Assembly (NCBI GenBank): GCA_964623985.1
Contig: CAZUXG010000002.1
Location: 17,106-81,105 of the forward strand
Length of the DNA: 64,000 nucleotides
Direction: 5' to 3'
From: an uncultured Thermodesulfobacteriota bacterium
GTDB lineage: Bacteria; Desulfobacterota; Anaeroferrophillalia; Anaeroferrophillales; Tharpellaceae
In this document: positions 1 through 64,000 of the stretch, piece by piece
Layout: each line of letters starts with the position of its first letter
How positions within the stretch are numbered: position 1 is the stretch's first letter
Position numbers and translations under genes: made by a program
The notes under the pieces: model-generated
The model's database searches: none
The model's input: only the letters and a program-made list of their open reading frames with translations
Told to the model about the DNA's origin: nothing

Positions 1-1088
1 GGAACATCCTCCAAAGATAACTCCCGCTTCAAGGTCCAGGCCTCACGCACAGTCATTTGATTACAGGTCAGGGTGCCGGTTTTGTCAGTACAGATCACAT
101 CGCAACTGCCCAAAGTCTCGACCGAAGCTAAACGGCGAACCAAAGCTTTCCGCCGCAAGAGGCGTTTGACCCCGATACTCAAAGCAATGGTTACAACCGC
201 CGGCAGAGCCGTCGGTACTGCAGCGACTGCCAGACTAATGGCGATAAAAGCAAAAGCGACCAGGGATTCACGACTGATCGTCTGTAAAAGCAAAAATTCC
301 TTGCCGCAGGAAAGCAGCATGACCAAAACGCAAATGACAATTATAACCAAGCCGAGACGCCGGCCAAAACGATCCAATCGCCTTTGCAGCGGCGTCGGCT
401 CCTGCGCCGCTGTTTCAACCAGACCTGCAATAGTACCGATCTCAGTTTTCATGCCGGTGGCCACGACCACAGCCTCGGCCCGACCGCTGACCACTGAGGT
501 TGAAGAGAAGAGCATATTCTTCTGATCGGCAATCTGCAGAGACCCCGCAAGAGTGACACTCTCCTTATTAACCGACAGACTCTCGCCGGTCAACGCCGCC
601 TCTTCCACTAAAAGACGTTTAGCTGTAATAACTCGGGCATCGGCCGGAATCTTGTCGCCAGCGGTAACCAAGATAATATCACCCGGCACCAGAGATCCCG
701 AATTGACCCTCTGCCAGACACCATCACGCAAGACTGTTGCCATCACCTCCGTCATCTTTTTCAAGGCGGCCAGTGACCGGGCGGCACCGTACTCTTGAAA
801 AAAGCCGATCAGAGCATTGATCAAAACAATAATGACAATTATCAGAGAGTCGACATACTCTCCGATAGCCAGAGCGAAAGCAACGGCGAACAGTAGGATA
901 TAGATGATAAAGCTTTTGAATTGATCGAGAAAGAGCCTTAAGGGATGCGGTGGTGGAGCCTCTCGCAGACGGTTTAGCCCATAGCGTTGCAAACGTTGTT
1001 CAACCTCGGCCTGGGTCAGTCCGGCAGCATCACAGACAAGGTTTGAGAAAAGCTCTTCAGGTGTCTTTTGATAATCGGCTGTCACCAT
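1..1088 (-). CDS. P-type cation-transporting ATPase (E1-E2 type), N-terminal ~360 aa; 3' end lies beyond window start
   Basis: Minus-strand translation starts MVTADYQKTPEELFS and contains the phosphorylation motif CTDKTGTLT (revcomp of ~88-116). ATG at 1088-1086 is preceded by AAGGTAGG. The ORF runs off the window edge, so it is absent from the ORF track. Confidence 0.85.
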   Translation of the reverse strand, partial: MVTADYQKTPEELFSNLVCDAAGLTQAEVEQRLQRYGLNRLREAPPPHPLRLFLDQFKSFIIYILLFAVAFALAIGEYVDSLIIVIIVLINALIGFFQEYGAARSLAALKKMTEVMATVLRDGVWQRVNSGSLVPGDIILVTAGDKIPADARVITAKRLLVEEAALTGESLSVNKESVTLAGSLQIADQKNMLFSSTSVVSGRAEAVVVATGMKTEIGTIAGLVETAAQEPTPLQRRLDRFGRRLGLVIIVICVLVMLLSCGKEFLLLQTISRESLVAFAFIAISLAVAAVPTALPAVVTIALSIGVKRLLRRKALVRRLASVETLGSCDVICTDKTGTLTCNQMTVREAWTLKRELSLEDV

Positions 1089-1098
1089 AAACAAAAAC

Positions 1099-1252
1099 CT
1101 ACCTTAAGTCTTGTGGAGCACGTAAAAAAAAGGTCAGTAAAACTCCGCCGGCAATCAAGCCGGCACAGAGTCCGAAAGCGGAATTAAAGGAACCGGTAAA
1201 ATCGGCCAAGTACCCGGCCAGAGCCGGCCCGACAATCTGACCACCACCGAAA
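1099..1252 (-). pseudogene. C-terminal remnant of an MFS transporter (about 50 codons only)
   Basis: Minus-strand translation gives GGGQIVGPALAGYLADFTGSFNSAFGLCAGLIAGGVLLTFFLRAPQDLR*, typical of the last transmembrane helices of an MFS permease. No upstream body or start codon is present. Confidence 0.4.
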
Positions 1253-1277
1253 AAAAGGTAATTTTTCGAGGTACCCT
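1251..1277 (-). repeat. Partial copy (about 26 bp) of the ~70 bp intergenic repeat family, inverted orientation
   Basis: AAAAAAGGTAATTTTTCGAGGTACCC is the reverse complement of the 5' end of the copy at 30886 (GGGTACCTCGAAAAATTATC...). Confidence 0.5.
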
Positions 1278-1286
1278 TCTTAATAA

Positions 1287-2885
1287 CTAATCAAAAGCCG
1301 CAGCCAAGAGGGTTTGCGTATAGTGGTGCTTAGGGTTTTTAAATAATTCCTCGACCGGCCCCTCTTCGACTATCCGACCCTGGTGGAGGACTATAACCCG
1401 GTGACAGAGCGCCTTGACCACTTTCAGATCATGCGAGATAAAAAGATAGGCCAGGTTATGCTTTACCTGCAGGTCTCGCAACAGGTCGAGAACCTGAGCC
1501 TGCACGGAACGGTCGAGCGAAGAGGTAGGCTCGTCGAGGACAACCAATTGCGGTTTCAAAACCAGGGCTCGGGCAATGGCGATACGCTGACGCTGACCAC
1601 CGGAAAATTCGTGCGGATAACGCCGCATGAAAGCCTCTTCCAACCCGACCTCCTGAAGAACTTCAGCGACCATTTGCCGGCGTTCAGAAACGCTTCCGAT
1701 GTGATGCAGCCTTAAACCTTCGGCAACTATCTGTTCGACGGTCATGCGGGGACTTAAACTTGCAAAAGGATCCTGAAAGACTACTTGGAAATAGCGCCGC
1801 AAAGAGCGCAGACCATGAAAACCGGGAGCTGAGATCTCCCGCCCGGCAAAACAAATCCTGCCCTCGGCCTGCAACAAACGCAACAGGGCAAAGCCCAGGG
1901 TCGATTTACCCGAACCACTCTCACCCACGACCCCTAAACTTTCACCGGGACGAATCGCCAGAGAAACCCCATCAACGGCCTTGACATAGTCGCAGGTACG
2001 CTGCAAAAAACCCTTTTTGATCGGAAACCAGACCTTTAAGTCTTCAGCTTTAAGCAGGGGGGCTTCCTGAGGATTGCAAGGAATCGGTCTACCTGAGGGT
2101 TCGGAATTCAATAGTTTTTTTGTATATGAGTGACTCGGAAAAGAAAAAATCTGTTGGCAAATACCAACCTCGACAATCCGGCCGTTGGTCATAACCGCAA
2201 CCCGATCGGCATGATGCCGGACAATGCCAAGATCATGGGTTATCAAAAGAATGGCCATGCCTAAACGTTCTTTGAGTTCGCTCAAAAGAGTAAGTACCTG
2301 TGCCTGCACCGTTACATCAAGAGCGGTCGTCAGTTCATCAGCAATCAACAGATCGGGTTCATTGGCAAGCGCCATGGCAATCATCACCCGCTGCCGCTGG
2401 CCGCCGGAGAGTTCGTGTGGATAGGCATCAAGACGTCGGCCCGCATCTTCGATACCAGCCACTTCGAGAAGCTCTTGGGTGACAGAACGCAACTCCTGCC
2501 GCCGCCCTCCACCACGATGCAGCCGCAAACTTTCACTGATCTGACGAACAATCGTATGCAACGGATTTAACGAGGTCATCGGCTCTTGAAAGATCATCCC
2601 GATACGACCGCCGCGCAGACTTTGCATCTCTTTTTCCGGCAAGTCCAGAATATTCTGACCGCCAAACATAATTCGACCAGCCCCCGGATGACTCGCCTCG
2701 GGATAGGGTAAGAGCTGTAAAATAGAGTGCGCGGTCACCGATTTCCCCGAACCGCTCTCCCCAACCAGAGCCAGGGTCTCACAGCGGTCAATCGTCAAAG
2801 AGACACGATCGACTGCCAGAACACGCTCCCCTCCGGTACCAAAGGCGACGGAAAGGTCTTTTATTGCAAGTAGATGTTCGACCAT
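1287..2885 (-). CDS. ABC transporter ATP-binding protein with two fused ABC ATPase domains (YejF/DppDF-like)
   Basis: 532 aa ORF with two Walker A motifs (GESGSGKS twice), two ABC signature motifs (LSGGQRQR twice) and two Walker B regions. No permease or substrate-binding genes are adjacent. Confidence 0.85.
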   Translation of the reverse strand: MVEHLLAIKDLSVAFGTGGERVLAVDRVSLTIDRCETLALVGESGSGKSVTAHSILQLLPYPEASHPGAGRIMFGGQNILDLPEKEMQSLRGGRIGMIFQEPMTSLNPLHTIVRQISESLRLHRGGGRRQELRSVTQELLEVAGIEDAGRRLDAYPHELSGGQRQRVMIAMALANEPDLLIADELTTALDVTVQAQVLTLLSELKERLGMAILLITHDLGIVRHHADRVAVMTNGRIVEVGICQQIFSFPSHSYTKKLLNSEPSGRPIPCNPQEAPLLKAEDLKVWFPIKKGFLQRTCDYVKAVDGVSLAIRPGESLGVVGESGSGKSTLGFALLRLLQAEGRICFAGREISAPGFHGLRSLRRYFQVVFQDPFASLSPRMTVEQIVAEGLRLHHIGSVSERRQMVAEVLQEVGLEEAFMRRYPHEFSGGQRQRIAIARALVLKPQLVVLDEPTSSLDRSVQAQVLDLLRDLQVKHNLAYLFISHDLKVVKALCHRVIVLHQGRIVEEGPVEELFKNPKHHYTQTLLAAAFD

Positions 2886-3233
2886 CGGAGCTTACGGTGA
2901 TCCCCAAAAGTTGGACAATGTGTTAAGCTATAGATCACTCACAAATTAAGGAGATGATCATAAACAAAAAAAGAACAGCATTAAGAAATTATTTTATATT
3001 TCGAATCCCGGCCTGCAGTTTAACAATACAAAAAGTTGTCTAGACGGTGGGGTTCACCTTAATGCTTTGAAAGAACTCTAATTAAAACCAAATAAAATCG
3101 CAAATAAAATCACCAACAAAAACAGAACACAAATCAAACGGACTTTTTTTAATGACATCAAGGTTGGAGAAGTTTGTCGATTTGATAGAAATTCGAAATT
3201 TCCGAATTTTCTCATCGTTAAAACGCTAATCAC

Positions 3234-4277
3234 TCAAATAATAATCCCGCCACCCAGTAGCCGGTCACCGTGATAGAAAGCGGCCCCCTGCCCTGGGGTT
3301 ATGGCGAATTGGGGGGATACAAACTCAATTTCAGCCTGGCCATCAGCCCGCCGATTAAGGATAGCCAAACCCGGCTCATGACGATAACGAATCCGACACT
3401 CTATTTCAAGAGGTTGAGAAGGCGGCTCAATCAACCAATTAATCTGGTTAACTTTAAAACGGCAACTATAAGCCTCTTCCCGCTTACCTACCAGAAGACG
3501 GTTATCTTGATAATCGAGTTTAATCACATAGAGGGGCTCGGGATTTGCGATCCCCAAACCCCGACGTTGACCAATCGTGTAATTCTGCAGGCCGTGATGT
3601 TCTCCCCGCACGCGACCCTGGCTGTCGACAATCTTGCCGCGACCGCTGATCACGCCCCGCCGCACAAGAAACTCCTGGTACCTTTCACCGTTAAGAAAAC
3701 ATAGTTCCTGACTCTCCCGGTAATTGTCAAGCTCATAACCCGCCTCAGCCGCCAGAATCAGAGCCTTATCCTTACAGACCTCTCCCAAAGGGAAGAGACT
3801 TCGCTGCAATAGCTTTTCCGGTACTGAAAAAAGAAAATAACTCTGGTCTTTACGTTTGTCGCAAGCTTTAAGAAAAGTAACTTCGGACTTATTCGAAACC
3901 CCGGCGAATCGCCGAAAATAGTGCCCGGTGGCCAGCTTCTCAATCTTTAAACGCTCGGCGACCATTGCCAGACAAGCAAATTTAACCAGAGCATTGCAAC
4001 GAATACAGGGATTCGGGGTTTGGGCATGGGTATAAGCAAAAAGCAGATATTCAACCACTTCTTTTGAAAAAGCCTCGACCGCCGGTTCAACCAGTAACTC
4101 AAGCCCCAGCCGGATAGCCATATTTGATGCTCGCTCCAACAAAAAAGAAGTATCCGCTCCCCCCAGATCAAGGACGACAGGAATCACTTGATAACCTTGT
4201 TGCTTAAGCAAAACGGCGGCCGCCGCGCTGTCGACGCCGCCGCTAAAACCCAAAACCACGCTCTTTACTTTAGTCAT
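3234..4277 (-). CDS. mnmA: tRNA-specific 2-thiouridylase MnmA
   Basis: 347 aa. N-terminal PP-loop VVLGFSGGVDSAAAA and the overall MnmA architecture through the C-terminal domain. Confidence 0.85.
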   Translation of the reverse strand: MTKVKSVVLGFSGGVDSAAAAVLLKQQGYQVIPVVLDLGGADTSFLLERASNMAIRLGLELLVEPAVEAFSKEVVEYLLFAYTHAQTPNPCIRCNALVKFACLAMVAERLKIEKLATGHYFRRFAGVSNKSEVTFLKACDKRKDQSYFLFSVPEKLLQRSLFPLGEVCKDKALILAAEAGYELDNYRESQELCFLNGERYQEFLVRRGVISGRGKIVDSQGRVRGEHHGLQNYTIGQRRGLGIANPEPLYVIKLDYQDNRLLVGKREEAYSCRFKVNQINWLIEPPSQPLEIECRIRYRHEPGLAILNRRADGQAEIEFVSPQFAITPGQGAAFYHGDRLLGGGIII

Positions 4278-4766
4278 TTATTTTGATTTGCCTCTGAAAT
4301 TCGCTCTATTTTCATTTATTATTTTACAAAGCCTTCATAATTCCTTTTTAAAAATACAGTAGATAATAAAAAAAGGGAACCAATTTAAGCTCAACTCCCT
4401 TATTCGACAGGTCTGCAGGTCCTTGAAAAATAATCGGTTTACACCAATACCGAACTACAGAAAAATCCCAATCAGACAAGTAAAAAGACAAAAGTTGCTA
4501 ATTCTCCGAATAACAATTTCTGTTTCAGACTCTCTCCCCCTCTAAAATTCGGGGCTTTTAAACACAGAAATACGAGGATACCATGACCATTTATCTTGTG
4601 CGTTAACCTCCTTATCTTTTTAAAAGCTTACCTTATCCCTTAAGAACTTTATCAAGGCGCCCTAAGTAAAGATAAAAAACCGACATTACACTGGACGCAA
4701 GCCTTGAATTTATGCTATGCCAATTCCTCATAAAAACCAACTTAATAAGTAAATCGGGGCGATATC

Positions 4767-6449
4767 ATGCTGTTGGGAATAGATGTTGGCGGTACCCATA
4801 CGGATGCGGTTATCATTGATCGTGGAGGGATAGCAGCTACGGCCAAAGTCGAGACCGACCATAGTAACCTGATCACCTCTCTTGATATGGTCTTAGAAAA
4901 GATTTTAAGTTCAGGACCCGACCAACCTATCAGCAAGATCAACCTGAGCACGACTCTGACCACCAACGCCATTGTCGGAAAGGAGCTTGAAGAGGTTGGC
5001 GTTCTCGCGGTTTCCGGTCCGGGGCTAGCAACAGATTGTTTCAACCACAATCTCGGTGAACATTTCCATCTTCTTGAAGGCTCAATCGACCATCGCGGCA
5101 ATTTACGACTAGCTTTAAATGATGTTGCCGCACGGGAAGTGGTGGCCGGCTGTCAACGCAAGCAACTCAAGGTTTTTGCCGTCGTCAGTAAATTCTCTCC
5201 CCGCAATCCTGAAATCGAACAAACTCTGGCTGAGCTCGTCTCTACACAATCCGACTTTACGACTATCGGTCATCGGATCTCCGGGCGGCTCAATTTCCCC
5301 CGACGTCTGGCAACCGCCTACTACAATACAGCTGTCTGGCGCCGCTACAACGCTTTTGCCGACGCGGTCTCCCTGAGTATCAAAAAATATAAGCTTAACG
5401 CACCACTCAATATCCTTAAAGCCGACGGGGGTACGATTAACTTTAAAAACTCCCGCAACAACCCGATCCAAACGATTCTTTCGGGTCCGGCCGCCAGTGT
5501 CATGGGAATTATCGCCTTAAGTTCAATTACCGAAGATGCCATCATTCTCGACATCGGCGGAACCACTACCGACATCGCCATTTTCGCCAACGGCGCACCC
5601 CTCCTCGAAAAAGAGGGGGTTAGTTTCGGCGGCCGGGCAACGTCGGTACGGGCCATCGGCACTCATTCGATCGGCATTGGCGGCGACTCGGCAATCACCA
5701 TCAACTCTGATGGCAAGATAATGATCGGGCCCCAACGCATGGGTCCACCAATGGCCCTTTCCGGACCGCAACCGACCCTGATTGACGCCTGCAACGTTAA
5801 AAGATTATGCAATCTCGGAAATTTTGCCAAATCTTTTAGCGGCCTAAAAGAATTGGCTGAACAAAACCAATTAACAACTGAGCAACTGGCTGATGAAGCT
5901 CTTGATACGGCGCTGAAAACCATTCAATTTGAAGCACTTAAACTTTTGGATACGATCAACCAAAGGCCGGTCTATACGGTTGAAGAAATTGTGCATGGCA
6001 AACAAATAATCCCACAACAACTCTACGTTATGGGCGGTCCGGCCGTAATTCTGGCGCCATTGCTGGGGCAGTCCTTTGACCTTGCAACCGAAGTCCCGGA
6101 CAATTATGCAGTTGCCAATGCCATCGGCGCAGCCCTGACCCGCACAACCATGGAGATTGAACTCTTCGCTGATACCGGCAAAAAAACGCTGTTGATACCT
6201 AATCTAGGTATAAAACGAAAGATAAACAGTTCCTATTCATTGAACAAAGCCCAAGACGATGGGGTTAGTGAAATAGTGAAATATCTCAAAGAAAACAATC
6301 ATCCCGAAATCAAAAATGAGGATGTCTCCGTGGTTGAGGCCGAATCTTTCAATATGGTCGACGATTATTCTGTCGGCAGTAAAACCATTCGCGTCAGTTG
6401 CCAGATTCGGCCCGGCCTCGAAAAGGATTACCTCGAGGGAATTAAATAA
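4767..6449 (+). CDS. Hydantoinase/oxoprolinase (HyuA-like, ASKHA-fold) family protein
   Basis: 560 aa. N-terminus MLLGIDVGGTHTDAVII and a second ATPase-like motif LDIGGTTTDIAIF. The stop overlaps the start region of the next gene with a 1 bp gap. Confidence 0.6.
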   Translation: MLLGIDVGGTHTDAVIIDRGGIAATAKVETDHSNLITSLDMVLEKILSSGPDQPISKINLSTTLTTNAIVGKELEEVGVLAVSGPGLATDCFNHNLGEHFHLLEGSIDHRGNLRLALNDVAAREVVAGCQRKQLKVFAVVSKFSPRNPEIEQTLAELVSTQSDFTTIGHRISGRLNFPRRLATAYYNTAVWRRYNAFADAVSLSIKKYKLNAPLNILKADGGTINFKNSRNNPIQTILSGPAASVMGIIALSSITEDAIILDIGGTTTDIAIFANGAPLLEKEGVSFGGRATSVRAIGTHSIGIGGDSAITINSDGKIMIGPQRMGPPMALSGPQPTLIDACNVKRLCNLGNFAKSFSGLKELAEQNQLTTEQLADEALDTALKTIQFEALKLLDTINQRPVYTVEEIVHGKQIIPQQLYVMGGPAVILAPLLGQSFDLATEVPDNYAVANAIGAALTRTTMEIELFADTGKKTLLIPNLGIKRKINSSYSLNKAQDDGVSEIVKYLKENNHPEIKNEDVSVVEAESFNMVDDYSVGSKTIRVSCQIRPGLEKDYLEGIK

Positions 6450-6450
6450 A

Positions 6451-7791
6451 ATGAAAAATACCAAGCATTTAGGCGTTATCTTTTTCCCGGCTTATGACTG
6501 GGCCATCAGCCCAACCCACCCGGAACGGGAAGAACGTTTACTCTACACCCAAGACCAACTTCGGGAAGAGGGCGTTTTTGACCTACCCAACATTACGGAA
6601 TATAAACCTGAAATCGCGACCTATGCCGATATTGAACGGATTCATTTCTGTTTCCCCAGCCCCCAAGAAGTCAGCACCGAGTCCCATCTAGTAGCTGCCG
6701 GTGGCGCCATTAAAGCGGCCCGTTTAGTAATGGAAAAAGAAGTAGATAGAGCCTTTGCCCTAGTCCGCCCCCCGGGCCACCACGCCATGAAGGTAGTCCA
6801 CGGCAACCGGGGCTTCTGCAACATCAACAACGAAGCCATTCTGATAGAATTTATCCGGGAACACTACGGTAATAAAAAAATAGCCATTGTTGACACGGAC
6901 TGTCATCACGGCGACGGAACCCAGGATATCTACTGGCATGATCCCAATACCCTTTTCATATCCTTGCATCAGGATGGCCGTACCCTCTATCCCGGTACCG
7001 GTTTCAGCGAGGAACTTGGCGGCCCTACGGCCCGCGGCCGAACCATCAATATCCCGCTGCCGCCCAACACCTCCGATGAAGGTTTTCTCTATGTCATCGA
7101 TAATCTGGTCCAGCCGATTATCGATGATTTCAAACCTGACTTGATCATCAACTCCGCCGGCCAGGACAACCACTATGGTGACCCGCTTACCAATATGAAC
7201 TTCTCGGCCCAGGGCTACGCCCGGCTCAATGAAAAACTCAATCCTAATATTGCTGTCCTGGAGGGCGGCTACTCCATCCAAGGGGCTCTGCCCTATGTCA
7301 ATCTCGGCATTGTTCTGGCGATGGCCGGTCTCGATTACAGCCAGGTTCGAGAACCTGACTATAATTTTAAAAACCTGCGCCAGAGCCCTCAAATCACTGA
7401 ATACATAGAAAAACTCTGCACCCTGACCATGAAAAACTATCTTAAACCGCCACCCTTGAAAGTAAAACCTAACCAATACGATACGCGCTACAAAACGGTC
7501 TACTACGATACCGACGGGATCAACGACCAGCAGTTCGAGCAGATCATGGTCTGCACAAACTGCTCAGGAGTGCGTCATCTAACCTCAAAAACCCATCGCA
7601 ATTCATCCTGTATGGGCATTGAAATCCCGATCGATGCCTGCAAACGCTGCCGCGATGAAGGTTACCGCCTGCTTGATGAAGGACGACGAAACTTCAAGGG
7701 AACCACCATAAAATTCATCAACCGCCTTGACCAGGAATACCTGACTGTAAATGAGTTTGAACTTACACCAATAAGCCGTTACTATTTTTGA
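6451..7791 (+). CDS. Histone deacetylase / acetoin-utilization AcuC family protein with C-terminal Cys-rich zinc-ribbon extension
   Basis: HDAC motifs RPPGHHA, DTDCHHGDGTQ and GGYS. The C-terminal approximately 70 aa carry CTNCSG...C...CKRC cysteines. The start was moved to the ATG at 6451, immediately after the upstream stop; the ORF track extends it through in-frame upstream sequence. Confidence 0.7.
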   Translation: MKNTKHLGVIFFPAYDWAISPTHPEREERLLYTQDQLREEGVFDLPNITEYKPEIATYADIERIHFCFPSPQEVSTESHLVAAGGAIKAARLVMEKEVDRAFALVRPPGHHAMKVVHGNRGFCNINNEAILIEFIREHYGNKKIAIVDTDCHHGDGTQDIYWHDPNTLFISLHQDGRTLYPGTGFSEELGGPTARGRTINIPLPPNTSDEGFLYVIDNLVQPIIDDFKPDLIINSAGQDNHYGDPLTNMNFSAQGYARLNEKLNPNIAVLEGGYSIQGALPYVNLGIVLAMAGLDYSQVREPDYNFKNLRQSPQITEYIEKLCTLTMKNYLKPPPLKVKPNQYDTRYKTVYYDTDGINDQQFEQIMVCTNCSGVRHLTSKTHRNSSCMGIEIPIDACKRCRDEGYRLLDEGRRNFKGTTIKFINRLDQEYLTVNEFELTPISRYYF

Positions 7792-7842
7792 TTGACCCTC
7801 CAACGATTTTTTAAGAGTACATGATTGTGGCACAGGGAAAAG

Positions 7843-9039
7843 ATGAAAATTCTGATTGCTGAGGATGAGAGGGTATCGAGACGCCTTTTGGAAAGTCGCC
7901 TTAAAAAATGGGGCTATGAAGTAACCGCCGCAAAAGATGGCAAAGAAGCCTGGGAGATTTTTCAGAAAGAGCATTTTTCAATGATCATCAGTGACTGGAT
8001 GATGCCGGAAATGGATGGTCTTGAGTTGTTACGGCGCATCCGCTCGATTGAACGACCCGGCTATGTTTACACCATCCTGCTGACGGCCCGCAGCGAAAAA
8101 GAGGATATTTTGGCCGGTATGGAGTCCGGAGCTGATGATTTCATCTCTAAACCTTTTGATAAAGACGAACTCCTGGCCCGGCTCAAAGTTGGGCTCCGGA
8201 TAACCGATCTTGAACGAGACCTAGCCCAACGCAACCAGGAACTGGAAAAAATCAACGATCGCATGCGACGTGACCTCCAGGCGGCGGCTAAGATTCAACA
8301 GTCCCTGTTACCAACTCAGCTGCCGACCTGCGAAAAAGTCAACTTTGCCTGGAAATATGTCCCTTGCGACGAACTCGCCGGCGACACCTTGAACCTCTTT
8401 CATCTTGATGAAGATCATATCGGCCTCTACCTGCTTGATGTTAGTGGTCATGGCGTCCCCGCCGCCCTGCTCTCGGTCAACCTCTCCCGTATTTTAAATC
8501 CCAACCCGGAACAATCCAACCTCCTAAAAGAGCAGGTCATCGGCACTCCAGGCTACCATCTGGTTCGCCCTGAGGAGGTTGCCGACCGTCTCAACCAACG
8601 TTTCCCTTTAGACAACAGTACGGAACAGTATTTTACCATCCAGTATGGCCAATTAAATATCAAATCGGGATCCCTGACCTTTATTTCAGCCGGCCATCCA
8701 CCAATGATACATCTACAGGCCGATGGCGGCTGTCAGACCATCCAAGTCCGCAGTATGCCGATTGGTTTTATGGTTGGCGTCGGCAAGGTTTACACAGAGC
8801 AGCATCTGGACTTAAAAGATGGTGACCGCCTCTATTTCTACTCAGACGGCATTATCGAAGCCATGAACCCAGAAAGAGAGCAATTCGGGATTGAACGCCT
8901 CCTCGAAAAGCTCAACACTTCAAGAACCTTAACACTTCATGACAGCCTTGACCAACTTACCGACGAGCTTGAACACTGGACTGCAGGCCAGGGATACGGC
9001 GATGATGTTTCGCTACTCGCCCTGGAAATTAAACCTTGA
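7843..9039 (+). CDS. Response-regulator receiver domain fused to PP2C-type (SpoIIE/RsbU-like) Ser/Thr phosphatase
   Basis: N-terminal MKILIAEDE...SDWMMPEMDGLEL receiver domain with the Asp pocket. C-terminal PP2C motifs GDTLNLFHLD..., LLDVSGHGVPAAL and YSDGIIEA. Confidence 0.8.
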   Translation: MKILIAEDERVSRRLLESRLKKWGYEVTAAKDGKEAWEIFQKEHFSMIISDWMMPEMDGLELLRRIRSIERPGYVYTILLTARSEKEDILAGMESGADDFISKPFDKDELLARLKVGLRITDLERDLAQRNQELEKINDRMRRDLQAAAKIQQSLLPTQLPTCEKVNFAWKYVPCDELAGDTLNLFHLDEDHIGLYLLDVSGHGVPAALLSVNLSRILNPNPEQSNLLKEQVIGTPGYHLVRPEEVADRLNQRFPLDNSTEQYFTIQYGQLNIKSGSLTFISAGHPPMIHLQADGGCQTIQVRSMPIGFMVGVGKVYTEQHLDLKDGDRLYFYSDGIIEAMNPEREQFGIERLLEKLNTSRTLTLHDSLDQLTDELEHWTAGQGYGDDVSLLALEIKP

Positions 9040-9105
9040 TGGCGGCGCAAAAAATCCGCTCTACTGCGCCGTACCCCAAGGACACTTCCTAGGGGCGCAA
9101 AATAG

Positions 9106-9177
9106 ATTGAATATTTTGAGGATTAAAATTTGAGCCTAACACAGCTATTGGGCAAAAAGACAATTTTTTGAGGTACC
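9106..9177 (-). repeat. Full copy of the ~70 bp intergenic repeat family (inverted relative to the copies at 15202 and 30886)
   Basis: Its reverse complement, GGTACCTCAAAAAATTGTCTTTTTGCCCAATAGCTGTGTTAGGCTCAAATTTTAATCCTCAAAATATTCAAT, aligns to 30886-30950 with about 8 mismatches. Confidence 0.6.
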
Positions 9178-9309
9178 TTTTAACGAAAGCAGCAAGCCTT
9201 GACAACCGTTAAATTGGAGGTTATCCTTTGATTATAAAAAGTCACCCGATAATGAAAATAATTGACTTCGAGTGGCAAGACGGTTTTCCAATTTATTAAG
9301 GAGGTTATT

Positions 9310-9774
9310 ATGGCTATTGTCAAATGGGCACCACACACTCGGGGCTGGGCTCCTTTCCAGGATCTTGTCACAATTCAGGATCGAATCAACAATCTGTTCG
9401 AAGGTTCAATGGGTTACAAAGATGATAAAAGCCTTGCTTCAACTACTTGGAAACCACTGGTTGACATCTTTGAGGATGAACAGGCAATCACCATCAAAGC
9501 AGAATTGCCGGAGGTCGATGAAAAAGATGTCCAAATCAACTTGGACAACAATATGCTGACAATCAAGGGTGAACGTAAACTTGAAAAAGAGGAGAAAAAA
9601 GAGAGCTACCACAGGGTAGAACGCTACTACGGCTCTTTTCAGCGCTCTTTTGAACTACCAACCACGGTCGACCGTGACAATATCGCCGCCAGTTACGATA
9701 AGGGGGTACTTAAAGTTGTCCTGCCCAAAAAAGAGGACAGCCAACCCAAAAAAGTTCAGATTGAAATAAAGTAA
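9310..9774 (+). CDS. Small heat shock protein, Hsp20/alpha-crystallin family
   Basis: Alpha-crystallin domain (WKPLVDIFEDEQAITIKAELPEV...LTIKGERK...GSFQRSFELP...GVLKVVLPK). Start chosen at the ATG with a GGAGG RBS 6 nt upstream. Confidence 0.85.
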   Translation: MAIVKWAPHTRGWAPFQDLVTIQDRINNLFEGSMGYKDDKSLASTTWKPLVDIFEDEQAITIKAELPEVDEKDVQINLDNNMLTIKGERKLEKEEKKESYHRVERYYGSFQRSFELPTTVDRDNIAASYDKGVLKVVLPKKEDSQPKKVQIEIK

Positions 9775-9825
9775 CGAGAACGATTGCCGAAGAGTTCCTT
9801 GATCTACAAACCACTAAATAAAAAA

Positions 9826-9865
9826 AGAAGGGTGATGGAGTTAAACTCCATCACCCTTCTTTTTA
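9826..9865. terminator. Bidirectional rho-independent terminator between convergent hsp20 and the hotdog-domain gene
   Basis: AGAAGGGTGATGGAG-TTAAA-CTCCATCACCCTTCT, a perfect 15 bp stem, is flanked by an A-run upstream and a T-run downstream. Confidence 0.7.
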
Positions 9866-9919
9866 GCTGATATCTGCAAATCTCCAACGCCTGTCTAAAA
9901 ACCGGAACCGCCAGCACCA

Positions 9920-10873
9920 TCAAAAAACAATCCCCGACAGATCCTCCTCTATATGACTCTCATAAAACTGTTGACACAACTCTTCCCGAGCCATCCATTG
10001 ACCAGTTGCAACGGCAATAATCTCAAAAGATCCATCGGCCTTCTTTTGATAAAGAGCGCCCTTAGGATAGTAGAATTTCCTTATCCCACGCCCCCGCACT
10101 AAAGGAGCCGGAGCAACCCCGAACAACTCTTCACCAATATCCGGCAAGCGATTGAGATAGAGTTTAAAACGCACCGTATAACCGTACAGATCTCCAGCCA
10201 GAATCCCGCTCCAACCACAGAGTTCATCTAAAAGAGCCGCCAACACTCCGGGATGAAGAGTGCCTGAAGCCTGTTGAAATGAGGAAGCCAGCTGAAAGTC
10301 TTCAATTCCAGCGCCGCCGAAACGCACAATAATTGATGGCAAGTCGTCCACAACACGAAAGAACCGCCGCCTTAAACCAGGTTTCTGGCGCTTCAAACCA
10401 CAGACAAAACAGTTATCGTAGACAGCCAGAGCCTGGTGATGGGCACTCTTTTCTTGAAGCATCTCCGGTTCCAAAAGAGGGAAATCAACACCCGCTGCTT
10501 CTGTGGTAACCCTGACTTCAGCACTCAGGTAAATTTTATCACTACCCTGCCGGCGCATCGACAGAAGTAAACTATTTTCATCTTTAACAATGGCCTTCAA
10601 AATCATCTCATCACCGATACTAACGGTATCGGCAAAACGCCAATCAATTTCCAGAGGATAAACAAGGTTCTCCCCTTTGATTTGCAACCAGCAATGATCC
10701 GCCAGATCGAGCAGGGCGGTCATCGCCACACCACCATGTGGAATACCCTGCCAGCCTTCATGATCCCGACTGAAAACCATCCCCGTCTCAACACCGGAAT
10801 CACAATCACGAATTGAAGAAAAACAAAACTTGTCGTGACAGGCAAAACAAGCCTCATGTCCAGTAACCTGCAT
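9920..10873 (-). CDS. Tandem hotdog-fold (PaaI/4HBT thioesterase-like) domain protein with Cys-rich motifs
   Basis: 317 aa. Two hotdog-like cores (GIPHGGVAMTALLDLADHC and LHPGVLAALLDELCGW), each preceded by a CxxC-type motif (CFACHDKFC, CFVCG). Strong RBS AAGGGAG. Confidence 0.5.
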   Translation of the reverse strand: MQVTGHEACFACHDKFCFSSIRDCDSGVETGMVFSRDHEGWQGIPHGGVAMTALLDLADHCWLQIKGENLVYPLEIDWRFADTVSIGDEMILKAIVKDENSLLLSMRRQGSDKIYLSAEVRVTTEAAGVDFPLLEPEMLQEKSAHHQALAVYDNCFVCGLKRQKPGLRRRFFRVVDDLPSIIVRFGGAGIEDFQLASSFQQASGTLHPGVLAALLDELCGWSGILAGDLYGYTVRFKLYLNRLPDIGEELFGVAPAPLVRGRGIRKFYYPKGALYQKKADGSFEIIAVATGQWMAREELCQQFYESHIEEDLSGIVF

Positions 10874-10975
10874 GGGATTCTCCCTTAACCCAACCTAACC
10901 CTGCGATATTTTTATATAACAGCCCAGTGAAAAACAGCTTTATATATTGCAATATCATGTTTAACCACAAATAAA

Positions 10976-11016
10976 AAGACCGTAATCTTTTTATAATGAA
11001 GATTACGGTCTTTTGT
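10976..11016. terminator. Orphan bidirectional hairpin/terminator inside a divergent intergenic region
   Basis: AAGACCGTAATCTT-N9-AAGATTACGGTCTT, a perfect 14 bp stem, followed by TTTTG. No annotated gene ends here on either strand. Confidence 0.45.
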
Positions 11017-11279
11017 CATTTCAAAACCACCCGTCGACGAAGTTGGAAACCGCGGCAACTTAAATTTATTTTTCAGGCAAGATCAGAGAATGAGGCTCGC
11101 CATGACACTTGGCACATTCGGAAATTAAACCGTGATTGACGGTCGCTAACTAATGATTTTATCGGGAAGATATTATTCTCGCGGTGAAAAAATCTTGACA
11201 ACAAATCGTTTTTATCTTACTTCTAAAACAATATAAACCTAACAACCATAATACACTAAAAAACCCTTTGGAGGCAGAT

Positions 11280-12659
11280 ATGTTGTTTCAACAATTTAAA
11301 GTCGAAGGTCTTAGCTGTTTATCGTATATGATCGGCTGTCCGCAAGCGGGCCGCGCCTTTGTCGTTGACCCCAAACGGGATATCGACGACTATTTAAAGG
11401 CGGCCCAGATCAATAAATTAAAAATCACCGGAATTATTGAAACTCATGTCCATGCCGACCATATTTCAGGAGCCTCCGAGCTCAACCACCAGACCGGTGC
11501 CCCAATCCATATCGGAGCCGGCTCACCGGTTGACTATGATCATCTGCCCCTCCATGACGGTGATGAAATTATTATCGGCAATGCCAAAATAAGAGTCGTT
11601 GCAACCCCGGGCCATACCCCTCACTCGATATCTTTGGCAATCTCTGATTTAATTCGTGGCGATCTTGTCGAGATGCTGTTAACCGGCGACCTTCTCTTTG
11701 TCGGTAGTATCGGTCGTCCAGATTTAGCCGGTGGCGAACTAATAGAAGAGCAGATCCGAAATGCTTATCACAGCTTGCGGGTGAAACTCGATGAATTTCC
11801 TGACTATGTAGAAGTCTATCCCGCCCATGGGGCGGGCTCACTCTGTGGTGCCGGAATCAGTGCCAAGCCTTCATCTACTTTAGGCTTTGAACGCCGAACC
11901 AACCATTTCCTACAACTTGATTTTGAAGATTTCAGGAAACAACTGAGTCAGAACACACCACATCGGCCAATCAACTTCAACCACATCATTAGCACCAACT
12001 TGCAAGGCGCAAAACTTACTGAAGAGTTACCGGCAATAAGTGAATACAAACCGCTAACCTGCAAAAAATTTCTAGAGGCCGACCCGAACAAGCTGCTCAT
12101 TGACCTAAGGGAGGCGACCGCCTTTGGCGGTGCACATATCCCCGGCAGTTTCAATATCGGCATGGCCCCAAACTCCGCCACTTGGATGGGAAATGTGGTC
12201 AAACCGGAGAGTGAACTCCTGCTTTTGGCCAATAATCATCAGGAAATCAAAGATGCCACAACCATGTTCCGCCGAGTCGGCTACGACCATATCAAAGGCT
12301 ACATCATCGGCTTAAGCAGCTGGATTTTAGCGGCTGAGAAGACCGGATTTCTACCCCAGATCACCGTCCATTCCCTGCACCATGTACTCGAAAAATACAG
12401 TAATCATATGGTTTTAGATGTCCGCAATAAGCAAGAGTGGCGAGCTGGCCACATCGAAAAGGCCGAACATCTACCGCTACCGGAACTTATCAATCGAGGT
12501 TTCAACAACAATCTCGAGCAGCACATCAGTGTCATTTGCATGTCCGGTTACCGTTCCAACATCGCCGCCTCAATCCTTAAACAGCGGGGCTATAAAAATG
12601 TCTACAGCGTCATTGGCGGCATGAGTACCTGGAAAGCCGCCGGTTATAAACATGCTTAA
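11280..12659 (+). CDS. MBL-fold metallo-hydrolase fused to two rhodanese domains (persulfide dioxygenase / sulfurtransferase-like)
   Basis: HVHADHISGA metallo-beta-lactamase motif. C-terminal rhodanese with active-site CMSGYRS. Start placed at the ATG with a GGAGG RBS. Confidence 0.7.
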   Translation: MLFQQFKVEGLSCLSYMIGCPQAGRAFVVDPKRDIDDYLKAAQINKLKITGIIETHVHADHISGASELNHQTGAPIHIGAGSPVDYDHLPLHDGDEIIIGNAKIRVVATPGHTPHSISLAISDLIRGDLVEMLLTGDLLFVGSIGRPDLAGGELIEEQIRNAYHSLRVKLDEFPDYVEVYPAHGAGSLCGAGISAKPSSTLGFERRTNHFLQLDFEDFRKQLSQNTPHRPINFNHIISTNLQGAKLTEELPAISEYKPLTCKKFLEADPNKLLIDLREATAFGGAHIPGSFNIGMAPNSATWMGNVVKPESELLLLANNHQEIKDATTMFRRVGYDHIKGYIIGLSSWILAAEKTGFLPQITVHSLHHVLEKYSNHMVLDVRNKQEWRAGHIEKAEHLPLPELINRGFNNNLEQHISVICMSGYRSNIAASILKQRGYKNVYSVIGGMSTWKAAGYKHA

Positions 12660-12675
12660 TCCATAAATTGTTAAG

Positions 12676-13242
12676 CTACTCACATTGCCCCGACCAGACC
12701 GGCAGATATTGTTCATTGATAGCGGCCAAAGTCGGCAGAGAAATATCCTTCTCCGAGAGGATAACCTCTTGGCCGGGCCACTCTATACCGATTTTAGGAT
12801 CGCTCCAAAGCAGACCATACTCATCTTCATAACAGTAAAGATCGGTGCATTTGTAGTAAACTTCAGCAGTTTCACTTAAGACCATAAAACCATGAGCAAA
12901 ACCCGGCGGCACAAAAAGCTGATACCGACTGCTGTCCGACAACGTATAACCAACCCAGCGGCCGAAAGTTGGCGAACCGCGCCGGATATCAACCGCTACA
13001 TCAAAAATATCTCCCTTTAAAACAAAAACCAGTTTTCCCTGTGGTTTTTTGAGCTGATAGTGAAGACCGCGTAACGTCCCCCGTCCCGAAGATGACATAT
13101 TATCCTGAACAAAGCTGTAAGGTACGCCCCCATCTGCATATTTCCCCTGATTGAAGGTCTCCATAAAAAAACCGCGTTGATCACAAAACATATCAGGCTT
13201 AATCAAACAAACACCTTCGATATCGGTACTTATAAAATCCAT
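12676..13242 (-). CDS. rfbC: dTDP-4-dehydrorhamnose 3,5-epimerase
   Basis: 188 aa. RmlC cupin motifs (FMETFNQGKY...RGLHYQ...KLVFVLKGDIFDVAVDIR). No rfbABD genes are adjacent. Confidence 0.8.
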   Translation of the reverse strand: MDFISTDIEGVCLIKPDMFCDQRGFFMETFNQGKYADGGVPYSFVQDNMSSSGRGTLRGLHYQLKKPQGKLVFVLKGDIFDVAVDIRRGSPTFGRWVGYTLSDSSRYQLFVPPGFAHGFMVLSETAEVYYKCTDLYCYEDEYGLLWSDPKIGIEWPGQEVILSEKDISLPTLAAINEQYLPVWSGQCE

Positions 13243-13361
13243 TTAAAAAACTCCCTAAAAAATGGATAAATTTTATCTTCTATATGACTCAGATAGCCAA
13301 AATAACACTAAATGGAGCAATCATGCTACGCTTCCATATCTAACTTGCTACATATGAAGTG

Positions 13362-14810
13362 TTATTGACTATTGGCGGCTGAGACTTGCAAACCATGACG
13401 CTTCATCTTTTTATAGAGAAGGGTGCGATGGATACCGAGCTGACGGGCCGCCAGACTTTTATTACCACGGGATAGGTCTAGAGCTTGACGAATCGTTTTT
13501 TGCTCAGTTAAGGCCAACGCCTCACTTAAATTTCGGCCAGAACCCTGATTTCCTGATAGCCCCGGTTGTCGATGCAGATAAAAAGGGAGATCGGCCAATT
13601 CAATAACATCACCTTCAATAGTTGCCAGAATCTGACTTAAGACATTGTTCATCTCCCGCACATTACCGGGCCAGTCATAAAGGAGTAGAGTATTGGCCGC
13701 TTCAGAACTCAAGGAGATCTCAGGAATAAATGAATCCTGGATCATCTTCTTTAAGAGGCTACGGGCCAAAAAGATAATATCTTCACGGCGTTCCCGCAAC
13801 GGTGGAATGACTAAGGGGATACCTTTAAGACGATAGTAAAGATCAGCCCGGAATAAGCCACTTGCTACCTTTTCAGCCAGAATGTGGTTGGTTGCAGCAA
13901 TGAGCCGGAAATCTGAACGAATCGGCGAGATACCACCAACTCTTTCAAACTCTTTCTCTTCCAGAACCCGCAATAACTTTGGTTGCATCTCAAGAGGCAT
14001 ATCACCAATCTCATCAAGAAAGATTGACCCTTGGTTAGCCAATTCAAACTTACCCGGTTTACCTGAGGTGCAAGCCCCGGTAAAAGCCCCCTTTTCGTAA
14101 CCAAATAATTCCGCTTCAAGCAACTCTCGCGGAATTGAAGCACAATTAATCCGGACAAAAGGATGAACCCGACGATTACTGGCATGGTGAATAGCCTGGG
14201 CAAACATCTCTTTGCCGGTTCCCGACTCCCCGCTAATCAGAATCGGTAAAGCCGTCGCAGCGACCTTTAAAGCCTCTTTTTTAAGTTGCTCCATAACCGA
14301 ACTTTCAGCAATAATACTGTCGAAGGTATAACGGGTAGATCGCAGAGAGAAGATCTCCTCCTCATAAAGTTTGACCTTACTCTCAAGTAGGGCAAGACGA
14401 TCTGCCAACTTTTGTACGTCACCAACATTCTTGAACATTACCTGACCAAAAACCGCGATCACCTTGCCATCTTTTTTAATAGGAATACGCTGAACCACCA
14501 TATCCTGATTTTTCAAACGATGGGCTTTATTGATCTCGGCCTTACCAGTCTTGGCAACAATATGCATACGGGTATTTTCGATAACCTCAGTCGCATGTTT
14601 ACCGATCTGGGCGGCTGGATCAATTCCTAAAAAACTACCATAGGGTTTATTAAAAAAGATAATTTCGCCTTTAGCATCAGTAACAATGACACCGTTGTGA
14701 ATATTATCTATAATCAGCTGGCAAAGCTCCAGAGTTGACTCCAAATCTGTTTTTGAAGTTCTTTTCGACACCGCCCCCTCCACTATCTCCTTAACCACTT
14801 TACTACCCAC
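13362..14810 (-). CDS. Sigma-54-dependent transcriptional activator (PAS sensor, AAA+ domain, Fis-type HTH)
   Basis: 482 aa. N-terminal PAS-like region, ESGTGKEMFAQAIH Walker A, a GAFTGA-like loop (YEKGAFTGA), and a C-terminal HTH (LAARQLGIHRTLLYKKMKRHG). Confidence 0.85.
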   Translation of the reverse strand: MGSKVVKEIVEGAVSKRTSKTDLESTLELCQLIIDNIHNGVIVTDAKGEIIFFNKPYGSFLGIDPAAQIGKHATEVIENTRMHIVAKTGKAEINKAHRLKNQDMVVQRIPIKKDGKVIAVFGQVMFKNVGDVQKLADRLALLESKVKLYEEEIFSLRSTRYTFDSIIAESSVMEQLKKEALKVAATALPILISGESGTGKEMFAQAIHHASNRRVHPFVRINCASIPRELLEAELFGYEKGAFTGACTSGKPGKFELANQGSIFLDEIGDMPLEMQPKLLRVLEEKEFERVGGISPIRSDFRLIAATNHILAEKVASGLFRADLYYRLKGIPLVIPPLRERREDIIFLARSLLKKMIQDSFIPEISLSSEAANTLLLYDWPGNVREMNNVLSQILATIEGDVIELADLPFYLHRQPGLSGNQGSGRNLSEALALTEQKTIRQALDLSRGNKSLAARQLGIHRTLLYKKMKRHGLQVSAANSQ

Positions 14811-14845
14811 TTAAAAACCCGGCTGGAGATCAAATTAGACTAAAA

Positions 14846-14869
14846 TTCATGTAGCTCATTTGCTACATG
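14846..14869. promoter_or_regulatory. Perfect palindrome, candidate upstream activator sequence for the adjacent sigma-54 activator
   Basis: TCATGTAGC-TCATTT-GCTACATGA, with 9 bp arms, about 150 bp upstream of a sigma-54-like -24/-12 element. Confidence 0.4.
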
Positions 14870-15008
14870 AACATACTATAAAGAGGCTAACTTCGTCAAC
14901 CCAATAACTATCAGCACTCTATCACCAACTCGGATACAACTCATAAGTAGCTATTTTATAGAACTAAATTCCTTCATAACAAGCCGGTCTTAAGAAACTC
15001 ACCACCTT

Positions 15009-15024
15009 TGGCCTGTTTGTTGCG
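15009..15024 (+). promoter_or_regulatory. Candidate sigma-54 (-24/-12) promoter reading toward the hypothetical gene at 15261
   Basis: TGGCCTGTTTGTTGCG has GG and GC at the canonical spacing (TGGCAC-N5-TTGC). It lies divergent from the sigma-54 activator gene. Confidence 0.4.
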
Positions 15025-15201
15025 ATTTTATCACACATTTAGTGAGGTGACAACCTGAGCAGCAGTACCATTTCCCTGAGCAAAGTTCTTAACGATTCCG
15101 AGTATCAAGAAATTGACAATTTCTGCAGCACCCATCAAGGAATTGAAATGCTCAAGAAAAACTTGACTTTACACCCCCCACACCATATAGACCTCCGCCA
15201 G

Positions 15202-15250
15202 AGTACGTCTAAAAATTACCTTTTTGCCCAATAGCTACGTTAGGCTCAAA
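15202..15250 (+). repeat. Copy (about 48 bp) of the intergenic repeat family
   Basis: AGTACGTCTAAAAATTACCTTTTTGCCCAATAGCTACGTTAGGCTCAAA aligns with 30888-30936. Confidence 0.55.
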
Positions 15251-15260
15251 AAAATCATCC

Positions 15261-16028
15261 ATGAATACACCCTCTGATACATATATCTGTCCAGTCACCA
15301 AGCTAACAATTCTCAACAAACCGGAATGGAACAATATTGGGTTTGGCAATGACTATAAAATTTCAGTAGAAATTATCAACGAACAGATTTTGGTCACCCA
15401 TAATTCCGGCACACCCACCTTATATGACACTCAAAACGCCTTGCACTTCACAACCCATATTATCGAAAATTTTTTAGTTGATCGCCCCTACATTCATATT
15501 TTTGATTACAACGGAGTCAAACAAAGGTTCCCCCTTGAAGCCCGCCGTCTAGCCATTAAGGATATAAGCAAACGGAAGCGGATGCTGGCAGCAATCTTCT
15601 ATGGGCTTATACCGTCGATAAAATTAAGCATAAAAATTGGTCGCTTTTTCCACCAATTTCCCTTTCCCTGCCTGCTGGTAAGAAACTACACCGAGGCCAT
15701 GGAAACGACCCTGACAATCCTCAACGATAGTGAAAGAAATCCGCTTATTGTTGAAAAAAAGAAAGCTCTGGATTGTGAAACGGAAAAATTAATTAAAGAC
15801 CTCACGCAAAGAAAGCTCTCCTCTTGTAATGCCGATGCCACCCCTTTTGATCAAACAATTGAGTTGATTGAAGATGAAATTCAATATCTTGAAGAGAAAG
15901 TAAGTAAAACTCGCCGAGTAAATACCTTGATCCGGCTGGACAAGATTATCAGCAGCAGAAATGAAAAATCCAGAACCTATTGGAACAGTCTGCGGCCAAG
16001 TTCCAGAGCAAGACTGAAAAATGAATAA
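15261..16028 (+). CDS. Hypothetical protein (AT-rich gene, coiled-coil C-terminal half)
   Basis: 255 aa ORF with no motif I recognise. Notably lower GC than its neighbours, and no clear RBS. Confidence 0.5.
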   Translation: MNTPSDTYICPVTKLTILNKPEWNNIGFGNDYKISVEIINEQILVTHNSGTPTLYDTQNALHFTTHIIENFLVDRPYIHIFDYNGVKQRFPLEARRLAIKDISKRKRMLAAIFYGLIPSIKLSIKIGRFFHQFPFPCLLVRNYTEAMETTLTILNDSERNPLIVEKKKALDCETEKLIKDLTQRKLSSCNADATPFDQTIELIEDEIQYLEEKVSKTRRVNTLIRLDKIISSRNEKSRTYWNSLRPSSRARLKNE

Positions 16029-16074
16029 AAAAAGCGTAAAGATGCAGGAAATCGCTTACATAAATAATACTTTT

Positions 16075-16460
16075 ATCGCTTTGGATGAAGTGACATGGTC
16101 AAGTAAAAATGGACACTTTTCTTAGGCTGCTTTGCTCTTAACCATCATTTTTTCAAAATCTTTTGGGCTCATATATCCCAGATATGAGTGACGGCGTTTG
16201 CGGTTATAGAACATTTCGATATAATCGACTATATCCCGTCGAGCTGACTCCCTGGTTTTATATTGGGAACCATGCACCCGTTCGGTTTTCAGACTACCAA
16301 AAAAACTTTCCGCTACACTATTATCCCAGCCGTGCCCTTTGCGACTCATGCTGCTGATCATGTCGTACTTCTTCAACTCTTTTTGAAAATCATGACTACA
16401 ATACTGGCTGTCTCTATCAGAATGAAAGATGAGCCCGGCCTCCGACAATCTCCATTAATT
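16075..16460 (-). mobile_element. IS3-family transposase remnant (C-terminal part of OrfB integrase core only)
   Basis: Translation LIFHSDRDSQYCS...DNSVAESFFGSLKTERVH...YIEMFYNRKRRHSYLGYMSPKDFE is the IS3 DDE-domain C-terminus. The N-terminal half and OrfA are absent. Confidence 0.7.
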
Positions 16461-16461
16461 C

Positions 16462-16693
16462 AGCAAACCCAGCCACAAAGCATAACTGAAAGCTGAAAGA
16501 ATCGTCGTTAAAGAGATCGAGGCAACTGCCAAGTCAACATGCCCACCCATCTCACGAGCCATAACAAAGGTTACAGTCGCGGTCGGTGCAGCCAGCAGGA
16601 TCAATCCGGGAGTAAAGGTTTGGCGTCAACCCCGGCTCCCAACATGATCAGCATGAAAATCGGGATAATCGTCGTAATAACCTTGCCCATGAT
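16462..16693 (-). pseudogene. AEC (auxin-efflux-carrier) family transporter remnant: N-terminal 24 codons joined out of frame to the last 48 codons
   Basis: MGKVITTIIPIFMLIMLGAG then a stop. In another frame, ILLAAPTATVTFVMAREMGGHVDLAVASISLTTILSAFSYALWLGLLN*. Both match the AEC N- and C-termini, and about 250 codons are missing. Confidence 0.5.
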
Positions 16694-16880
16694 AAAATCG
16701 AATAATTTATAAAGATTTTGGTTTTAATTCCCCGCAACTCTTGTTATTATAAGTACTATGACGTTTAAAGACCGTCTTGAAAGGTTCCATATCAAGATGA
16801 ATGTCTCTTGCTAACCACTATGAGATAGATATTCAACTTTAATCAGAAACCTTAGTTAACCCCGTTTAAAAAAAATATCT

Positions 16881-17717
16881 ATGCATCCACAACCCCCAAT
16901 TCACCTTCCGCCCCGGATTATCGCCCCGCGCCGTGCGGTTGTCCTCTCCGCCGGCACCCTCTACACATTGAAACTTTCAGAGATATTCGAAATCGCTTCT
17001 GAATGTGGCTACGACGGGATCGAACTGATTATCAACACTGTATTTGAGGATAGCTGCTCTCATAAAATCATTGAAAAACTACTCCCACTCTGCCCGATCC
17101 TCTCGATCCATGCCCCTTTCTTAAAACTTCATGGCTGGGGCCATGGTGGGAAATCACTCATCAAATGCATTAATCTGGCCCGTGATTTCGAGATCCCACT
17201 GGTCAACTTTCATCCACCCCTCTGGTTGCCACCAGAATTCACCTTCCGGCACTGGTTCTACAGAGTTGAAGATTTCCAGACCCTGGTCAACGACAGTAAG
17301 GTTATCGTCACCATAGAAAATATGCCCTATGTCGGCAACCACATTCGCTTCAATCCAAATATCCTGAAAAAATCGGAAGAGATGCTCAAATTCGTTGAAA
17401 AACATAACCTTTTCATGACCTTTGATACAACCCATATAGGTTCTCACAATCCCAATTTCCTCGGTGAATTCCAACGCCTTTTGGTTACCGGTCGGATTAA
17501 AAATATCCATTTCAGTGATTATGGCCACAACCGGGAGCACCTCTTTCCAGGACGCGGCATCCTGCCTCTGACCCGTTTTCTCTACATGCTCAAAGAGCGC
17601 AACTACGAGGGTGCCGTCACCCTTGAATTGAGTCCGACGGAACTTCCTAAAAAACGTGATATGATCGTTGAAAGTCTCAGTGAAGTGAACGAATACTTAA
17701 GGTCTGAACTATTTTAA
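16881..17717 (+). CDS. Sugar phosphate isomerase/epimerase (xylose-isomerase-like TIM barrel) family protein
   Basis: 278 aa. CGYDGIEL...HAPF...ENMP...FDTTH pattern typical of AP-endonuclease-2/TIM-barrel proteins. The real start may be the internal TTG at about 16968 (MKLSEIFEIA). Confidence 0.6.
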   Translation: MHPQPPIHLPPRIIAPRRAVVLSAGTLYTLKLSEIFEIASECGYDGIELIINTVFEDSCSHKIIEKLLPLCPILSIHAPFLKLHGWGHGGKSLIKCINLARDFEIPLVNFHPPLWLPPEFTFRHWFYRVEDFQTLVNDSKVIVTIENMPYVGNHIRFNPNILKKSEEMLKFVEKHNLFMTFDTTHIGSHNPNFLGEFQRLLVTGRIKNIHFSDYGHNREHLFPGRGILPLTRFLYMLKERNYEGAVTLELSPTELPKKRDMIVESLSEVNEYLRSELF

Positions 17718-18017
17718 ACGCAATAGCTAGCAAAGAGAAATCGGTGCGTTTCGCCCAGCCCGCCTGATGGAGGACAGCTTCAAAAACTACCTCTATAGTA
17801 AAGCACGGCTAAACACCTTCAAGGCTTGAACAAAAAAAACTAGACTTCCCGATATGTGATAACGATAGGAGAGTATAAAGAAAAGATTGTGGGCACTGCG
17901 CAATATGGCGGGCTGTAATAAGTGCCCTGAATAGCCGCCAGATAACCGGCAACCAACCTTTATAACTATAAAAACACCTTATTCCAGGCCAAAAGCGCCG
18001 GAACAATTTACAAGAAG

Positions 18018-18296
18018 CTATTCGATCGTCAGAATTTCCGTTAAATTATAGAGCTCAAAAAACTGAAGCAACTTTTTTGAAACATTAATCAATACCATTT
18101 TACCAGCCCGCTCCACAACCTTTCTCTGGGCACTCACTAGAGATCCGAGAGCACTAGAATTGAGATAGGTCACCCTCTCCATATCCAGAACCAGCTTATC
18201 CACCCCGGCATCAGTTGCAGCCGTAAGTTCTTGTGAAAATTCATCCCAGGTTTCAACGTTTGCAACATCACCTTTAAGTGCCAATCTTGTTTCCAT
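18018..18296 (-). CDS. STAS-domain anti-sigma-factor antagonist (SpoIIAA/RsbV-like)
   Basis: 92 aa. Motif LDMERVTYLNSSALGSLVSAQRKV with the conserved phosphorylatable Ser. Confidence 0.75.
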   Translation of the reverse strand: METRLALKGDVANVETWDEFSQELTAATDAGVDKLVLDMERVTYLNSSALGSLVSAQRKVVERAGKMVLINVSKKLLQFFELYNLTEILTIE

Positions 18297-18387
18297 CAGA
18301 GCCCTCCGTCAAAATAAAAACATTTTTTATACATATTTGAAAAATCCATAACTGGATAGCACAAACCCTAAATACAAAACTATCACA

Positions 18388-19182
18388 TCACTCATCTATC
18401 TTCTGCGTAAACCAACTTTTAAAAGTCTTAAGATAGTACAAAAAGACAAACAACAACGCCGCAACAACAATATATTTAAAAATTGCAATATGGCGCTCGA
18501 GATAATCGAAAAAACAAGTCCAGATTATAATCGATGCCAGGGTTCCGCTAAAAACCGCAGCAAAGTTACGTTTAATACTAAATTTTAAAAAATACGCGAT
18601 TATTGAACCCGCGACCGGACCGGTAATCGGCAACGGAATCATGACAAAAACAATAATCCCCAACCAGCCGTAACGGGCGACGACATTTTTATGTTTAAGA
18701 GCTTGTTTTTCAGCATTTTTTGACGCAATCGTAAGCCATTTACAATTGAGATAATTTTTAAATGAGAAGACGAAAAGCGAATAACAGTAGCAAACAATCA
18801 AGACCTCAAGAAACATATTGTAAACTATCGTCACCCAGGCTGAAAACTCAAAGGCAATACAGAGCCCGATGCCGGCGGCCCGCCCCCCCAAGGTATGGGC
18901 GATAAAAGCTAACAACAGGGTCTGCCCGGTTTTCATGTCGATCGCCAGATAGTAAGCGGTCAGGATAACAAAAATAACACTGAGCAGCAAACCGAACAGA
19001 AAAACCCGGCCTTCCCCACTCTGATAGAGAGCTTTTCCAGCCCCCTCATCATGATCATGGAGATCATAACTCTTACCTGAAAATTCTTTTTCGGGTAACT
19101 CGGTTACGACAAGCTTCTCATCAACCAAAGGTAAAGAGGAGGAGTCCCGCCGCCAGAACCTGATATTCTTCAAAAACCCCAT
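18388..19182 (-). CDS. Integral membrane protein (COG2426/PF06695-like 'small multidrug export' family) with N-terminal soluble extension
   Basis: 264 aa. Multiple hydrophobic helices and the motif MIPLPITGPVAGSIIAYFL. Confidence 0.4.
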   Translation of the reverse strand: MGFLKNIRFWRRDSSSLPLVDEKLVVTELPEKEFSGKSYDLHDHDEGAGKALYQSGEGRVFLFGLLLSVIFVILTAYYLAIDMKTGQTLLLAFIAHTLGGRAAGIGLCIAFEFSAWVTIVYNMFLEVLIVCYCYSLFVFSFKNYLNCKWLTIASKNAEKQALKHKNVVARYGWLGIIVFVMIPLPITGPVAGSIIAYFLKFSIKRNFAAVFSGTLASIIIWTCFFDYLERHIAIFKYIVVAALLFVFLYYLKTFKSWFTQKIDE

Positions 19183-19348
19183 AGATCTTCTATCAATAAG
19201 TTCTCTTAAGACAACAGAAACAGACGCTGACTACAACGGTTGCCGGGACCTTGTCAAGTATTAAAGACTCTGGTAAGCAACCCAAGATGACCATCTAAAA
19301 AACCACCTGCAAGTCGAGCACGATTATAACATTTTACGAGGTTATCAA

Positions 19349-20065
19349 CTAAGATTTCCCATTTTTAACCAGAGGCATCTTTTCCATCTCGAGCTGGATT
19401 CTTTCGACCCGGCGCTTGACGGCTTCAGTCGGTCGATCCGGACGCCAGAGATGAGGCCCCGGAAGTACCGCCGCCAACAAAGCGGCCTGCCTGGCGTCAA
19501 GCTCGAAGGCATGACAATGAAAATATTTTAAAGATGCAGCTTCCGCACCAAAAATTCCAGGTCCCCAGTCAACACTGTTTAAATAAAATTCAAGAATTTT
19601 CTCTTTACTCCAGAGCAGTTCCAGCCATAGCGTATAATAAACTTCACTGAACTTCCGCCACCAACTTCGAGCCGGCCATAAAAACATGGTCCGGGCCGTC
19701 TGCATAGAGATGGTGCTGGCCCCGCGCAGGACCCCGCCCTTATGCAGAGACCGCAGAGCCTGTCCCAGTTCAATAAAATCAAAACCGTGATGGCGCAAAA
19801 AACGCTGGTCTTCGGAAGCTAGTACAGCGCGCCGCAAATGCGGTGAAAAACCTTTGAGGGCAACCCACTGGTGAGGTTGCGGACAACTTCCTCGTTTAAG
19901 GCCATAGGCAATCCAAGCCCGGGCAACCGGAACTGTCAGGGGTGGTTTCATAAAACCGAAAATGAAAACCTGCAAAACCGTAAGTAAAACCACAAACAGA
20001 AACAGGATCAAAAACCGGCTACGCCATGAACTAGATTTTTTATTTTTTCGGCTTTTTAGCAACAT
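19349..20065 (-). CDS. mtgA: Monofunctional biosynthetic peptidoglycan transglycosylase
   Basis: 238 aa. N-terminal TM helix and GT51 motifs (ASEDQRFLRHHGFD, RGASTISMQ). Confidence 0.85.
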   Translation of the reverse strand: MLLKSRKNKKSSSWRSRFLILFLFVVLLTVLQVFIFGFMKPPLTVPVARAWIAYGLKRGSCPQPHQWVALKGFSPHLRRAVLASEDQRFLRHHGFDFIELGQALRSLHKGGVLRGASTISMQTARTMFLWPARSWWRKFSEVYYTLWLELLWSKEKILEFYLNSVDWGPGIFGAEAASLKYFHCHAFELDARQAALLAAVLPGPHLWRPDRPTEAVKRRVERIQLEMEKMPLVKNGKS

Positions 20066-20319
20066 CTTTTTTCAAACTTGACGAATACCAGAAAAAGCAT
20101 TAGAAATGCTTATATGTACAGCAAAAAGACATATAAAATCAAATATATTCTCTTCTTTACCCTCAGACTCTTTTTAACCCTGGTAATACCTCTGGCAGCC
20201 CTGACAACCATTAAAAAATCATCACTATGATGGCAAAGTAAAATGTTCAGATGCGAAGCAACTACCCCAATGACACTTATTCGCGGGGCTAAGGGCATAG
20301 TGAATATTTTTCGAAGCCC

Positions 20320-21018
20320 TCAAAATTTTCCGATTTCAGCCAGCTCGGCAAGTCCCTCCCGATCGACAATAAAGATACTAGCCCCTTCGATGGTGATAAA
20401 CCCTTCCCGTTGCAGCTTACTCAACATTCTTGAAAGGGTTTCGGGAATCGTACCCAACAAGCTGGCCAGCAGGGTTTTGGAGAGTTCTAGCTGTAAGCGA
20501 TCTCCCGCTGACTGTTTCTCACTTAAATAAAGCAAATGAGCCGCAAGACGACCGGGAACCTCTTTTAAAGAGAGCGCATCAATCATCTTGGTAAATTGAC
20601 GTAGGCGCTGAGCAAGGACCGCCAACAGATTGAGGGCCAAGGCTGGATTAGCGGCAACCAAGGCAACAAAATCATCGCGTGGCAAAAAGACCAGGCGACT
20701 GGTTTCAAGAGCCACGGCATGCGCCGGAAAACTTTGACCGGCGAAAACCGGCACTTCCCCAAAGGGCTCACCGGGCCCAAAAATATGCAGAATTTGCTCC
20801 TTACCATCTAGAGAGATCATAAAAATCTTCACTTTTCCTTCTTTCACCAAGTAAAAACCATCCCCCTGATCTCCCTCACTGAAAATGGTTGCCCGCCGTT
20901 TATAACTGACAACCATAGCGATCCCGCTCAGATCCCTAAGATGTTGATCCGCCATTCCGGCAAACAGTGACGTCTCTCCAAGCCATTTAACCAGTGATCT
21001 ATCTTTGTCATCAACCAT
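20320..21018 (-). CDS. Crp/Fnr-family transcriptional regulator (possibly HcpR-like)
   Basis: cNMP-binding fold (GDGFYLVKEGKVKI...GEPFGE) and a C-terminal HTH (TIPETLSRMLSKLQREGFI). The ATG at 21018 is chosen because it gives a typical 232 aa length; the longest ORF extends to 21093. Confidence 0.75.
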   Translation of the reverse strand: MVDDKDRSLVKWLGETSLFAGMADQHLRDLSGIAMVVSYKRRATIFSEGDQGDGFYLVKEGKVKIFMISLDGKEQILHIFGPGEPFGEVPVFAGQSFPAHAVALETSRLVFLPRDDFVALVAANPALALNLLAVLAQRLRQFTKMIDALSLKEVPGRLAAHLLYLSEKQSAGDRLQLELSKTLLASLLGTIPETLSRMLSKLQREGFITIEGASIFIVDREGLAELAEIGKF

Positions 21019-21116
21019 ATTTAACCAACTCTGAAGAAAGCGTAAAAAACGTCCTCTGACCACTGATGCGGCCATCCATTGTTGCAATAACACATTCCCA
21101 AAAAGATTTCAGCTGA

Positions 21117-21130
21117 TTGACTTAAGTCAA
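21117..21130. promoter_or_regulatory. FNR/Crp-type palindromic operator TTGAC-N4-GTCAA
   Basis: Perfect palindrome TTGACTTAAGTCAA in the divergent region between the Crp/Fnr regulator and the two-gene operon starting at 21254. Confidence 0.55.
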
Positions 21131-21253
21131 AGACATTCTATCTTAAAAAGAGTAAGTAGATAAAATCAATACACTTAAAGCACGGCGGCTAATTTAAAGC
21201 CACCACAGTATAATTGTAGTAAAACATTTCAATTAAATATTGGAGAGCTTATC

Positions 21254-21994
21254 ATGCGATGCCCCGGTCAGGATTCCCGTTACTGGAAACATGATGCAAT
21301 CTTTGACTCAAAATGTCCCGAATGCGGTACCGAAATCGAATTTTTTAAGGATCAGACCACCTGCAAGTGCAAAAATTGCGGCAAAAAAGTGGTTAATCCC
21401 AAAATGGATTTCGGTTGTGCCTCTTACTGTCAATACGCTGAACAGTGTATGGGAGAGCTCCCGCCCGAATTGCTCGCCAGCCGGGACGACCTACTCAAAG
21501 ATCGGGTCGCCCTTAAAATGAAGATGCATTTTCGTAAAGATTTTAAAAATGTTGGCCAAGCCACCAAAGTGGCCCGTTTTGCCGCTAAAATAGCTCCTGA
21601 AGAGGGTGCTAATCCAGCCGTCGTTCTCTGCGCCGCCTATCTCCATAATATGGGAGCCAAACTGGCGGAAAAAAGTGCGCCAGAACCATCTTCAAAAGAT
21701 CTTGAGAGAGAAGCTGTCCGCTTGGGTAGAGAGATTCTTGAAGGGCTCAAAGCAAAAGCGGAGTTGATCCAACAAGTCCTGAGCATCATTGATCATATCT
21801 TTCACCCCGGGAATAATGAAAACTTGGACTTCAGATGTGTTCATGATGCCCTTAAGATCTACCAATTACAAAACCAAAATAAAGAAACACCCTTTTCTCA
21901 GGCCGAATTTGCGACCCATATCAAAGAAGATTTCTCGACCAACAGCGGTCGCGAGCTGGCAGGCAAAAGTGTTATTATAAATCAAACATCATAA
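21254..21994 (+). CDS. Cys-rich (zinc-ribbon-like) N-terminus plus degenerate HD-like domain protein
   Basis: 246 aa. CPGQ...CPECG...CKCKNCG...CASYC cysteine cluster, then a helical region with AAYLHNMG (HD-like motif with HN). Good RBS GGAGAG. Confidence 0.5.
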   Translation: MRCPGQDSRYWKHDAIFDSKCPECGTEIEFFKDQTTCKCKNCGKKVVNPKMDFGCASYCQYAEQCMGELPPELLASRDDLLKDRVALKMKMHFRKDFKNVGQATKVARFAAKIAPEEGANPAVVLCAAYLHNMGAKLAEKSAPEPSSKDLEREAVRLGREILEGLKAKAELIQQVLSIIDHIFHPGNNENLDFRCVHDALKIYQLQNQNKETPFSQAEFATHIKEDFSTNSGRELAGKSVIINQTS

Positions 21995-22009
21995 CAATGG
22001 AGATTTGAG

Positions 22010-22768
22010 ATGAAGCTTTTACGAAAAATTATCGAGATCGATGAAGAGTTATGCGATGGTTGTGGACAGTGTGTCCCGGCCTGTGATGAAGGAGCTATTC
22101 AGATAATTGACGGCAAGGCCAAAGTTGTCGCCGAAAAGTATTGCGACGGTCTCGGGGCCTGTCTGGGAGACTGCCCGCAGGGAGCGATCTCAATAGTTGA
22201 ACGGGTGGCCGATGATTTTGACCCTGAAGCAGTTGAGGAGTATCTTAAAGATCGCGATGCCACTGACAACGAAGCCCATGAAAAAAGTCAGCCCGTTGCT
22301 CCTGAAAACCTGGCCTGTGGTTGCCCCTCAACCCAGATGCAGACGTTTACGAAATCCAATTATAACGACAATAAAAAGATCTCCAACAATCCGGCCCCGG
22401 CTTCCGCTCTCGGCCACTGGCCGGTTAAGATCCGCTTGATCCCGGCCCATGCCCCATTTCTTAAGAATGCCGACATTCTTATCCTGGCTGACTGCACCGC
22501 CGTTTCTTATGCAGCCTTACACCAAGAGCTCTTGGTCGACCGCATCGTCATGATGGGCTGCCCCAAATTTGATGACCTGCCCGATTATGAGGAACGTTTT
22601 ACCGAAATATTTGCGAAAAATGAGATCAAAAGTGTAACCGTTGTCACCATGGAAGTACCCTGCTGTTCGGGCCTACCGGTAGCCGTCAATAAGGCTCTGC
22701 AAAAGGCCGGTAAAACCCCTCCAGTTAAAGAGCTGGTCATCAACCTTAAGGGTGAAGTTCTGAAATAA
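22010..22768 (+). CDS. 4Fe-4S dicluster ferredoxin-domain protein with a C-terminal Cys-containing domain
   Basis: 252 aa. CDGCGQCVPAC and C...CLGDCPQGAI cluster motifs, then CGCPS, MGCPKF and VPCCSG. Lies 16 bp after the preceding gene with a GGAG RBS, consistent with an operon. Confidence 0.55.
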   Translation: MKLLRKIIEIDEELCDGCGQCVPACDEGAIQIIDGKAKVVAEKYCDGLGACLGDCPQGAISIVERVADDFDPEAVEEYLKDRDATDNEAHEKSQPVAPENLACGCPSTQMQTFTKSNYNDNKKISNNPAPASALGHWPVKIRLIPAHAPFLKNADILILADCTAVSYAALHQELLVDRIVMMGCPKFDDLPDYEERFTEIFAKNEIKSVTVVTMEVPCCSGLPVAVNKALQKAGKTPPVKELVINLKGEVLK

Positions 22769-23194
22769 GTAAACAATGACTAATCTAACTGGCCTTGCAG
22801 TTGCCATAATTCCTGCATGAAAAGTCAGATTTGATGTTGTTTTACGGGTAACGGTTCAGATTGTGGCTCGCGCCACTCGCACAATCTAACCTTATTCGTT
22901 ATGCTTGTTTGCAAATTGGTTATTATTTTACAGCCCTATTAAGTGCTCAAATTTTTCCGATGTTCACGAGGGGTAACAAAGGTACGATACCCTTCCCACT
23001 CTTCAGTTTTTAGGCTCATATAATGTTCATATAGAGGGATTCCGAGAAAAGATTTTAAGAATTTGCTCTTTTCAGCCAGGACAAGAACTTCATACATACT
23101 TTTGGGAAGAAATTTATTATCCCATAAACGGGAGTTTTTTCTCGATGAGTAAAAAGTCTATGAAAGCCATATTTTCAATGCGCAATAAAATCAG

Positions 23195-24403
23195 TCACTT
23201 ACGTTTATGCCGGGAATTGCTGGAATGATGAGGAGAAAAGAAGGAAGTAGCACTTTTTGCCATTGTGAAAAATCTGCTTCCGGCCACAAAAGAGAGCTCA
23301 ACTTCACGCTGTTTGATACTCAATAGGAAAGCCCCCACGATAATAAAGACAAGGTTCGGCAAACAGAAAAAAAAGATCGCCAACGGGGGCTGCCATTCAG
23401 CCAGATATTCGCTTACCATACCGCTCAAATAATATACTAAAAGAAAGAATAGCCCGAAAACAAAACCCTGGAAACGGGCTCCACTGCGCACTGGCACCAG
23501 GGCCAGGGCCAACCCCAACAAGGCAAAAGCGAAACAGGAAAAAGGCTGGGTAAAACGTTCGTAAAGAATCGCTTGGGTTCCGACCGAGTTTCTCCCCTGG
23601 CTCTTTTTAAGAGCAATCTTGCGCAACAGGTCAGCATTCGACAAAGCCTTGCTTCTGAGTCTTACCTGCCCCCTCTCACCCAACAGAGTGGCGATATCAA
23701 AATTGATACGGTATTGAGAAAAATCAGTTATCCGGTAACCCTCCGCCCGCGAATCATACTCATGGATCGTCCCCTCTTCAAGCTGTAATAACAGGGTAGA
23801 TGAGCTACGATCACTGACAATCACCCCCTCTAATGCCGTAATTGTCTGGGAGTTTTCGCCAGACCTGCGATCCTCGATAAAAACCTCCGCCACTCGGCCG
23901 GTTTCCCGATCAATCTTACCCATATAGATAGCCATACCCGGAAACACCAGATTAAGGGCCCGGGAACGCAAGGCCAGGGTCACTTTTTCCTGGAGGATCT
24001 CAAAAGTCACTTGACGGACCTGGCGCATCCCCCAAGGAGCCAGCCAGGCACTCACCAACAATGCCACAATAGAGCAGGCGACAGCAAGCTGCAAGACCGG
24101 CTTAAACATAGCATAAGGCGATACACCTGCAGCCTTTAAAGCCACAACTTCCCCATCACCAACCATACGACCCAAACCAACCAGAACCGCAAAAAAGAAC
24201 GAAATCGGCAGAGCCATAGTCAAAATCTGAGGAACCAGAGCAAAGACCAAACGCATTACATCCCAAATTCGCACCCCTTCGGAAACCACCATATTGACAA
24301 TCTTAAAAAGTTGTCCCATTAAAAGGATAAAAACCAGCACCACCAGGGCATAAAAAAAGGGCAGTAGAATTTCCCTCTGCAAATAGCGATTAATAATTGA
24401 CAT
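23195..24403 (-). CDS. LptF/LptG-family LPS export permease (YjgP/YjgQ)
   Basis: 402 aa. Start MSIINRYLQREILLPFFYALVVLVFIL, with six predicted TM helices and a periplasmic beta-jellyroll insert. Confidence 0.75.
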   Translation of the reverse strand: MSIINRYLQREILLPFFYALVVLVFILLMGQLFKIVNMVVSEGVRIWDVMRLVFALVPQILTMALPISFFFAVLVGLGRMVGDGEVVALKAAGVSPYAMFKPVLQLAVACSIVALLVSAWLAPWGMRQVRQVTFEILQEKVTLALRSRALNLVFPGMAIYMGKIDRETGRVAEVFIEDRRSGENSQTITALEGVIVSDRSSSTLLLQLEEGTIHEYDSRAEGYRITDFSQYRINFDIATLLGERGQVRLRSKALSNADLLRKIALKKSQGRNSVGTQAILYERFTQPFSCFAFALLGLALALVPVRSGARFQGFVFGLFFLLVYYLSGMVSEYLAEWQPPLAIFFFCLPNLVFIIVGAFLLSIKQREVELSFVAGSRFFTMAKSATSFFSPHHSSNSRHKRK

Positions 24404-24408
24404 AATTT

Positions 24409-25149
24409 TTACAGGTCTCCCGACTCTTTCAGGCTAACCACTTGACAACCGGCAACGATCAGGTGGTCAAGAAGACGAATGTCCAAGATTGCGGCGGCTT
24501 TTTTTAATTCTTGGGTGATCTTAAGATCTTCGGCGGATGGTGTCGGACTGCCACCCGGATGATTATGAGCTACCAACAAGGCTGCCGCCCGATGCAGTAA
24601 GGCTCTGGTCAATACTTCGCGCGGATAGACAACACTCATATCCACCGTACCCCGATGAACCACTTCACTCGCGATCAAACGATGGCGGTTATCAAGAAAA
24701 AGAACCAGAAACTGCTCTTCAGAAAGCCCCTCAAGGCGGGCCCGACAGAGTTCTCCAATCTGCTCCGGTGAAGTTACGGTTTGACGTTGACAATCAGGCC
24801 TCTCAAGATAGAGAACCAAAAGTTCCCGACACAACTTAAGGAATAAAGCACTTTGCGGACCCATCCCGGCAACCCCTTGCAAACGATCCAAAGGGGCATC
24901 GAGAACCCTTTTTATAGTCTCAAAATTACGCAACAGCTTTTTCGCTAAAGGCTTTACATCACGCCGCAGGATTGTGTACCCCAAAAGCAGCTCAAGAACC
25001 TCATAGTCATGCCAACCACTCAACCCTTGTTTAGCAAAACGCGCTTTCAATCGCTGCCGATGACCGATTTGATCAGAGGTCTCAGACTTCACCTTGTTTT
25101 TCACCATACTCTTTATCCAGTGAGCGATCTGCAATGAGCAGGGTTTCAC
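24409..25149 (-). CDS. radC: RadC-family JAB/MPN-domain protein
   Basis: C-terminal JAMM motif HNHPGGSPTPSAEDL and N-terminal helix-hairpin-helix region. The start may be an internal Met. Confidence 0.75.
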   Translation of the reverse strand: MKPCSLQIAHWIKSMVKNKVKSETSDQIGHRQRLKARFAKQGLSGWHDYEVLELLLGYTILRRDVKPLAKKLLRNFETIKRVLDAPLDRLQGVAGMGPQSALFLKLCRELLVLYLERPDCQRQTVTSPEQIGELCRARLEGLSEEQFLVLFLDNRHRLIASEVVHRGTVDMSVVYPREVLTRALLHRAAALLVAHNHPGGSPTPSAEDLKITQELKKAAAILDIRLLDHLIVAGCQVVSLKESGDL

Positions 25150-25402
25150 TGTAAACTATAAACTATACCTATTTAAACTTCTTTACACTTTTACTGATAG
25201 ACAAAAATCATGATTAGCATAAAGTGCAAATTTCATTGAAAAATTCCGACCCAGCACCACCTAAACCTAAATATTAAAAATATATGCCATCTTTTCTTAA
25301 TGATCGGGCTTGATTTTTTTAATCTAACACCATACATTGGCAGAACAGTGCTCAGTTTACGAAACCATAAATATAAATCTCTTTAAAAAGGAAATTCAGA
25401 TC

Positions 25403-26185
25403 ATGAAAATCGCAATTTCAGGTAAAGGCGGGGTCGGTAAAACCACATTAGCCGGAACCCTGGCCCGGATCATAGCCGCCAGCGAGCATAAAGTCCTGGC
25501 AATCGACGCCGACCCCGATGCCAATCTCGCCTCGGCCCTCGGTTTCAGTCTCGACGAAGTCAATAAAATCACTCCGTTTGCCAAGATGACCGACTTTATC
25601 CAAGAACGCACCGGATCACAAAAGGGAACCTACGGAGGCATGTTCAAACTCAATCCTAAAGTCGACGATATTCCCGAACGCTTCAGCCTCAGCCGCGAAA
25701 ACCTAAAACTTCTGATTCTCGGCACTATCCCTGAAGGCGGCGGCGGCTGCTACTGCCCGGAGAGCGTCATCTTGAAATTCCTACTGCGCCATATCCTCCT
25801 ACAACGTGACGAAAGTATTATTCTAGACATGGAAGCCGGCCTTGAACACTTAGGGCGCGGGGCCACCAAAGGAATTGATGCTTTTATCGTCGTCGTCGAA
25901 CCCGGCTCACGCAGTCTGCAAACCGCAAGGCAAATCAAAAAACTGGCGGCTGATCTTGGCATCAATCAGGTCTATGTCGTCGGCAACAAAGTTTGCGAAC
26001 CCGGTGACCGGGAGTTCATCACCAACAATCTTGAGGACATAGAAATTCTTGGTTTCCTCGATTACGACCAAGCAATCGTTGCCGCTGATCGACGTGATCA
26101 GGCCCCTTTTGAAGTCAACCCCAAAATTGTCGAAAATGTTAAAAGTATCTATGCCAATTTACAAAATGCATTGGCAACTTCTTAA
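25403..26185 (+). CDS. cooC: CooC/AcsF-type nickel-insertion P-loop ATPase (MinD/ParA superfamily)
   Basis: MKIAISGKGGVGKTT Walker A, AIDADPDANLA, the CxC metal motif GGGCYCPE, and DMEAGLEHLGRG. No CODH or ACS gene is present in the window. Confidence 0.75.
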   Translation: MKIAISGKGGVGKTTLAGTLARIIAASEHKVLAIDADPDANLASALGFSLDEVNKITPFAKMTDFIQERTGSQKGTYGGMFKLNPKVDDIPERFSLSRENLKLLILGTIPEGGGGCYCPESVILKFLLRHILLQRDESIILDMEAGLEHLGRGATKGIDAFIVVVEPGSRSLQTARQIKKLAADLGINQVYVVGNKVCEPGDREFITNNLEDIEILGFLDYDQAIVAADRRDQAPFEVNPKIVENVKSIYANLQNALATS

Positions 26186-26225
26186 CCCGGCGTAGCCAAA
26201 ACCAAATAGGCAATTTATTATTGCA

Positions 26226-26288
26226 CCACAAAGACACGAAATGCACGAAGAAAGGCTTTTTAACTTCGTGACCTTCGTGTCTTTGTGG
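26226..26288. terminator. Long nested palindrome or hairpin between convergent genes (candidate bidirectional terminator or protein-binding site)
   Basis: CCACAAAGACACGAA ... TTCGTGTCTTTGTGG is a perfect 15 bp inverted repeat enclosing a 7 bp inner inverted repeat (CACGAAG/CTTCGTG). An A-run follows on the plus strand. Confidence 0.35.
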
Positions 26289-26355
26289 TAAAAAAATCTT
26301 CTGCCATTTTTTATGTATTCTTAAAAAAAGTTTCGGGATGGCGAAATAAAAACAA

Positions 26356-26604
26356 TCAAATCCCTCGCTGCCGGCACTCCGGGCTACAGTAATAACGTCC
26401 CGAGTCACGCCAACCACCGGTAAGAGCTTCCTTTTCCGGAACATAAAGACCGCACACCGAACATTTGACCATCTTTTCACCTCGTCCCGAAGCTGGAGAG
26501 GAGTTTTCTGAGCCAGTCATCTTTACGTCATTAACCGATGGCCGACCTTTAAAAAGACGAAAAAAAAGATAACCCAACCCAACCCACAGTAAAAATCTAA
26601 ACAC
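26356..26604 (-). CDS. Small membrane-anchored TRASH/YHS-type metal-binding zinc-finger protein
   Basis: 82 aa. N-terminal hydrophobic helix, then CSVC-X21-CSPEC, the TRASH pattern C-X2-C-X19-22-C-X3-C. Its start lies 10 bp downstream of the AsmA-family gene's stop. Confidence 0.55.
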   Translation of the reverse strand: MFRFLLWVGLGYLFFRLFKGRPSVNDVKMTGSENSSPASGRGEKMVKCSVCGLYVPEKEALTGGWRDSGRYYCSPECRQRGI

Positions 26605-26613
26605 TTAGACAAC

Positions 26614-29600
26614 CTATTTTTTATCTATTTCTGCAGCTGTTCCAGAACCATCTTTGGCCCCTACCTGATTTAACAATTTTCCCGGCATTCGCAACAACCT
26701 TACCGGAGTCTTAAAAAACCTCTGAATCATGCTTATGGCTTTTTTGCCCAGTCCGGAAACCGTCTGTGTTTTAATCTTTATGTCATCTAACGGCCCCCGA
26801 GCCGTCATCGGGATCACGACAAAGGTTTTTTTGTCTCCAGTCATGATATAACCGACCACCGGAATCGTGGCAAGCAGTTTATCAACCGTCTGTAACGGAT
26901 GCACCCCAATCTCAAGATCAACCCAATCATCGACCAGAGAGATCAACCCACTACTCAAAAGGTTAAACGCTGGCCCCCGCAGGGCAAACTCTTCGACCTC
27001 TAAAACCCCATCGACAATTGTCCCCTTACCATAAAGCGTTTGATAAGGAACCCCTTGATCAATACTGAACTTCGGTAAACGTAAAGCTGCAAACTGCGAC
27101 AGGTTAAGCAAAGAACAGACATTAGCCACCATGGTAAATTTTTTCAGGCGACCATCATGAAAATTAAAATCGAGTTGGCCATCCAGACTCTCTTCCCAAC
27201 TTTTCAAGGATTTTCCCTGCCAGTCAAGATTGAAATTCACTGAGCCATACCCCCCCAGCATTGGCAAACCACGATCAGGGTTTTTCAAGTAATCATTTAA
27301 GGTTTCAAAATTAATCTCCGCCAACTCGGAATCAACCATAAAATAATCATCATCATAACGCCATTGAGCTGAGGCATAGAGGTCTCCACCGAAACTGCGG
27401 CCGACAAATTTTTCGAAATTGACCCCCAAGGCATCGAAAGAGCAATCACACTCAATCTCATCAATCGTCATCTGCTGCCAACGTAAACTTTGGGCCCGGG
27501 CACTGATATGAAGATTATGACGAGCCAGTATTTCTTTCCAGGATAACAAAGTCTCTACCCGATCCGCCTTAACCTCCTGGGCCAGTTCATTAAGCAGGGC
27601 CACCTTAACCTTACCAGCATTCCGCAGACCGGCTTGCGGTTCCTCTTCTACGCCCTCATCCTTGGGCTCCGGTCGACTAAAAAGAGCATCAAGGTCAAGA
27701 TCCTTAACTGCAACCTCAAGTTCACCATCCAACCCTTCAAAAGAACGCAATTCACCCGAAACACTGACTTGTGATTCCTGCTCACCCCAACGCCAGCGAC
27801 ACTCTTTAATCTTAACTACCGTTTCCGGTCCACCCGAAAAGGAAAATGTAAAATCATTGAAAGATTGCCAAGGCGCTCTTTGGATCGAAGTATTTCCAGG
27901 CCCACTATCAGCTGGCAACAATAACTCTTTGATGGCCCCCTCAAGGTTAACTTTTAAACCCGGCAACCTTTGAGTTTCCTTCTCCTCTTCAGATTTCACC
28001 TCTGTAATAGAGGCTCCGCCCGAGGCGGTTCCGGACTCCGGCTCAGTGATAACCTCTTTGCCGGAAACCGTTTTGGGCAAAGGCAGAAAATCATCCACCA
28101 GAAAACGGGTACCGGTGATCTGTCCATTCAGAACATAGCCCAAGCCCGCTCCAGACTTACTCAGGTCACCCTTGAAAGAAAGATCGGACTCACCCCGTTT
28201 AAGAAGTAAATGTTTGAAATCTATGCTTTCCCAATCAAAATCAGCCAAACAATTCAGACTCTCAAAAGATTGCTCTATAAAAGGCAGTTCAACATCACTC
28301 CAATCCAGATGCAACGTACCCTGCAATTGCAGGTCGGGAAAATGCCTGAGATCACCAGTCAGACGCAGATCTAACGGTGATGGCCCAACCCTGACCCCGC
28401 TGACGGGAAACTGCTGACCCAACAAAAAGTCGAGATGTTCGGGACTGAATTCCCGGCAGTGGGCAGTAAGTTTAATTTGCGGATCGTGGTAGAGTTTTCG
28501 CAAAGAAGCATTTACAGCCTCTCCCGAGAGACCGTTCCAGGAAAAATCGAAATCTGAGACCTCAAGAGAATCACTTTCAAGGACTGCACGACAATCCCCA
28601 ATTGCCAGAAGAGGCCAATCATCAGCAATCTTGAAAAGCAGATTTTTCCCTTTAAGTTGGCCGCCAATAACTCCTGATGGTGGATTTTTTTCAGCCAACC
28701 GGACAATCCTCCGGTAATCGCCTTTCAAATAGGCATTTTCAACAACACAGCGCCCTCCCCTTTGTAAGGATTGATAATAACTCCTCATTTTTTCAGGCAT
28801 GACCTTCCAGGGAAGGAGCTGGAAAACCGTTAAGGGATCAAATTCAGGGATTTCAAGTCCCGCCTCAATCGTACCATCGATACCGCACCGGGCTTCATGT
28901 AGTAAACAATGACCCATAAGTTTTAAACCATCGGCATCAATCGTACACTTTAGTGTCTCGATTGTATTATAGCGATCGGCCAAACGAAAATCATAATCAA
29001 CCAAAAAATGATTAAATTTTAATTTCTGACTGAAAACCTGTTGGTAATCAAGTTCGGCCTGATGTAGTACGATACGGCCGGAAGACCTGAACAAACCCAT
29101 CAGATTACCCCTATAAGTTGAGTCAATGTCAACCCGGGCCCCGATAAATCGCATCGGTACATATTTCTGATAGTAAGGAAAGTAGGTCGCCGCATTAAGA
29201 TTTTCGGCGTCGACCTGACAATCCAGAAACATCTGGTCAGGACACAACGGCCACCGTAAAGCCGACAAGCTCCCCTCAATATTCAAGGAACCATCACCTT
29301 GTTTATCAACTACCCGGGCCGTCAATGTAAATTCAGCTGGAGCTCCAAACTTGTGCCATTCAAAAAGAGAGTTTAACTCTTCCAAATGAGTCAGGATCGG
29401 TGACCTCCCTAAACCGTGGTCCGTAAAAACCACCGAGCCATCAATAATCTCCACCAACGCTTGACTTACATCGGCATCAAAACGCCATGCCCTGAAAAAA
29501 CCTATTGACTCTCTGCGGCCAACATTTTCACCAAGATAATCGGTAAGTCTTTCAGGAAGAACTTTAACGGTTTTACACTTATTTTTAGGATTTGTAAGGA

Positions 29601-30000
29601 CTGCAGCAGGGCGCAGAAAACCGACCAATGGGAAAATAGCCGTATCGTCCTGCAAAACAACCCGGGGCTGCACCAAGGTCACCCGACAAAGATGGAAACG
29701 GCGCTTAAATAACCGCTTAAGATCAAAATTGATGATCGCGGTTGCCACTGAAATCTGCTGCACTCCGGATTTGTCAAACACTCGTATACCATCTACACGA
29801 AGGCCTGGACCATTCCGAAAAGTCAACTTCAATTTACCAACGGCAACCTCTCCCGAGATCCGGGACTCCATATATGCGAGCAGCTGAGGCCGGAAATTTT
29901 CCAAATCAATCAGATTCGGAAGGCTGATAAGCAGTAAAAAAAAGCCCAGCAAGGCCAAAGCCCCGATTCTGGAGATAAGCCGCCAGCCCCATTTATGCAT
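26614..30000 (-). CDS. AsmA-family (YhdP/TamB-like) outer-membrane biogenesis/lipid transport protein
   Basis: 1128 aa. N-terminal signal-anchor MHKWGWRLISRIGALALLGFFLL followed by AsmA-like beta-rich repeats. Confidence 0.7.
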   Translation of the reverse strand: MHKWGWRLISRIGALALLGFFLLLISLPNLIDLENFRPQLLAYMESRISGEVAVGKLKLTFRNGPGLRVDGIRVFDKSGVQQISVATAIINFDLKRLFKRRFHLCRVTLVQPRVVLQDDTAIFPLVGFLRPAAVLTNPKNKCKTVKVLPERLTDYLGENVGRRESIGFFRAWRFDADVSQALVEIIDGSVVFTDHGLGRSPILTHLEELNSLFEWHKFGAPAEFTLTARVVDKQGDGSLNIEGSLSALRWPLCPDQMFLDCQVDAENLNAATYFPYYQKYVPMRFIGARVDIDSTYRGNLMGLFRSSGRIVLHQAELDYQQVFSQKLKFNHFLVDYDFRLADRYNTIETLKCTIDADGLKLMGHCLLHEARCGIDGTIEAGLEIPEFDPLTVFQLLPWKVMPEKMRSYYQSLQRGGRCVVENAYLKGDYRRIVRLAEKNPPSGVIGGQLKGKNLLFKIADDWPLLAIGDCRAVLESDSLEVSDFDFSWNGLSGEAVNASLRKLYHDPQIKLTAHCREFSPEHLDFLLGQQFPVSGVRVGPSPLDLRLTGDLRHFPDLQLQGTLHLDWSDVELPFIEQSFESLNCLADFDWESIDFKHLLLKRGESDLSFKGDLSKSGAGLGYVLNGQITGTRFLVDDFLPLPKTVSGKEVITEPESGTASGGASITEVKSEEEKETQRLPGLKVNLEGAIKELLLPADSGPGNTSIQRAPWQSFNDFTFSFSGGPETVVKIKECRWRWGEQESQVSVSGELRSFEGLDGELEVAVKDLDLDALFSRPEPKDEGVEEEPQAGLRNAGKVKVALLNELAQEVKADRVETLLSWKEILARHNLHISARAQSLRWQQMTIDEIECDCSFDALGVNFEKFVGRSFGGDLYASAQWRYDDDYFMVDSELAEINFETLNDYLKNPDRGLPMLGGYGSVNFNLDWQGKSLKSWEESLDGQLDFNFHDGRLKKFTMVANVCSLLNLSQFAALRLPKFSIDQGVPYQTLYGKGTIVDGVLEVEEFALRGPAFNLLSSGLISLVDDWVDLEIGVHPLQTVDKLLATIPVVGYIMTGDKKTFVVIPMTARGPLDDIKIKTQTVSGLGKKAISMIQRFFKTPVRLLRMPGKLLNQVGAKDGSGTAAEIDKK

Positions 30001-30160
30001 AAGACAATCCCGGCACCAACAACGAAACCCGTTTTAAGCACTTTTTAGGTCCACAATCAATCATCGTAAATCATTACCACTGACCAACATCTTTTTGAAG
30101 TTAAAAGTCACTAAGAATAATTTTTCTAGTTTTCCAACTAAAACAAACTTTTTTACAAAT

Positions 30161-30868
30161 TCAACGCCGCACCCGGGCCAAGGTTACGGAACTGACCGAG
30201 GCTGCACCGGCACTTTTCAGAACGCTCGCGGCAGAGCTCAAGGTCGCCCCGGTAGTCAAAACATCATCACACAACAAAATATTTCTTCCAGCTATCCTTT
30301 CCGGCTCCGAAACCTGAAAAATATCCGGCCTCACGTTGAGAGCCCGAGCCCGACGATTCAAAGATGCTTGTTGCGGAGTATCGATGGTTTTGACCAGGAG
30401 GTTATGGCCTAAAGGCTGCTTGAAAAATTCGGAACAACAAGAAGCAATAAAAAACGCCTGGTTAAAACCTCGCTTTCGTAAAGCAGCTTTGAAAAGAGGT
30501 ATTGCGATAACCAGATCGAAAACTAACCCTGAGGATTCCTGACGGGATAAAACCAGCCCCATCAGAACCTTGACCAAAGGGAAAAACTCTTGCCGGTTAT
30601 GATATTTCCAGGCTGGAATGATTTTTTCGAGAGGACCGGAATAGAGATAGCCGGAAAGAACTTTATCAACCTCAGACAACCAAACAGCATCAAGACTTTC
30701 TTCGCAACTTTGCAACTGCTGCCGGCATGAAACACAAAGATAGTTTTCTAGAACTTGATTCTTGGTTGGATAACTTAAGGGGTGAGAGAGGAAAACGGAA
30801 CAAACCAAGCAACGGCGAGGAAAAATGATATTGAGAAGAGCGGTGGCAAAAGCGAAAAGATCAGTCAC
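30161..30868 (-). CDS. comF: ComF/GntX-family phosphoribosyltransferase-domain protein
   Basis: N-terminal CxxC...CxxC zinc-finger (CLVC...CVSC) and C-terminal PRTase motif ILLCDDVLTTGATL. Confidence 0.75.
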   Translation of the reverse strand: MTDLFAFATALLNIIFPRRCLVCSVFLSHPLSYPTKNQVLENYLCVSCRQQLQSCEESLDAVWLSEVDKVLSGYLYSGPLEKIIPAWKYHNRQEFFPLVKVLMGLVLSRQESSGLVFDLVIAIPLFKAALRKRGFNQAFFIASCCSEFFKQPLGHNLLVKTIDTPQQASLNRRARALNVRPDIFQVSEPERIAGRNILLCDDVLTTGATLSSAASVLKSAGAASVSSVTLARVRR

Positions 30869-30885
30869 TTATTTAGGGTACCTCG

Positions 30886-30950
30886 AAAAATTATCTTTGG
30901 GCCCGATAGCTACGTTAGGTTCAAATTTTAATCCTCAAAATATTCAATAT
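30886..30950 (+). repeat. Full copy of the ~70 bp intergenic repeat family
   Basis: GGGTACCTCGAAAAATTATCTTTGGGCCCGATAGCTACGTTAGGTTCAAATTTTAATCCTCAAAATATTCAAT. Near-identical copies lie at 9106-9177 (inverted) and 15202-15250, with a partial copy at 1251-1277. Confidence 0.6.
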
Positions 30951-31115
30951 ATTCATGCGTTTAAAATCCTCGCCTGCCTTGCTCTTAAACAAAAATTCTA
31001 ATTTTTCAAAAACACCCTTTAGTGGTCAGTGATCAGGGTCTTACTAACGACTGGCCACTAAAAACGAATTTTATTAAATTCAGAAAAGACAAACTTTAAC
31101 CATCTCACATTAAAA

Positions 31116-32687
31116 TCAATCAGCAACCAACAAACTAGTGCCGGTCATGGCAGCCGGTTTTTCAAACCCCATGAGCTGCAACAGGGTTGGGGCAATGTCA
31201 GCCAAGATGCCTCCCGTGCGAAGACTGTAACCGAAAGTCTCCCGACCAAAGACAACCAAAGGCACAGGATTGGTTGAGTGGGCGGTAAACGGATGACCGG
31301 CCGTATCGAGCATAACTTCAGCATTGCCATGATCAGCAGTAATCAAAGCGACGATGCCTTGCTCCTCAAACTTCTCAATAATCATACCCAAACAACTGTC
31401 AACCGTTTCACAAGCCTTGACCGTGGCGGGCAGATCACCGGTATGGCCAACCATATCACAATTCGCAAAATTCAATACAATAAGATCATAGAAACTTTTA
31501 TCGAGCCGCTGAATCAGCTCTTCGGCAACGGCAAAGGCACTCATCTCCGGTTTCAGATCGTAGGTTTTCACATCTCGCGGAGATGGAACCAAACAACGCT
31601 CCTCCCCGGGGAAGGGCTCTTCACGGCCACCGTTAAAAAAGAAGGTAACATGAGCGTATTTTTCGGTCTCGGCAATCCGTAACTGGCACAAACCCCGATC
31701 AGCGATCACCTGCCCCAGACCATCTGGTAGGGTTTCCGGAAGAAAGGCAACCGGCAGACCGAAATTCACATCATACTCGGACATACATATAAAGGCACCA
31801 AGCTCGGGAAAACAGGGACGCTGAAAACCGCTGAAATCATTTCCGGTCAGAGCCATAGTAATTTCACGAGCCCGATCACCGCGAAAATTAAAAAAAATAA
31901 CTCCGTCACCACTCCTGATCAGGGGCAGTTCTTGATCCCCATTAGAGATAATCAAGGGCTCGACAAACTCATCGTAGACCTGACGCTCATAAGACTTCAA
32001 AAGAGCAGTCGAAGCATCAGGAAAACATTCCCCCTCTCCGAGAACCAACGTTCGCCAATGACGCTCTACCCGATCCCAGCGCTGATCCCGATCCATCCCG
32101 TAAAAGCGGCCGCCAAGACTGGCAATCCGACCACAACCTAACCCGGCAAGAAAGGCTTCCAGGCGACGCACATAAGTAATACCACTGGCTGGAGGAGTAT
32201 CCCGCCCATCTAAAAAGGCATGCACATAAACCCGTTCAAGGCCCCGCTGCGCGGCCAGCCGCAAAAGGGCCTCAAGATGTTCCTGATGACTATGTACCCC
32301 ACCATCCGACAAGAGGCCTAACAGATGTAAGGATCTCTCTTTTCCGGTGGCCGCCTGAAAAGCTTTTTCAAGAGCTTGATTATCAACCAGAGAACCATCG
32401 GCAATGGCCCGGCTGATCCTCGTCAAATCCTGATAAACTATGCGACCGGCCCCGATATTGGTATGACCGACCTCGGAATTACCCATCTGTCCCGCCGGCA
32501 GACCGACATCAAGGGAACTGGCACCCAAAGTTGTCCAGAGACACTCCTCTAGCAAGCCATCAAAAACCGGAGTTCGGGCCTGACAGATAGCGTTACCGGG
32601 TCCGGCTTCCGCCACCCCCCAACCATCGAGAATAATCAAGGCAACCGACTGGTTAGACAAAAGAACAGATCCTTTCAGAAAAATCAT
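31116..32687 (-). CDS. gpmI: 2,3-bisphosphoglycerate-independent phosphoglycerate mutase
   Basis: LIILDGWG start region, the metal-binding DGGVHSH motif and C-terminal ADHGN. The start was set at the internal Met (MIFLKG...) to give about 523 aa; the longest ORF extends to 32774. Confidence 0.85.
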   Translation of the reverse strand: MIFLKGSVLLSNQSVALIILDGWGVAEAGPGNAICQARTPVFDGLLEECLWTTLGASSLDVGLPAGQMGNSEVGHTNIGAGRIVYQDLTRISRAIADGSLVDNQALEKAFQAATGKERSLHLLGLLSDGGVHSHQEHLEALLRLAAQRGLERVYVHAFLDGRDTPPASGITYVRRLEAFLAGLGCGRIASLGGRFYGMDRDQRWDRVERHWRTLVLGEGECFPDASTALLKSYERQVYDEFVEPLIISNGDQELPLIRSGDGVIFFNFRGDRAREITMALTGNDFSGFQRPCFPELGAFICMSEYDVNFGLPVAFLPETLPDGLGQVIADRGLCQLRIAETEKYAHVTFFFNGGREEPFPGEERCLVPSPRDVKTYDLKPEMSAFAVAEELIQRLDKSFYDLIVLNFANCDMVGHTGDLPATVKACETVDSCLGMIIEKFEEQGIVALITADHGNAEVMLDTAGHPFTAHSTNPVPLVVFGRETFGYSLRTGGILADIAPTLLQLMGFEKPAAMTGTSLLVAD

Positions 32688-33990
32688 AACTGTTGTAACT
32701 TTCACAATGCGGGCAGCGGTATTTCCAGGAAGGTGATAGAGAGCCACAAACCTCGCAACCAAATACCGGTTCAAGACGCTCAGAACAGCCTAATGCTTTT
32801 TTGAAATGATCAACCGCAACCTCCAATCGATGCTCTTTACGACAAGCCAGTTCACCGGCCAGAATCTCCAAAAAGGGACCGGTAAAACCACTTTCCCGCA
32901 ATCTTTTGGCCGCCTCTTCAGCTTCATCAAACTTCTGATGTTCAAGGCAAAAACGGGCATAAAGCCAGCGGGCAGGACAATATTCAGGATTTCTCGAAAG
33001 AACTTTACGATAAAATTTTAAGACTTTAACGGCACTGTTTTCCGGGTCATCCTCAACCTGCAAACGCTCACCCTCAAGCAAAAATATGGCGCTCGGTTTT
33101 TTCCAGAAACCACTTTTGAGAACACTTAAAGCATCGGCGGCTTTGTCCTCCATTTCAGCTTTAAGCAAATAGGCCGCAATATGTTCTTTATCATAATCAA
33201 AAACCAGTTTCAGGGAAGCTCCGGCAGCATCTCTATTGCTGGCCAACCATTGCTGCCGCGCCAGCTCATAAGCACAATTAGCGATGCCGCTGATGGCCTT
33301 TTTCTTTTCCTGGGAACCCTTGGCTTCCCCTTTGCTGATATCCTGCCAGACTTCCAGAGCTTCCCGCCAATATCCACGGCTACTGAACTGTTCAACAAGC
33401 ATGGTCATCAAAGCCCGATTACGAGGATAGCGGGCTTTCATAAAGAGCAGCTGATTGGTCATCCGCAAGGGATCGTCAAGTCCTTGCAAAGCTTGGATAC
33501 GATACCAGTGCAAACGTGGGTCCTCAGAACTGTGCTCAAGTGCCGCATCAAGCGTTTTCAGGGCCTTGTCAGGCTGCCGTTCACGTAACTGCAGGCGGAT
33601 CAGAGCCAGAATCGCTTCCATATTTTTTTTGTCAAGCTTAACTACCTTATGAAGGCTGGCTACCGCTTTTTTGGTTTCACCTTTAAACCCGGCCACAACC
33701 CCTTCAAATAGGGCTTGTTGAGCCAATTTTTTCTTTTTATCTTTCAGGTTCCGGGAAAAATCACCGACCTGCCGTTTTAAAGCCAGCAAAGAGAAGAAGA
33801 TCCCACTGCCAAAGCCGCCCATGGCAATTGCCACCAACATAAAAAACGGCATGGTACCGTCAACCTTAAACCCTTGGGTCAGGGCAACGGAGGTTTCAGT
33901 CGGATTCAGGTAGACCAGATAGGCCGCCCCTAAAAGCACCAGCAAACCACCAAAAAGCATTATACGGTAAATCATAAGACCTAAATCCAC
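32653..33990 (-). CDS. TPR-repeat protein with N-terminal TM helix and C-terminal rubredoxin-type zinc ribbon (LapB/YciM-like)
   Basis: 445 aa. N-terminal hydrophobic helix, multiple TPR-like helical repeats, and C-terminal CEVCG-X9-CPHC. Confidence 0.5.
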   Translation of the reverse strand: MDLGLMIYRIMLFGGLLVLLGAAYLVYLNPTETSVALTQGFKVDGTMPFFMLVAIAMGGFGSGIFFSLLALKRQVGDFSRNLKDKKKKLAQQALFEGVVAGFKGETKKAVASLHKVVKLDKKNMEAILALIRLQLRERQPDKALKTLDAALEHSSEDPRLHWYRIQALQGLDDPLRMTNQLLFMKARYPRNRALMTMLVEQFSSRGYWREALEVWQDISKGEAKGSQEKKKAISGIANCAYELARQQWLASNRDAAGASLKLVFDYDKEHIAAYLLKAEMEDKAADALSVLKSGFWKKPSAIFLLEGERLQVEDDPENSAVKVLKFYRKVLSRNPEYCPARWLYARFCLEHQKFDEAEEAAKRLRESGFTGPFLEILAGELACRKEHRLEVAVDHFKKALGCSERLEPVFGCEVCGSLSPSWKYRCPHCESYNSYDFSERICSFV

Positions 33991-34164
33991 AATTGAAAGG
34001 TTAAATAGATGGCGTTGATAAAAAAGCAGAAATCGGACGGCATAGTAAAAGCTTCAGATTCGAGGCGTCCAAATCCTGATGAATGAGGCGTACACAAAGT
34101 ACGCCGCAATGACAAAGGTTTTGGATAACGAAGAAGGTGGAGCTTTTTCGAAGCCGTCAAGCCC

Positions 34165-34638
34165 TCAGTAATGATAGGGCTCATTGTTAATAATAGTCAG
34201 AGCCCGGTAAAGCTGTTCAAAAAGCAATAGGCGGGCCAATTCATGGGGAAACGTCATCGGTGACAGTGATATCAGATGATCGGCCGCCTTACGCAATGAA
34301 GGATCATAACCAAAAGGACCACCACAGAAAAAAACCAGGTTTTGATGACCGCCTTGGAGAATACGTTGCAAAAATAGTGCAAAATCACGGCTTCCCAGAC
34401 TTCGCCCCCGCTCATCCAAAAGCAGTTTAAGTCCTGGGGTTTTATTGAATTCACCAAGCAATCTCGGCCCCTGACGCCGACAAAAAGCGGCCGGGGTTTC
34501 CCTCCGACCCGGCTTCTCCTCCCGGATCTCTTTTACGTCACAGACAAGATAGCGACTCAGGCGACGACGATATTCGACAATCTCCTGATGATAAGCCACA
34601 TTTCTGGTCTTACCAACCATCAGCAGCTGCAAACGCAT
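34165..34638 (-). CDS. rlmH: 23S rRNA (pseudouridine1915-N3)-methyltransferase RlmH
   Basis: 157 aa SPOUT-family protein with typical RlmH N-terminus MRLQLLMVGKTRN. Confidence 0.85.
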   Translation of the reverse strand: MRLQLLMVGKTRNVAYHQEIVEYRRRLSRYLVCDVKEIREEKPGRRETPAAFCRRQGPRLLGEFNKTPGLKLLLDERGRSLGSRDFALFLQRILQGGHQNLVFFCGGPFGYDPSLRKAADHLISLSPMTFPHELARLLLFEQLYRALTIINNEPYHY

Positions 34639-35033
34639 TAATGCTTATCCCCCCATTCATCCCCTTGACGTTCATCGAGGATAACCGGAGCATCGCGCCA
34701 GACCCCTTCAAGATCATAGTGGCGCCTGATCTCCTGATAGAAAATATGGACAATAACATCGCCATAATCTATCAGGGCCCAACGGCCATCTTTCAAGCCT
34801 TCACTACCCAAAGGCTGATAGCCCTGACGTTTCATCTCCTGGGCCAGATATTCACTGACCGCCTGGACATGACGATCGGAGTGACCACTGGCAACTACTA
34901 AGGTATCGGTAACCGAGGAGATACCCCGCAAATCAAGAATAACCAGCTCCTCAGCTTTTTTCTCTTCAAGTAAACTCTTGATCAAGGAAAGTTTTTTATC
35001 ATCCTGTAGAGCCCTAACATGGTTTTCACTCAT
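34638..35033 (-). CDS. rsfS: Ribosomal silencing factor RsfS (Iojap)
   Basis: Motif LVVASGHSDRHVQA...WALIDYGDVIVHIF. Start placed at the internal Met for a typical length; the longest ORF extends to 35093. Confidence 0.8.
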   Translation of the reverse strand: MSENHVRALQDDKKLSLIKSLLEEKKAEELVILDLRGISSVTDTLVVASGHSDRHVQAVSEYLAQEMKRQGYQPLGSEGLKDGRWALIDYGDVIVHIFYQEIRRHYDLEGVWRDAPVILDERQGDEWGDKH

Positions 35034-35126
35034 TAAATATACTACCCTCATAAAAAGTTTAAAAAAGGATGGAAAAGGAACAATTTCAACCACTAACCGA
35101 TTATAGCTAGCAATTAATCACTTAGC

Positions 35127-35801
35127 TCAGGAAACATACAACCCGTTTCTGTAAATATAGTTGGCCACCGCATCAGGTACCAGATAGCGCAATGAACGAC
35201 CTGCCGCCGTTTCGCGCCGCACCTGAGTTGAGGAAATATCAAGCCGGGTCACGGCCATAAAATGGAGACTATGCCCGGAAATGTGCAGGTAACAAGAGTC
35301 CTTCTCATAGCAAAATTCATCTTGAAGCGCAAATGGAAAAAGCGACTCTGTGGAATCTTCGGCCCACGGCCGCAGCCCCTGCCTGGAGATAACAATGAAA
35401 TTCGCCAGGGAAAAAAGTTCTGGAAAGGAATACCAGGTTCCAATTTCGCACCAGGCATCCCAACCAATCACAAAATAGAGTTCGGCTCCAACGAAACGCT
35501 TTCTGAAGTAAGCCAAGGTCTCAATTGAATAGGAAGTTCCTCCTTTACGACATTCATAAGAGCTGCTGCCGAAAAAGGGATTGCCGCGCCGCGCCTGGCG
35601 CACCATGGCCAATCGATGTTCCGCTGCCGCGACCTCGGTTTCACCTTTATGCGGAGGCCTAGCCGACGGAACCAGATATACCTTTTGCAAGGCAAAAGCC
35701 TGACGCACCTCTTCCGCAGCCCTTAAATGGCCGTTGTGAATCGGATTAAAGGTACCGCCAAGAATGCCGATCTTCCTACTCTCTGATTTGACCGTCGCCA
35801 T
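35127..35801 (-). CDS. nadD: Nicotinate-nucleotide adenylyltransferase
   Basis: IGILGGTFNPIHNGHL nucleotidyltransferase (H/T)xGH motif. Confidence 0.85.
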   Translation of the reverse strand: MATVKSESRKIGILGGTFNPIHNGHLRAAEEVRQAFALQKVYLVPSARPPHKGETEVAAAEHRLAMVRQARRGNPFFGSSSYECRKGGTSYSIETLAYFRKRFVGAELYFVIGWDAWCEIGTWYSFPELFSLANFIVISRQGLRPWAEDSTESLFPFALQDEFCYEKDSCYLHISGHSLHFMAVTRLDISSTQVRRETAAGRSLRYLVPDAVANYIYRNGLYVS

Positions 35802-37032
35802 AAATAATATATTTGGTAGTCGTCAAGCCCTCAAGCCCCATGGGACCATAGGCATGAAGTTTGGTCGTGCTTATCCCGATCTCGGCCCCCAACCCCAGCT
35901 GCCCGCCGTCGGAAAAGCGGGTTGAGGCATTAACCATTACAACCGATGAATTGACTTGACGCAAGAATTCCTGAGACCGGTGATAATCGGATGTCACAAT
36001 CGTTTCCGTATGATCTGAACCATACCGGGTGATATGGGTAACTGCCGAAGCAAAATCATCAACCACCTTAACTGCAACAATCAGATCAAGATATTCAGCC
36101 GCCCAGTCCTCATCGGTCGCCGGGACCAGCTGGGGAAGCAGAGCCAAAGTTCTGGCACAGCCTCTGATCTCAACCTGCTTTTCCTGTAAATCGGCGGCCA
36201 TCAAAGGTAGAAAGCTTTCCGCGATATCCTGATGCACTAAAATTGTTTCAGCCGCATTACAGACCCCGGGCCGCTGAACCTTGGCATTAACAACAATCTT
36301 TCGGGCCATCCCGACCTCGGCCCCGGCATCAACAAAAACATGGCAAACCCCTTTATAATGTTTGATCACCGGAATCCGGGAATGCTCAACGACAAAACGG
36401 ATCAACCCTTCGCCGCCACGCGGAATAATCAGATCGATCTCCTCTTCACACTGCAACAGATAATTTATTGCCTGACGTTCAACAAAAGGTACAACCTGAA
36501 TCACGGATGATGGAATTGAAGTTGTTTCAAGAGCTTCATGTAAGACCTCAAGCACCGCCATATTTGAGTAAAAAGCTTCAGACCCACCCCTGAGGATAAC
36601 CCCATTCCCCGACTTAAGACAAAGTCCGGCAGCATCAGCGGTCACATTGGGCCGAGACTCATAGATCATACCGACAACCCCCAAGGGAATCCGCATCTTA
36701 CCCACCAGCAACTGATTCGGACGCCGCCACATGCGCACCACTTCACCCACCGGATCGGCAAACGCCGCCACCTCTTCAAGACCTGAGGCCATCGCCTCAA
36801 TAACCTTATCACTCAAGGCCAGACGATCGATCAACGCTGCACTGAGACCCTTTTCTCGGGCCTTTTCCAGATCAAGTCGATTGCGCTCCTGTAAAAAATC
36901 ACGCCGCCTTCTCAAACCGGCGGCCATCGCCAATAAAGCTTTATCTTTTTCCGGGGTCGGCGCCGCCGCCAGCACCCGGGCCGCCTCTTTGACCTGGACT
37001 GCCAGTTCCCTGATCTTTTTTTCAATACCCAT
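35776..37032 (-). CDS. proA: Gamma-glutamyl phosphate reductase (glutamate-5-semialdehyde dehydrogenase)
   Basis: 418 aa aldehyde-dehydrogenase fold, with the catalytic Cys region and standard proB-proA order. Confidence 0.85.
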   Translation of the reverse strand: MGIEKKIRELAVQVKEAARVLAAAPTPEKDKALLAMAAGLRRRRDFLQERNRLDLEKAREKGLSAALIDRLALSDKVIEAMASGLEEVAAFADPVGEVVRMWRRPNQLLVGKMRIPLGVVGMIYESRPNVTADAAGLCLKSGNGVILRGGSEAFYSNMAVLEVLHEALETTSIPSSVIQVVPFVERQAINYLLQCEEEIDLIIPRGGEGLIRFVVEHSRIPVIKHYKGVCHVFVDAGAEVGMARKIVVNAKVQRPGVCNAAETILVHQDIAESFLPLMAADLQEKQVEIRGCARTLALLPQLVPATDEDWAAEYLDLIVAVKVVDDFASAVTHITRYGSDHTETIVTSDYHRSQEFLRQVNSSVVMVNASTRFSDGGQLGLGAEIGISTTKLHAYGPMGLEGLTTTKYIIYGDGQIRE

Positions 37033-37056
37033 AATCTATAATCTCCATTAACAAAC

Positions 37057-38184
37057 TCACAAAAGTGCTAAATTATCCCGATGGATAACTTCGGCCCCCG
37101 CGGCATAACCCAAACACTCGGCAATTTTGCGAGAGTGCAGACCGGCAATTTTTTCAATATCTGAAGAACTGTAAGTAACCAACCCGCGGGCTATCTCCAG
37201 CCCTTTGAGATCACGGCAGGAAACCGGATCCCCGACCCCAAAATCACCTTCGACCCGGGATACCCCTGAGGGCAGCAGACTGGTACCACGCTCAACCAGA
37301 GCCCTAACCGCACCACCATCCAGGTAAATACTGCCGCAGGGATTGACGGCAAAGGCGAGCCAGTGCTGACGACAGCTCAAACGATTGGACCGTGGCAGAA
37401 AAATAGTGCCCTCATTCTCACCGGCCAGAACACGGCCCATGACCCCGGGACGCCGGCCGTTGGCAATAACAGTCGGAATCCCGTAAGCCGCAGCTTTACG
37501 GGCCGCTTCCAGTTTACTGAGCATGCCGCCAGTACCAACCGCACTCTTGGTGGCGCAGACAAAAGCTGTAACTTTATCATCAACTTCGTCAATCAGAGAT
37601 ATCAAAGAAGCCCCGCCAACCGCTTTGGGATCACAATTATAGACCCCGTCAAGATCGGTCAACATCAACAAAAGATCGACTTCGGCCAGGGAAGTCAAAA
37701 GGGCGGCTAAATTATCGTTGTCTCCAAATTTTATTTCCCGCACGACGACGGTATCATTTTCATTGACCAACGGCAAAATTTCAGCGTTGAGTAACGCCAT
37801 CAAGGTATTTCGAGCATTCAAATAACGCCGCCGGTTGCGAATATCATCAGCCGTCAGCAGCACTTGAGCGACCACTTGATCATGGGCCGCAAATTCCTGT
37901 TCATATTGCCGCATCAAACGCAGCTGACCAACTGCTGCACAAGCCTGTTTTTCCGGAATAGTTAAAGGTGGAACCGTAAAACCCAAAGCCTCAAGACCGG
38001 CGGCAACCGCCCCGGAAGTGACCACGATAAAGCTATAGCCCTGACGTCTTAACTCCGCTATTTCACTGGCAAAACGCGTAAAAAAAGAGGTGTTCAGGCG
38101 ACCATTGTCGGTCAACACAGCACTGCCAAGCTTAACAACCACCAGCTTTACATTCTCAAGATTTGTCCGGCGTATATTTTCCAT
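37057..38184 (-). CDS. proB: Glutamate 5-kinase with C-terminal PUA domain
   Basis: VVKLGSAVLTD amino-acid-kinase N-terminus. 375 aa, consistent with the PUA-containing form. Confidence 0.85.
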   Translation of the reverse strand: MENIRRTNLENVKLVVVKLGSAVLTDNGRLNTSFFTRFASEIAELRRQGYSFIVVTSGAVAAGLEALGFTVPPLTIPEKQACAAVGQLRLMRQYEQEFAAHDQVVAQVLLTADDIRNRRRYLNARNTLMALLNAEILPLVNENDTVVVREIKFGDNDNLAALLTSLAEVDLLLMLTDLDGVYNCDPKAVGGASLISLIDEVDDKVTAFVCATKSAVGTGGMLSKLEAARKAAAYGIPTVIANGRRPGVMGRVLAGENEGTIFLPRSNRLSCRQHWLAFAVNPCGSIYLDGGAVRALVERGTSLLPSGVSRVEGDFGVGDPVSCRDLKGLEIARGLVTYSSSDIEKIAGLHSRKIAECLGYAAGAEVIHRDNLALL

Positions 38185-38497
38185 TATCCTGCACTTCAGT
38201 TCACAAAACCATCAATATTTCCCCCGTAAACCTAGTGTAAAAAACCGTAATTGTCAAAAAATATCTTGTTACCTTCATAAAAAGTCAACTGCGCCCTGAG
38301 CTTCAACGAAAAAGTACTCTTAAAGTGCTTTGTTCCGCAAAACCTTCGTCATGACGGACTTGATCCGACATCCAGAACATATTAAAATCACAGCCTTCCA
38401 GCTTTCGCCGAAAAGTTGTTTTAGCAGAATCACCAACTATTCATGAAGCCCTTAATAATCATCAAAGTAAAAATTTCACTTGAATCAAACTTGACAA

Positions 38498-38513
38498 TGT
38501 GATAACTATCACA
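38498..38513. promoter_or_regulatory. Candidate Rex operator (perfect palindrome TGTGATAACTATCACA) upstream of rex
   Basis: 16 bp perfect palindrome resembling the Rex box TTGTGAA-N4-TTCACAA, about 65 bp upstream of the rex start. A TTGACA sits immediately 5' of it. Confidence 0.5.
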
Positions 38514-38577
38514 GGATCGTAATTAATACAGGCTTAATGAGATATTCGATAACCTTTTTTAGGAAAAAGGACCGATC

Positions 38578-39219
38578 ATGAAAACTAAAGAGAGCAAGAT
38601 TCCGGAGGCGACCATTAAACGCCTCTCCTCATATATCAACTGTCTGGGAAGACTCCAGAACGAAAACAACCCGGTAACCTCTTCAGAAATGCTTGGCGAA
38701 TCATGCCAAGTCAGCCCGGCCCAAATCCGTAAAGACCTCTCTTACTTTGGTGAATTCGGCGTTCGTGGCGTCGGCTATGACACTGAAAAACTATTAAGCG
38801 AGATCAAAGAGATCCTGGGCCTTAACCACAATTGGCCAACCACTGTGGTTGGGGTCGGAAAAATGGGACAAGCTTTGCTCAATTTTGCTTTTTTCAGTAA
38901 ACATGGCTTTCGTATAATCGCCGCATTTGACAGCGATAAAAATAAAATCGGTAATGAACTTGCCCATGGCGTAACCATTCTACCGACAACCGAGATCGAA
39001 AAAACCGTCAAAAATAAAAAAATTACCATCGGCATCATCACTACTCCGGCCGACTCCGCCCAAGAGGTCGCTGACAAACTCGTGGCCGGCGGCATCAAAG
39101 GCCTGCTCAATTTTGCCCCTATCAAGGTTAAGGTTCCCGAGACGATCACCTTACGCAACGTCTCGATCACCAGTGAACTTGATAATCTGGCTTATCTCCT
39201 GACCCAGAAAAAACGCTGA
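38578..39219 (+). CDS. rex: Redox-sensing transcriptional repressor Rex
   Basis: 213 aa. Winged-helix N-terminus (KRLSSYINCL) and Rossmann NADH-binding GVGKMGQAL. Confidence 0.85.
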   Translation: MKTKESKIPEATIKRLSSYINCLGRLQNENNPVTSSEMLGESCQVSPAQIRKDLSYFGEFGVRGVGYDTEKLLSEIKEILGLNHNWPTTVVGVGKMGQALLNFAFFSKHGFRIIAAFDSDKNKIGNELAHGVTILPTTEIEKTVKNKKITIGIITTPADSAQEVADKLVAGGIKGLLNFAPIKVKVPETITLRNVSITSELDNLAYLLTQKKR

Positions 39220-39269
39220 AATAACAATGCAAAGTTCAGGATTCTAGGGTTGAAAAACTCCTCTTTAAC

Positions 39270-42077
39270 CTAACCCGGCAACACCTCTCGCAGACATTGA
39301 CCGGTTGCCGAGTCTGACACTTGCGCCACCTCTTCCGGAGTCCCGCAAGCAACCAGTCGACCGCCGCCAACTCCGCCATCGGGACCCAGATCGATGAGAT
39401 AGTCAGCCGCCTTTATAATATCAAGATTGTGTTCGATAACAATTACCGAATTACTTTCGGTCACCAGCCTCTGCAAGACCTTGAGCAATTGTTTTACATC
39501 ATGAAAATGGAGTCCGGTTGTCGGCTCATCGAGCAAAAACAGGGTCCGGCCGGTTGCCCGCTTGGCCAGTTCACGTGCCAGTTTAACCCGTTGTGCCTCA
39601 CCCCCAGAGAGGGTCACCGCACCCTGCCCCAAAGTCATGTAACCGAGACCGACATCCTTTAAAACCCCAAGTTTACCGATCACCTTAGGAATTGCGGCAA
39701 AAAATTCAGCCGCCTGATTAATGGTCATGTCCAACACTTCGGCAATATTCGCCCCTTTATAACGTATCTCCAGTACCTCTCGGGTAAAACGCCGGCCGTT
39801 GCAAGAGTCGCATTTGACAAAGATGTCGGGTAAAAAATGCATCTCAACCCGGGTCACACCATCCCCCTTGCAAGCTTCGCAGCGGCCCCCCTTGACATTA
39901 AAACTGAATCGTCCCGGATTATAACCCCGCGTTCTGGCCTCCGGTAAACCGGCAAAAAGTTCACGAATCGGCGTAAAGAGACCAGTGTAGGTCGCCGGAT
40001 TAGAGCGCGGCGTCCGCCCGATCGGGCTTTGGTCGATACTGATCACTTTATCGAGCTGATCGAGACCACTGATCTCCTGAAAAGTTCCAACCGGGAAACG
40101 GTCACCGTAAAGATGATTGTGGAGAGCCGGATAGAGGGTCTCATTTATCAAGCTGCTTTTCCCGGACCCTGAAACCCCGGTCACGCAAAGCAGCAAACCA
40201 AGAGGAAATTCGACATCAATCTCCTGGAGATTGTGCTGAGCTACTCCCTTAATAACGATACACCGCTGCCGATCAACCGTTCTCCGTTCCGGAAGCTCTA
40301 TTTTTTTTCGGCCCGAGAGATAGAGCCCAGTCAATGAATCTCCGGCTGCGACCTCCTCAGGTCGCCCCTGGGCGACAACCTCACCACCTAGACGGCCGGC
40401 CCCGGGCCCCATATCGATAACTTGGTCAGCCGCCATGATTGTCTCCTGATCATGTTCAACCACCAGCAATGAATTACCCAGGTCACGCAGTTTCATTAAA
40501 GCCTGAAGAAGACGGCGATTATCTCGCTGATGCAGACCGATACTGGGTTCGTCAAGAACATAGAGAACCCCGGTCAACCCCGAGCCGATCTGGGTCGCCA
40601 GCCGGATTCGTTGCGACTCCCCGCCGGAAAGCGTGGCACTGGCCCGTTCCAGACTTAAATAGTCAAGGCCGACATCAATCAGAAACTGCAAGCGAGCGTA
40701 AAGCTCACCAAGAATCCGCCGGGCTACAACCTGTTGAGCCGGCGGCAGCTTAAGAGCAGTCAAAAATTTAAGGGTCTGGGGTAACGAATAGCAGGTTAGT
40801 TCATAAATATTTAAACCTGACACTTTAACCTGCAAACTCTCCTGATTTAAACGGCTACCGTGACAAAGAGAACAGAGTTGTGGTGAAAGATAACGCAAAA
40901 ACTCACTGTCATGCTCACCAGCAGCCTTCTCATAGCGCCTTTTTAAACTGGGGATGACCCCTTCAAATTTTCTCTCAGGAGAGTGCTGATAACGTCCATC
41001 GGCAAGCAAACCGGGGATTTTGTCCCGCCCCGACCCCGAAAAAATTATCTTCTTGATCTTTTGCGAAAGCTTGGCAAAAGGAACCATCAACGAAAAATCG
41101 TAATGCCGAGAGAGCGGCTCCAAAACTTCACTGCGATAGAAAGAGAGTGATTTGCGCCAGGGGGCGAGGGCCCCCTCGGCGAGGCTTAAAGATGGATCGG
41201 GAACAATCAACTCGACATCAAAAACCAGATCCCGCCCCAGACCGCTGCACTCGGGACAGGCACCATGCGGATTATTAAAGGAGAACAGACGCGGTGAAAG
41301 CTCGGCAAAACTGATGCCGCAATCACTACAGGCCAGACGGCGGGAAAAAAGTTGGCGTTCCCCGTTTACGACCTGCACCGCTACCAGATCGTCAGCTTTG
41401 TCCAGCGCCAGCTCCAGCGAATCAACCAGACGGCTACGACTTTCTAAATTGACAACCAGACGATCGACCACCAAAGAGATATCATGGTAACGCTGGCGGT
41501 CAAGAAGAGGCGGAGAATCAAGCCGATAAATTTCACCATCCACCTCAATGCGCAAAAACCCCTGACTCAGCAAATCACTAAAAAGTTTGCGATACTCTCC
41601 TTTGCGGCGGCGCACGAGCGGAGCCATAATCATCAATTTGGTTCCAACCGGCATTCTTTCAATTGCATCAGCTATCTGGTCGACCGTTTGTGAAGTGATC
41701 GGCTGACCACATTTAGCACAGTAAGCAACCCCGACCCGAGCGTAGAGCAGGCGCAGATAATCATAAATTTCGGTCACCGTCCCCACGGTTGAACGAGGGT
41801 TATGAGAAACCTTTTTCTGATCGATCGAGATCGCCGGCGAGAGTCCCAAAATCTCATCTACATCAGGTTTTTCCATAAGCTGCAGAAACTGCCGGGCGTA
41901 GGCCGACAGAGACTCAACATAGCGTCTTTGCCCCTCAGCATAAACCGTATCAAAGGCCAGTGATGATTTGCCGGAACCACTCAAGCCAGTTATAACCACA
42001 AACTGCCGCCGGGGAATGACTAGGCTGATATTTTTAAGGTTATGTTCCCGAGCACCTTTAATTACAATTTCTTCCAC
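39270..42077 (-). CDS. uvrA: Excinuclease ABC subunit A
   Basis: 935 aa with two ABC ATPase modules ([27 protein letters not shown]) and zinc-finger inserts. Confidence 0.9.
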
Positions 42078-42194
42078 GCTACATTCTCAAAATATTAGAA
42101 AAAAGTTGGTTAGATTTTTCTTGAAAAACCTGAATTATTCAATTAACCTTACATATATTTTACAATACCGCAACCATAAGTCTAAGGAGCATCC

Positions 42195-43529
42195 ATGACA
42201 ATCACTGGCCTGCGATTTTTAACTTTTATTTCGATCTTTTCCTGCCTTTTTCTTCCCTCTGCAGGCCAAACTGGAGAAACTGATTTCCGCCTCATATATA
42301 TAGGTTCTCTCTCAGGCTATGTCAATCTTTGCGGTTGACATAAGAAACAGGTGGGCGGTCTAGCCCGCCAGAAAATGGTGATCGATCTTCTGCGTCAGGA
42401 CGCAGGCACAGGAAAAAGCCTGTTTATCAACAGTGGGAACCTGACCAAAAGGACCACCAAGAATGATTTTGAGATTAAACGCCAAGTCATCAAAACCGCC
42501 CTTAAAAGCTATGAAATTATCGACACTGAAATCTTCACCCCGGGAACCCAAGAATTGATTTACGGACGGCAGATGATGAACTCACTAAAAATTAATGCCC
42601 CCAAGAGTACCATTCTTTGCGGCAACCTGGACGGAGTGCCGATTCCGGGAATCGAAACTCATAAAGTTTTCACCATCAACAATAAGAAGATCCTGGTTAC
42701 GGCGATCATCGATCCGGACCTTGAAAAAAAGGCGATTCACGGACTGCGGACCAAGGATCCATTTGCAATTCTGGAGGAGATCCTCAAAACTCCGCACGAC
42801 CTGGCCATTGCAGTCCTGCACTTTTCCGACGCCAAAGCCCACCAACTCATCCGCCGCATTGCCGGTCTTGATATAGCTATCCTGGGAACCCAGCGGGGAA
42901 CTATACAGGGGAGCAAACTCGTTAATGGATGCTGGCTGATTAAAAACAATAACCAAGGGAAAACTATCGGCTATCTGGATTGGGATTTTACGGCTGAATC
43001 TCCGACAACCACCAAACTCATCACGGTCGATAAAAAGACGTATGAAACCGACCAGAGGATTGTCAATCTGGTCAGTGACTATGAGACCTGGCTGCGGCAG
43101 CACTATATCGAAGTGGAAAAAAGCAAAAAGAAAACAACCACTGAACTGCCCGCCAAAGTCCCCTATGTCGGCAGCCAGACCTGCGGTACCTGCCATCCCA
43201 AGATTACCGCCTCATGGAAAAACACCAAACATGCCCGGGCCTACGCCAGCCTAGAAAAAAAGTGCAGGGACTTCTGCCCAGACTGTCTATTCTGTCACGT
43301 CACCGGCAGCCCGGAACATGGCAAACAAGGCTTTCGTTCACCAACAGCCACTCCGCATCTCTTCAACATCCAGTGCGAGGAGTGCCACGGCCCAGCCGAG
43401 AAACATCTCAAAAATCCGAACCGCCCTTATGGTCTGGAAATTAAAGCTTTGACCTGCACCATCTGCCACACAGCCAATACCGACCCGGAGTTCTCTTTTG
43501 AAAAAGATCTGAAGCTAATTGATCACTAA
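42195..43529 (+). CDS. Secreted tetrahaem c-type cytochrome fused to a degenerate 5'-nucleotidase/metallophosphatase-like domain; one in-frame UGA at 42336-42338 (candidate selenocysteine, or a pseudogene)
   Basis: AAGGAG RBS, then ATG 42195, encoding a Sec signal peptide [25 protein letters not shown]. It is in frame, through a single TGA, with the ORF 42351-43529. That ORF has a UshA-like pattern ([23 protein letters not shown]) lacking the metal ligands, and four CxxCH motifs (CGTCH, CLFCH, CEECH, CTICH). Confidence 0.5.
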
Positions 43530-43626
43530 AAAAGCAGTCGTCAATGTGAAAAGCACTTTTTTATTTTCTTTGCAACATATATCAAGACATACTTCACTGT
43601 GAATCACAAAAATTTGCAATTATAAC

Positions 43627-43668
43627 CAAAAAAAGAAACCGGGAGTGCATAACCCACTCCCGGTTTCT
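43627..43668 (-). terminator. Rho-independent terminator downstream of the acyl-CoA synthetase gene (may act bidirectionally)
   Basis: AGAAACCGGGAGTG-cataacc-CACTCCCGGTTTCT is a 14 bp stem. A T-run follows on the minus strand (A7 on the plus strand). Confidence 0.65.
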
Positions 43669-43700
43669 TTAATCAGCAATAGCCAAGTTGACAAATATTA

Positions 43701-45281
43701 CTAGACCAGACTCTGAAAGGCCTCCTTGCGACCAGTATATTTCTCCCGCATCTGGGGCTTCATCAGTTTACCGGTCGGATTTCGCATTACCTGATCAAAC
43801 TTGACAACCCGAGGTAATTTATAGGTCGCAAGTCGATCTTTGGTAAAATTAAGCAGTTCTTCAGAGGTCAGGGCCCGCCCCTCTTTCAGCTGAACAATGA
43901 CCATCACCGCCTCAACCAGGCGTTCGTCCGGGGTCCCGATACAGGCTACATCATCAATATCAGGATGTTCCATTAAGACATCTTCAATTTCGACCGGAAA
44001 AATATTTTCGCCACCACAGGTAATCATATCTTTCTTGCGATCGACGATATAGTAGTAACCATCGTCATCGGTCTTCAAAAGATCCCCGGTATAGAGCCAG
44101 CCATTCTTTAAAAAATCAGCCGTCATCTCGGGGTTACCAAAATAACCCTTCATCATCCGGGGGGTCTTAAAGATCAGCTCGCCAACCTCTTCTGGACCAA
44201 CTTCATTACCGGCAAAATCAACCAGTTGGGCTTCAACACCAAACGTCGGCTTACCGATCGAGCCAGGCCGCTCCAGAACTTCATCAGGATAGAGGTTAAA
44301 GGAGCCACCCCCACCGCCTTCGGTAATACCGTAGATATTTGAAACCCCGCAAGGCAGGATTTTAACTAGCCGTTTCATAACATCAAAAGGCACCGGTTGA
44401 GCCCCGATTTCCATATATCTCCAGCTCGAAAGATCGTAGTCTTCAAGTTTGATATCACCCTTATCAATCGCATTAAGAATCGCAACCGCAATCGGTACGA
44501 CAAAAAGGACATCGGTCGCCTGCTCTTCGGCTAGGGCTTCGATAATCCATTTAGGATCCTTAAGATCTCTTAGAATTGTCCCGGTAGCTCCAGTAGCATA
44601 AAAAGGAGCCCAAAGAAACATCGTACCACTATGATAGAGAGGCAGGAAGAAGAGATAGTTATCATTCTTTTCAATAAAATAACTCATCCCATTACCAATT
44701 GCTGTACTATTCAACGAAAAGTGGGTGTGGAGCACCGGTTTGGGTTTGCCGGTAGTCCCAGAAGTAAACATCATCGCCAGATCAGTATCGTCGGTAACCT
44801 CGACCAAAGCTTCGGAAGTATCGTCGTGGGCTGCCAGTTCTCGATAATCAAGCATCCCATCACCAATTTTATCACCAACACAAACAAAGTGCTCAATCGT
44901 CGTCAACGCTTCCCGAACCGGCTCCACAACCGACAAAAATTCGGATCCGAATATAAAGACTTTAGGACTCGATACCTCGGCTGCAAACTTGATATCATTG
45001 CCGACAAAACGGAAATTGAGTGGTACCACAACGCCACCGAGCTTGATAATGGCATAGTAACTGACCAACCACTCAAAGCTGTTGTTCTGTAGGTGCATAA
45101 CATAGTCACCCTGCTTGACGCCTAACTTCTTACTCAAATAGTTGGCAACCCGGTTGATCGCTTGATTAAACTCTTTCCAGGTCAAAGTACGCCGCTCACC
45201 GGTCGCCGGGGTTCGCTCAATTAAACAGATCTTTTCAGGCAGATGGCGGGCATGCAGGCAGGCATAGTTGGCATAATTCAT
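43701..45281 (-). CDS. AMP-dependent synthetase/ligase (acyl-CoA synthetase family)
   Basis: AMP-binding motif MFTSGTTGKPKPV, and YGITE and GWLYTGD motifs. Start set at the ATG with AAGGAG 10 nt upstream, three codons inside the GTG-initiated ORF. Confidence 0.8.
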   Translation of the reverse strand: MNYANYACLHARHLPEKICLIERTPATGERRTLTWKEFNQAINRVANYLSKKLGVKQGDYVMHLQNNSFEWLVSYYAIIKLGGVVVPLNFRFVGNDIKFAAEVSSPKVFIFGSEFLSVVEPVREALTTIEHFVCVGDKIGDGMLDYRELAAHDDTSEALVEVTDDTDLAMMFTSGTTGKPKPVLHTHFSLNSTAIGNGMSYFIEKNDNYLFFLPLYHSGTMFLWAPFYATGATGTILRDLKDPKWIIEALAEEQATDVLFVVPIAVAILNAIDKGDIKLEDYDLSSWRYMEIGAQPVPFDVMKRLVKILPCGVSNIYGITEGGGGGSFNLYPDEVLERPGSIGKPTFGVEAQLVDFAGNEVGPEEVGELIFKTPRMMKGYFGNPEMTADFLKNGWLYTGDLLKTDDDGYYYIVDRKKDMITCGGENIFPVEIEDVLMEHPDIDDVACIGTPDERLVEAVMVIVQLKEGRALTSEELLNFTKDRLATYKLPRVVKFDQVMRNPTGKLMKPQMREKYTGRKEAFQSLV

Positions 45282-45341
45282 CGTTCTCACACTCCTTCTT
45301 TAGAGAAATTATAACTTTGATTCATTCGTAAAAAGTCTCAG

Positions 45342-45494
45342 GATGGTGTCGTAAAAATTTCGATATAAAAGAAGTCATAGGCTTTCAGGTGTGAGACCAT
45401 ACATTTAGTATGTCGAGTGTCTGAAAAACCGTACGCCTCACAGGAAGTGCCCTTGGGGTACAACGTAATAGATCAAAATTTTTACGACACCATC
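45342..45494. repeat. MITE-like element: 19 bp perfect terminal inverted repeats enclosing about 115 bp with nested imperfect palindromes
   Basis: GATGGTGTCGTAAAAATTT at 45342-45360 and AAATTTTTACGACACCATC at 45476-45494. The interior contains CAGGTGTGAG/CTCACAGGAAG and CATACATTTAGTATG sub-palindromes. Confidence 0.5.
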
Positions 45495-45662
45495 AACTTT
45501 AAAACAAAGTACTAACAGCAAGAACCGTACTACAACAAGTAAATTTATCTCACTAATAAAAAGTGTTTTGGTAACGATTCCGGCCTACTTCACTACCCGG
45601 TAAGAAGTCTGGGGTTCTTTTTGCACCATGAGTGATAGCAAACAAGAACTTTTGGGGGTCTG

Positions 45663-46871
45663 CTAACTACGGTAGTCGGCATTAATCGAGATGTACTCAT
45701 GGGTCAGATCGGAAGTTAACATGGTGAATTCATCTTCACCTGATTGAAGGTCAATTTTCACCGCAAATTCGGGGCGCCGCAAAACCGCCGCGCCATCTGC
45801 TTCACGATAGTCCGGATCACGAACCCCGCCACTGACAACCCTGACCTGATCAAAACTGATGTTAACCAACTCAGGATTGATCTCGACTCCGGCGTAACCG
45901 ACAGCCGCAATGATCCGTCCCCAATTAGCATCCTGACCGAAAAAAGCGGTCTTGACCAGGGCTGAATTGGCCACTGCCCGACAAATTTTTTCGGCCACCA
46001 CAACCCCTGACGCCCCGGTGACGGTAACCTCAACCACCTTAGTAGCCCCTTCGCCATCTTTGACAATCATCAAGGCCAGCTCACGTGCTATTTGCAAAAG
46101 ACCGTCCTCTAAAACTTCAAGGTCAGAGGAACTCGTCAAACAACAACCGGAAACCCCGTTGGCCAGTGCCAGAACCGTATCATTGGTGCTCATATCGCCG
46201 TCGACACTGATCCGGTTAAAGCTCTTATCAACCACCCTCCACAACATAGCCTGCCAGATTTGCCGATCAATTTCGGCATCTGTCAGAAGATAGGCAAGCA
46301 TAGTCGCCATATCAGGATGAATCATGCCGGCACCTTTGGCGATCCCGGTCAAAATCACCCGTCCCTTACTGGTTACGACTTCGATCCCGGCAATTTTTGA
46401 CACCTTGTCGGTTGTCATAATCGCCCGAGCTGCGGCGTCCAAAGCTTCTTTTTGAGTAATTTTACCCTCTAGATCACCGACCAGAGCCTCAACCCCTCTA
46501 AGAACCGTGGTCACCGGAAAAGGTTCACCAATTACCCCGGTTGAGGAGATAAAAATCTCCTCACGCGTAAGTTCCAGGGCCGCCGCTAGAACCTCAGCGA
46601 TCGTCATCACATCAATTTCACCCTGATGACCGGTACAAGCATTGGCGTTGCCGCTGTTGATCAGGACGGCGCGCAGATCATGACCTTCAGCTATCTGTTT
46701 GCGACCATAAATAACCGGGGCTGCAGGGAAACGATTTTTGGTAAAAACTGCAGCCGCAACTGCGGGACAAGAACTCAGCAACAACGCCAGATCAAGTGCG
46801 TCGCCCGCTTTCAGGCCACAATGAATACCGACAAATTGATAACCGGGACATATTTTTATATTTTCAGACAT
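45663..46871 (-). CDS. argJ: Bifunctional glutamate N-acetyltransferase / amino-acid acetyltransferase ArgJ
   Basis: 402 aa. ATML autoproteolytic site (PDMATMLAYLLTDA) typical of ArgJ. Confidence 0.85.
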   Translation of the reverse strand: MSENIKICPGYQFVGIHCGLKAGDALDLALLLSSCPAVAAAVFTKNRFPAAPVIYGRKQIAEGHDLRAVLINSGNANACTGHQGEIDVMTIAEVLAAALELTREEIFISSTGVIGEPFPVTTVLRGVEALVGDLEGKITQKEALDAAARAIMTTDKVSKIAGIEVVTSKGRVILTGIAKGAGMIHPDMATMLAYLLTDAEIDRQIWQAMLWRVVDKSFNRISVDGDMSTNDTVLALANGVSGCCLTSSSDLEVLEDGLLQIARELALMIVKDGEGATKVVEVTVTGASGVVVAEKICRAVANSALVKTAFFGQDANWGRIIAAVGYAGVEINPELVNISFDQVRVVSGGVRDPDYREADGAAVLRRPEFAVKIDLQSGEDEFTMLTSDLTHEYISINADYRS

Positions 46872-46947
46872 TTTAAATACCTAACCCAGCGGAAAACCTT
46901 CTTACGAATAGATCATAACTTAAACTTCGAACGCTAAACTGCGAACC

Positions 46948-49608
46948 TTATTTCCCGCAACATTTTTTGTATTTTTTACCACTACCGCAGGGACAAAGGT
47001 CGTTACGACCAATCTTTTTACCGCTAACTATCGGCTTTCGTTTACCATCCTCACTCCGACCGCGACGCGAAAGAACTGTCTCATGCTCTTGACGGGCCTG
47101 CTGGTCAAGCTCCTCGACCTCCTCTTCCCGGGTCACCTGAATATGGAAAAGTTGACCGATAACATCTTCTTTGATACGTTCGATCATATCGGCAAACATC
47201 TCGAAACCTTCACGCTGATACTCACGCAAAGGATCTTTCTGCCCGTACCCGCGCAAGCCAATACCTTCCTTGAGCTGGTCGATTGCATAGAGATGATCTT
47301 TCCACAAATTATCTATGGTATGCAGGAGGATAATCTTTTCCAACTGACGCAAGGTTTCAGCACCCATCTCAACTTCCCTGGCGGCATAGCTTTTCCGCAC
47401 CAGCTCCTGCAACTCCTCGACAAGCATTTCAGCATCATCAAGAAGTGCCAGCTCCGACCCTTCAGAAAAATCGACGGCCAGACCAAATGAGCGCTGCAGG
47501 CCAAGCATCAAAGAATCAAAGTCCCATTCGGCGGCATTACGTGAGCCCCCGGTAGCGGCACTCAGCATCTCTTCGACAACATCCTCGGCATACTCGACAA
47601 CCAGTTCTTGAAGGTTCTCATTACCCAACACTTCGCGACGCAAGGCATAGATGGTTTCTCGCTGCTTGTTCATGACATCATCATATTCAAGCAGCTGCTT
47701 GCGGATATCAAAGTTGTGACCCTCGACCCGTCGCTGAGCATTTTCGATCGCCTTGGAAATCATCTTGTGCTCAATCGGCTCACCCTCTTCAATGCCCAGG
47801 GTATCCATAACCTTGGCAATGCGCTCGGAACCAAAAATCCGCATCAGGTCATCCTCTAGACTAAGATAGAAACGAGATGACCCGGGATCCCCCTGGCGAC
47901 CGGAACGCCCCCTTAACTGATTATCGATACGCCGACTTTCATGTCGTTCAGTGCCCAGAATATGCAGGCCTCCGGCCTTAAGAACCTCCTCACGTTCAGC
48001 TTCACATTGCTGCCGGTAACCAGCTATGACCTGCTCGCGCTCGCTAAGACTCATCTCATCATTCAATTTGGTCTTGGCCATCATCTCGGGATTGCCACCT
48101 AGTACGATATCAGTTCCACGCCCGGCCATATTGGTGGCAATAGTTACGGCCCCCTGGCGACCGGCCTGAGTAATAATCTCGGCCTCTTTCTCATGAAATT
48201 TGGCATTCAAAACTTCATGTCTAATCCCTTTACGCTTCAGCACCTTAGCTAAATGTTCAGAATCTTCAATCGAGATAGTTCCGACCAGGGCTGGCTGTCC
48301 AGCCTCATGACAGACAACAATCTCTTCAACAACAGCATTATATTTTTCCTTACCGGTCTTAAAAATCACATCAGGATTATCTTTCCTGATCATCGGCATG
48401 TTAGTGGGCACGACAACTACGGATAGACCATAGGTCTGGGAAAATTCAACGGCCTCGGTATCGGCAGTCCCGGTCATCCCGGCCAATTTATCATACATGC
48501 GAAAATAGTTCTGAAAAGTGACGCCCGCCAGGGTCTGATTCTCGCGCTCGATTTTGACCCCTTCTTTGGCTTCAAGAGCCTGATGCAGGCCATCACTATA
48601 GCGGCGCCCATCCATCAAGCGCCCGGTAAATTCATCGACAATAATAACCTTGTCATCCTTGACCACATAATCAACATCCCGCTTAAAAAGAACATGCGCT
48701 TTCAAGGCCTGATTAACATGATGCAGGGTCTCGATCTGAGCCGGTTCATAGAGATTATTGACCTTAAGCAGCTCTTCAACCCGAGCCACCCCGGCCTCCG
48801 TAAGGGTCGCTGAGCGACTTTTTTCATCAAGTTCATAATCGGTCGCTTCTGCCTGCGCCTGGTTACTCTGGATCAAGTTACGCATCGCTTTATCAATAAC
48901 ATAGTATTTTTCGGTACTGTCGTCGGTAGGTCCGGAGATAATCAACGGAGTTCGCGCCTCATCGATAAGAATACTGTCAACCTCATCGACAATCGCGTAA
49001 AAGAGCGGCCTCTGCGCGTAATCTTCAAGAGAAAATTTCATATTATCGCGGAGATAGTCAAAACCGAACTCATTATTGGTACCGTAGGTAATATCAGACC
49101 CATAAGCTTTCTGACGCTGCTGATCATCAAGCTCATGAAGGATAGTCCCAACCGAAAGTCCCAGAAATTCGTAAATGGTTCCCATCCAGGCAGCATCACG
49201 ACGAGCCAGATAATCATTTACGGTTACAATATGTACACCTTTACCAGCCAAAGCATTAAGGTAGACCGGCAGGGTCGCAGCCAAAGTTTTACCCTCCCCG
49301 GTTTTCATCTCGGCAATTTTGCCGTCGTGGAGAACGATGCCACCCATGATCTGGGAATCAAAATGGCGCATCCCCAAAGTTCGCATCGCGGCCTCACGAA
49401 CCACAGCAAAAGCTTCCGGCAAAAGCTCATCAAGGGTTTCACCCGCTTGAAAACGCGATTTTAACTCCAGGGTTTTACCCTGAAGCTGACTGTCCGAAAG
49501 AACTTTAAGCGCCTCCTCTTCCCGGTTCACCTGTTCAACAAGGATTTGCATACCCCTTATTTCACGATCATTTTTGCTACCAAATATTTTTTTCAGGATA
49601 TTTGCCAT
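46948..49608 (-). CDS. secA: Preprotein translocase ATPase SecA
   Basis: 886 aa. N-terminus [24 protein letters not shown]-like motor motifs and C-terminal zinc finger [14 protein letters not shown]. Confidence 0.9.
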
Positions 49609-49719
49609 GAAACTTCAACCTCTTAAAATAAAAAGTCCTCGCAAAAAACGCCGACTAACGTTTACGAGGACCAACTGAACAGATGCATAACCGCCTAGAA
49701 TCCCAGGATGTCATGTACC

Positions 49720-50649
49720 TCAATCCAACAAATAGTCAACCGGATTTACCACATTACCGTTTAACACAACCTCGTAATGAAGGTGGGGACCGGTACTACG
49801 ACCGGTATTGCCGAGAAGACCCAGTTCCTGACCACGAATCACTGAATTTCCGTTTTGGACTACTATCTTTGAAAGATGACCATACTTGGTCACCTTACCC
49901 AAACCATGATCAACGATCACAATTTTTCCATAACCACCTTTATAACCGGCAAAAACAACTTGGCCATCGGCAGTCACCACAACCGGGGTACCAGCCCGAT
50001 TGACAATATCAATTCCCTTATGAAGTTCACGACGACCGGTAAAAGGCGAAACACGATAACCGAAACGAGAGCTGATCCAACCTCGTACAGGCCACACTGA
50101 CGGAGTGAAGTTAAGTAACGTCTGCTGTTCTTTAAGGTGAGCGCTCAAATGCCCAAGTTCGCCCTCTTCACAAGCGATATCAAGCTCTAAACGTTGCAAT
50201 TCCCGATGCATACGGGCCAATTGTTGTTTACGTTCAGTGTCAATACTCGAAACCGTCAACTCAGCGGCCAAGGGATCAGGCCCGCCCACGCTCCGGGTCT
50301 CCACCTGTCCTGGCACAATTGCCAAGTTGGCCATAACCTTAACCCGGGCATTACTCTCTTTCAACTTTGTAAACTGATCATAGATATCGGTCATCCGCTG
50401 TGAAAAGAAATTTATCTGTTTCTCCAATTCACGATTTTTTTTTGCCAAACGGCTGTAATCATTAATATTATTTAAGTTTACTAAGTAGAGCGCAATAGCC
50501 ACCAGAGCCCCCAGAAAAAGGGCGCAAAGCCCGGGGGTAATCAACCACAGGATCCTTTTTGCCTGCTTGACCGGCATGGTCAATTTACGATGCACGCCGC
50601 TCCCGGTTCGAAAAAGTACCAGCGTATATCGGTCTTTAGACTTCATCAA
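49720..50649 (-). CDS. M23-family metallopeptidase (EnvC-like murein hydrolase activator; coiled coil plus LytM domain)
   Basis: N-terminal TM helix, a coiled-coil region and C-terminal M23 motifs HKGIDI...GNTGRSTGPHLHYEV. Confidence 0.75.
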   Translation of the reverse strand: MMKSKDRYTLVLFRTGSGVHRKLTMPVKQAKRILWLITPGLCALFLGALVAIALYLVNLNNINDYSRLAKKNRELEKQINFFSQRMTDIYDQFTKLKESNARVKVMANLAIVPGQVETRSVGGPDPLAAELTVSSIDTERKQQLARMHRELQRLELDIACEEGELGHLSAHLKEQQTLLNFTPSVWPVRGWISSRFGYRVSPFTGRRELHKGIDIVNRAGTPVVVTADGQVVFAGYKGGYGKIVIVDHGLGKVTKYGHLSKIVVQNGNSVIRGQELGLLGNTGRSTGPHLHYEVVLNGNVVNPVDYLLD

Positions 50650-51194
50650 GATAATCCACCCTCAAGTTTGCCGGCTTCGTAAAAAGTCCATCACTCAAGT
50701 CTTTCCCAATAAATAACAGAGTGACGACCAGCTGTTTATTCTCAATCATTACTGCAACCCCATTAAATTGGGCAACCCTAAATAACAAAGTGCCACCAGA
50801 TTGTCAATATTTTAGCTTTTCCCTGACAATCTTGTCAAACCTGGTTTTGTATGTTAAACAAGGCTCTCGCCACAATTGTCGCCCGGGGCTTGTCTGAAAA
50901 ACCGGTATCTCAACATAAATATAAATTTACTTCGCAACCAGCAAAAATATCGGGCGGCTCCATGATGCAGACCAAATTGATTATAAAAATAAAGGGATAA
51001 TAAAATCATTCAAGCAGGGAAACCCCCTACTTAAGATCAGCCTTGGCCATGAAGATACTCCCGACATGGTCGATAAACTTGGCCTGCAGGTCTTGATGAA
51101 AAAAGCAAGACTATAACCTTTGAACGGCTGACGTCAACCTGATGCCCCCCGGTTTCCGCTTTACTCACTCCCTTCTCCTGTGTTAAAAAGCCCC

Positions 51195-52067
51195 ATGCGA
51201 AATATCGGGATAATCACCAAACACAAAAACCAGCGGGCTCTTGAAACCGGTATAAAACTAAGTGGCTGGCTTAAAGAACGTAGACTTTGCGTACTTTGTG
51301 AAGATAAACTGGCGACACCATTAGAACTCGAAAGTTTCACAAAACCAGAGATCTCCGAACAAGCCGACTTGATTGTTGTCCTCGGCGGGGACGGCACCAT
51401 GCTCAGCATCGCCCGCCACATAAAACGCAGCAACCTACCAATTCTCGGCGTCAATCTGGGAGGCCTGGGTTTTTTGACAGCCATCACCCTAGATGAACTT
51501 TTCAAAGTCATGGTGGAGGTCTTGGCCGGCAATTTTTCCTTAAGTCCCCGCATGATTCTTAAGATAACTCTCTACCGCCGGGAGCAACCCGCCTCTAACC
51601 ATTACGTGCTCAATGATGTCGTTATCAATAAAGGAGCGATGGCACGTATCATAGATCTGAAAACGGTTATCGACGATAAGCTGGTCGACACCTTCAAAGC
51701 CGACGGCCTTATTTTTTCGACTCCGACGGGCTCCACCGGCTACTCTCTGTCCGCCGGAGGCCCAATTGTCTACCCTACTTTAAACAGTATCACAATCGCC
51801 CCAATCTGCCCTCATACGCTTACCAACCGACCACTCATTGTACCTTCCAATGTCACGATTGAAACAACCTTGACATCGACCGACAGCGATGATGTTTTTT
51901 TAACCCTTGACGGCCAGGTCGGTTTTTCCCTACTACCTCTCGATAAGGTCATCATTACCAGAGCCGATCATGATATCAAACTTGTCGCCTCACCAAGCAA
52001 AACCTACTTTGAAGTTCTGCGCAACAAACTCAAATGGGGCGAACGCTATCAAAACATGAACCCCTAA
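51195..52067 (+). CDS. nadK: NAD+ kinase
   Basis: GGDGTML motif and NE/DG...TPTGSTGYSLSAGGP. Start placed at the ATG (MRNIGIIT); the ORF track begins five codons earlier at a GTG. Confidence 0.85.
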   Translation: MRNIGIITKHKNQRALETGIKLSGWLKERRLCVLCEDKLATPLELESFTKPEISEQADLIVVLGGDGTMLSIARHIKRSNLPILGVNLGGLGFLTAITLDELFKVMVEVLAGNFSLSPRMILKITLYRREQPASNHYVLNDVVINKGAMARIIDLKTVIDDKLVDTFKADGLIFSTPTGSTGYSLSAGGPIVYPTLNSITIAPICPHTLTNRPLIVPSNVTIETTLTSTDSDDVFLTLDGQVGFSLLPLDKVIITRADHDIKLVASPSKTYFEVLRNKLKWGERYQNMNP

Positions 52068-52095
52068 ACTAGCTACCGAGAATATAACGACCCTC

Positions 52096-53796
52096 ATGCT
52101 TAAACACCTGACCATCAGTAACTTCAAACTGATCGACCACATCGAATGTGATTTTAATGCCGGTTTAACCGTCCTGACCGGTGAAACCGGCGCCGGTAAA
52201 TCAATTATCCTGAGTGCCCTGATCACCCTTTTGGAAGGCAAACCGGGCGCCGACATATTCCATGACGAAAACCAGCCGGTAATTATCAGCGCCATCTTCT
52301 CTCTACCGAATAATCCAGCTTTTCACTCACATCTTAATAATCTCGACTTCGCCAGTGACCATGATGAAATCATCCTGCGCCGCCATATAAGCCGCAAAAG
52401 CCACGGCGGCATCAACAACCGCATCTACCTAAACGACCAACCGACCACCGGCAACACTGTCACTTCTCTGGCCACCTACCTGATTGAATTTGTCGACCAA
52501 CACCAACAGCAAAGCTTACGTAATCCTCGAGAACCCCTGCGCCTGCTCGACGCTTATGGCGGTCTGTTGCCTTTAAAAGAGAAGTACTGCACTCTTTTTC
52601 ACGAATACCAAGAACACGAACGCCAGCTTGATCAGTGGCAGCAAAAACTTAGCGAGGCGGCCCGGCAAATAGACTACTACACCCACCAACTCACAGAACT
52701 GAGCGACGCCCGCCTTGCCCCCCGGGAAGAAGACGAGCTACTGGCCCTACGCCTGCAATACCAGCAGGTCGATAAACTTCGAGAACTGACCCGGGAAGCC
52801 GAAGAAATCAGTTACTCGAATAATAGCTCAATCATTGACAACTGTTATCGCCTGCTTGAAATCTTCAGTGAACTTTCCCGCCGGGATGCCGAAGCACCCC
52901 GGGCGGAGGAAACCTTAACCGGGATCATTGACAGCCTTCAAGATATCTGCAAGGAAAATCGCAACTACACGACCCGCTTGGAAATCGACGAACAAACTAT
53001 CGAAGAAACCGAAGAGCGGCTGGCCATTCTGGAACGCCTCAAACGAAAATTCGCCACCGACATAAATGGTCTGATTGAGTTGCGTAATGAACTTGAAGAA
53101 AAAATCGGGGTTTGGGAAAATCGCGATACTGAAAAAGAGGGCCTGACCCTTGAACTTTCAAAAAAAAGAGAGCAAATGTTGAATGCGGCCGAAAAACTTA
53201 GCCGAGGCCGCCAGGAACAGGGAAAGATCCTGGCCCAAACCGTAACCCGCCACCTACATGATCTCAACCTGTCCCAAGCCCGTTTTCTCATTAAAAGAGA
53301 AGATATCCCCTGCTCGGCTGCCGGCAAGGATCACATTACCTTCCACTTCAGTGCCAACCCCGGTGAAGAACCGGCCCCCATCGGAAAGATCGCCTCCGGC
53401 GGCGAGCTTTCCCGACTTTTACTGGCGCTAAAAACCTCGGTCGCCCAGCGTTATCAGCTACCAACCATGATCTTTGACGAGGTCGACACCGGCCTTGGCG
53501 GTGGCACGGCTGCCGCGGTCGGCCGTAAAATTGCCGACATCGCAGAAAACTGCCAAGTGATTACCGTAACCCATCTACCCCAGGTTGCGGCTTTTGCTGA
53601 TCAGCACTTTATCATTGATAAAATAAGTTGCCCAGAGAAAGAACAAACCAAGATCCAACTTATCAGGATCGCCCCGGAAAAAGAGCAGGATCGAATCCGT
53701 GAACTGGCTCGTATGGGCAGTGGCGAAGAGATCACTAAAGAAGCCAAAGAGCACGCCAAGATATTACGCAAAGAAGCCCGGAAAATGGTTTCATAA
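52096..53796 (+). CDS. recN: DNA repair protein RecN
   Basis: 566 aa. N-terminal Walker A LTGETGAGKSIIL, long coiled coil and C-terminal SMC signature. Conserved nadK-recN pairing. Confidence 0.85.
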   Translation: MLKHLTISNFKLIDHIECDFNAGLTVLTGETGAGKSIILSALITLLEGKPGADIFHDENQPVIISAIFSLPNNPAFHSHLNNLDFASDHDEIILRRHISRKSHGGINNRIYLNDQPTTGNTVTSLATYLIEFVDQHQQQSLRNPREPLRLLDAYGGLLPLKEKYCTLFHEYQEHERQLDQWQQKLSEAARQIDYYTHQLTELSDARLAPREEDELLALRLQYQQVDKLRELTREAEEISYSNNSSIIDNCYRLLEIFSELSRRDAEAPRAEETLTGIIDSLQDICKENRNYTTRLEIDEQTIEETEERLAILERLKRKFATDINGLIELRNELEEKIGVWENRDTEKEGLTLELSKKREQMLNAAEKLSRGRQEQGKILAQTVTRHLHDLNLSQARFLIKREDIPCSAAGKDHITFHFSANPGEEPAPIGKIASGGELSRLLLALKTSVAQRYQLPTMIFDEVDTGLGGGTAAAVGRKIADIAENCQVITVTHLPQVAAFADQHFIIDKISCPEKEQTKIQLIRIAPEKEQDRIRELARMGSGEEITKEAKEHAKILRKEARKMVS

Positions 53797-53862
53797 AAAA
53801 CCAGCTCTCCGACCGAGCGCGAGTAAGCACCTGGTCGGGGATTGGAAAAAGGATAAATTAAG

Positions 53863-54312
53863 ATGATTCGCCGAGCTACCATAAAAGATGTCAGGACCAT
53901 CCAGAACGCTCTTGAGCACTACGCCAAAGAAGGTCTGCTGTTGCCCCGTTCACTTAGCGACCTCTATGACCACCTGCGCGATTTCATCGTATACCAAAAG
54001 GCAGAAAAGATTTTCGGCGTCAGCGCCCTGCATGTCTGTTGGGAAGATCTGGGAGAGATTCGCTCACTGGCCGTCCTGCCACCCCACACGAAACAGGGAA
54101 TCGGCCGGCAACTGGTTAACGACTGCGAAAAGGACGCCATCCAACTGGGTTTAAAAAAGGTCTTCACCCTGACCTATCAGGAAAGCTTTTTTACCGGTCT
54201 CGGCTATCAAACTATCAACAAAAACCAGCTCCCTCATAAAGTTTGGGGAGACTGTCTAAAATGTCCCAAGTTTCCCGATTGTGATGAAATCGCCATGATC
54301 AAAACACTCTAA
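53863..54312 (+). CDS. GNAT-family N-acetyltransferase (ArgA-like short form)
   Basis: 149 aa. Acetyl-CoA binding region LAVLPPHTKQGIGRQL. Confidence 0.7.
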   Translation: MIRRATIKDVRTIQNALEHYAKEGLLLPRSLSDLYDHLRDFIVYQKAEKIFGVSALHVCWEDLGEIRSLAVLPPHTKQGIGRQLVNDCEKDAIQLGLKKVFTLTYQESFFTGLGYQTINKNQLPHKVWGDCLKCPKFPDCDEIAMIKTL

Positions 54313-54413
54313 AGACCGTCTTCTTCACCAACCACCCGATTACGCCCAGCGTTCTTAGCCCGATAGAGGGCCTGATCAACCCTTGCGACATAATTCCCCA
54401 GGGTATCGGCCTT
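54309..54413 (-). pseudogene. 3'-terminal remnant (35 codons) of a second GGDEF-domain gene
   Basis: Minus-strand translation ADTLGNYVARVDQALYRAKNAGRNRVVGEEDGL* matches the characteristic C-terminus of GGDEF domains (LYxAKxxGRNRV). No upstream body is present. Confidence 0.5.
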
Positions 54414-54464
54414 ATGTTTTTCTATATTTTTATAAAAAATGTTACCCTGAAACGGCAGAAAAAA

Positions 54465-55184
54465 TTAAAAAACAACCCTATTTCTCCCCTCTTTTTTAGC
54501 CTGATATAGTTTTTTATCGGCCTGCTCAACCAGCATGCCTGGTTCAGCCATTGAAACATCGTAGGCCGCCACTCCGAGACAAACTGTTAAACATCCCTCT
54601 GTCTGACCCACCAATATAGGCTGTTGCTCCTGACCGCAAATCTCAGCTTTCTCGATCTCCAGCCGATAACGTTCGGCCACTCCGGTCGCATCCTCGATCC
54701 CACCATGGCAGAGAACCGCAAACTCTTCGCCACCATAACGGGCCACGATATCACTATGCCGGGTGTTGTCCAACAAAATGTTAGCAACCGTCAGGAGCAC
54801 CTTGTCACCGGCCGGATGACCATGGGTATCATTATAGTGCTTAAAATTATCGATATCGATCATAATCAGGGAGAGGGCTCCAGAATAGCGTTTAATACGT
54901 TCAAACTCCTCTCGTAAACGCTGTTGAAAATGACGATGATTATAGAGTCCGGTCAAACCATCGGTAATTACCAACTTACTTAGGGTCTCCTCTTTCTCAC
55001 GCAACCCGGTAATCAGAATGGCCTGCTGAAAGGCCGCTTCCCGCAGAATTTCGGCCGCACTGCGGTCGCCCTGTTCGGAGAATATACAATTCAACTGCTC
55101 CTTCAAAGCCCGAACCTCTTCGCGGGCCTGAATCAGCTCTTTTTTCAGTTCAGTCCGACTCTGCTCGAATTTCTTTTCGGCCAT
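54465..55184 (-). CDS. Diguanylate cyclase (GGDEF domain) with N-terminal coiled coil
   Basis: RYGGEEF active-site motif, the DxLTGL region and C-terminal KLYQAKKEGRNRV. Confidence 0.8.
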   Translation of the reverse strand: MAEKKFEQSRTELKKELIQAREEVRALKEQLNCIFSEQGDRSAAEILREAAFQQAILITGLREKEETLSKLVITDGLTGLYNHRHFQQRLREEFERIKRYSGALSLIMIDIDNFKHYNDTHGHPAGDKVLLTVANILLDNTRHSDIVARYGGEEFAVLCHGGIEDATGVAERYRLEIEKAEICGQEQQPILVGQTEGCLTVCLGVAAYDVSMAEPGMLVEQADKKLYQAKKEGRNRVVF

Positions 55185-55379
55185 CGTGCAAGATCCCCGT
55201 ATTTATAATCTTTGTATGGAATGTCGCTATCCCACCCAGATTAATGCTGGACTCTATAAAAGACTTTACCTGAACAGCCTATCTCTGCTATAGCCCAGAA
55301 CCTCTTTTCATACCGTAAGGAAGCCAAAAATTCAACCCGTAAAAACAACCTAGTAAATAATTTATCAGAAACCCACCTT

Positions 55380-56732
55380 ATGACCTCCACTAACGCGTCA
55401 ATAAGTAACCGACAAAACATAACTCATGAACCGGTGATCATCCCTCGTTCAGGCCATCCAATCTCCCGTAAAAAGATCGCCCATAATGCGATAAAAATCC
55501 TCTACCGGCTCAAGAATAGCGGCTTTGCCGCCTACCTTGCCGGCGGTGCCGTACGAGACCTGCTTTTGGGACAAACCCCCGTCGACTTTGACATTGTCAC
55601 CGATGCCAGTCCCAAACAGATTAAAAGACTATTCCGCAACTCACGCATTATCGGCCGGCGCTTCCGCCTGGTCCATATCTTCTTCCATGAAAACAACCGT
55701 TCCAACCCGCAGATTTTCGAGACCGCCACCTTTCGCCGGCAGGTCACCTCAGAATATGACGACCTCGAACGTATCAAGGAACAGCCGGAATTGGCCAACA
55801 ACCTCTTCGGATCTCCAGAAGAAGATGCCCAACGCCGGGATTTCACCATCAATGCCCTTTTCTACAATATTAAAGATTTTTCCATAATCGACCATGTCAA
55901 CGGTCTGCAGGACCTTGAAGATGGCATCATTCGGATTATCGGCGACCCGGACAAACGTTTTAGCGAGGATCCGGTCCGGGTATTACGAGCTCTTGAATTT
56001 GCTTGCCGTCTCAATTTTACGATTGAGAATGAAACCGGCAAAGGCCTTAAAGCGGGCGCCCCCGGACTGGCATCCATTCCAGCCGGCCGTTTACGCGAAG
56101 AATTAAGAGGTCTCTACACCAAAAAAACCACCGCCGCCCTGCTCTCTCTTGGCAACCACTACCAGATTAACCATCATTGGCTGCCTGAGCAAATTGCCGA
56201 CAACATTGCCAAAGCGATCCCCATTTTAAAAAAAGTTGAAGCATTTTTCCCATTGGCCGATAATGATAATGAACTCGAAAAAATGACGGTCACCGCCCTC
56301 CTCTTGCCGGGCATTCTCAAAAATTACCCACTTGCCGATGGGATCCGCCTCAATCTGATCCAGGAAAAAGTTGAAGAGCATTTAAAACCCTTAAATCAGC
56401 GTTTCAGTCTGCCCCGTTTTCAGCGACATGCCATCAAAGATATATTCACCCTGCTCTACCGCTTGGGCCGCGGTGACAAACGGGTCAAACAACTGCTCAA
56501 AAGAGACAATTTCTTCGCCGCCCTCTTCTTTTATGCCGTCATCACCCAAGAGGTAACGCCACAACCTTCGCACTTTTTTTTCTGGAGTCAACAGAGTAAC
56601 CATTTAAATCATAATAACGAGGCCCGGGGTCTGGACTACAGCAGCCTTTTCAATAAACCTAAAAGAAAACCGGTTGTCGGCCCTGACGAAAGCCAAGCTC
56701 CTGGTGAACCCCAAACCAAGGAGCAGGAATGA
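55380..56732 (+). CDS. pcnB: Poly(A) polymerase I / tRNA nucleotidyltransferase-family protein (PcnB-like)
   Basis: Head-domain motif LAGGAVRDLLLGQTPVDFDIVT with RRDFTINAL. Confidence 0.75.
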   Translation: MTSTNASISNRQNITHEPVIIPRSGHPISRKKIAHNAIKILYRLKNSGFAAYLAGGAVRDLLLGQTPVDFDIVTDASPKQIKRLFRNSRIIGRRFRLVHIFFHENNRSNPQIFETATFRRQVTSEYDDLERIKEQPELANNLFGSPEEDAQRRDFTINALFYNIKDFSIIDHVNGLQDLEDGIIRIIGDPDKRFSEDPVRVLRALEFACRLNFTIENETGKGLKAGAPGLASIPAGRLREELRGLYTKKTTAALLSLGNHYQINHHWLPEQIADNIAKAIPILKKVEAFFPLADNDNELEKMTVTALLLPGILKNYPLADGIRLNLIQEKVEEHLKPLNQRFSLPRFQRHAIKDIFTLLYRLGRGDKRVKQLLKRDNFFAALFFYAVITQEVTPQPSHFFFWSQQSNHLNHNNEARGLDYSSLFNKPKRKPVVGPDESQAPGEPQTKEQE

Positions 56733-57601
56733 TGCAGTCGCAGCTTAACCTCGGCCAGATCGACTATTTGAACTGCTGGCCTCTTTATCACCAACTAAAC
56801 GGGGTTCCCAACGGTAACCATTTCACCTTAAGACCCGGCCATCCAGCCCAACTCAATCAGGAACTCGAAAACGGTGAGATCGATATAAGTCCCTCATCCT
56901 CAATGCTTCTGGCCGTAAGCCCTAAAAGTGATTATTTCGTGATGCCCGACATTGCTATCGCCTCGCTGACCGAAGTCCGCAGTGTCCTCCTCTTAAGCCG
57001 CCGCCCCTTGTCTGAGCTTAACGGTTGTAGCATCTCTCTGACCAGCCACTCATTGACCTCTATTTTTCTTTTAAAGGTTATTCTCTTCCATTTTCAAGGG
57101 CTTAACCCGGGAAAAATCACCTTTACCACAGAAGAATTCACCCCACACCAAAACCGGGAAGCCGCTCTGATCATCGGTGATCAGGCTTTAGGGATCTACC
57201 ATAACCCGCCGCCGGGTTTCCAAATCTACGATTTAGGCCACCTTTGGCATCAGTTCACCGGCCTGCCTTTCGTTTACGCTCTCTGGATCGGGCGCAAACC
57301 GGCCCTTAAGGATAAGCGCCCAGCACTCATTGATCTACACCGAAACCTAACCGAAATTGTTGCAAGATTACCCGAAAAACTCGCCGACCTGACCGAACCG
57401 GCTCTTTTAAAGATGGGGGGAAACCCCACGATCAATCCCTCTCAATTACTCGCTTACTGGTGTCAGGCGATCTCCTACAAGCTTGACAATCAGGCTCTTG
57501 AAGGACTTGAACTATTTTACCGTATTGCCAAGAATCTCGGTTTGATCAACAAGGTTCCCGAACTTGATTTTTTTCCGAGCCCGAGATACATGGACAAGTA
57601 A
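56729..57601 (+). CDS. mqnA: Futalosine-pathway menaquinone biosynthesis protein, MqnA/MqnD family (probably chorismate dehydratase MqnA)
   Basis: N-terminus LNLGQIDYLNCWPLYH, matching the MqnA signature (IDYLNxxPL). 290 aa, overlapping pcnB's stop by 4 bp. Confidence 0.6.
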   Translation: MMQSQLNLGQIDYLNCWPLYHQLNGVPNGNHFTLRPGHPAQLNQELENGEIDISPSSSMLLAVSPKSDYFVMPDIAIASLTEVRSVLLLSRRPLSELNGCSISLTSHSLTSIFLLKVILFHFQGLNPGKITFTTEEFTPHQNREAALIIGDQALGIYHNPPPGFQIYDLGHLWHQFTGLPFVYALWIGRKPALKDKRPALIDLHRNLTEIVARLPEKLADLTEPALLKMGGNPTINPSQLLAYWCQAISYKLDNQALEGLELFYRIAKNLGLINKVPELDFFPSPRYMDK

Positions 57602-57638
57602 CTTGCTTTCAAAAATATTTTGGGATACATAATAAAGA

Positions 57639-58220
57639 ATGGATAATAAACAAACATTTACCCCATTAGTTGAAGCTTCGGCCCAGTTACAGGATTTATT
57701 AACAACAGTTTGCAATAACTGCGGGCCAGCCTTAAAAGAAGCGGTCAAAAACAGCTGTGCAGCCTTGCAACAAGGAAATAAGCTCCTCTTTTTCGGCAAC
57801 GGCGGCAGTGCCACCCAAGCCCAGCACCTGGCGGCCGAGCTGATCAACCGTTTCCTGATTGACCGGCGACCAATGGCTGCCTTGGCCCTGACTTCCGATT
57901 CTGCAGTCACCACCGCAATCAGTAATGACTACTCTTTTGCCGAACTTTTTGTCCGCCAACTTGAAGGTCTTGGCCGCGCCGGCGATATTGCCGTAGCCCT
58001 AACCACCAGCGGGACTTCAGAAAACATTATTGCCGGATTGAAACGGGCCCGGGAACTAAAAATGACGACTATCGGCCTGCTCGGCCGTGACGGTGGCGAC
58101 TGCCTCGAACTTTGCGATATCGCCCTGCTGGTACCAGCTACCAATACGGCCCGCATCCAGGAGATCCATCTCCTTTTGGGGCACCTGCTCTGCGGCCTGG
58201 TGGAAAAAGAGATGGCTTAG
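57639..58220 (+). CDS. gmhA: Phosphoheptose isomerase (SIS domain; GmhA/DiaA family)
   Basis: GNGGSATQAQHLAAEL SIS motif. 193 aa. Confidence 0.75.
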   Translation: MDNKQTFTPLVEASAQLQDLLTTVCNNCGPALKEAVKNSCAALQQGNKLLFFGNGGSATQAQHLAAELINRFLIDRRPMAALALTSDSAVTTAISNDYSFAELFVRQLEGLGRAGDIAVALTTSGTSENIIAGLKRARELKMTTIGLLGRDGGDCLELCDIALLVPATNTARIQEIHLLLGHLLCGLVEKEMA

Positions 58221-58224
58221 TAAA

Positions 58225-59172
58225 ATGAAAAATATAGAATTAAACAAAAAGCAACTGACTACCTACCCTCTGGCGTCACGTCCGAGCAAAGTCAGCATAA
58301 ACCGTTTTGCCAAAACACTGACCGGGAAAGAAAGCGTTGCCGGCCTGCTTGATAAACTGCCGGGGTTTCTCGCCGCCGATGATCTGAGAAACGTAATCAA
58401 CACCATAATTTCAGTTCATCAACAACAGCGCTCTATCCTGCTCGGCATGGGAGCCCACGTCATCAAGGTTGGCCTGACACCATTAATTCTGCAATTGGTT
58501 GAAAAAGGGGTGCTGAGTGGTATTGCTTTAAATGGGGCCGGGATTATCCATGATTTCGAAATCGCTTATGCCGGCCACACTTCCGAAGATGTCGCTGACG
58601 GCATAAGCAGTGGTAATTTCGGCATGGCCCAAGAGACCGGTGAACTCTTAAACCGGGCAATTTTGCTGGGCGACCGGGAGGGTCTCGGCTTAGGAGCCGC
58701 TGTGGGCCGGATGATCTGGGAAGAAAAACTACCACATCGTGAAATGAGCCTGCTCGGACAATGTTACCGAATGCAAATCCCGGTCACTGTCCATGTCGCC
58801 ATCGGCACCGACATCATCCATATGCATGCGGCCGCTGACGGGGCCGCAATCGGCAGCACCAGCCTCAAAGATTTTGACAGGTTCTGCGGCTTAGTCGCAC
58901 AACTCAAAGGTGGTGTCTACATCAATCTCGGTTCAGCGGTGGTTCTACCCGAGGTTTTTCTCAAGGCGATCTCACTGGTTCGCAATCTCGGCCATCAAGT
59001 AGACAACCTGACCACTGTCAATATGGACTTCAACCGTCAGTATCGATCTTTTGAAAATGTCGTCAAACGCCCAACCCTCGGCAACGGCCGGGGCTACCAA
59101 ATCATCGGCCACCATGAGATCATGTTTCCCCTGCTGGTTGCCGGAATTCTGGCCCAGTTAGAAAATGAATGA
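58225..59172 (+). CDS. Deoxyhypusine synthase-like (DHS-fold) family protein
   Basis: 315 aa. Start set at ATG 58225 (MKNIEL). The pattern LLGMGAHVIKVGL...LVEKGVLSGIALNGAGIIHD and the C-terminal YINLGSAV...MFPLLVAGILAQ resemble the conserved DHS motifs (YIN..., FPLLVAE). Confidence 0.45.
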   Translation: MKNIELNKKQLTTYPLASRPSKVSINRFAKTLTGKESVAGLLDKLPGFLAADDLRNVINTIISVHQQQRSILLGMGAHVIKVGLTPLILQLVEKGVLSGIALNGAGIIHDFEIAYAGHTSEDVADGISSGNFGMAQETGELLNRAILLGDREGLGLGAAVGRMIWEEKLPHREMSLLGQCYRMQIPVTVHVAIGTDIIHMHAAADGAAIGSTSLKDFDRFCGLVAQLKGGVYINLGSAVVLPEVFLKAISLVRNLGHQVDNLTTVNMDFNRQYRSFENVVKRPTLGNGRGYQIIGHHEIMFPLLVAGILAQLENE

Positions 59173-59185
59173 AAGGAAAATAATA

Positions 59186-59998
59186 ATGGATCTATCAACT
59201 TACCGGATCGGTATTATCGGCAGCGGCAATATGGGTAAAGCCATTATCAAGGGACTGCAAGTCGCTAAACAAAGCCCGACGATTGCCGCTTGGGATGCAC
59301 TTAGCGACAATCGTAAGCTTCTCAAAGAGGAGCTACGGGTCACGGTTCCACAAAATAACCGTGAGCTGGTTTTAAACAGCAACATTATTATTCTGGCTGT
59401 CAAACCCCAAGTCATAGATCTGGTTATAACTGAGATCGCAGACTCCCTGACAGAAGAAAAGCTACTCATCTCGATCGCTGCCGGAGTATCGTGCAAACGT
59501 CTTGAAAATGGTTTGAAGGCTCCGGTTCCGACGGTCCGTATCATGCCCAACACCCCGGCTCTGATCAACCGGGGAATCTCGGCAATTGCGGCCGGCTACC
59601 ATGCCGAAAAGAAACATTTGGAGATAACCCAAAATATCTTTTCCTGCCTGGGTGAAACCGCTTTAGTTCCAGAGAGTGCAATGGATATGGTGACTGCCGT
59701 ATCCGGTAGCGGACCGGCTTATGTTTTTCTCGTTATTGAGGCCCTGCTTGATGCCGCCGTCGGCCTCGGTATGGCCCGGGAACTGGCCCGAAAACTGGTA
59801 ATCGAGACCGTTCTCGGCTCGACCGAACTGCTCAAAGAAAGCGGCAAGCATCCGATGGAACTAAAAGATATGGTCACCTCCCCCGGCGGTACTACAATTG
59901 CCGGCCTCGCCGAGCTTGAGAAAAACGGCCTGCGCCACGCCTTCAACGAAGCTTTAAAAAGCGCTTGTCAACGTTCGCAGGAGTTAGGCAACGAGTAG
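59186..59998 (+). CDS. proC: Pyrroline-5-carboxylate reductase
   Basis: N-terminus IGIIGSGNMGKAI Rossmann motif and C-terminal ProC dimerisation domain. AAGGA RBS before ATG 59186. Confidence 0.85.
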   Translation: MDLSTYRIGIIGSGNMGKAIIKGLQVAKQSPTIAAWDALSDNRKLLKEELRVTVPQNNRELVLNSNIIILAVKPQVIDLVITEIADSLTEEKLLISIAAGVSCKRLENGLKAPVPTVRIMPNTPALINRGISAIAAGYHAEKKHLEITQNIFSCLGETALVPESAMDMVTAVSGSGPAYVFLVIEALLDAAVGLGMARELARKLVIETVLGSTELLKESGKHPMELKDMVTSPGGTTIAGLAELEKNGLRHAFNEALKSACQRSQELGNE

Positions 59999-60042
59999 TT
60001 AAACCATCAAAAATATAAATAAATTGAAAGAAACTAAAGCTC

Positions 60043-60966
60043 ATGCATGATTTAATAAAAAGTATTAATCGATTAAAAAAAGAGCGCCAGGCGATTCTTC
60101 TGGCCCATAACTATGAACCCCCGGAAATCCAGGATATTGCCGACATAACCGGTGATTCACTGGGTCTAAGCGTCGATGCAGCCCGGCTTAAAAATCCGGT
60201 AATTGTCTTTTGTGGGGTTCGCTTTATGGCCGAAAGTGCCGCCATCCTGGCACCTGATAAAAAAGTCATTCTGCCACGTTTGGAATGTGGTTGCGGCCTG
60301 GCGGATACGGCCGAGGCTACTGCCCTGCGGAAAATGCTCCGGGAAAAACCCAATGCCATGGTCGTCACCTATGTCAACTCTTCAGCCGAAGTCAAAGCCG
60401 AAAGTGACATCTGCTGCACCTCGGGCAATGCTGTAAATGTTGTCAGATCGATACCGAATGACCAGGAGATCATCTTTGTTCCGGACCGCAATCTTGGAGC
60501 CTATGTCCAGGAGCAAACCGGCCGCCAGATGATCTTATGGGATGGCGCTTGCCCGGTTCATGATGCAATCCGGGCGACGGATATAATCAAAGCTAAAAAG
60601 GCACACCCTAAAGCCTTACTCATCGTCCACCCGGAATGCCGCCCTGAAGTCACCAAACTGGCTGACGGCGTTTGCAGTACCGGTGGCATGTTCGACTTTG
60701 TCAAGCATTCGACTGCCAAAGAATTTATTATCGCAACCGAAGAGGGGATGCTCTACCCCTTAAGAAATGCCCACCCCGACCGGACTTTCCAGCGCGTTGC
60801 CAAAGATGTCCAAAATGCAATGATCTGCCCTGACATGAAGATGATCTCACTTCTCGATATCCATAACGCCCTTGAGAAACTTGAACCGGTGATCACGGTC
60901 CCCAAAGAGATAGCCGACCGCGCCCGCCTGGCTCTCGAAAGAATGCTGGCTGTACCGCGCCATTGA
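60043..60966 (+). CDS. nadA: Quinolinate synthase
   Basis: 307 aa. ILLAHNY motif and three conserved Cys ligands. Confidence 0.85.
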   Translation: MHDLIKSINRLKKERQAILLAHNYEPPEIQDIADITGDSLGLSVDAARLKNPVIVFCGVRFMAESAAILAPDKKVILPRLECGCGLADTAEATALRKMLREKPNAMVVTYVNSSAEVKAESDICCTSGNAVNVVRSIPNDQEIIFVPDRNLGAYVQEQTGRQMILWDGACPVHDAIRATDIIKAKKAHPKALLIVHPECRPEVTKLADGVCSTGGMFDFVKHSTAKEFIIATEEGMLYPLRNAHPDRTFQRVAKDVQNAMICPDMKMISLLDIHNALEKLEPVITVPKEIADRARLALERMLAVPRH

Positions 60967-61072
60967 GTAAAGTAGAGTTACAAAAAAAGGCCACCCCCGA
61001 ATTTTTCCGAAGATGGCCTAAAAAAAGCTAATGGATCAACAAACTGAACACCTTCCACAATAACACTATGGC

Positions 61073-61648
61073 TTAATAATTTTCCCCCAACAATTCAAAA
61101 TGAGCCTGGGCATGATTACAGGCGGCACACAAATCAGGAGCTTCATTGCCACTATGCAGGTATCCACAATTGCGACACCGCCAAGTGACCTTATCATCAC
61201 GTTTGAAAACGCGCCCAGCCTCAATATTAGCGGCTAAATCAAGATAGCGCTTCTCATGCTGTTTCTCAGCCACGGCAATTGCCAAAAAGATACCGGCAAT
61301 CTCGGCAAAGCCCTCTTCACGAGCGATAACCGCAAATTCGGGATACATCTCGGCATGCTCATGATTTTCACCGGCCGCCGACTCTTTCAGGTTATCAAGA
61401 GTCGAACCGACCACCCCGGCAGGAAAAGAACCGCTGATTTCGATTTCACCACCTTCCAACAGTTTAAAAAGACGTTTAGCATGCTCTTTCTCCTGATCGG
61501 CAGTTTCACCAAAAATCTCTGAAATTTGCACATAACCTTCTTTTTTCGCCTTACTGGCAAAATAATTATAGCGGTTACGGGCCTGACTTTCACCGGCAAA
61601 GGCGGTGAGAATATTCTTTTCGGTTTTACTTCCTTTAAGGGTTGCCAT
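61073..61648 (-). CDS. rbr: Rubrerythrin (ferritin-like diiron domain plus C-terminal rubredoxin domain)
   Basis: ExxH diiron motifs and C-terminal CRNCG...CAAC rubredoxin-type centre. Confidence 0.85.
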   Translation of the reverse strand: MATLKGSKTEKNILTAFAGESQARNRYNYFASKAKKEGYVQISEIFGETADQEKEHAKRLFKLLEGGEIEISGSFPAGVVGSTLDNLKESAAGENHEHAEMYPEFAVIAREEGFAEIAGIFLAIAVAEKQHEKRYLDLAANIEAGRVFKRDDKVTWRCRNCGYLHSGNEAPDLCAACNHAQAHFELLGENY

Positions 61649-61866
61649 AACGACCTCCTATGAATTAAAATTCTAACGCTTACCAAATAAAGTTCATCAA
61701 GGTAATACTCATACACCGAAACAAAGCCCGCCGTCAACCCTAATCCACAAAATACTAGCCCAACGTATTTCTCCCTTGCGCCAACGGCAAAACCGCCCTA
61801 TAATATTCACAATGATTCAAAAACCCCACTATTAGAGAATAAAAAACAACCGGAGTCTGGACTTTT

Positions 61867-62274
61867 ATGGAAAAAATCAAGAAGTTTTTCAAAAAGGATC
61901 GTTTTGCGGCCCACAACGATATCACTCTGCTTGAGGCCCGCCCAGGTTACGCTAAAGCCGAACTTATCATCAGCGACAAACATCTCAATGGGGTCGATAT
62001 TACCCATGGCGGAGCCATCTTTACCTTGGCCGATCTCACCTTTGCCGTGGCTTCGAATTCTCACGGCACGATCGCAGTCGGCATCAGCGCAACCATCTCC
62101 TACCTCAAGGCGACACACCAGGGAACCCTCACCGCCGAGGCCCGGGAAGTTGCACTTAACCCCAAACTGGCAACCTACCAGGCCGAGGTACGCGATGAGC
62201 ACGGTGAGCTTGTTGCTATTTTCCAGGGTACGGTTTATCGTAAAAAAGCGAGCCTCGAGATAACCGCTTCGTAA
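61867..62274 (+). CDS. PaaI-family hotdog-fold thioesterase
   Basis: 135 aa. Motif DITHGGAIFTLADLTFAVASN. Confidence 0.75.
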   Translation: MEKIKKFFKKDRFAAHNDITLLEARPGYAKAELIISDKHLNGVDITHGGAIFTLADLTFAVASNSHGTIAVGISATISYLKATHQGTLTAEAREVALNPKLATYQAEVRDEHGELVAIFQGTVYRKKASLEITAS

Positions 62275-62778
62275 TAACCGGGATTATAACACACTACTTG
62301 CTAAAAAAATATAAAGCCGTTGACCCAACCGCTGAAACTTCCAGACAAAAAAAGCGGCGGCCTTAGTTGCAAGAACTATATTCGCCCTTAAAAACCACAA
62401 CGCAAAAACTCCGGCAGACGCTACTTAAAAATGGGGTGATTACCTCCTCATCTCGACCTTTTCTACAAAATTGGTATTGTGATAATTGTACCAATTTGCT
62501 TACAGGTTGCAGTTACGTATATTTACTATGAAGTTCAAGTTTATTGTTTGACAGAAAAGTTAAGATTGGCGGATGCAATTTATCAGTCAAGGATAAAAAT
62601 TTGACCCCATTCATCAAAGCAAATAGAGATAAGAAAATAGATTTTTAGGATGACAACGATTTTCCATAATTACCTCACAATATCTGGATATGTGGAAATA
62701 GTAGCCATCTATTAGTGTCAATATCATGAAAAGTTTCCACTTATTGACAATGTTATATGCTACTTCTAAGGAGAAAAT

Positions 62779-63390
62779 ATGTTTTGTAAAGAATGCGGAA
62801 ATAAAGTTGAAGATACTGCAAAATTTTGCTCAAAGTGCGGAGCTTCAACGTCAGAAAAAGGTGTTAAAACAGCCTCAGTTGACCTAAAGACTCCAGTCGT
62901 GACAGCAAAACCGGTATTTATACCATGGATAACTATTGCATCAGTGTTGCCAATTCAGCTATTCATAACAGTTTGGGCAGGAGGCCTTTTGGGTGGTTTG
63001 GGACTGCTTGGCGTAAATGCACTTGGCCTAAACCTTCCAATATGGTCCACATTTGTGTTCTTTGGAGCATTGGTATTTTTCGGCATTCCATTTTTAGCCT
63101 ACTACGCAAAGAAAAAGACGTATGCTAAAACAGAATATAAATTTTACCCAGACAGACTAGAGTACGCAGAAGGGTTTTGGACTGTAGAAAACAAAACCAT
63201 CAAATACAAAAATATTACGGAAACCAATTTGAGAAGAGGTATTCTTCAAAAGAAATATGGTATAGGGTCAATAATTTTTTCTACACCATCAACTGGTACT
63301 CAACAGGGGAGTGCAAGAAGTGGTATAATAATTTCTGACATCGAGAATACAGAAAAAATTTACAGTAAAGTACTAGAATTAATTGGATAA
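62779..63390 (+). CDS. Zinc-ribbon plus two TM helices plus bacterial PH (bPH_2/YdbS-like) domain membrane protein; AT-rich gene
   Basis: MFCKECGNKVEDTAKFCSKCG zinc ribbon, two hydrophobic helices, and a C-terminal bPH-like region (YPDRLEY...IKYKNITETNLRRGILQKKYGIGSIIF). GC is much lower than in the flanking genes. Good RBS AAGGAG. Confidence 0.65.
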   Translation: MFCKECGNKVEDTAKFCSKCGASTSEKGVKTASVDLKTPVVTAKPVFIPWITIASVLPIQLFITVWAGGLLGGLGLLGVNALGLNLPIWSTFVFFGALVFFGIPFLAYYAKKKTYAKTEYKFYPDRLEYAEGFWTVENKTIKYKNITETNLRRGILQKKYGIGSIIFSTPSTGTQQGSARSGIIISDIENTEKIYSKVLELIG

Positions 63391-63487
63391 ATCATATAAC
63401 AAAGGCATGAACACTGATCAAAAAATGCGCCCGAAATTTCAGTCCTTATTCCGTATGCCTATAGCACATTTTTTGACAGGTTATGCC

Positions 63488-63668
63488 AAACGATAGGACG
63501 GACCGCTTCGCGGCCCGTCCTATCGGGTGCTGTTGAGGGCCTCGACCACGATTGATATTCTCCGCGCTCCGCCTATCAATCGCGTTCGAGCCGACTCCGC
63601 GTCTTGGTGTCTACGCAAGCAAGCTTGCTTCGCCACCTGCGATGCTCGCGGCTCAACAGCACCCGTTA
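63488..63668. other. GC-rich, highly palindromic ~180 nt element in AT-rich surroundings (candidate structured ncRNA or palindromic mobile element)
   Basis: A perfect 10 bp hairpin GATAGGACGG...CCGTCCTATC. It is followed by a domain closed by a perfect 14 bp long-range pair CGGGTGCTGTTGAG (63526-63539) / CTCAACAGCACCCG (63651-63664). That domain contains internal hairpins (CGATTGATA/TATCAATCG; GCAAGCAAGCTTGCTTCGC). Confidence 0.4.
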
Positions 63669-63876
63669 GCTGAGCCAGAACAAAAACTAATTATTGAAAA
63701 AGACAAAAATAATATCTGGGATATTCAGCAAGTTAAATCCAATCCCAATGATCTTTTAACAGCAATTTGGGTCGGGCATACTAACATCCCAAAATTAATG
63801 AGTTAAGGTGTTTAGTTTTTAAAAGCCCTTAAACTCGTATCTTTGACCCCAAAACACATCTTTAAGAAGAGGAATC

Positions 63877-64000
63877 ATGGACAGCTTACGCCCCATTATT
63901 CACACCACCGCCATCCAACCGGAATGGCTCGATTATAACGATCATCTGAACGTGGCCTATTACCTACTGATTTTCGATCAGGCCGGTGAGGCCCTGGTGC
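63877..64000 (+). CDS. Acyl-CoA thioesterase (YbgC/4HBT hotdog family), N-terminal fragment; continues beyond window end
   Basis: GAGGA RBS, then MDSLRPIIHTTAIQPEWLDYNDHLNVAYYLLIFDQAGEALV, the typical YbgC-like N-terminus. Confidence 0.6.
   Translation, partial: MDSLRPIIHTTAIQPEWLDYNDHLNVAYYLLIFDQAGEALV

What the first reader, a model, noticed from the sequence alone, without database searches (positions are those of the whole stretch)
62300..63668. AT-rich foreign-looking gene followed by a GC-rich ~180 nt element with nested perfect palindromes
From about 62300 to 63420 the GC content drops sharply. This stretch holds a zinc-ribbon/TM/bPH-domain membrane protein. Immediately after it, GC jumps and the sequence folds into a perfect 10 bp hairpin and a domain closed by a perfect 14 bp long-range helix. 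That domain has several internal hairpins including an AAGCTT-centred palindrome. The ORF-track CDS 63552-63806 lies inside this structure and is probably not coding. It matches no ncRNA I recognise (not tmRNA, RNase P, SRP, 6S consensus or common riboswitches). It could be a novel structured RNA, a palindromic insertion element, or a recombination site marking the edge of the acquired DNA.
Basis: seen in the sequence. Interest (0 to 1): 0.5.

Follow-up and report, generated by a model that had tools for sequence, protein, structure and literature searches.

The report
Gene-less integron cassette, all recombination site
The GC-rich palindromic element is not a new RNA gene: it is an integron recombination site (attC-type) that forms a tiny gene-less cassette beside the AT-rich membrane-protein cassette, so the region is an ordinary integron cassette array with one unusually built member.

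Summary
Window 63492-63668 folds far better than shuffles (z about -7), matches no Rfam family, and the overlapping ORF is not coding.

Comparative breakpoints show what it is. The Zn-ribbon/bPH gene is an integron gene cassette (62753-63492). It starts at G|TTATAT, and its inverse core ATATAAC is the exact complement of GTTATAT.

The GC-rich element is a separate unit of about 173 bp, bounded by crossover points G|AT (63492|63493) and G|TT (63665|63666). A second strain (L002) is identical up to ...CACCCGTTA. It then carries a different cassette (HNH) with a canonical attC.

A metagenome scan found two further subfamilies, 10 more copies in total, always inside cassette arrays. One copy lies next to an integron integrase. 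These copies shuffle with other cassettes at the same junctions.

The right arm of the element equals that of an ordinary attC. All three subfamilies keep the layout R''-spacer-L''(two bulged bases)-loop-L'-spacer-R', but with a GAT/ATC core instead of GTT/AAC. Hairpin stems covary.

No integrase lies within the 64 kb window, so this is an integrase-less array (CALIN).

Verdict: a new variant of a known kind, of moderate interest.

The parts
62679..62758 (+). attC-like site ('attC0') that ends the preceding gene-less stretch. Its crossover G is at 62752, followed by TTATAT, the start of the next cassette.
   Evidence: It is 79% identical over 84 nt to the attC that precedes an element copy in L105. 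Window...CACTTATTGACAAT G|TTATAT. L105...CACTTATTAACACT G|ATAAAT. DNA homology between the window and L084 begins exactly at G 62752. Its own fold is weak (z -0.5), so the call rests on homology and the junction.
62753..63492 (+). Integron gene cassette carrying the Zn-ribbon / TM / bPH membrane-protein gene (ORF 62779-63390).
   Evidence: Pfam Zn_Ribbon_1 and bPH_2. Nucleotide homology to the 80%-identical homologue in L084 runs only from 62752 to 63425. The cassette start G|TTATAT (62752-62758) is the exact reverse complement of the inverse core ATATAAC (63394-63400), which is the cassette signature. Homologues are scattered over many phyla. GC 0.369 against 0.471 for the window.
63394..63492 (+). 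attC of the Zn-ribbon/bPH cassette ('attC1'). R'' is ATATAAC (63394-63400). The L-box arms are 63418-63430 and 63464-63476. The crossover G is at 63492, or alternatively R' is GTTATGC at 63480-63486.
   Evidence: Inverted repeat I4. The bottom-strand DNA fold has z -3.3. The homologous attC in L084 has a different but still complementary L box (TCAAAAAAGC/GCTTTTTCGA) and a compensatory change in the GGCAT/ATGCC inner helix.
63492..63524 (+). Hairpin 1 (H1), GATAGGACGGaCCGC-TTC-GCGGcCCGTCCTATC. It consists of the 5' end of the element (the part of its own R' that follows the crossover, G|ATAGGA) paired with its outer inverse core TCCTATC.
   Evidence: Across three subfamilies the outer 10 bp are 5 invariant and 5 compensatory, with no broken pair. 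The left boundary of the family is always G|ATA.
63525..63537 (+). 5' arm of the closing helix (Hc), GGGTGCTGTTGAG.
   Evidence: It pairs perfectly with 63652-63664. GGTGCTGTTGAG is invariant in all subfamilies. It corresponds to the left arm of ordinary attCs of the same arrays, for example GGTGCT-TGAGCC in L099.
63541..63590 (+). Hairpin 2 (H2), CTCGACCACGATTGATA / TATCAATCGCGTTCGAG. Its 3' arm is an attC-type left arm (R''-like, spacer, start of L'').
   Evidence: Of 17 pairs, 13 have a single Watson-Crick pair type and 4 are compensatory; 5 pair positions carry a mismatch in one subfamily. The core CGCTCCGCCTATCAATnGCGTTCGAGCCGACTCCGC is 95% identical between subfamilies A and B.
63571..63671 (+). 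Inner canonical attC layout: R''-like GCCTATC (63571-77), spacer AATCGC (63578-83), L'' GTTcGAGCCGaC with two bulged bases (63584-95), variable loop (63596-63647), L' GCGGCTCAAC (63648-57), spacer AGCACCC (63658-64), R' GTTAGCT (63665-71).
   Evidence: A regular-expression parse succeeds in all three subfamilies, giving 96-108 nt. The right arm GGCTCAACAGCACC-GTT is identical to that of an ordinary attC in L099 at 1553-1643.
63606..63637 (+). Hairpin 3 (H3), the AAGCTT-centred palindrome. This is the variable part of the loop.
   Evidence: In subfamilies B and C it is replaced by unrelated sequences that also form hairpins (GGAAAAAGAGA/TCTCTTTTTCC and CATGAAAAGGAAAT/ATTTCCCTCTCATG).
63652..63664 (+). 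3' arm of the closing helix, CTCAACAGCACCC.
63665..63671 (+). Core site R' GTTAGCT, with the crossover between G 63665 and T 63666.
   Evidence: L002 is 99.87% identical to the window over 61355-63668. From 63669 on it is unrelated (GTTATGT..., HNH cassette). In the 10 other copies the bases after GTT differ: AGGC, CGAC, GGGC, ATGC, ATCT, CGGC, ATAT, CGGT.
63552..63806 (+). 84-aa ORF from the ORF track. Not a gene.
   Evidence: No Pfam hit. It crosses the recombination junction at 63665/6. In subfamilies B and C the frame shifts or hits a stop.

Best explanation
The region from about 62680 to 63671 is a short integron cassette array without an integrase (a CALIN). It sits between two thioesterase genes of a Thermodesulfobacteriota genome; the closest relatives are MAGs including 'Ca. 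Tharpella'.

The AT-rich Zn-ribbon/bPH gene is one cassette with its own short attC. The GC-rich element is a second cassette of about 173 bp that has no gene and consists almost entirely of an attC-type recombination site.

Inferred mechanism. When the DNA is single-stranded, the bottom strand folds into hairpin 1 plus a stem closed by GGGTGCTGTTGAG/CTCAACAGCACCC. An integron integrase supplied in trans cuts at the G| position. The unit can then be excised as a circle and re-inserted at the G|TT of another attC. Its own core is GAT/ATC instead of GTT/AAC. This explains why every copy starts G|ATA and ends G|TT. It also explains hairpin 1, because the 5' end ATAGGAC... is the displaced half of its own R' lying next to its inverse core.

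What is shown: the boundaries, the family, the array context, the shuffling, the structure conservation, and the absence of coding.

What is inferred: catalysis by IntI, use of the bottom strand, and any benefit to the host.
For: 1. Cassette signature of the neighbouring gene. Homology to L084 starts at G|TTATAT (62752), and the inverse core ATATAAC (63394-63400) is its exact complement.

2. A recombination junction at the element's 3' end. L002 is identical up to CACCCGTTA. It then carries an HNH cassette that starts TTATGT. That cassette's attC has ACATAAC...GTTATGT and folds canonically.

3. A family. plus searches give 10 further copies in 3 subfamilies with different flanks. All begin G|ATA and end CACC(C)G|TT.

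4. Cassette-like shuffling.
- The same attC (...CCAGCCCTTCATGCAAGC G|) is followed in L100 by TTGTAAAC, TTAGTCTG or TTATATTAAGCC, and in L094 by ATAAATTG, which is the element.
- The TTATATTAAGCC cassette also follows the element in L104 and L105.
- Window attC0 is followed by TTATAT, whereas its L105 homologue is followed by the element.

5. Integron context. L097 carries an integron integrase (TIGR02249, 491 bits against a cut-off of 265). The element lies downstream of it, in the array's orientation relative to intI. The other loci show ORF-attC-ORF arrays with toxin-antitoxin cassettes.

6. Homology to bona fide attCs. The right arm is identical to that of L099's ordinary attC, and the inner R''-UCS-L''(2 bulges)-VTS-L'-UCS-R' layout is conserved.

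7. Structure under selection. In H1, 5 of 10 pairs are compensatory; in H2, 4 of 17. H3 is replaced but is always a hairpin. The bottom strand is 4-8 kcal/mol more stable in all three subfamilies.

8. A GAT core with a complementary ATC is a working substrate for IntI1 (Frumerie et al. 2009, PMC2811028).
Against: - No integrase lies in the 64 kb window or the 2.8 kb beyond it.
- The outer stem is perfectly paired, with no extrahelical bases and no unpaired spacer. The conserved triplet is ATC/GAT on one side. The unit (176-205 bp) is longer than typical attCs. These defining attC features are not met in the predicted lowest-energy fold; they are met only in the alternative inner fold.
- One copy (L099) lies inverted relative to its array.
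- Only three independent subfamilies are available, so the covariation statistics are thin.
- No attC covariance model (IntegronFinder or HattCI) could be run.
- The left end of the array (62275-62678) was not resolved.
Confidence: 0.8

Rival explanations
1. A non-autonomous mobile element (MITE-like) that specifically targets attC sites. It would be moved by a transposase in trans, for example an IS91-family rolling-circle enzyme or an IS1111-attC-type DEDD enzyme with a guide RNA, and not by the integron integrase.
For: Near-identical copies (94-100%) occur at many different places, always at the same position of an attC. IS91-family transposases lie next to copies in L097, L104 and L105. 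IS1111-family elements that target one end of attC sites are known (PMC11187229).
Against: Both ends fall exactly on the integrase crossover G|, and the flanks recombine with ordinary cassettes. There is no target duplication. There are no subterminal 11-13 bp repeats placed 7 and 3 bp from the ends, as described for IS1111. The right arm and the inner layout are homologous to ordinary attCs. The transposase lies upstream of the element in one locus and downstream in another.
Confidence: 0.08
2. A structured non-coding RNA (sRNA or cis-regulatory RNA) carried in a gene-less cassette. The conserved helices would then serve an RNA function, and the recombination site would be only the last part of the unit.
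For: Very strong fold (z -6.5 to -7.2) and compensatory changes in H1 and H2. A 40-nt internal core is 95% conserved between subfamilies A and B. Gene-less cassettes with regulatory activity are known (PMC11014356).
Against: No Rfam match. No sigma-70-like promoter lies in or just before the element. The helices are palindromes that form on both strands, and the more stable strand is antisense to the cassette genes. The conserved blocks are exactly the attC arm motifs. H3 is not conserved in sequence. There is no terminator-like T run.
Confidence: 0.07
3. A by-product with no function of its own: two attC sites fused head to head by an inversion or a replication snap-back at a folded attC, then passively carried along.
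For: The 5' half (TATC-GGGTGCTGTTGAG-GGC-CTCGACCACGATTGATA) is the reverse complement of the arms of the 3' attC with the loop left out. One copy is inverted in its array.
Against: The same architecture is kept in three diverged subfamilies with compensatory changes. Each subfamily has several near-identical copies in different places. This points to a propagating unit and not to a one-off accident. This rival concerns origin and is compatible with the main explanation.
Confidence: 0.05

Closest known systems
Integron attC sites (59-base elements) and gene-less (ORF-less) integron cassettes
   Same: Sits at the 3' side of a cassette inside cassette arrays. It ends in G|TTRRRY, and the flanks change at that point. 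It is an imperfect palindrome that folds as single-stranded DNA, with the bottom strand more stable. It has an R''-spacer-L''(bulged bases)-loop-L'-spacer-R' layout, and its right arm is identical to ordinary attCs of the same arrays. Gene-less cassettes are documented (PMC11014356, PMC6557892).
   Different: The cassette has essentially no cargo and is almost all recombination site (173-205 bp). The conserved triplet on one side is ATC/GAT and not AAC/GTT. The outer stem is a perfect 12-13 bp helix without extrahelical bases or an unpaired spacer. The loop is a three-way junction that contains an inverted copy of the attC's own arms. The unit is multi-copy within arrays, and one copy is inverted.
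CALIN (cluster of attC sites lacking an integron integrase; IntegronFinder terminology, PMC4889954)
   Same: At least three attC-type sites (62679-62758, 63394-63492, 63492-63671) lie in the same orientation within 1 kb, with no integrase nearby.
   Different: IntegronFinder itself was not run. The left end of the array is undefined. The array is very short in this strain and longer in the L002 strain.
IS1111-attC insertion sequences and group IIC-attC introns (elements that home to attC sites)
   Same: Repeated elements found at a fixed position of attC sites. A group II intron does sit right after the homologous attC in L084 (RF02005, E 2e-12).
   Different: The element has no transposase or reverse-transcriptase gene, no intron domains (Rfam negative), and no IS1111-type subterminal repeats. 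Its junctions are the integrase crossover points.

Membership tests
Integron attC site | Core site R' = GTTRRRY at the 3' end, with the crossover between G and TT | tested here: met
   GTTAGCT at 63665-71. L002 diverges right after GTTA. The 10 other copies all have GTT followed by variable bases. The fit to RRRY is loose: AGCT has C at the third R position.
Integron attC site | Inverse core R'' = RYYYAAC complementary to R' | tested here: not met
   Both candidate inverse cores read TATC (TCCTATC at 63518-24, GCCTATC at 63571-77) in all subfamilies. They are complementary to the unit's own 5' end G|ATAGGA (7/7 and 6/7), not to GTT. A GAT/ATC pair is recombination-proficient with IntI1 (PMC2811028).
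Integron attC site | L''/L' inverted repeats with extrahelical bases on the '' arm, and an unpaired central spacer | tested here: inconclusive
   The lowest-energy fold has a perfect 13-bp stem with neither feature. An alternative inner pairing, GTTcGAGCCGaC / GCGGCTCAAC with 6-7 nt spacers, has both features and is conserved in all three subfamilies.
Integron attC site | Length about 57-141 bp | tested here: not met
   The whole unit is 176-205 bp. The inner layout alone is 96-108 nt.
Integron attC site | Occurs in same-orientation arrays between cassettes, downstream of an integron integrase | tested here: met
   L097 has intI (TIGR02249, 491 bits) with the element in array orientation. Arrays are seen in L100, L107, L099 and L101. 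In 10 of 11 copies the element is co-oriented with its array, and L099 is inverted.
Integron attC site | Recombined by an integron integrase as folded bottom-strand DNA | not testable with these tools
   Only indirect evidence: cassette shuffling at G|, and a bottom strand 4-8 kcal/mol more stable.
Integron attC site | Detected by an attC covariance model (IntegronFinder attc_4 / HattCI) | not tested
Integron gene cassette (for ORF 62779-63390) | First bases TTRRRY complementary to the cassette's own inverse core; one compact ORF followed by an attC; the same unit found in other arrays | tested here: met
   G|TTATAT against ATATAAC is an exact complement. Homology to L084 is limited to 62752-63425. 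L084 is an array of small same-strand genes.
Known structured RNA families (Rfam 15) | Covariance-model match | tested here: not met
   No hit in 63400-63700 at E<=10.
IS1111-family or MITE-type element | Subterminal 11-13 bp inverted repeats 7 and 3 bp from the ends, or terminal inverted repeats with a target duplication | tested here: not met
   The ends are GATA... and ...CACCGTT, with no duplication of flanking bases in any of the 11 copies. The repeat geometry differs from that described in PMC11187229.

The most novel reading that the evidence does not exclude
A self-propagating 'minimal cassette'. This would be an attC-only unit that has lost the asymmetry (extrahelical bases, unpaired spacer) that normally forces integrases to use one strand, and that uses a GAT/ATC core. 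It could then insert in either orientation and multiply within and between arrays of different lineages. It would act as a selfish passenger of integrons, or as an array-restructuring site that promotes inversions, or that masks the neighbouring attC whose R' it replaces with GAT.
Probability: 0.25. Interest if true: 0.6.

Novelty: new variant of a known kind. Interest (0 to 1): 0.38.

Why it matters
The finding turns a puzzling 'novel RNA' candidate into a well-understood object: an integron cassette array in an uncultured sulfate-reducer-type genome.

It also flags an unusual cassette type. The unit has no cargo, consists of a nearly symmetric recombination site with a variant core triplet, and is kept in at least three diverged subfamilies with several copies each.

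If such units really move on their own, they would be parasites of the integron system, or tools that reshape arrays. They would also give a natural test case for two questions: how attC asymmetry sets strand choice, and how tolerant integrases are of the core triplet.

For annotation, it shows that short GC-rich 'ORFs' next to AT-rich cassette genes can be attC sites.

Tried and rejected
- Rfam at E<=10 over 62200-64000 gave only chance hits elsewhere.
- Searching the window for paralogous copies with arm patterns and a family HMM found none.
- Related genomes (80 loci around the paaI-like gene) were examined for an empty site. Synteny NadA-Rbr-PaaI is kept, but everything downstream differs in each MAG and no nucleotide homology extends past the stop codon. 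The left edge of the array therefore could not be mapped.
- BLAST of the element against PLSDB plasmids gave no match.
- A protein-database search with the spurious 48-aa ORF, meant to fish for more copies, found no candidates.
- A promoter and terminator scan showed nothing in the element.

Readings considered and rejected:
- Retron msr/msd: no reverse transcriptase nearby.
- Group II intron fragment: Rfam negative here, although a real intron sits at the equivalent place in L084.
- Intrinsic terminator: no T run.
- Coding ORF.

Four of the 14 metagenome pattern hits (L095, L096, L102, L103) are unrelated chance matches.

I first read GCCAAAC (63485-91) as the element's inverse core, and 'TTATGCCAAACG' as a 12-nt orphan between two crossovers. 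The family-wide left boundary G|ATA and a compensatory change in L084 favour attC1's crossover G being 63492. The alternative, R' = GTTATGC at 63480, is not excluded.
Full report
**Observation.**

The sequence features are as described. GC is 0.471 for the window and 0.356 in 62275-62752. It is 0.369 in 62753-63492, 0.624 in 63493-63665 and 0.327 in 63666-63867. ORF 62779-63390 carries Zn_Ribbon_1 and bPH_2 domains.

The GC-rich stretch holds four inverted repeats:
- 63491-63506 / 63510-63525 (16 nt, one mismatch).
- 63520-63537 / 63652-63669 (18 nt, one mismatch; perfect core of 13 bp, 114 nt apart).
- 63541-63557 / 63574-63590 (17 nt, 88%).
- 63606-63620 / 63623-63637 (15 nt, 80%, centred on AAGCTT).

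Folding is far better than for shuffled sequence on both strands. As RNA, z is -7.2 and -6.5. As DNA, z is -6.2 and -7.5. Rfam gives nothing there even at E<=10. There is no second copy in the window.

**The decisive lead: a strain difference.**

Exact look-ups of the membrane protein and of the upstream thioesterase returned two records. One is the window's own contig (L001/L003, which extends 2.8 kb further). The other is a 3.2-kb contig from another sample (L002).

L002 is 99.87% identical to the window over 61355-63668 and then unrelated. The break lies right after ...CTCAACAGCACCCGTTA. L002 continues TGTGCAAAT... with an HNH-endonuclease ORF. That ORF is followed by ACATAAC-GATGCCCTTGCAC...GGTGAAGGGCGGC-GTTATGT. 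This is a textbook attC whose bottom strand folds into an R box, a small unpaired spacer and a bulged L box.

The HNH unit starts TTATGT and its inverse core is ACATAA(C). This is the signature of an integron cassette, because the crossover falls between G and TT of the core site.

**The AT-rich gene is itself a cassette.**

The closest homologue of the membrane protein (P0002, 80% identity) lies in L084, in a run of small same-strand genes. Nucleotide homology with the window covers only 62752-63425. It begins at the G of GTTATAT (62752-62758), 27 nt before the start codon.

The sequence ATATAAC at 63394-63400 is the exact reverse complement of GTTATAT. It is followed by a stem (63418-63430 / 63464-63476). 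That stem differs in sequence in L084 but is still self-complementary there (TCAAAAAAGC/GCTTTTTCGA). So 62753-63492 is a cassette with its own short attC ('attC1').

The stretch just before it (62679-62752) is 79% identical to an attC in L105.

Homologues of the protein occur in Lentisphaeria, Planctomycetota, Verrucomicrobia, Omnitrophica and even an archaeal MAG. That spread fits a horizontally moving cassette gene.

**The GC-rich element is a separate, repeated unit.**

I scanned the metagenome collection for the two arms of the closing helix. This gave 14 loci, and 10 of them hold true relatives. There are three subfamilies:
- A: the window and L002.
- B: L097, L098, L099 and L101, which are 98-99% identical to one another.
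- C: L094, L100, L104, L105 and two copies in L107, which are 94-100% identical.

Within B and within C the flanks differ from copy to copy. Every copy starts (C)G|ATA... and ends ...CTCAACAGCACC(C)G|TT, followed by variable bases.

All three subfamilies fold into the same architecture. It consists of hairpin 1, then a 12-13 bp closing helix that encloses hairpin 2, hairpin 3 and a small fourth hairpin.

- Hairpin 1 has different sequences that stay complementary (GATAGGACGG/CCGTCCTATC, GATAAGCTGAC/GTCAGCTTATC, GATAAATTGACCGT/ACGGTCAATTTATC). Five of the outer 10 pairs are compensatory and none is broken.
- Hairpin 2 has 4 compensatory pairs of 17.
- Hairpin 3 is replaced wholesale but is always a hairpin.
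- The closing helix and two blocks (GAGCCGACTCCG and CTCGCGGCTCAACAGCACC) are invariant.

There is no conserved reading frame. In the frame of ORF 63552-63806, subfamily B shifts frame and C meets a stop. That ORF also runs across the junction at 63665/6 and has no Pfam hit. It is not a gene.

**It behaves as an integron cassette.**

- L097 encodes an integron integrase (TIGR02249, 491 bits, cut-off 265). It lies on the minus strand at 1288-2376, and the element lies downstream on the plus strand. This is the orientation expected for a site in its array.
- Read in the element's orientation, L100 is an array. It contains a 625-bp gene-less cassette in three copies. Each copy ends ...CCTGGGCTGTAGCAAATTTTTTCCAGCCCTTCATGCAAGC-G and is followed by TTGTAAAC, TTAGTCTG or TTATATTAAGCC.
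- In L094 the very same attC is followed by ATAAATTG, the start of the element.
- The TTATATTAAGCC... unit in turn follows the element in L104 and L105.
- Window attC0 is followed by TTATAT (the membrane-protein cassette), while its L105 homologue is followed by the element.

Both ends of the element therefore coincide with the points at which ordinary cassettes are exchanged. Upstream of every copy there is an ordinary attC stem-loop that lacks only the TT of its own core site. An example is L101: GCCCAAC-AAGGC-GTTcCAGCGGaCGCGC...GCGCGCCGCTGAAC-TCAATC-G|ATAAGC.

**Homology to ordinary attCs.**

L099 is an array in which each core site is complementary to the next inverse core (GTTGGGT/ACCCAAC, GTTATGC/GCATAAC). 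One of its ordinary attCs (1553-1643) ends GGCGGCTCAACAGCACC-GTTGGGC, the same right arm as the element. Its left arm reads GGTGCT-TGAGCCGAC.

Inside the element, all subfamilies keep the following layout, 96-108 nt long:
- xxxTATC.
- A 6-nt spacer.
- GTT(C/G)GAGCCGAC.
- A loop of 48-60 nt.
- GCGGCTCAAC.
- AGCACC(C).
- GTT.

This is the canonical attC plan: R'', unpaired spacer, L'' with two bulged bases, variable loop, L', spacer, R'. The one difference is that the inverse core reads ATC and not AAC.

The unit's own 5' end, G|ATAGGA, is complementary to both candidate inverse cores (TCCTATC 7/7, GCCTATC 6/7). In the excised circle the site would therefore have a GAT/ATC core. Frumerie et al. 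(PMC2811028) found that IntI1 tolerates changes at the second position of the triplet. The T-to-A change with the complementary change even raised recombination frequency.

The rest of the unit (hairpin 1, the 5' arm of the closing helix, the 5' arm of hairpin 2) is an inverted copy of the attC's own arms. That inverted copy is what creates the 'nested perfect palindromes'.

In all three subfamilies the bottom strand folds 4-8 kcal/mol better than the top strand. The bottom strand is the one integrases use.

**Oddities.**

- The lowest-energy fold has a perfect stem without extrahelical bases or an unpaired spacer. These are the features that normally impose strand choice (PMC5027507 and PMC2727003, titles and abstracts).
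- The unit is 176-205 bp, longer than usual attCs.
- In L099 the element lies inverted in the array and supplies the 3' site of a higBA cassette. Its inverse core GCATAAC matches that cassette's start G|TTATGC exactly.
- The other ten copies are co-oriented with the neighbouring ORFs or the integrase.
- In the window, attC1 has two possible crossover Gs, 63480 (GTTATGC) and 63492. The second makes the element abut the crossover as in all other copies. It is also supported by an inner helix GGCAT/ATGCC with a compensatory change in L084.

**Context in the window.**

No tyrosine recombinase was detected in the window or in the 2.8 kb beyond it, using a crude probe. The array is therefore an integrase-less cluster.

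It lies between a PaaI-type thioesterase (61867-62274) and a 4HBT_2 thioesterase (from 63868). Related Thermodesulfobacteriota MAGs keep NadA-rubrerythrin-PaaI but differ in everything downstream. The site is thus a variable spot, and the left edge of the array (62275-62678) could not be mapped.

**Rivals.**

*attC-homing MITE.* This is suggested by the copy number and by IS91-family transposases next to three copies. However, the ends are the integrase crossover points and there is no target duplication. There is no IS1111-type repeat geometry, and the transposase position is inconsistent.

*Structured RNA.* This is not excluded as an additional role. But there is no Rfam hit and no promoter. 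The structure is symmetric on both strands, and the conserved blocks are the attC motifs.

*Head-to-head attC fusion.* This is a plausible origin, but the architecture is maintained and propagated in three lineages.

**Verdict.**

The finding is a real feature, correctly located. It is best explained as an integron attC-type element that forms a gene-less minimal cassette next to the membrane-protein cassette (confidence about 0.8).

It belongs to a known kind of system but is an unusual variant: cargo-less, nearly symmetric, with a GAT/ATC core, multi-copy, and found in both orientations. Gene-less cassettes as such are known (PMC11014356; PMC6557892). I found no description of this particular family in the searches made, but those searches were limited.

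Noticed in passing
L084:4820-5800: A group II intron (RF02005 group-II-D1D4-6; E 2e-12 at 4849-5047 and a second weaker hit, E 3e-5, at 5267-5470) starts with GTGCG right after the attC of the homologous Zn-ribbon/bPH cassette. It is in the same orientation as the gene, and no ORF is called in about 1 kb. It may be an ORF-less attC-homing intron or a twintron.
   Followed up: partly
L097:2605-3843; L104:545-1861; L105:909-2225; L084:9518-10419: IS91-family (rolling-circle) transposase genes sit inside integron cassette arrays. In three loci they lie next to a copy of the element. In L097 the gene is split into two ORFs directly beside intI. The unit that starts TTATATTAAGCC (a 120-aa ORF plus the transposase) behaves like a cassette.
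   Followed up: partly
L100 (reverse strand coordinates 140-764, 761-1385, 3979-4608): A 625-bp gene-less cassette is present three times (93-96% identical), twice in tandem. Gene callers would produce a spurious ~100-130 aa ORF in each copy.
   Followed up: partly
L001:11809-13116 (2-3 kb beyond the window end): An AT-rich PhdYeFM-PIN toxin-antitoxin pair and a NYN-domain gene follow the 4HBT_2 thioesterase. No attC was obvious by eye, so this may be a second small island.
   Followed up: no
window:62329-62372: A stem-loop (GCCG..CCGCT / AGCGG-CGGC) has an A-run before it and, on the minus strand, a T-run after it. It looks like a terminator facing the paaI-like gene from the array side.
   Followed up: no
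L004-L015, downstream of the paaI-like gene: In twelve related MAGs the NadA-rubrerythrin-PaaI block is conserved but the DNA after PaaI differs in each. L006 has a 40-44% GC insertion and L010 a 34% GC small ORF, and many contigs end there. This looks like a recurrent insertion hotspot.
   Followed up: partly
window:26204-26310; 45342-45494; 9822-9864: Other long inverted repeats in the window: 47-nt arms (74%) 13 nt apart; 26-nt arms (92%) 101 nt apart; and a perfect 21-bp hairpin flanked by A/T runs that looks like a terminator.
   Followed up: no
L002:2338-2889: The HNH cassette protein (183 aa) has its best NCBIfam matches to the HNH domains of Cas9d and IscB (E about 1e-11). It is a stand-alone HNH nuclease carried as an integron cassette.
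   Followed up: no
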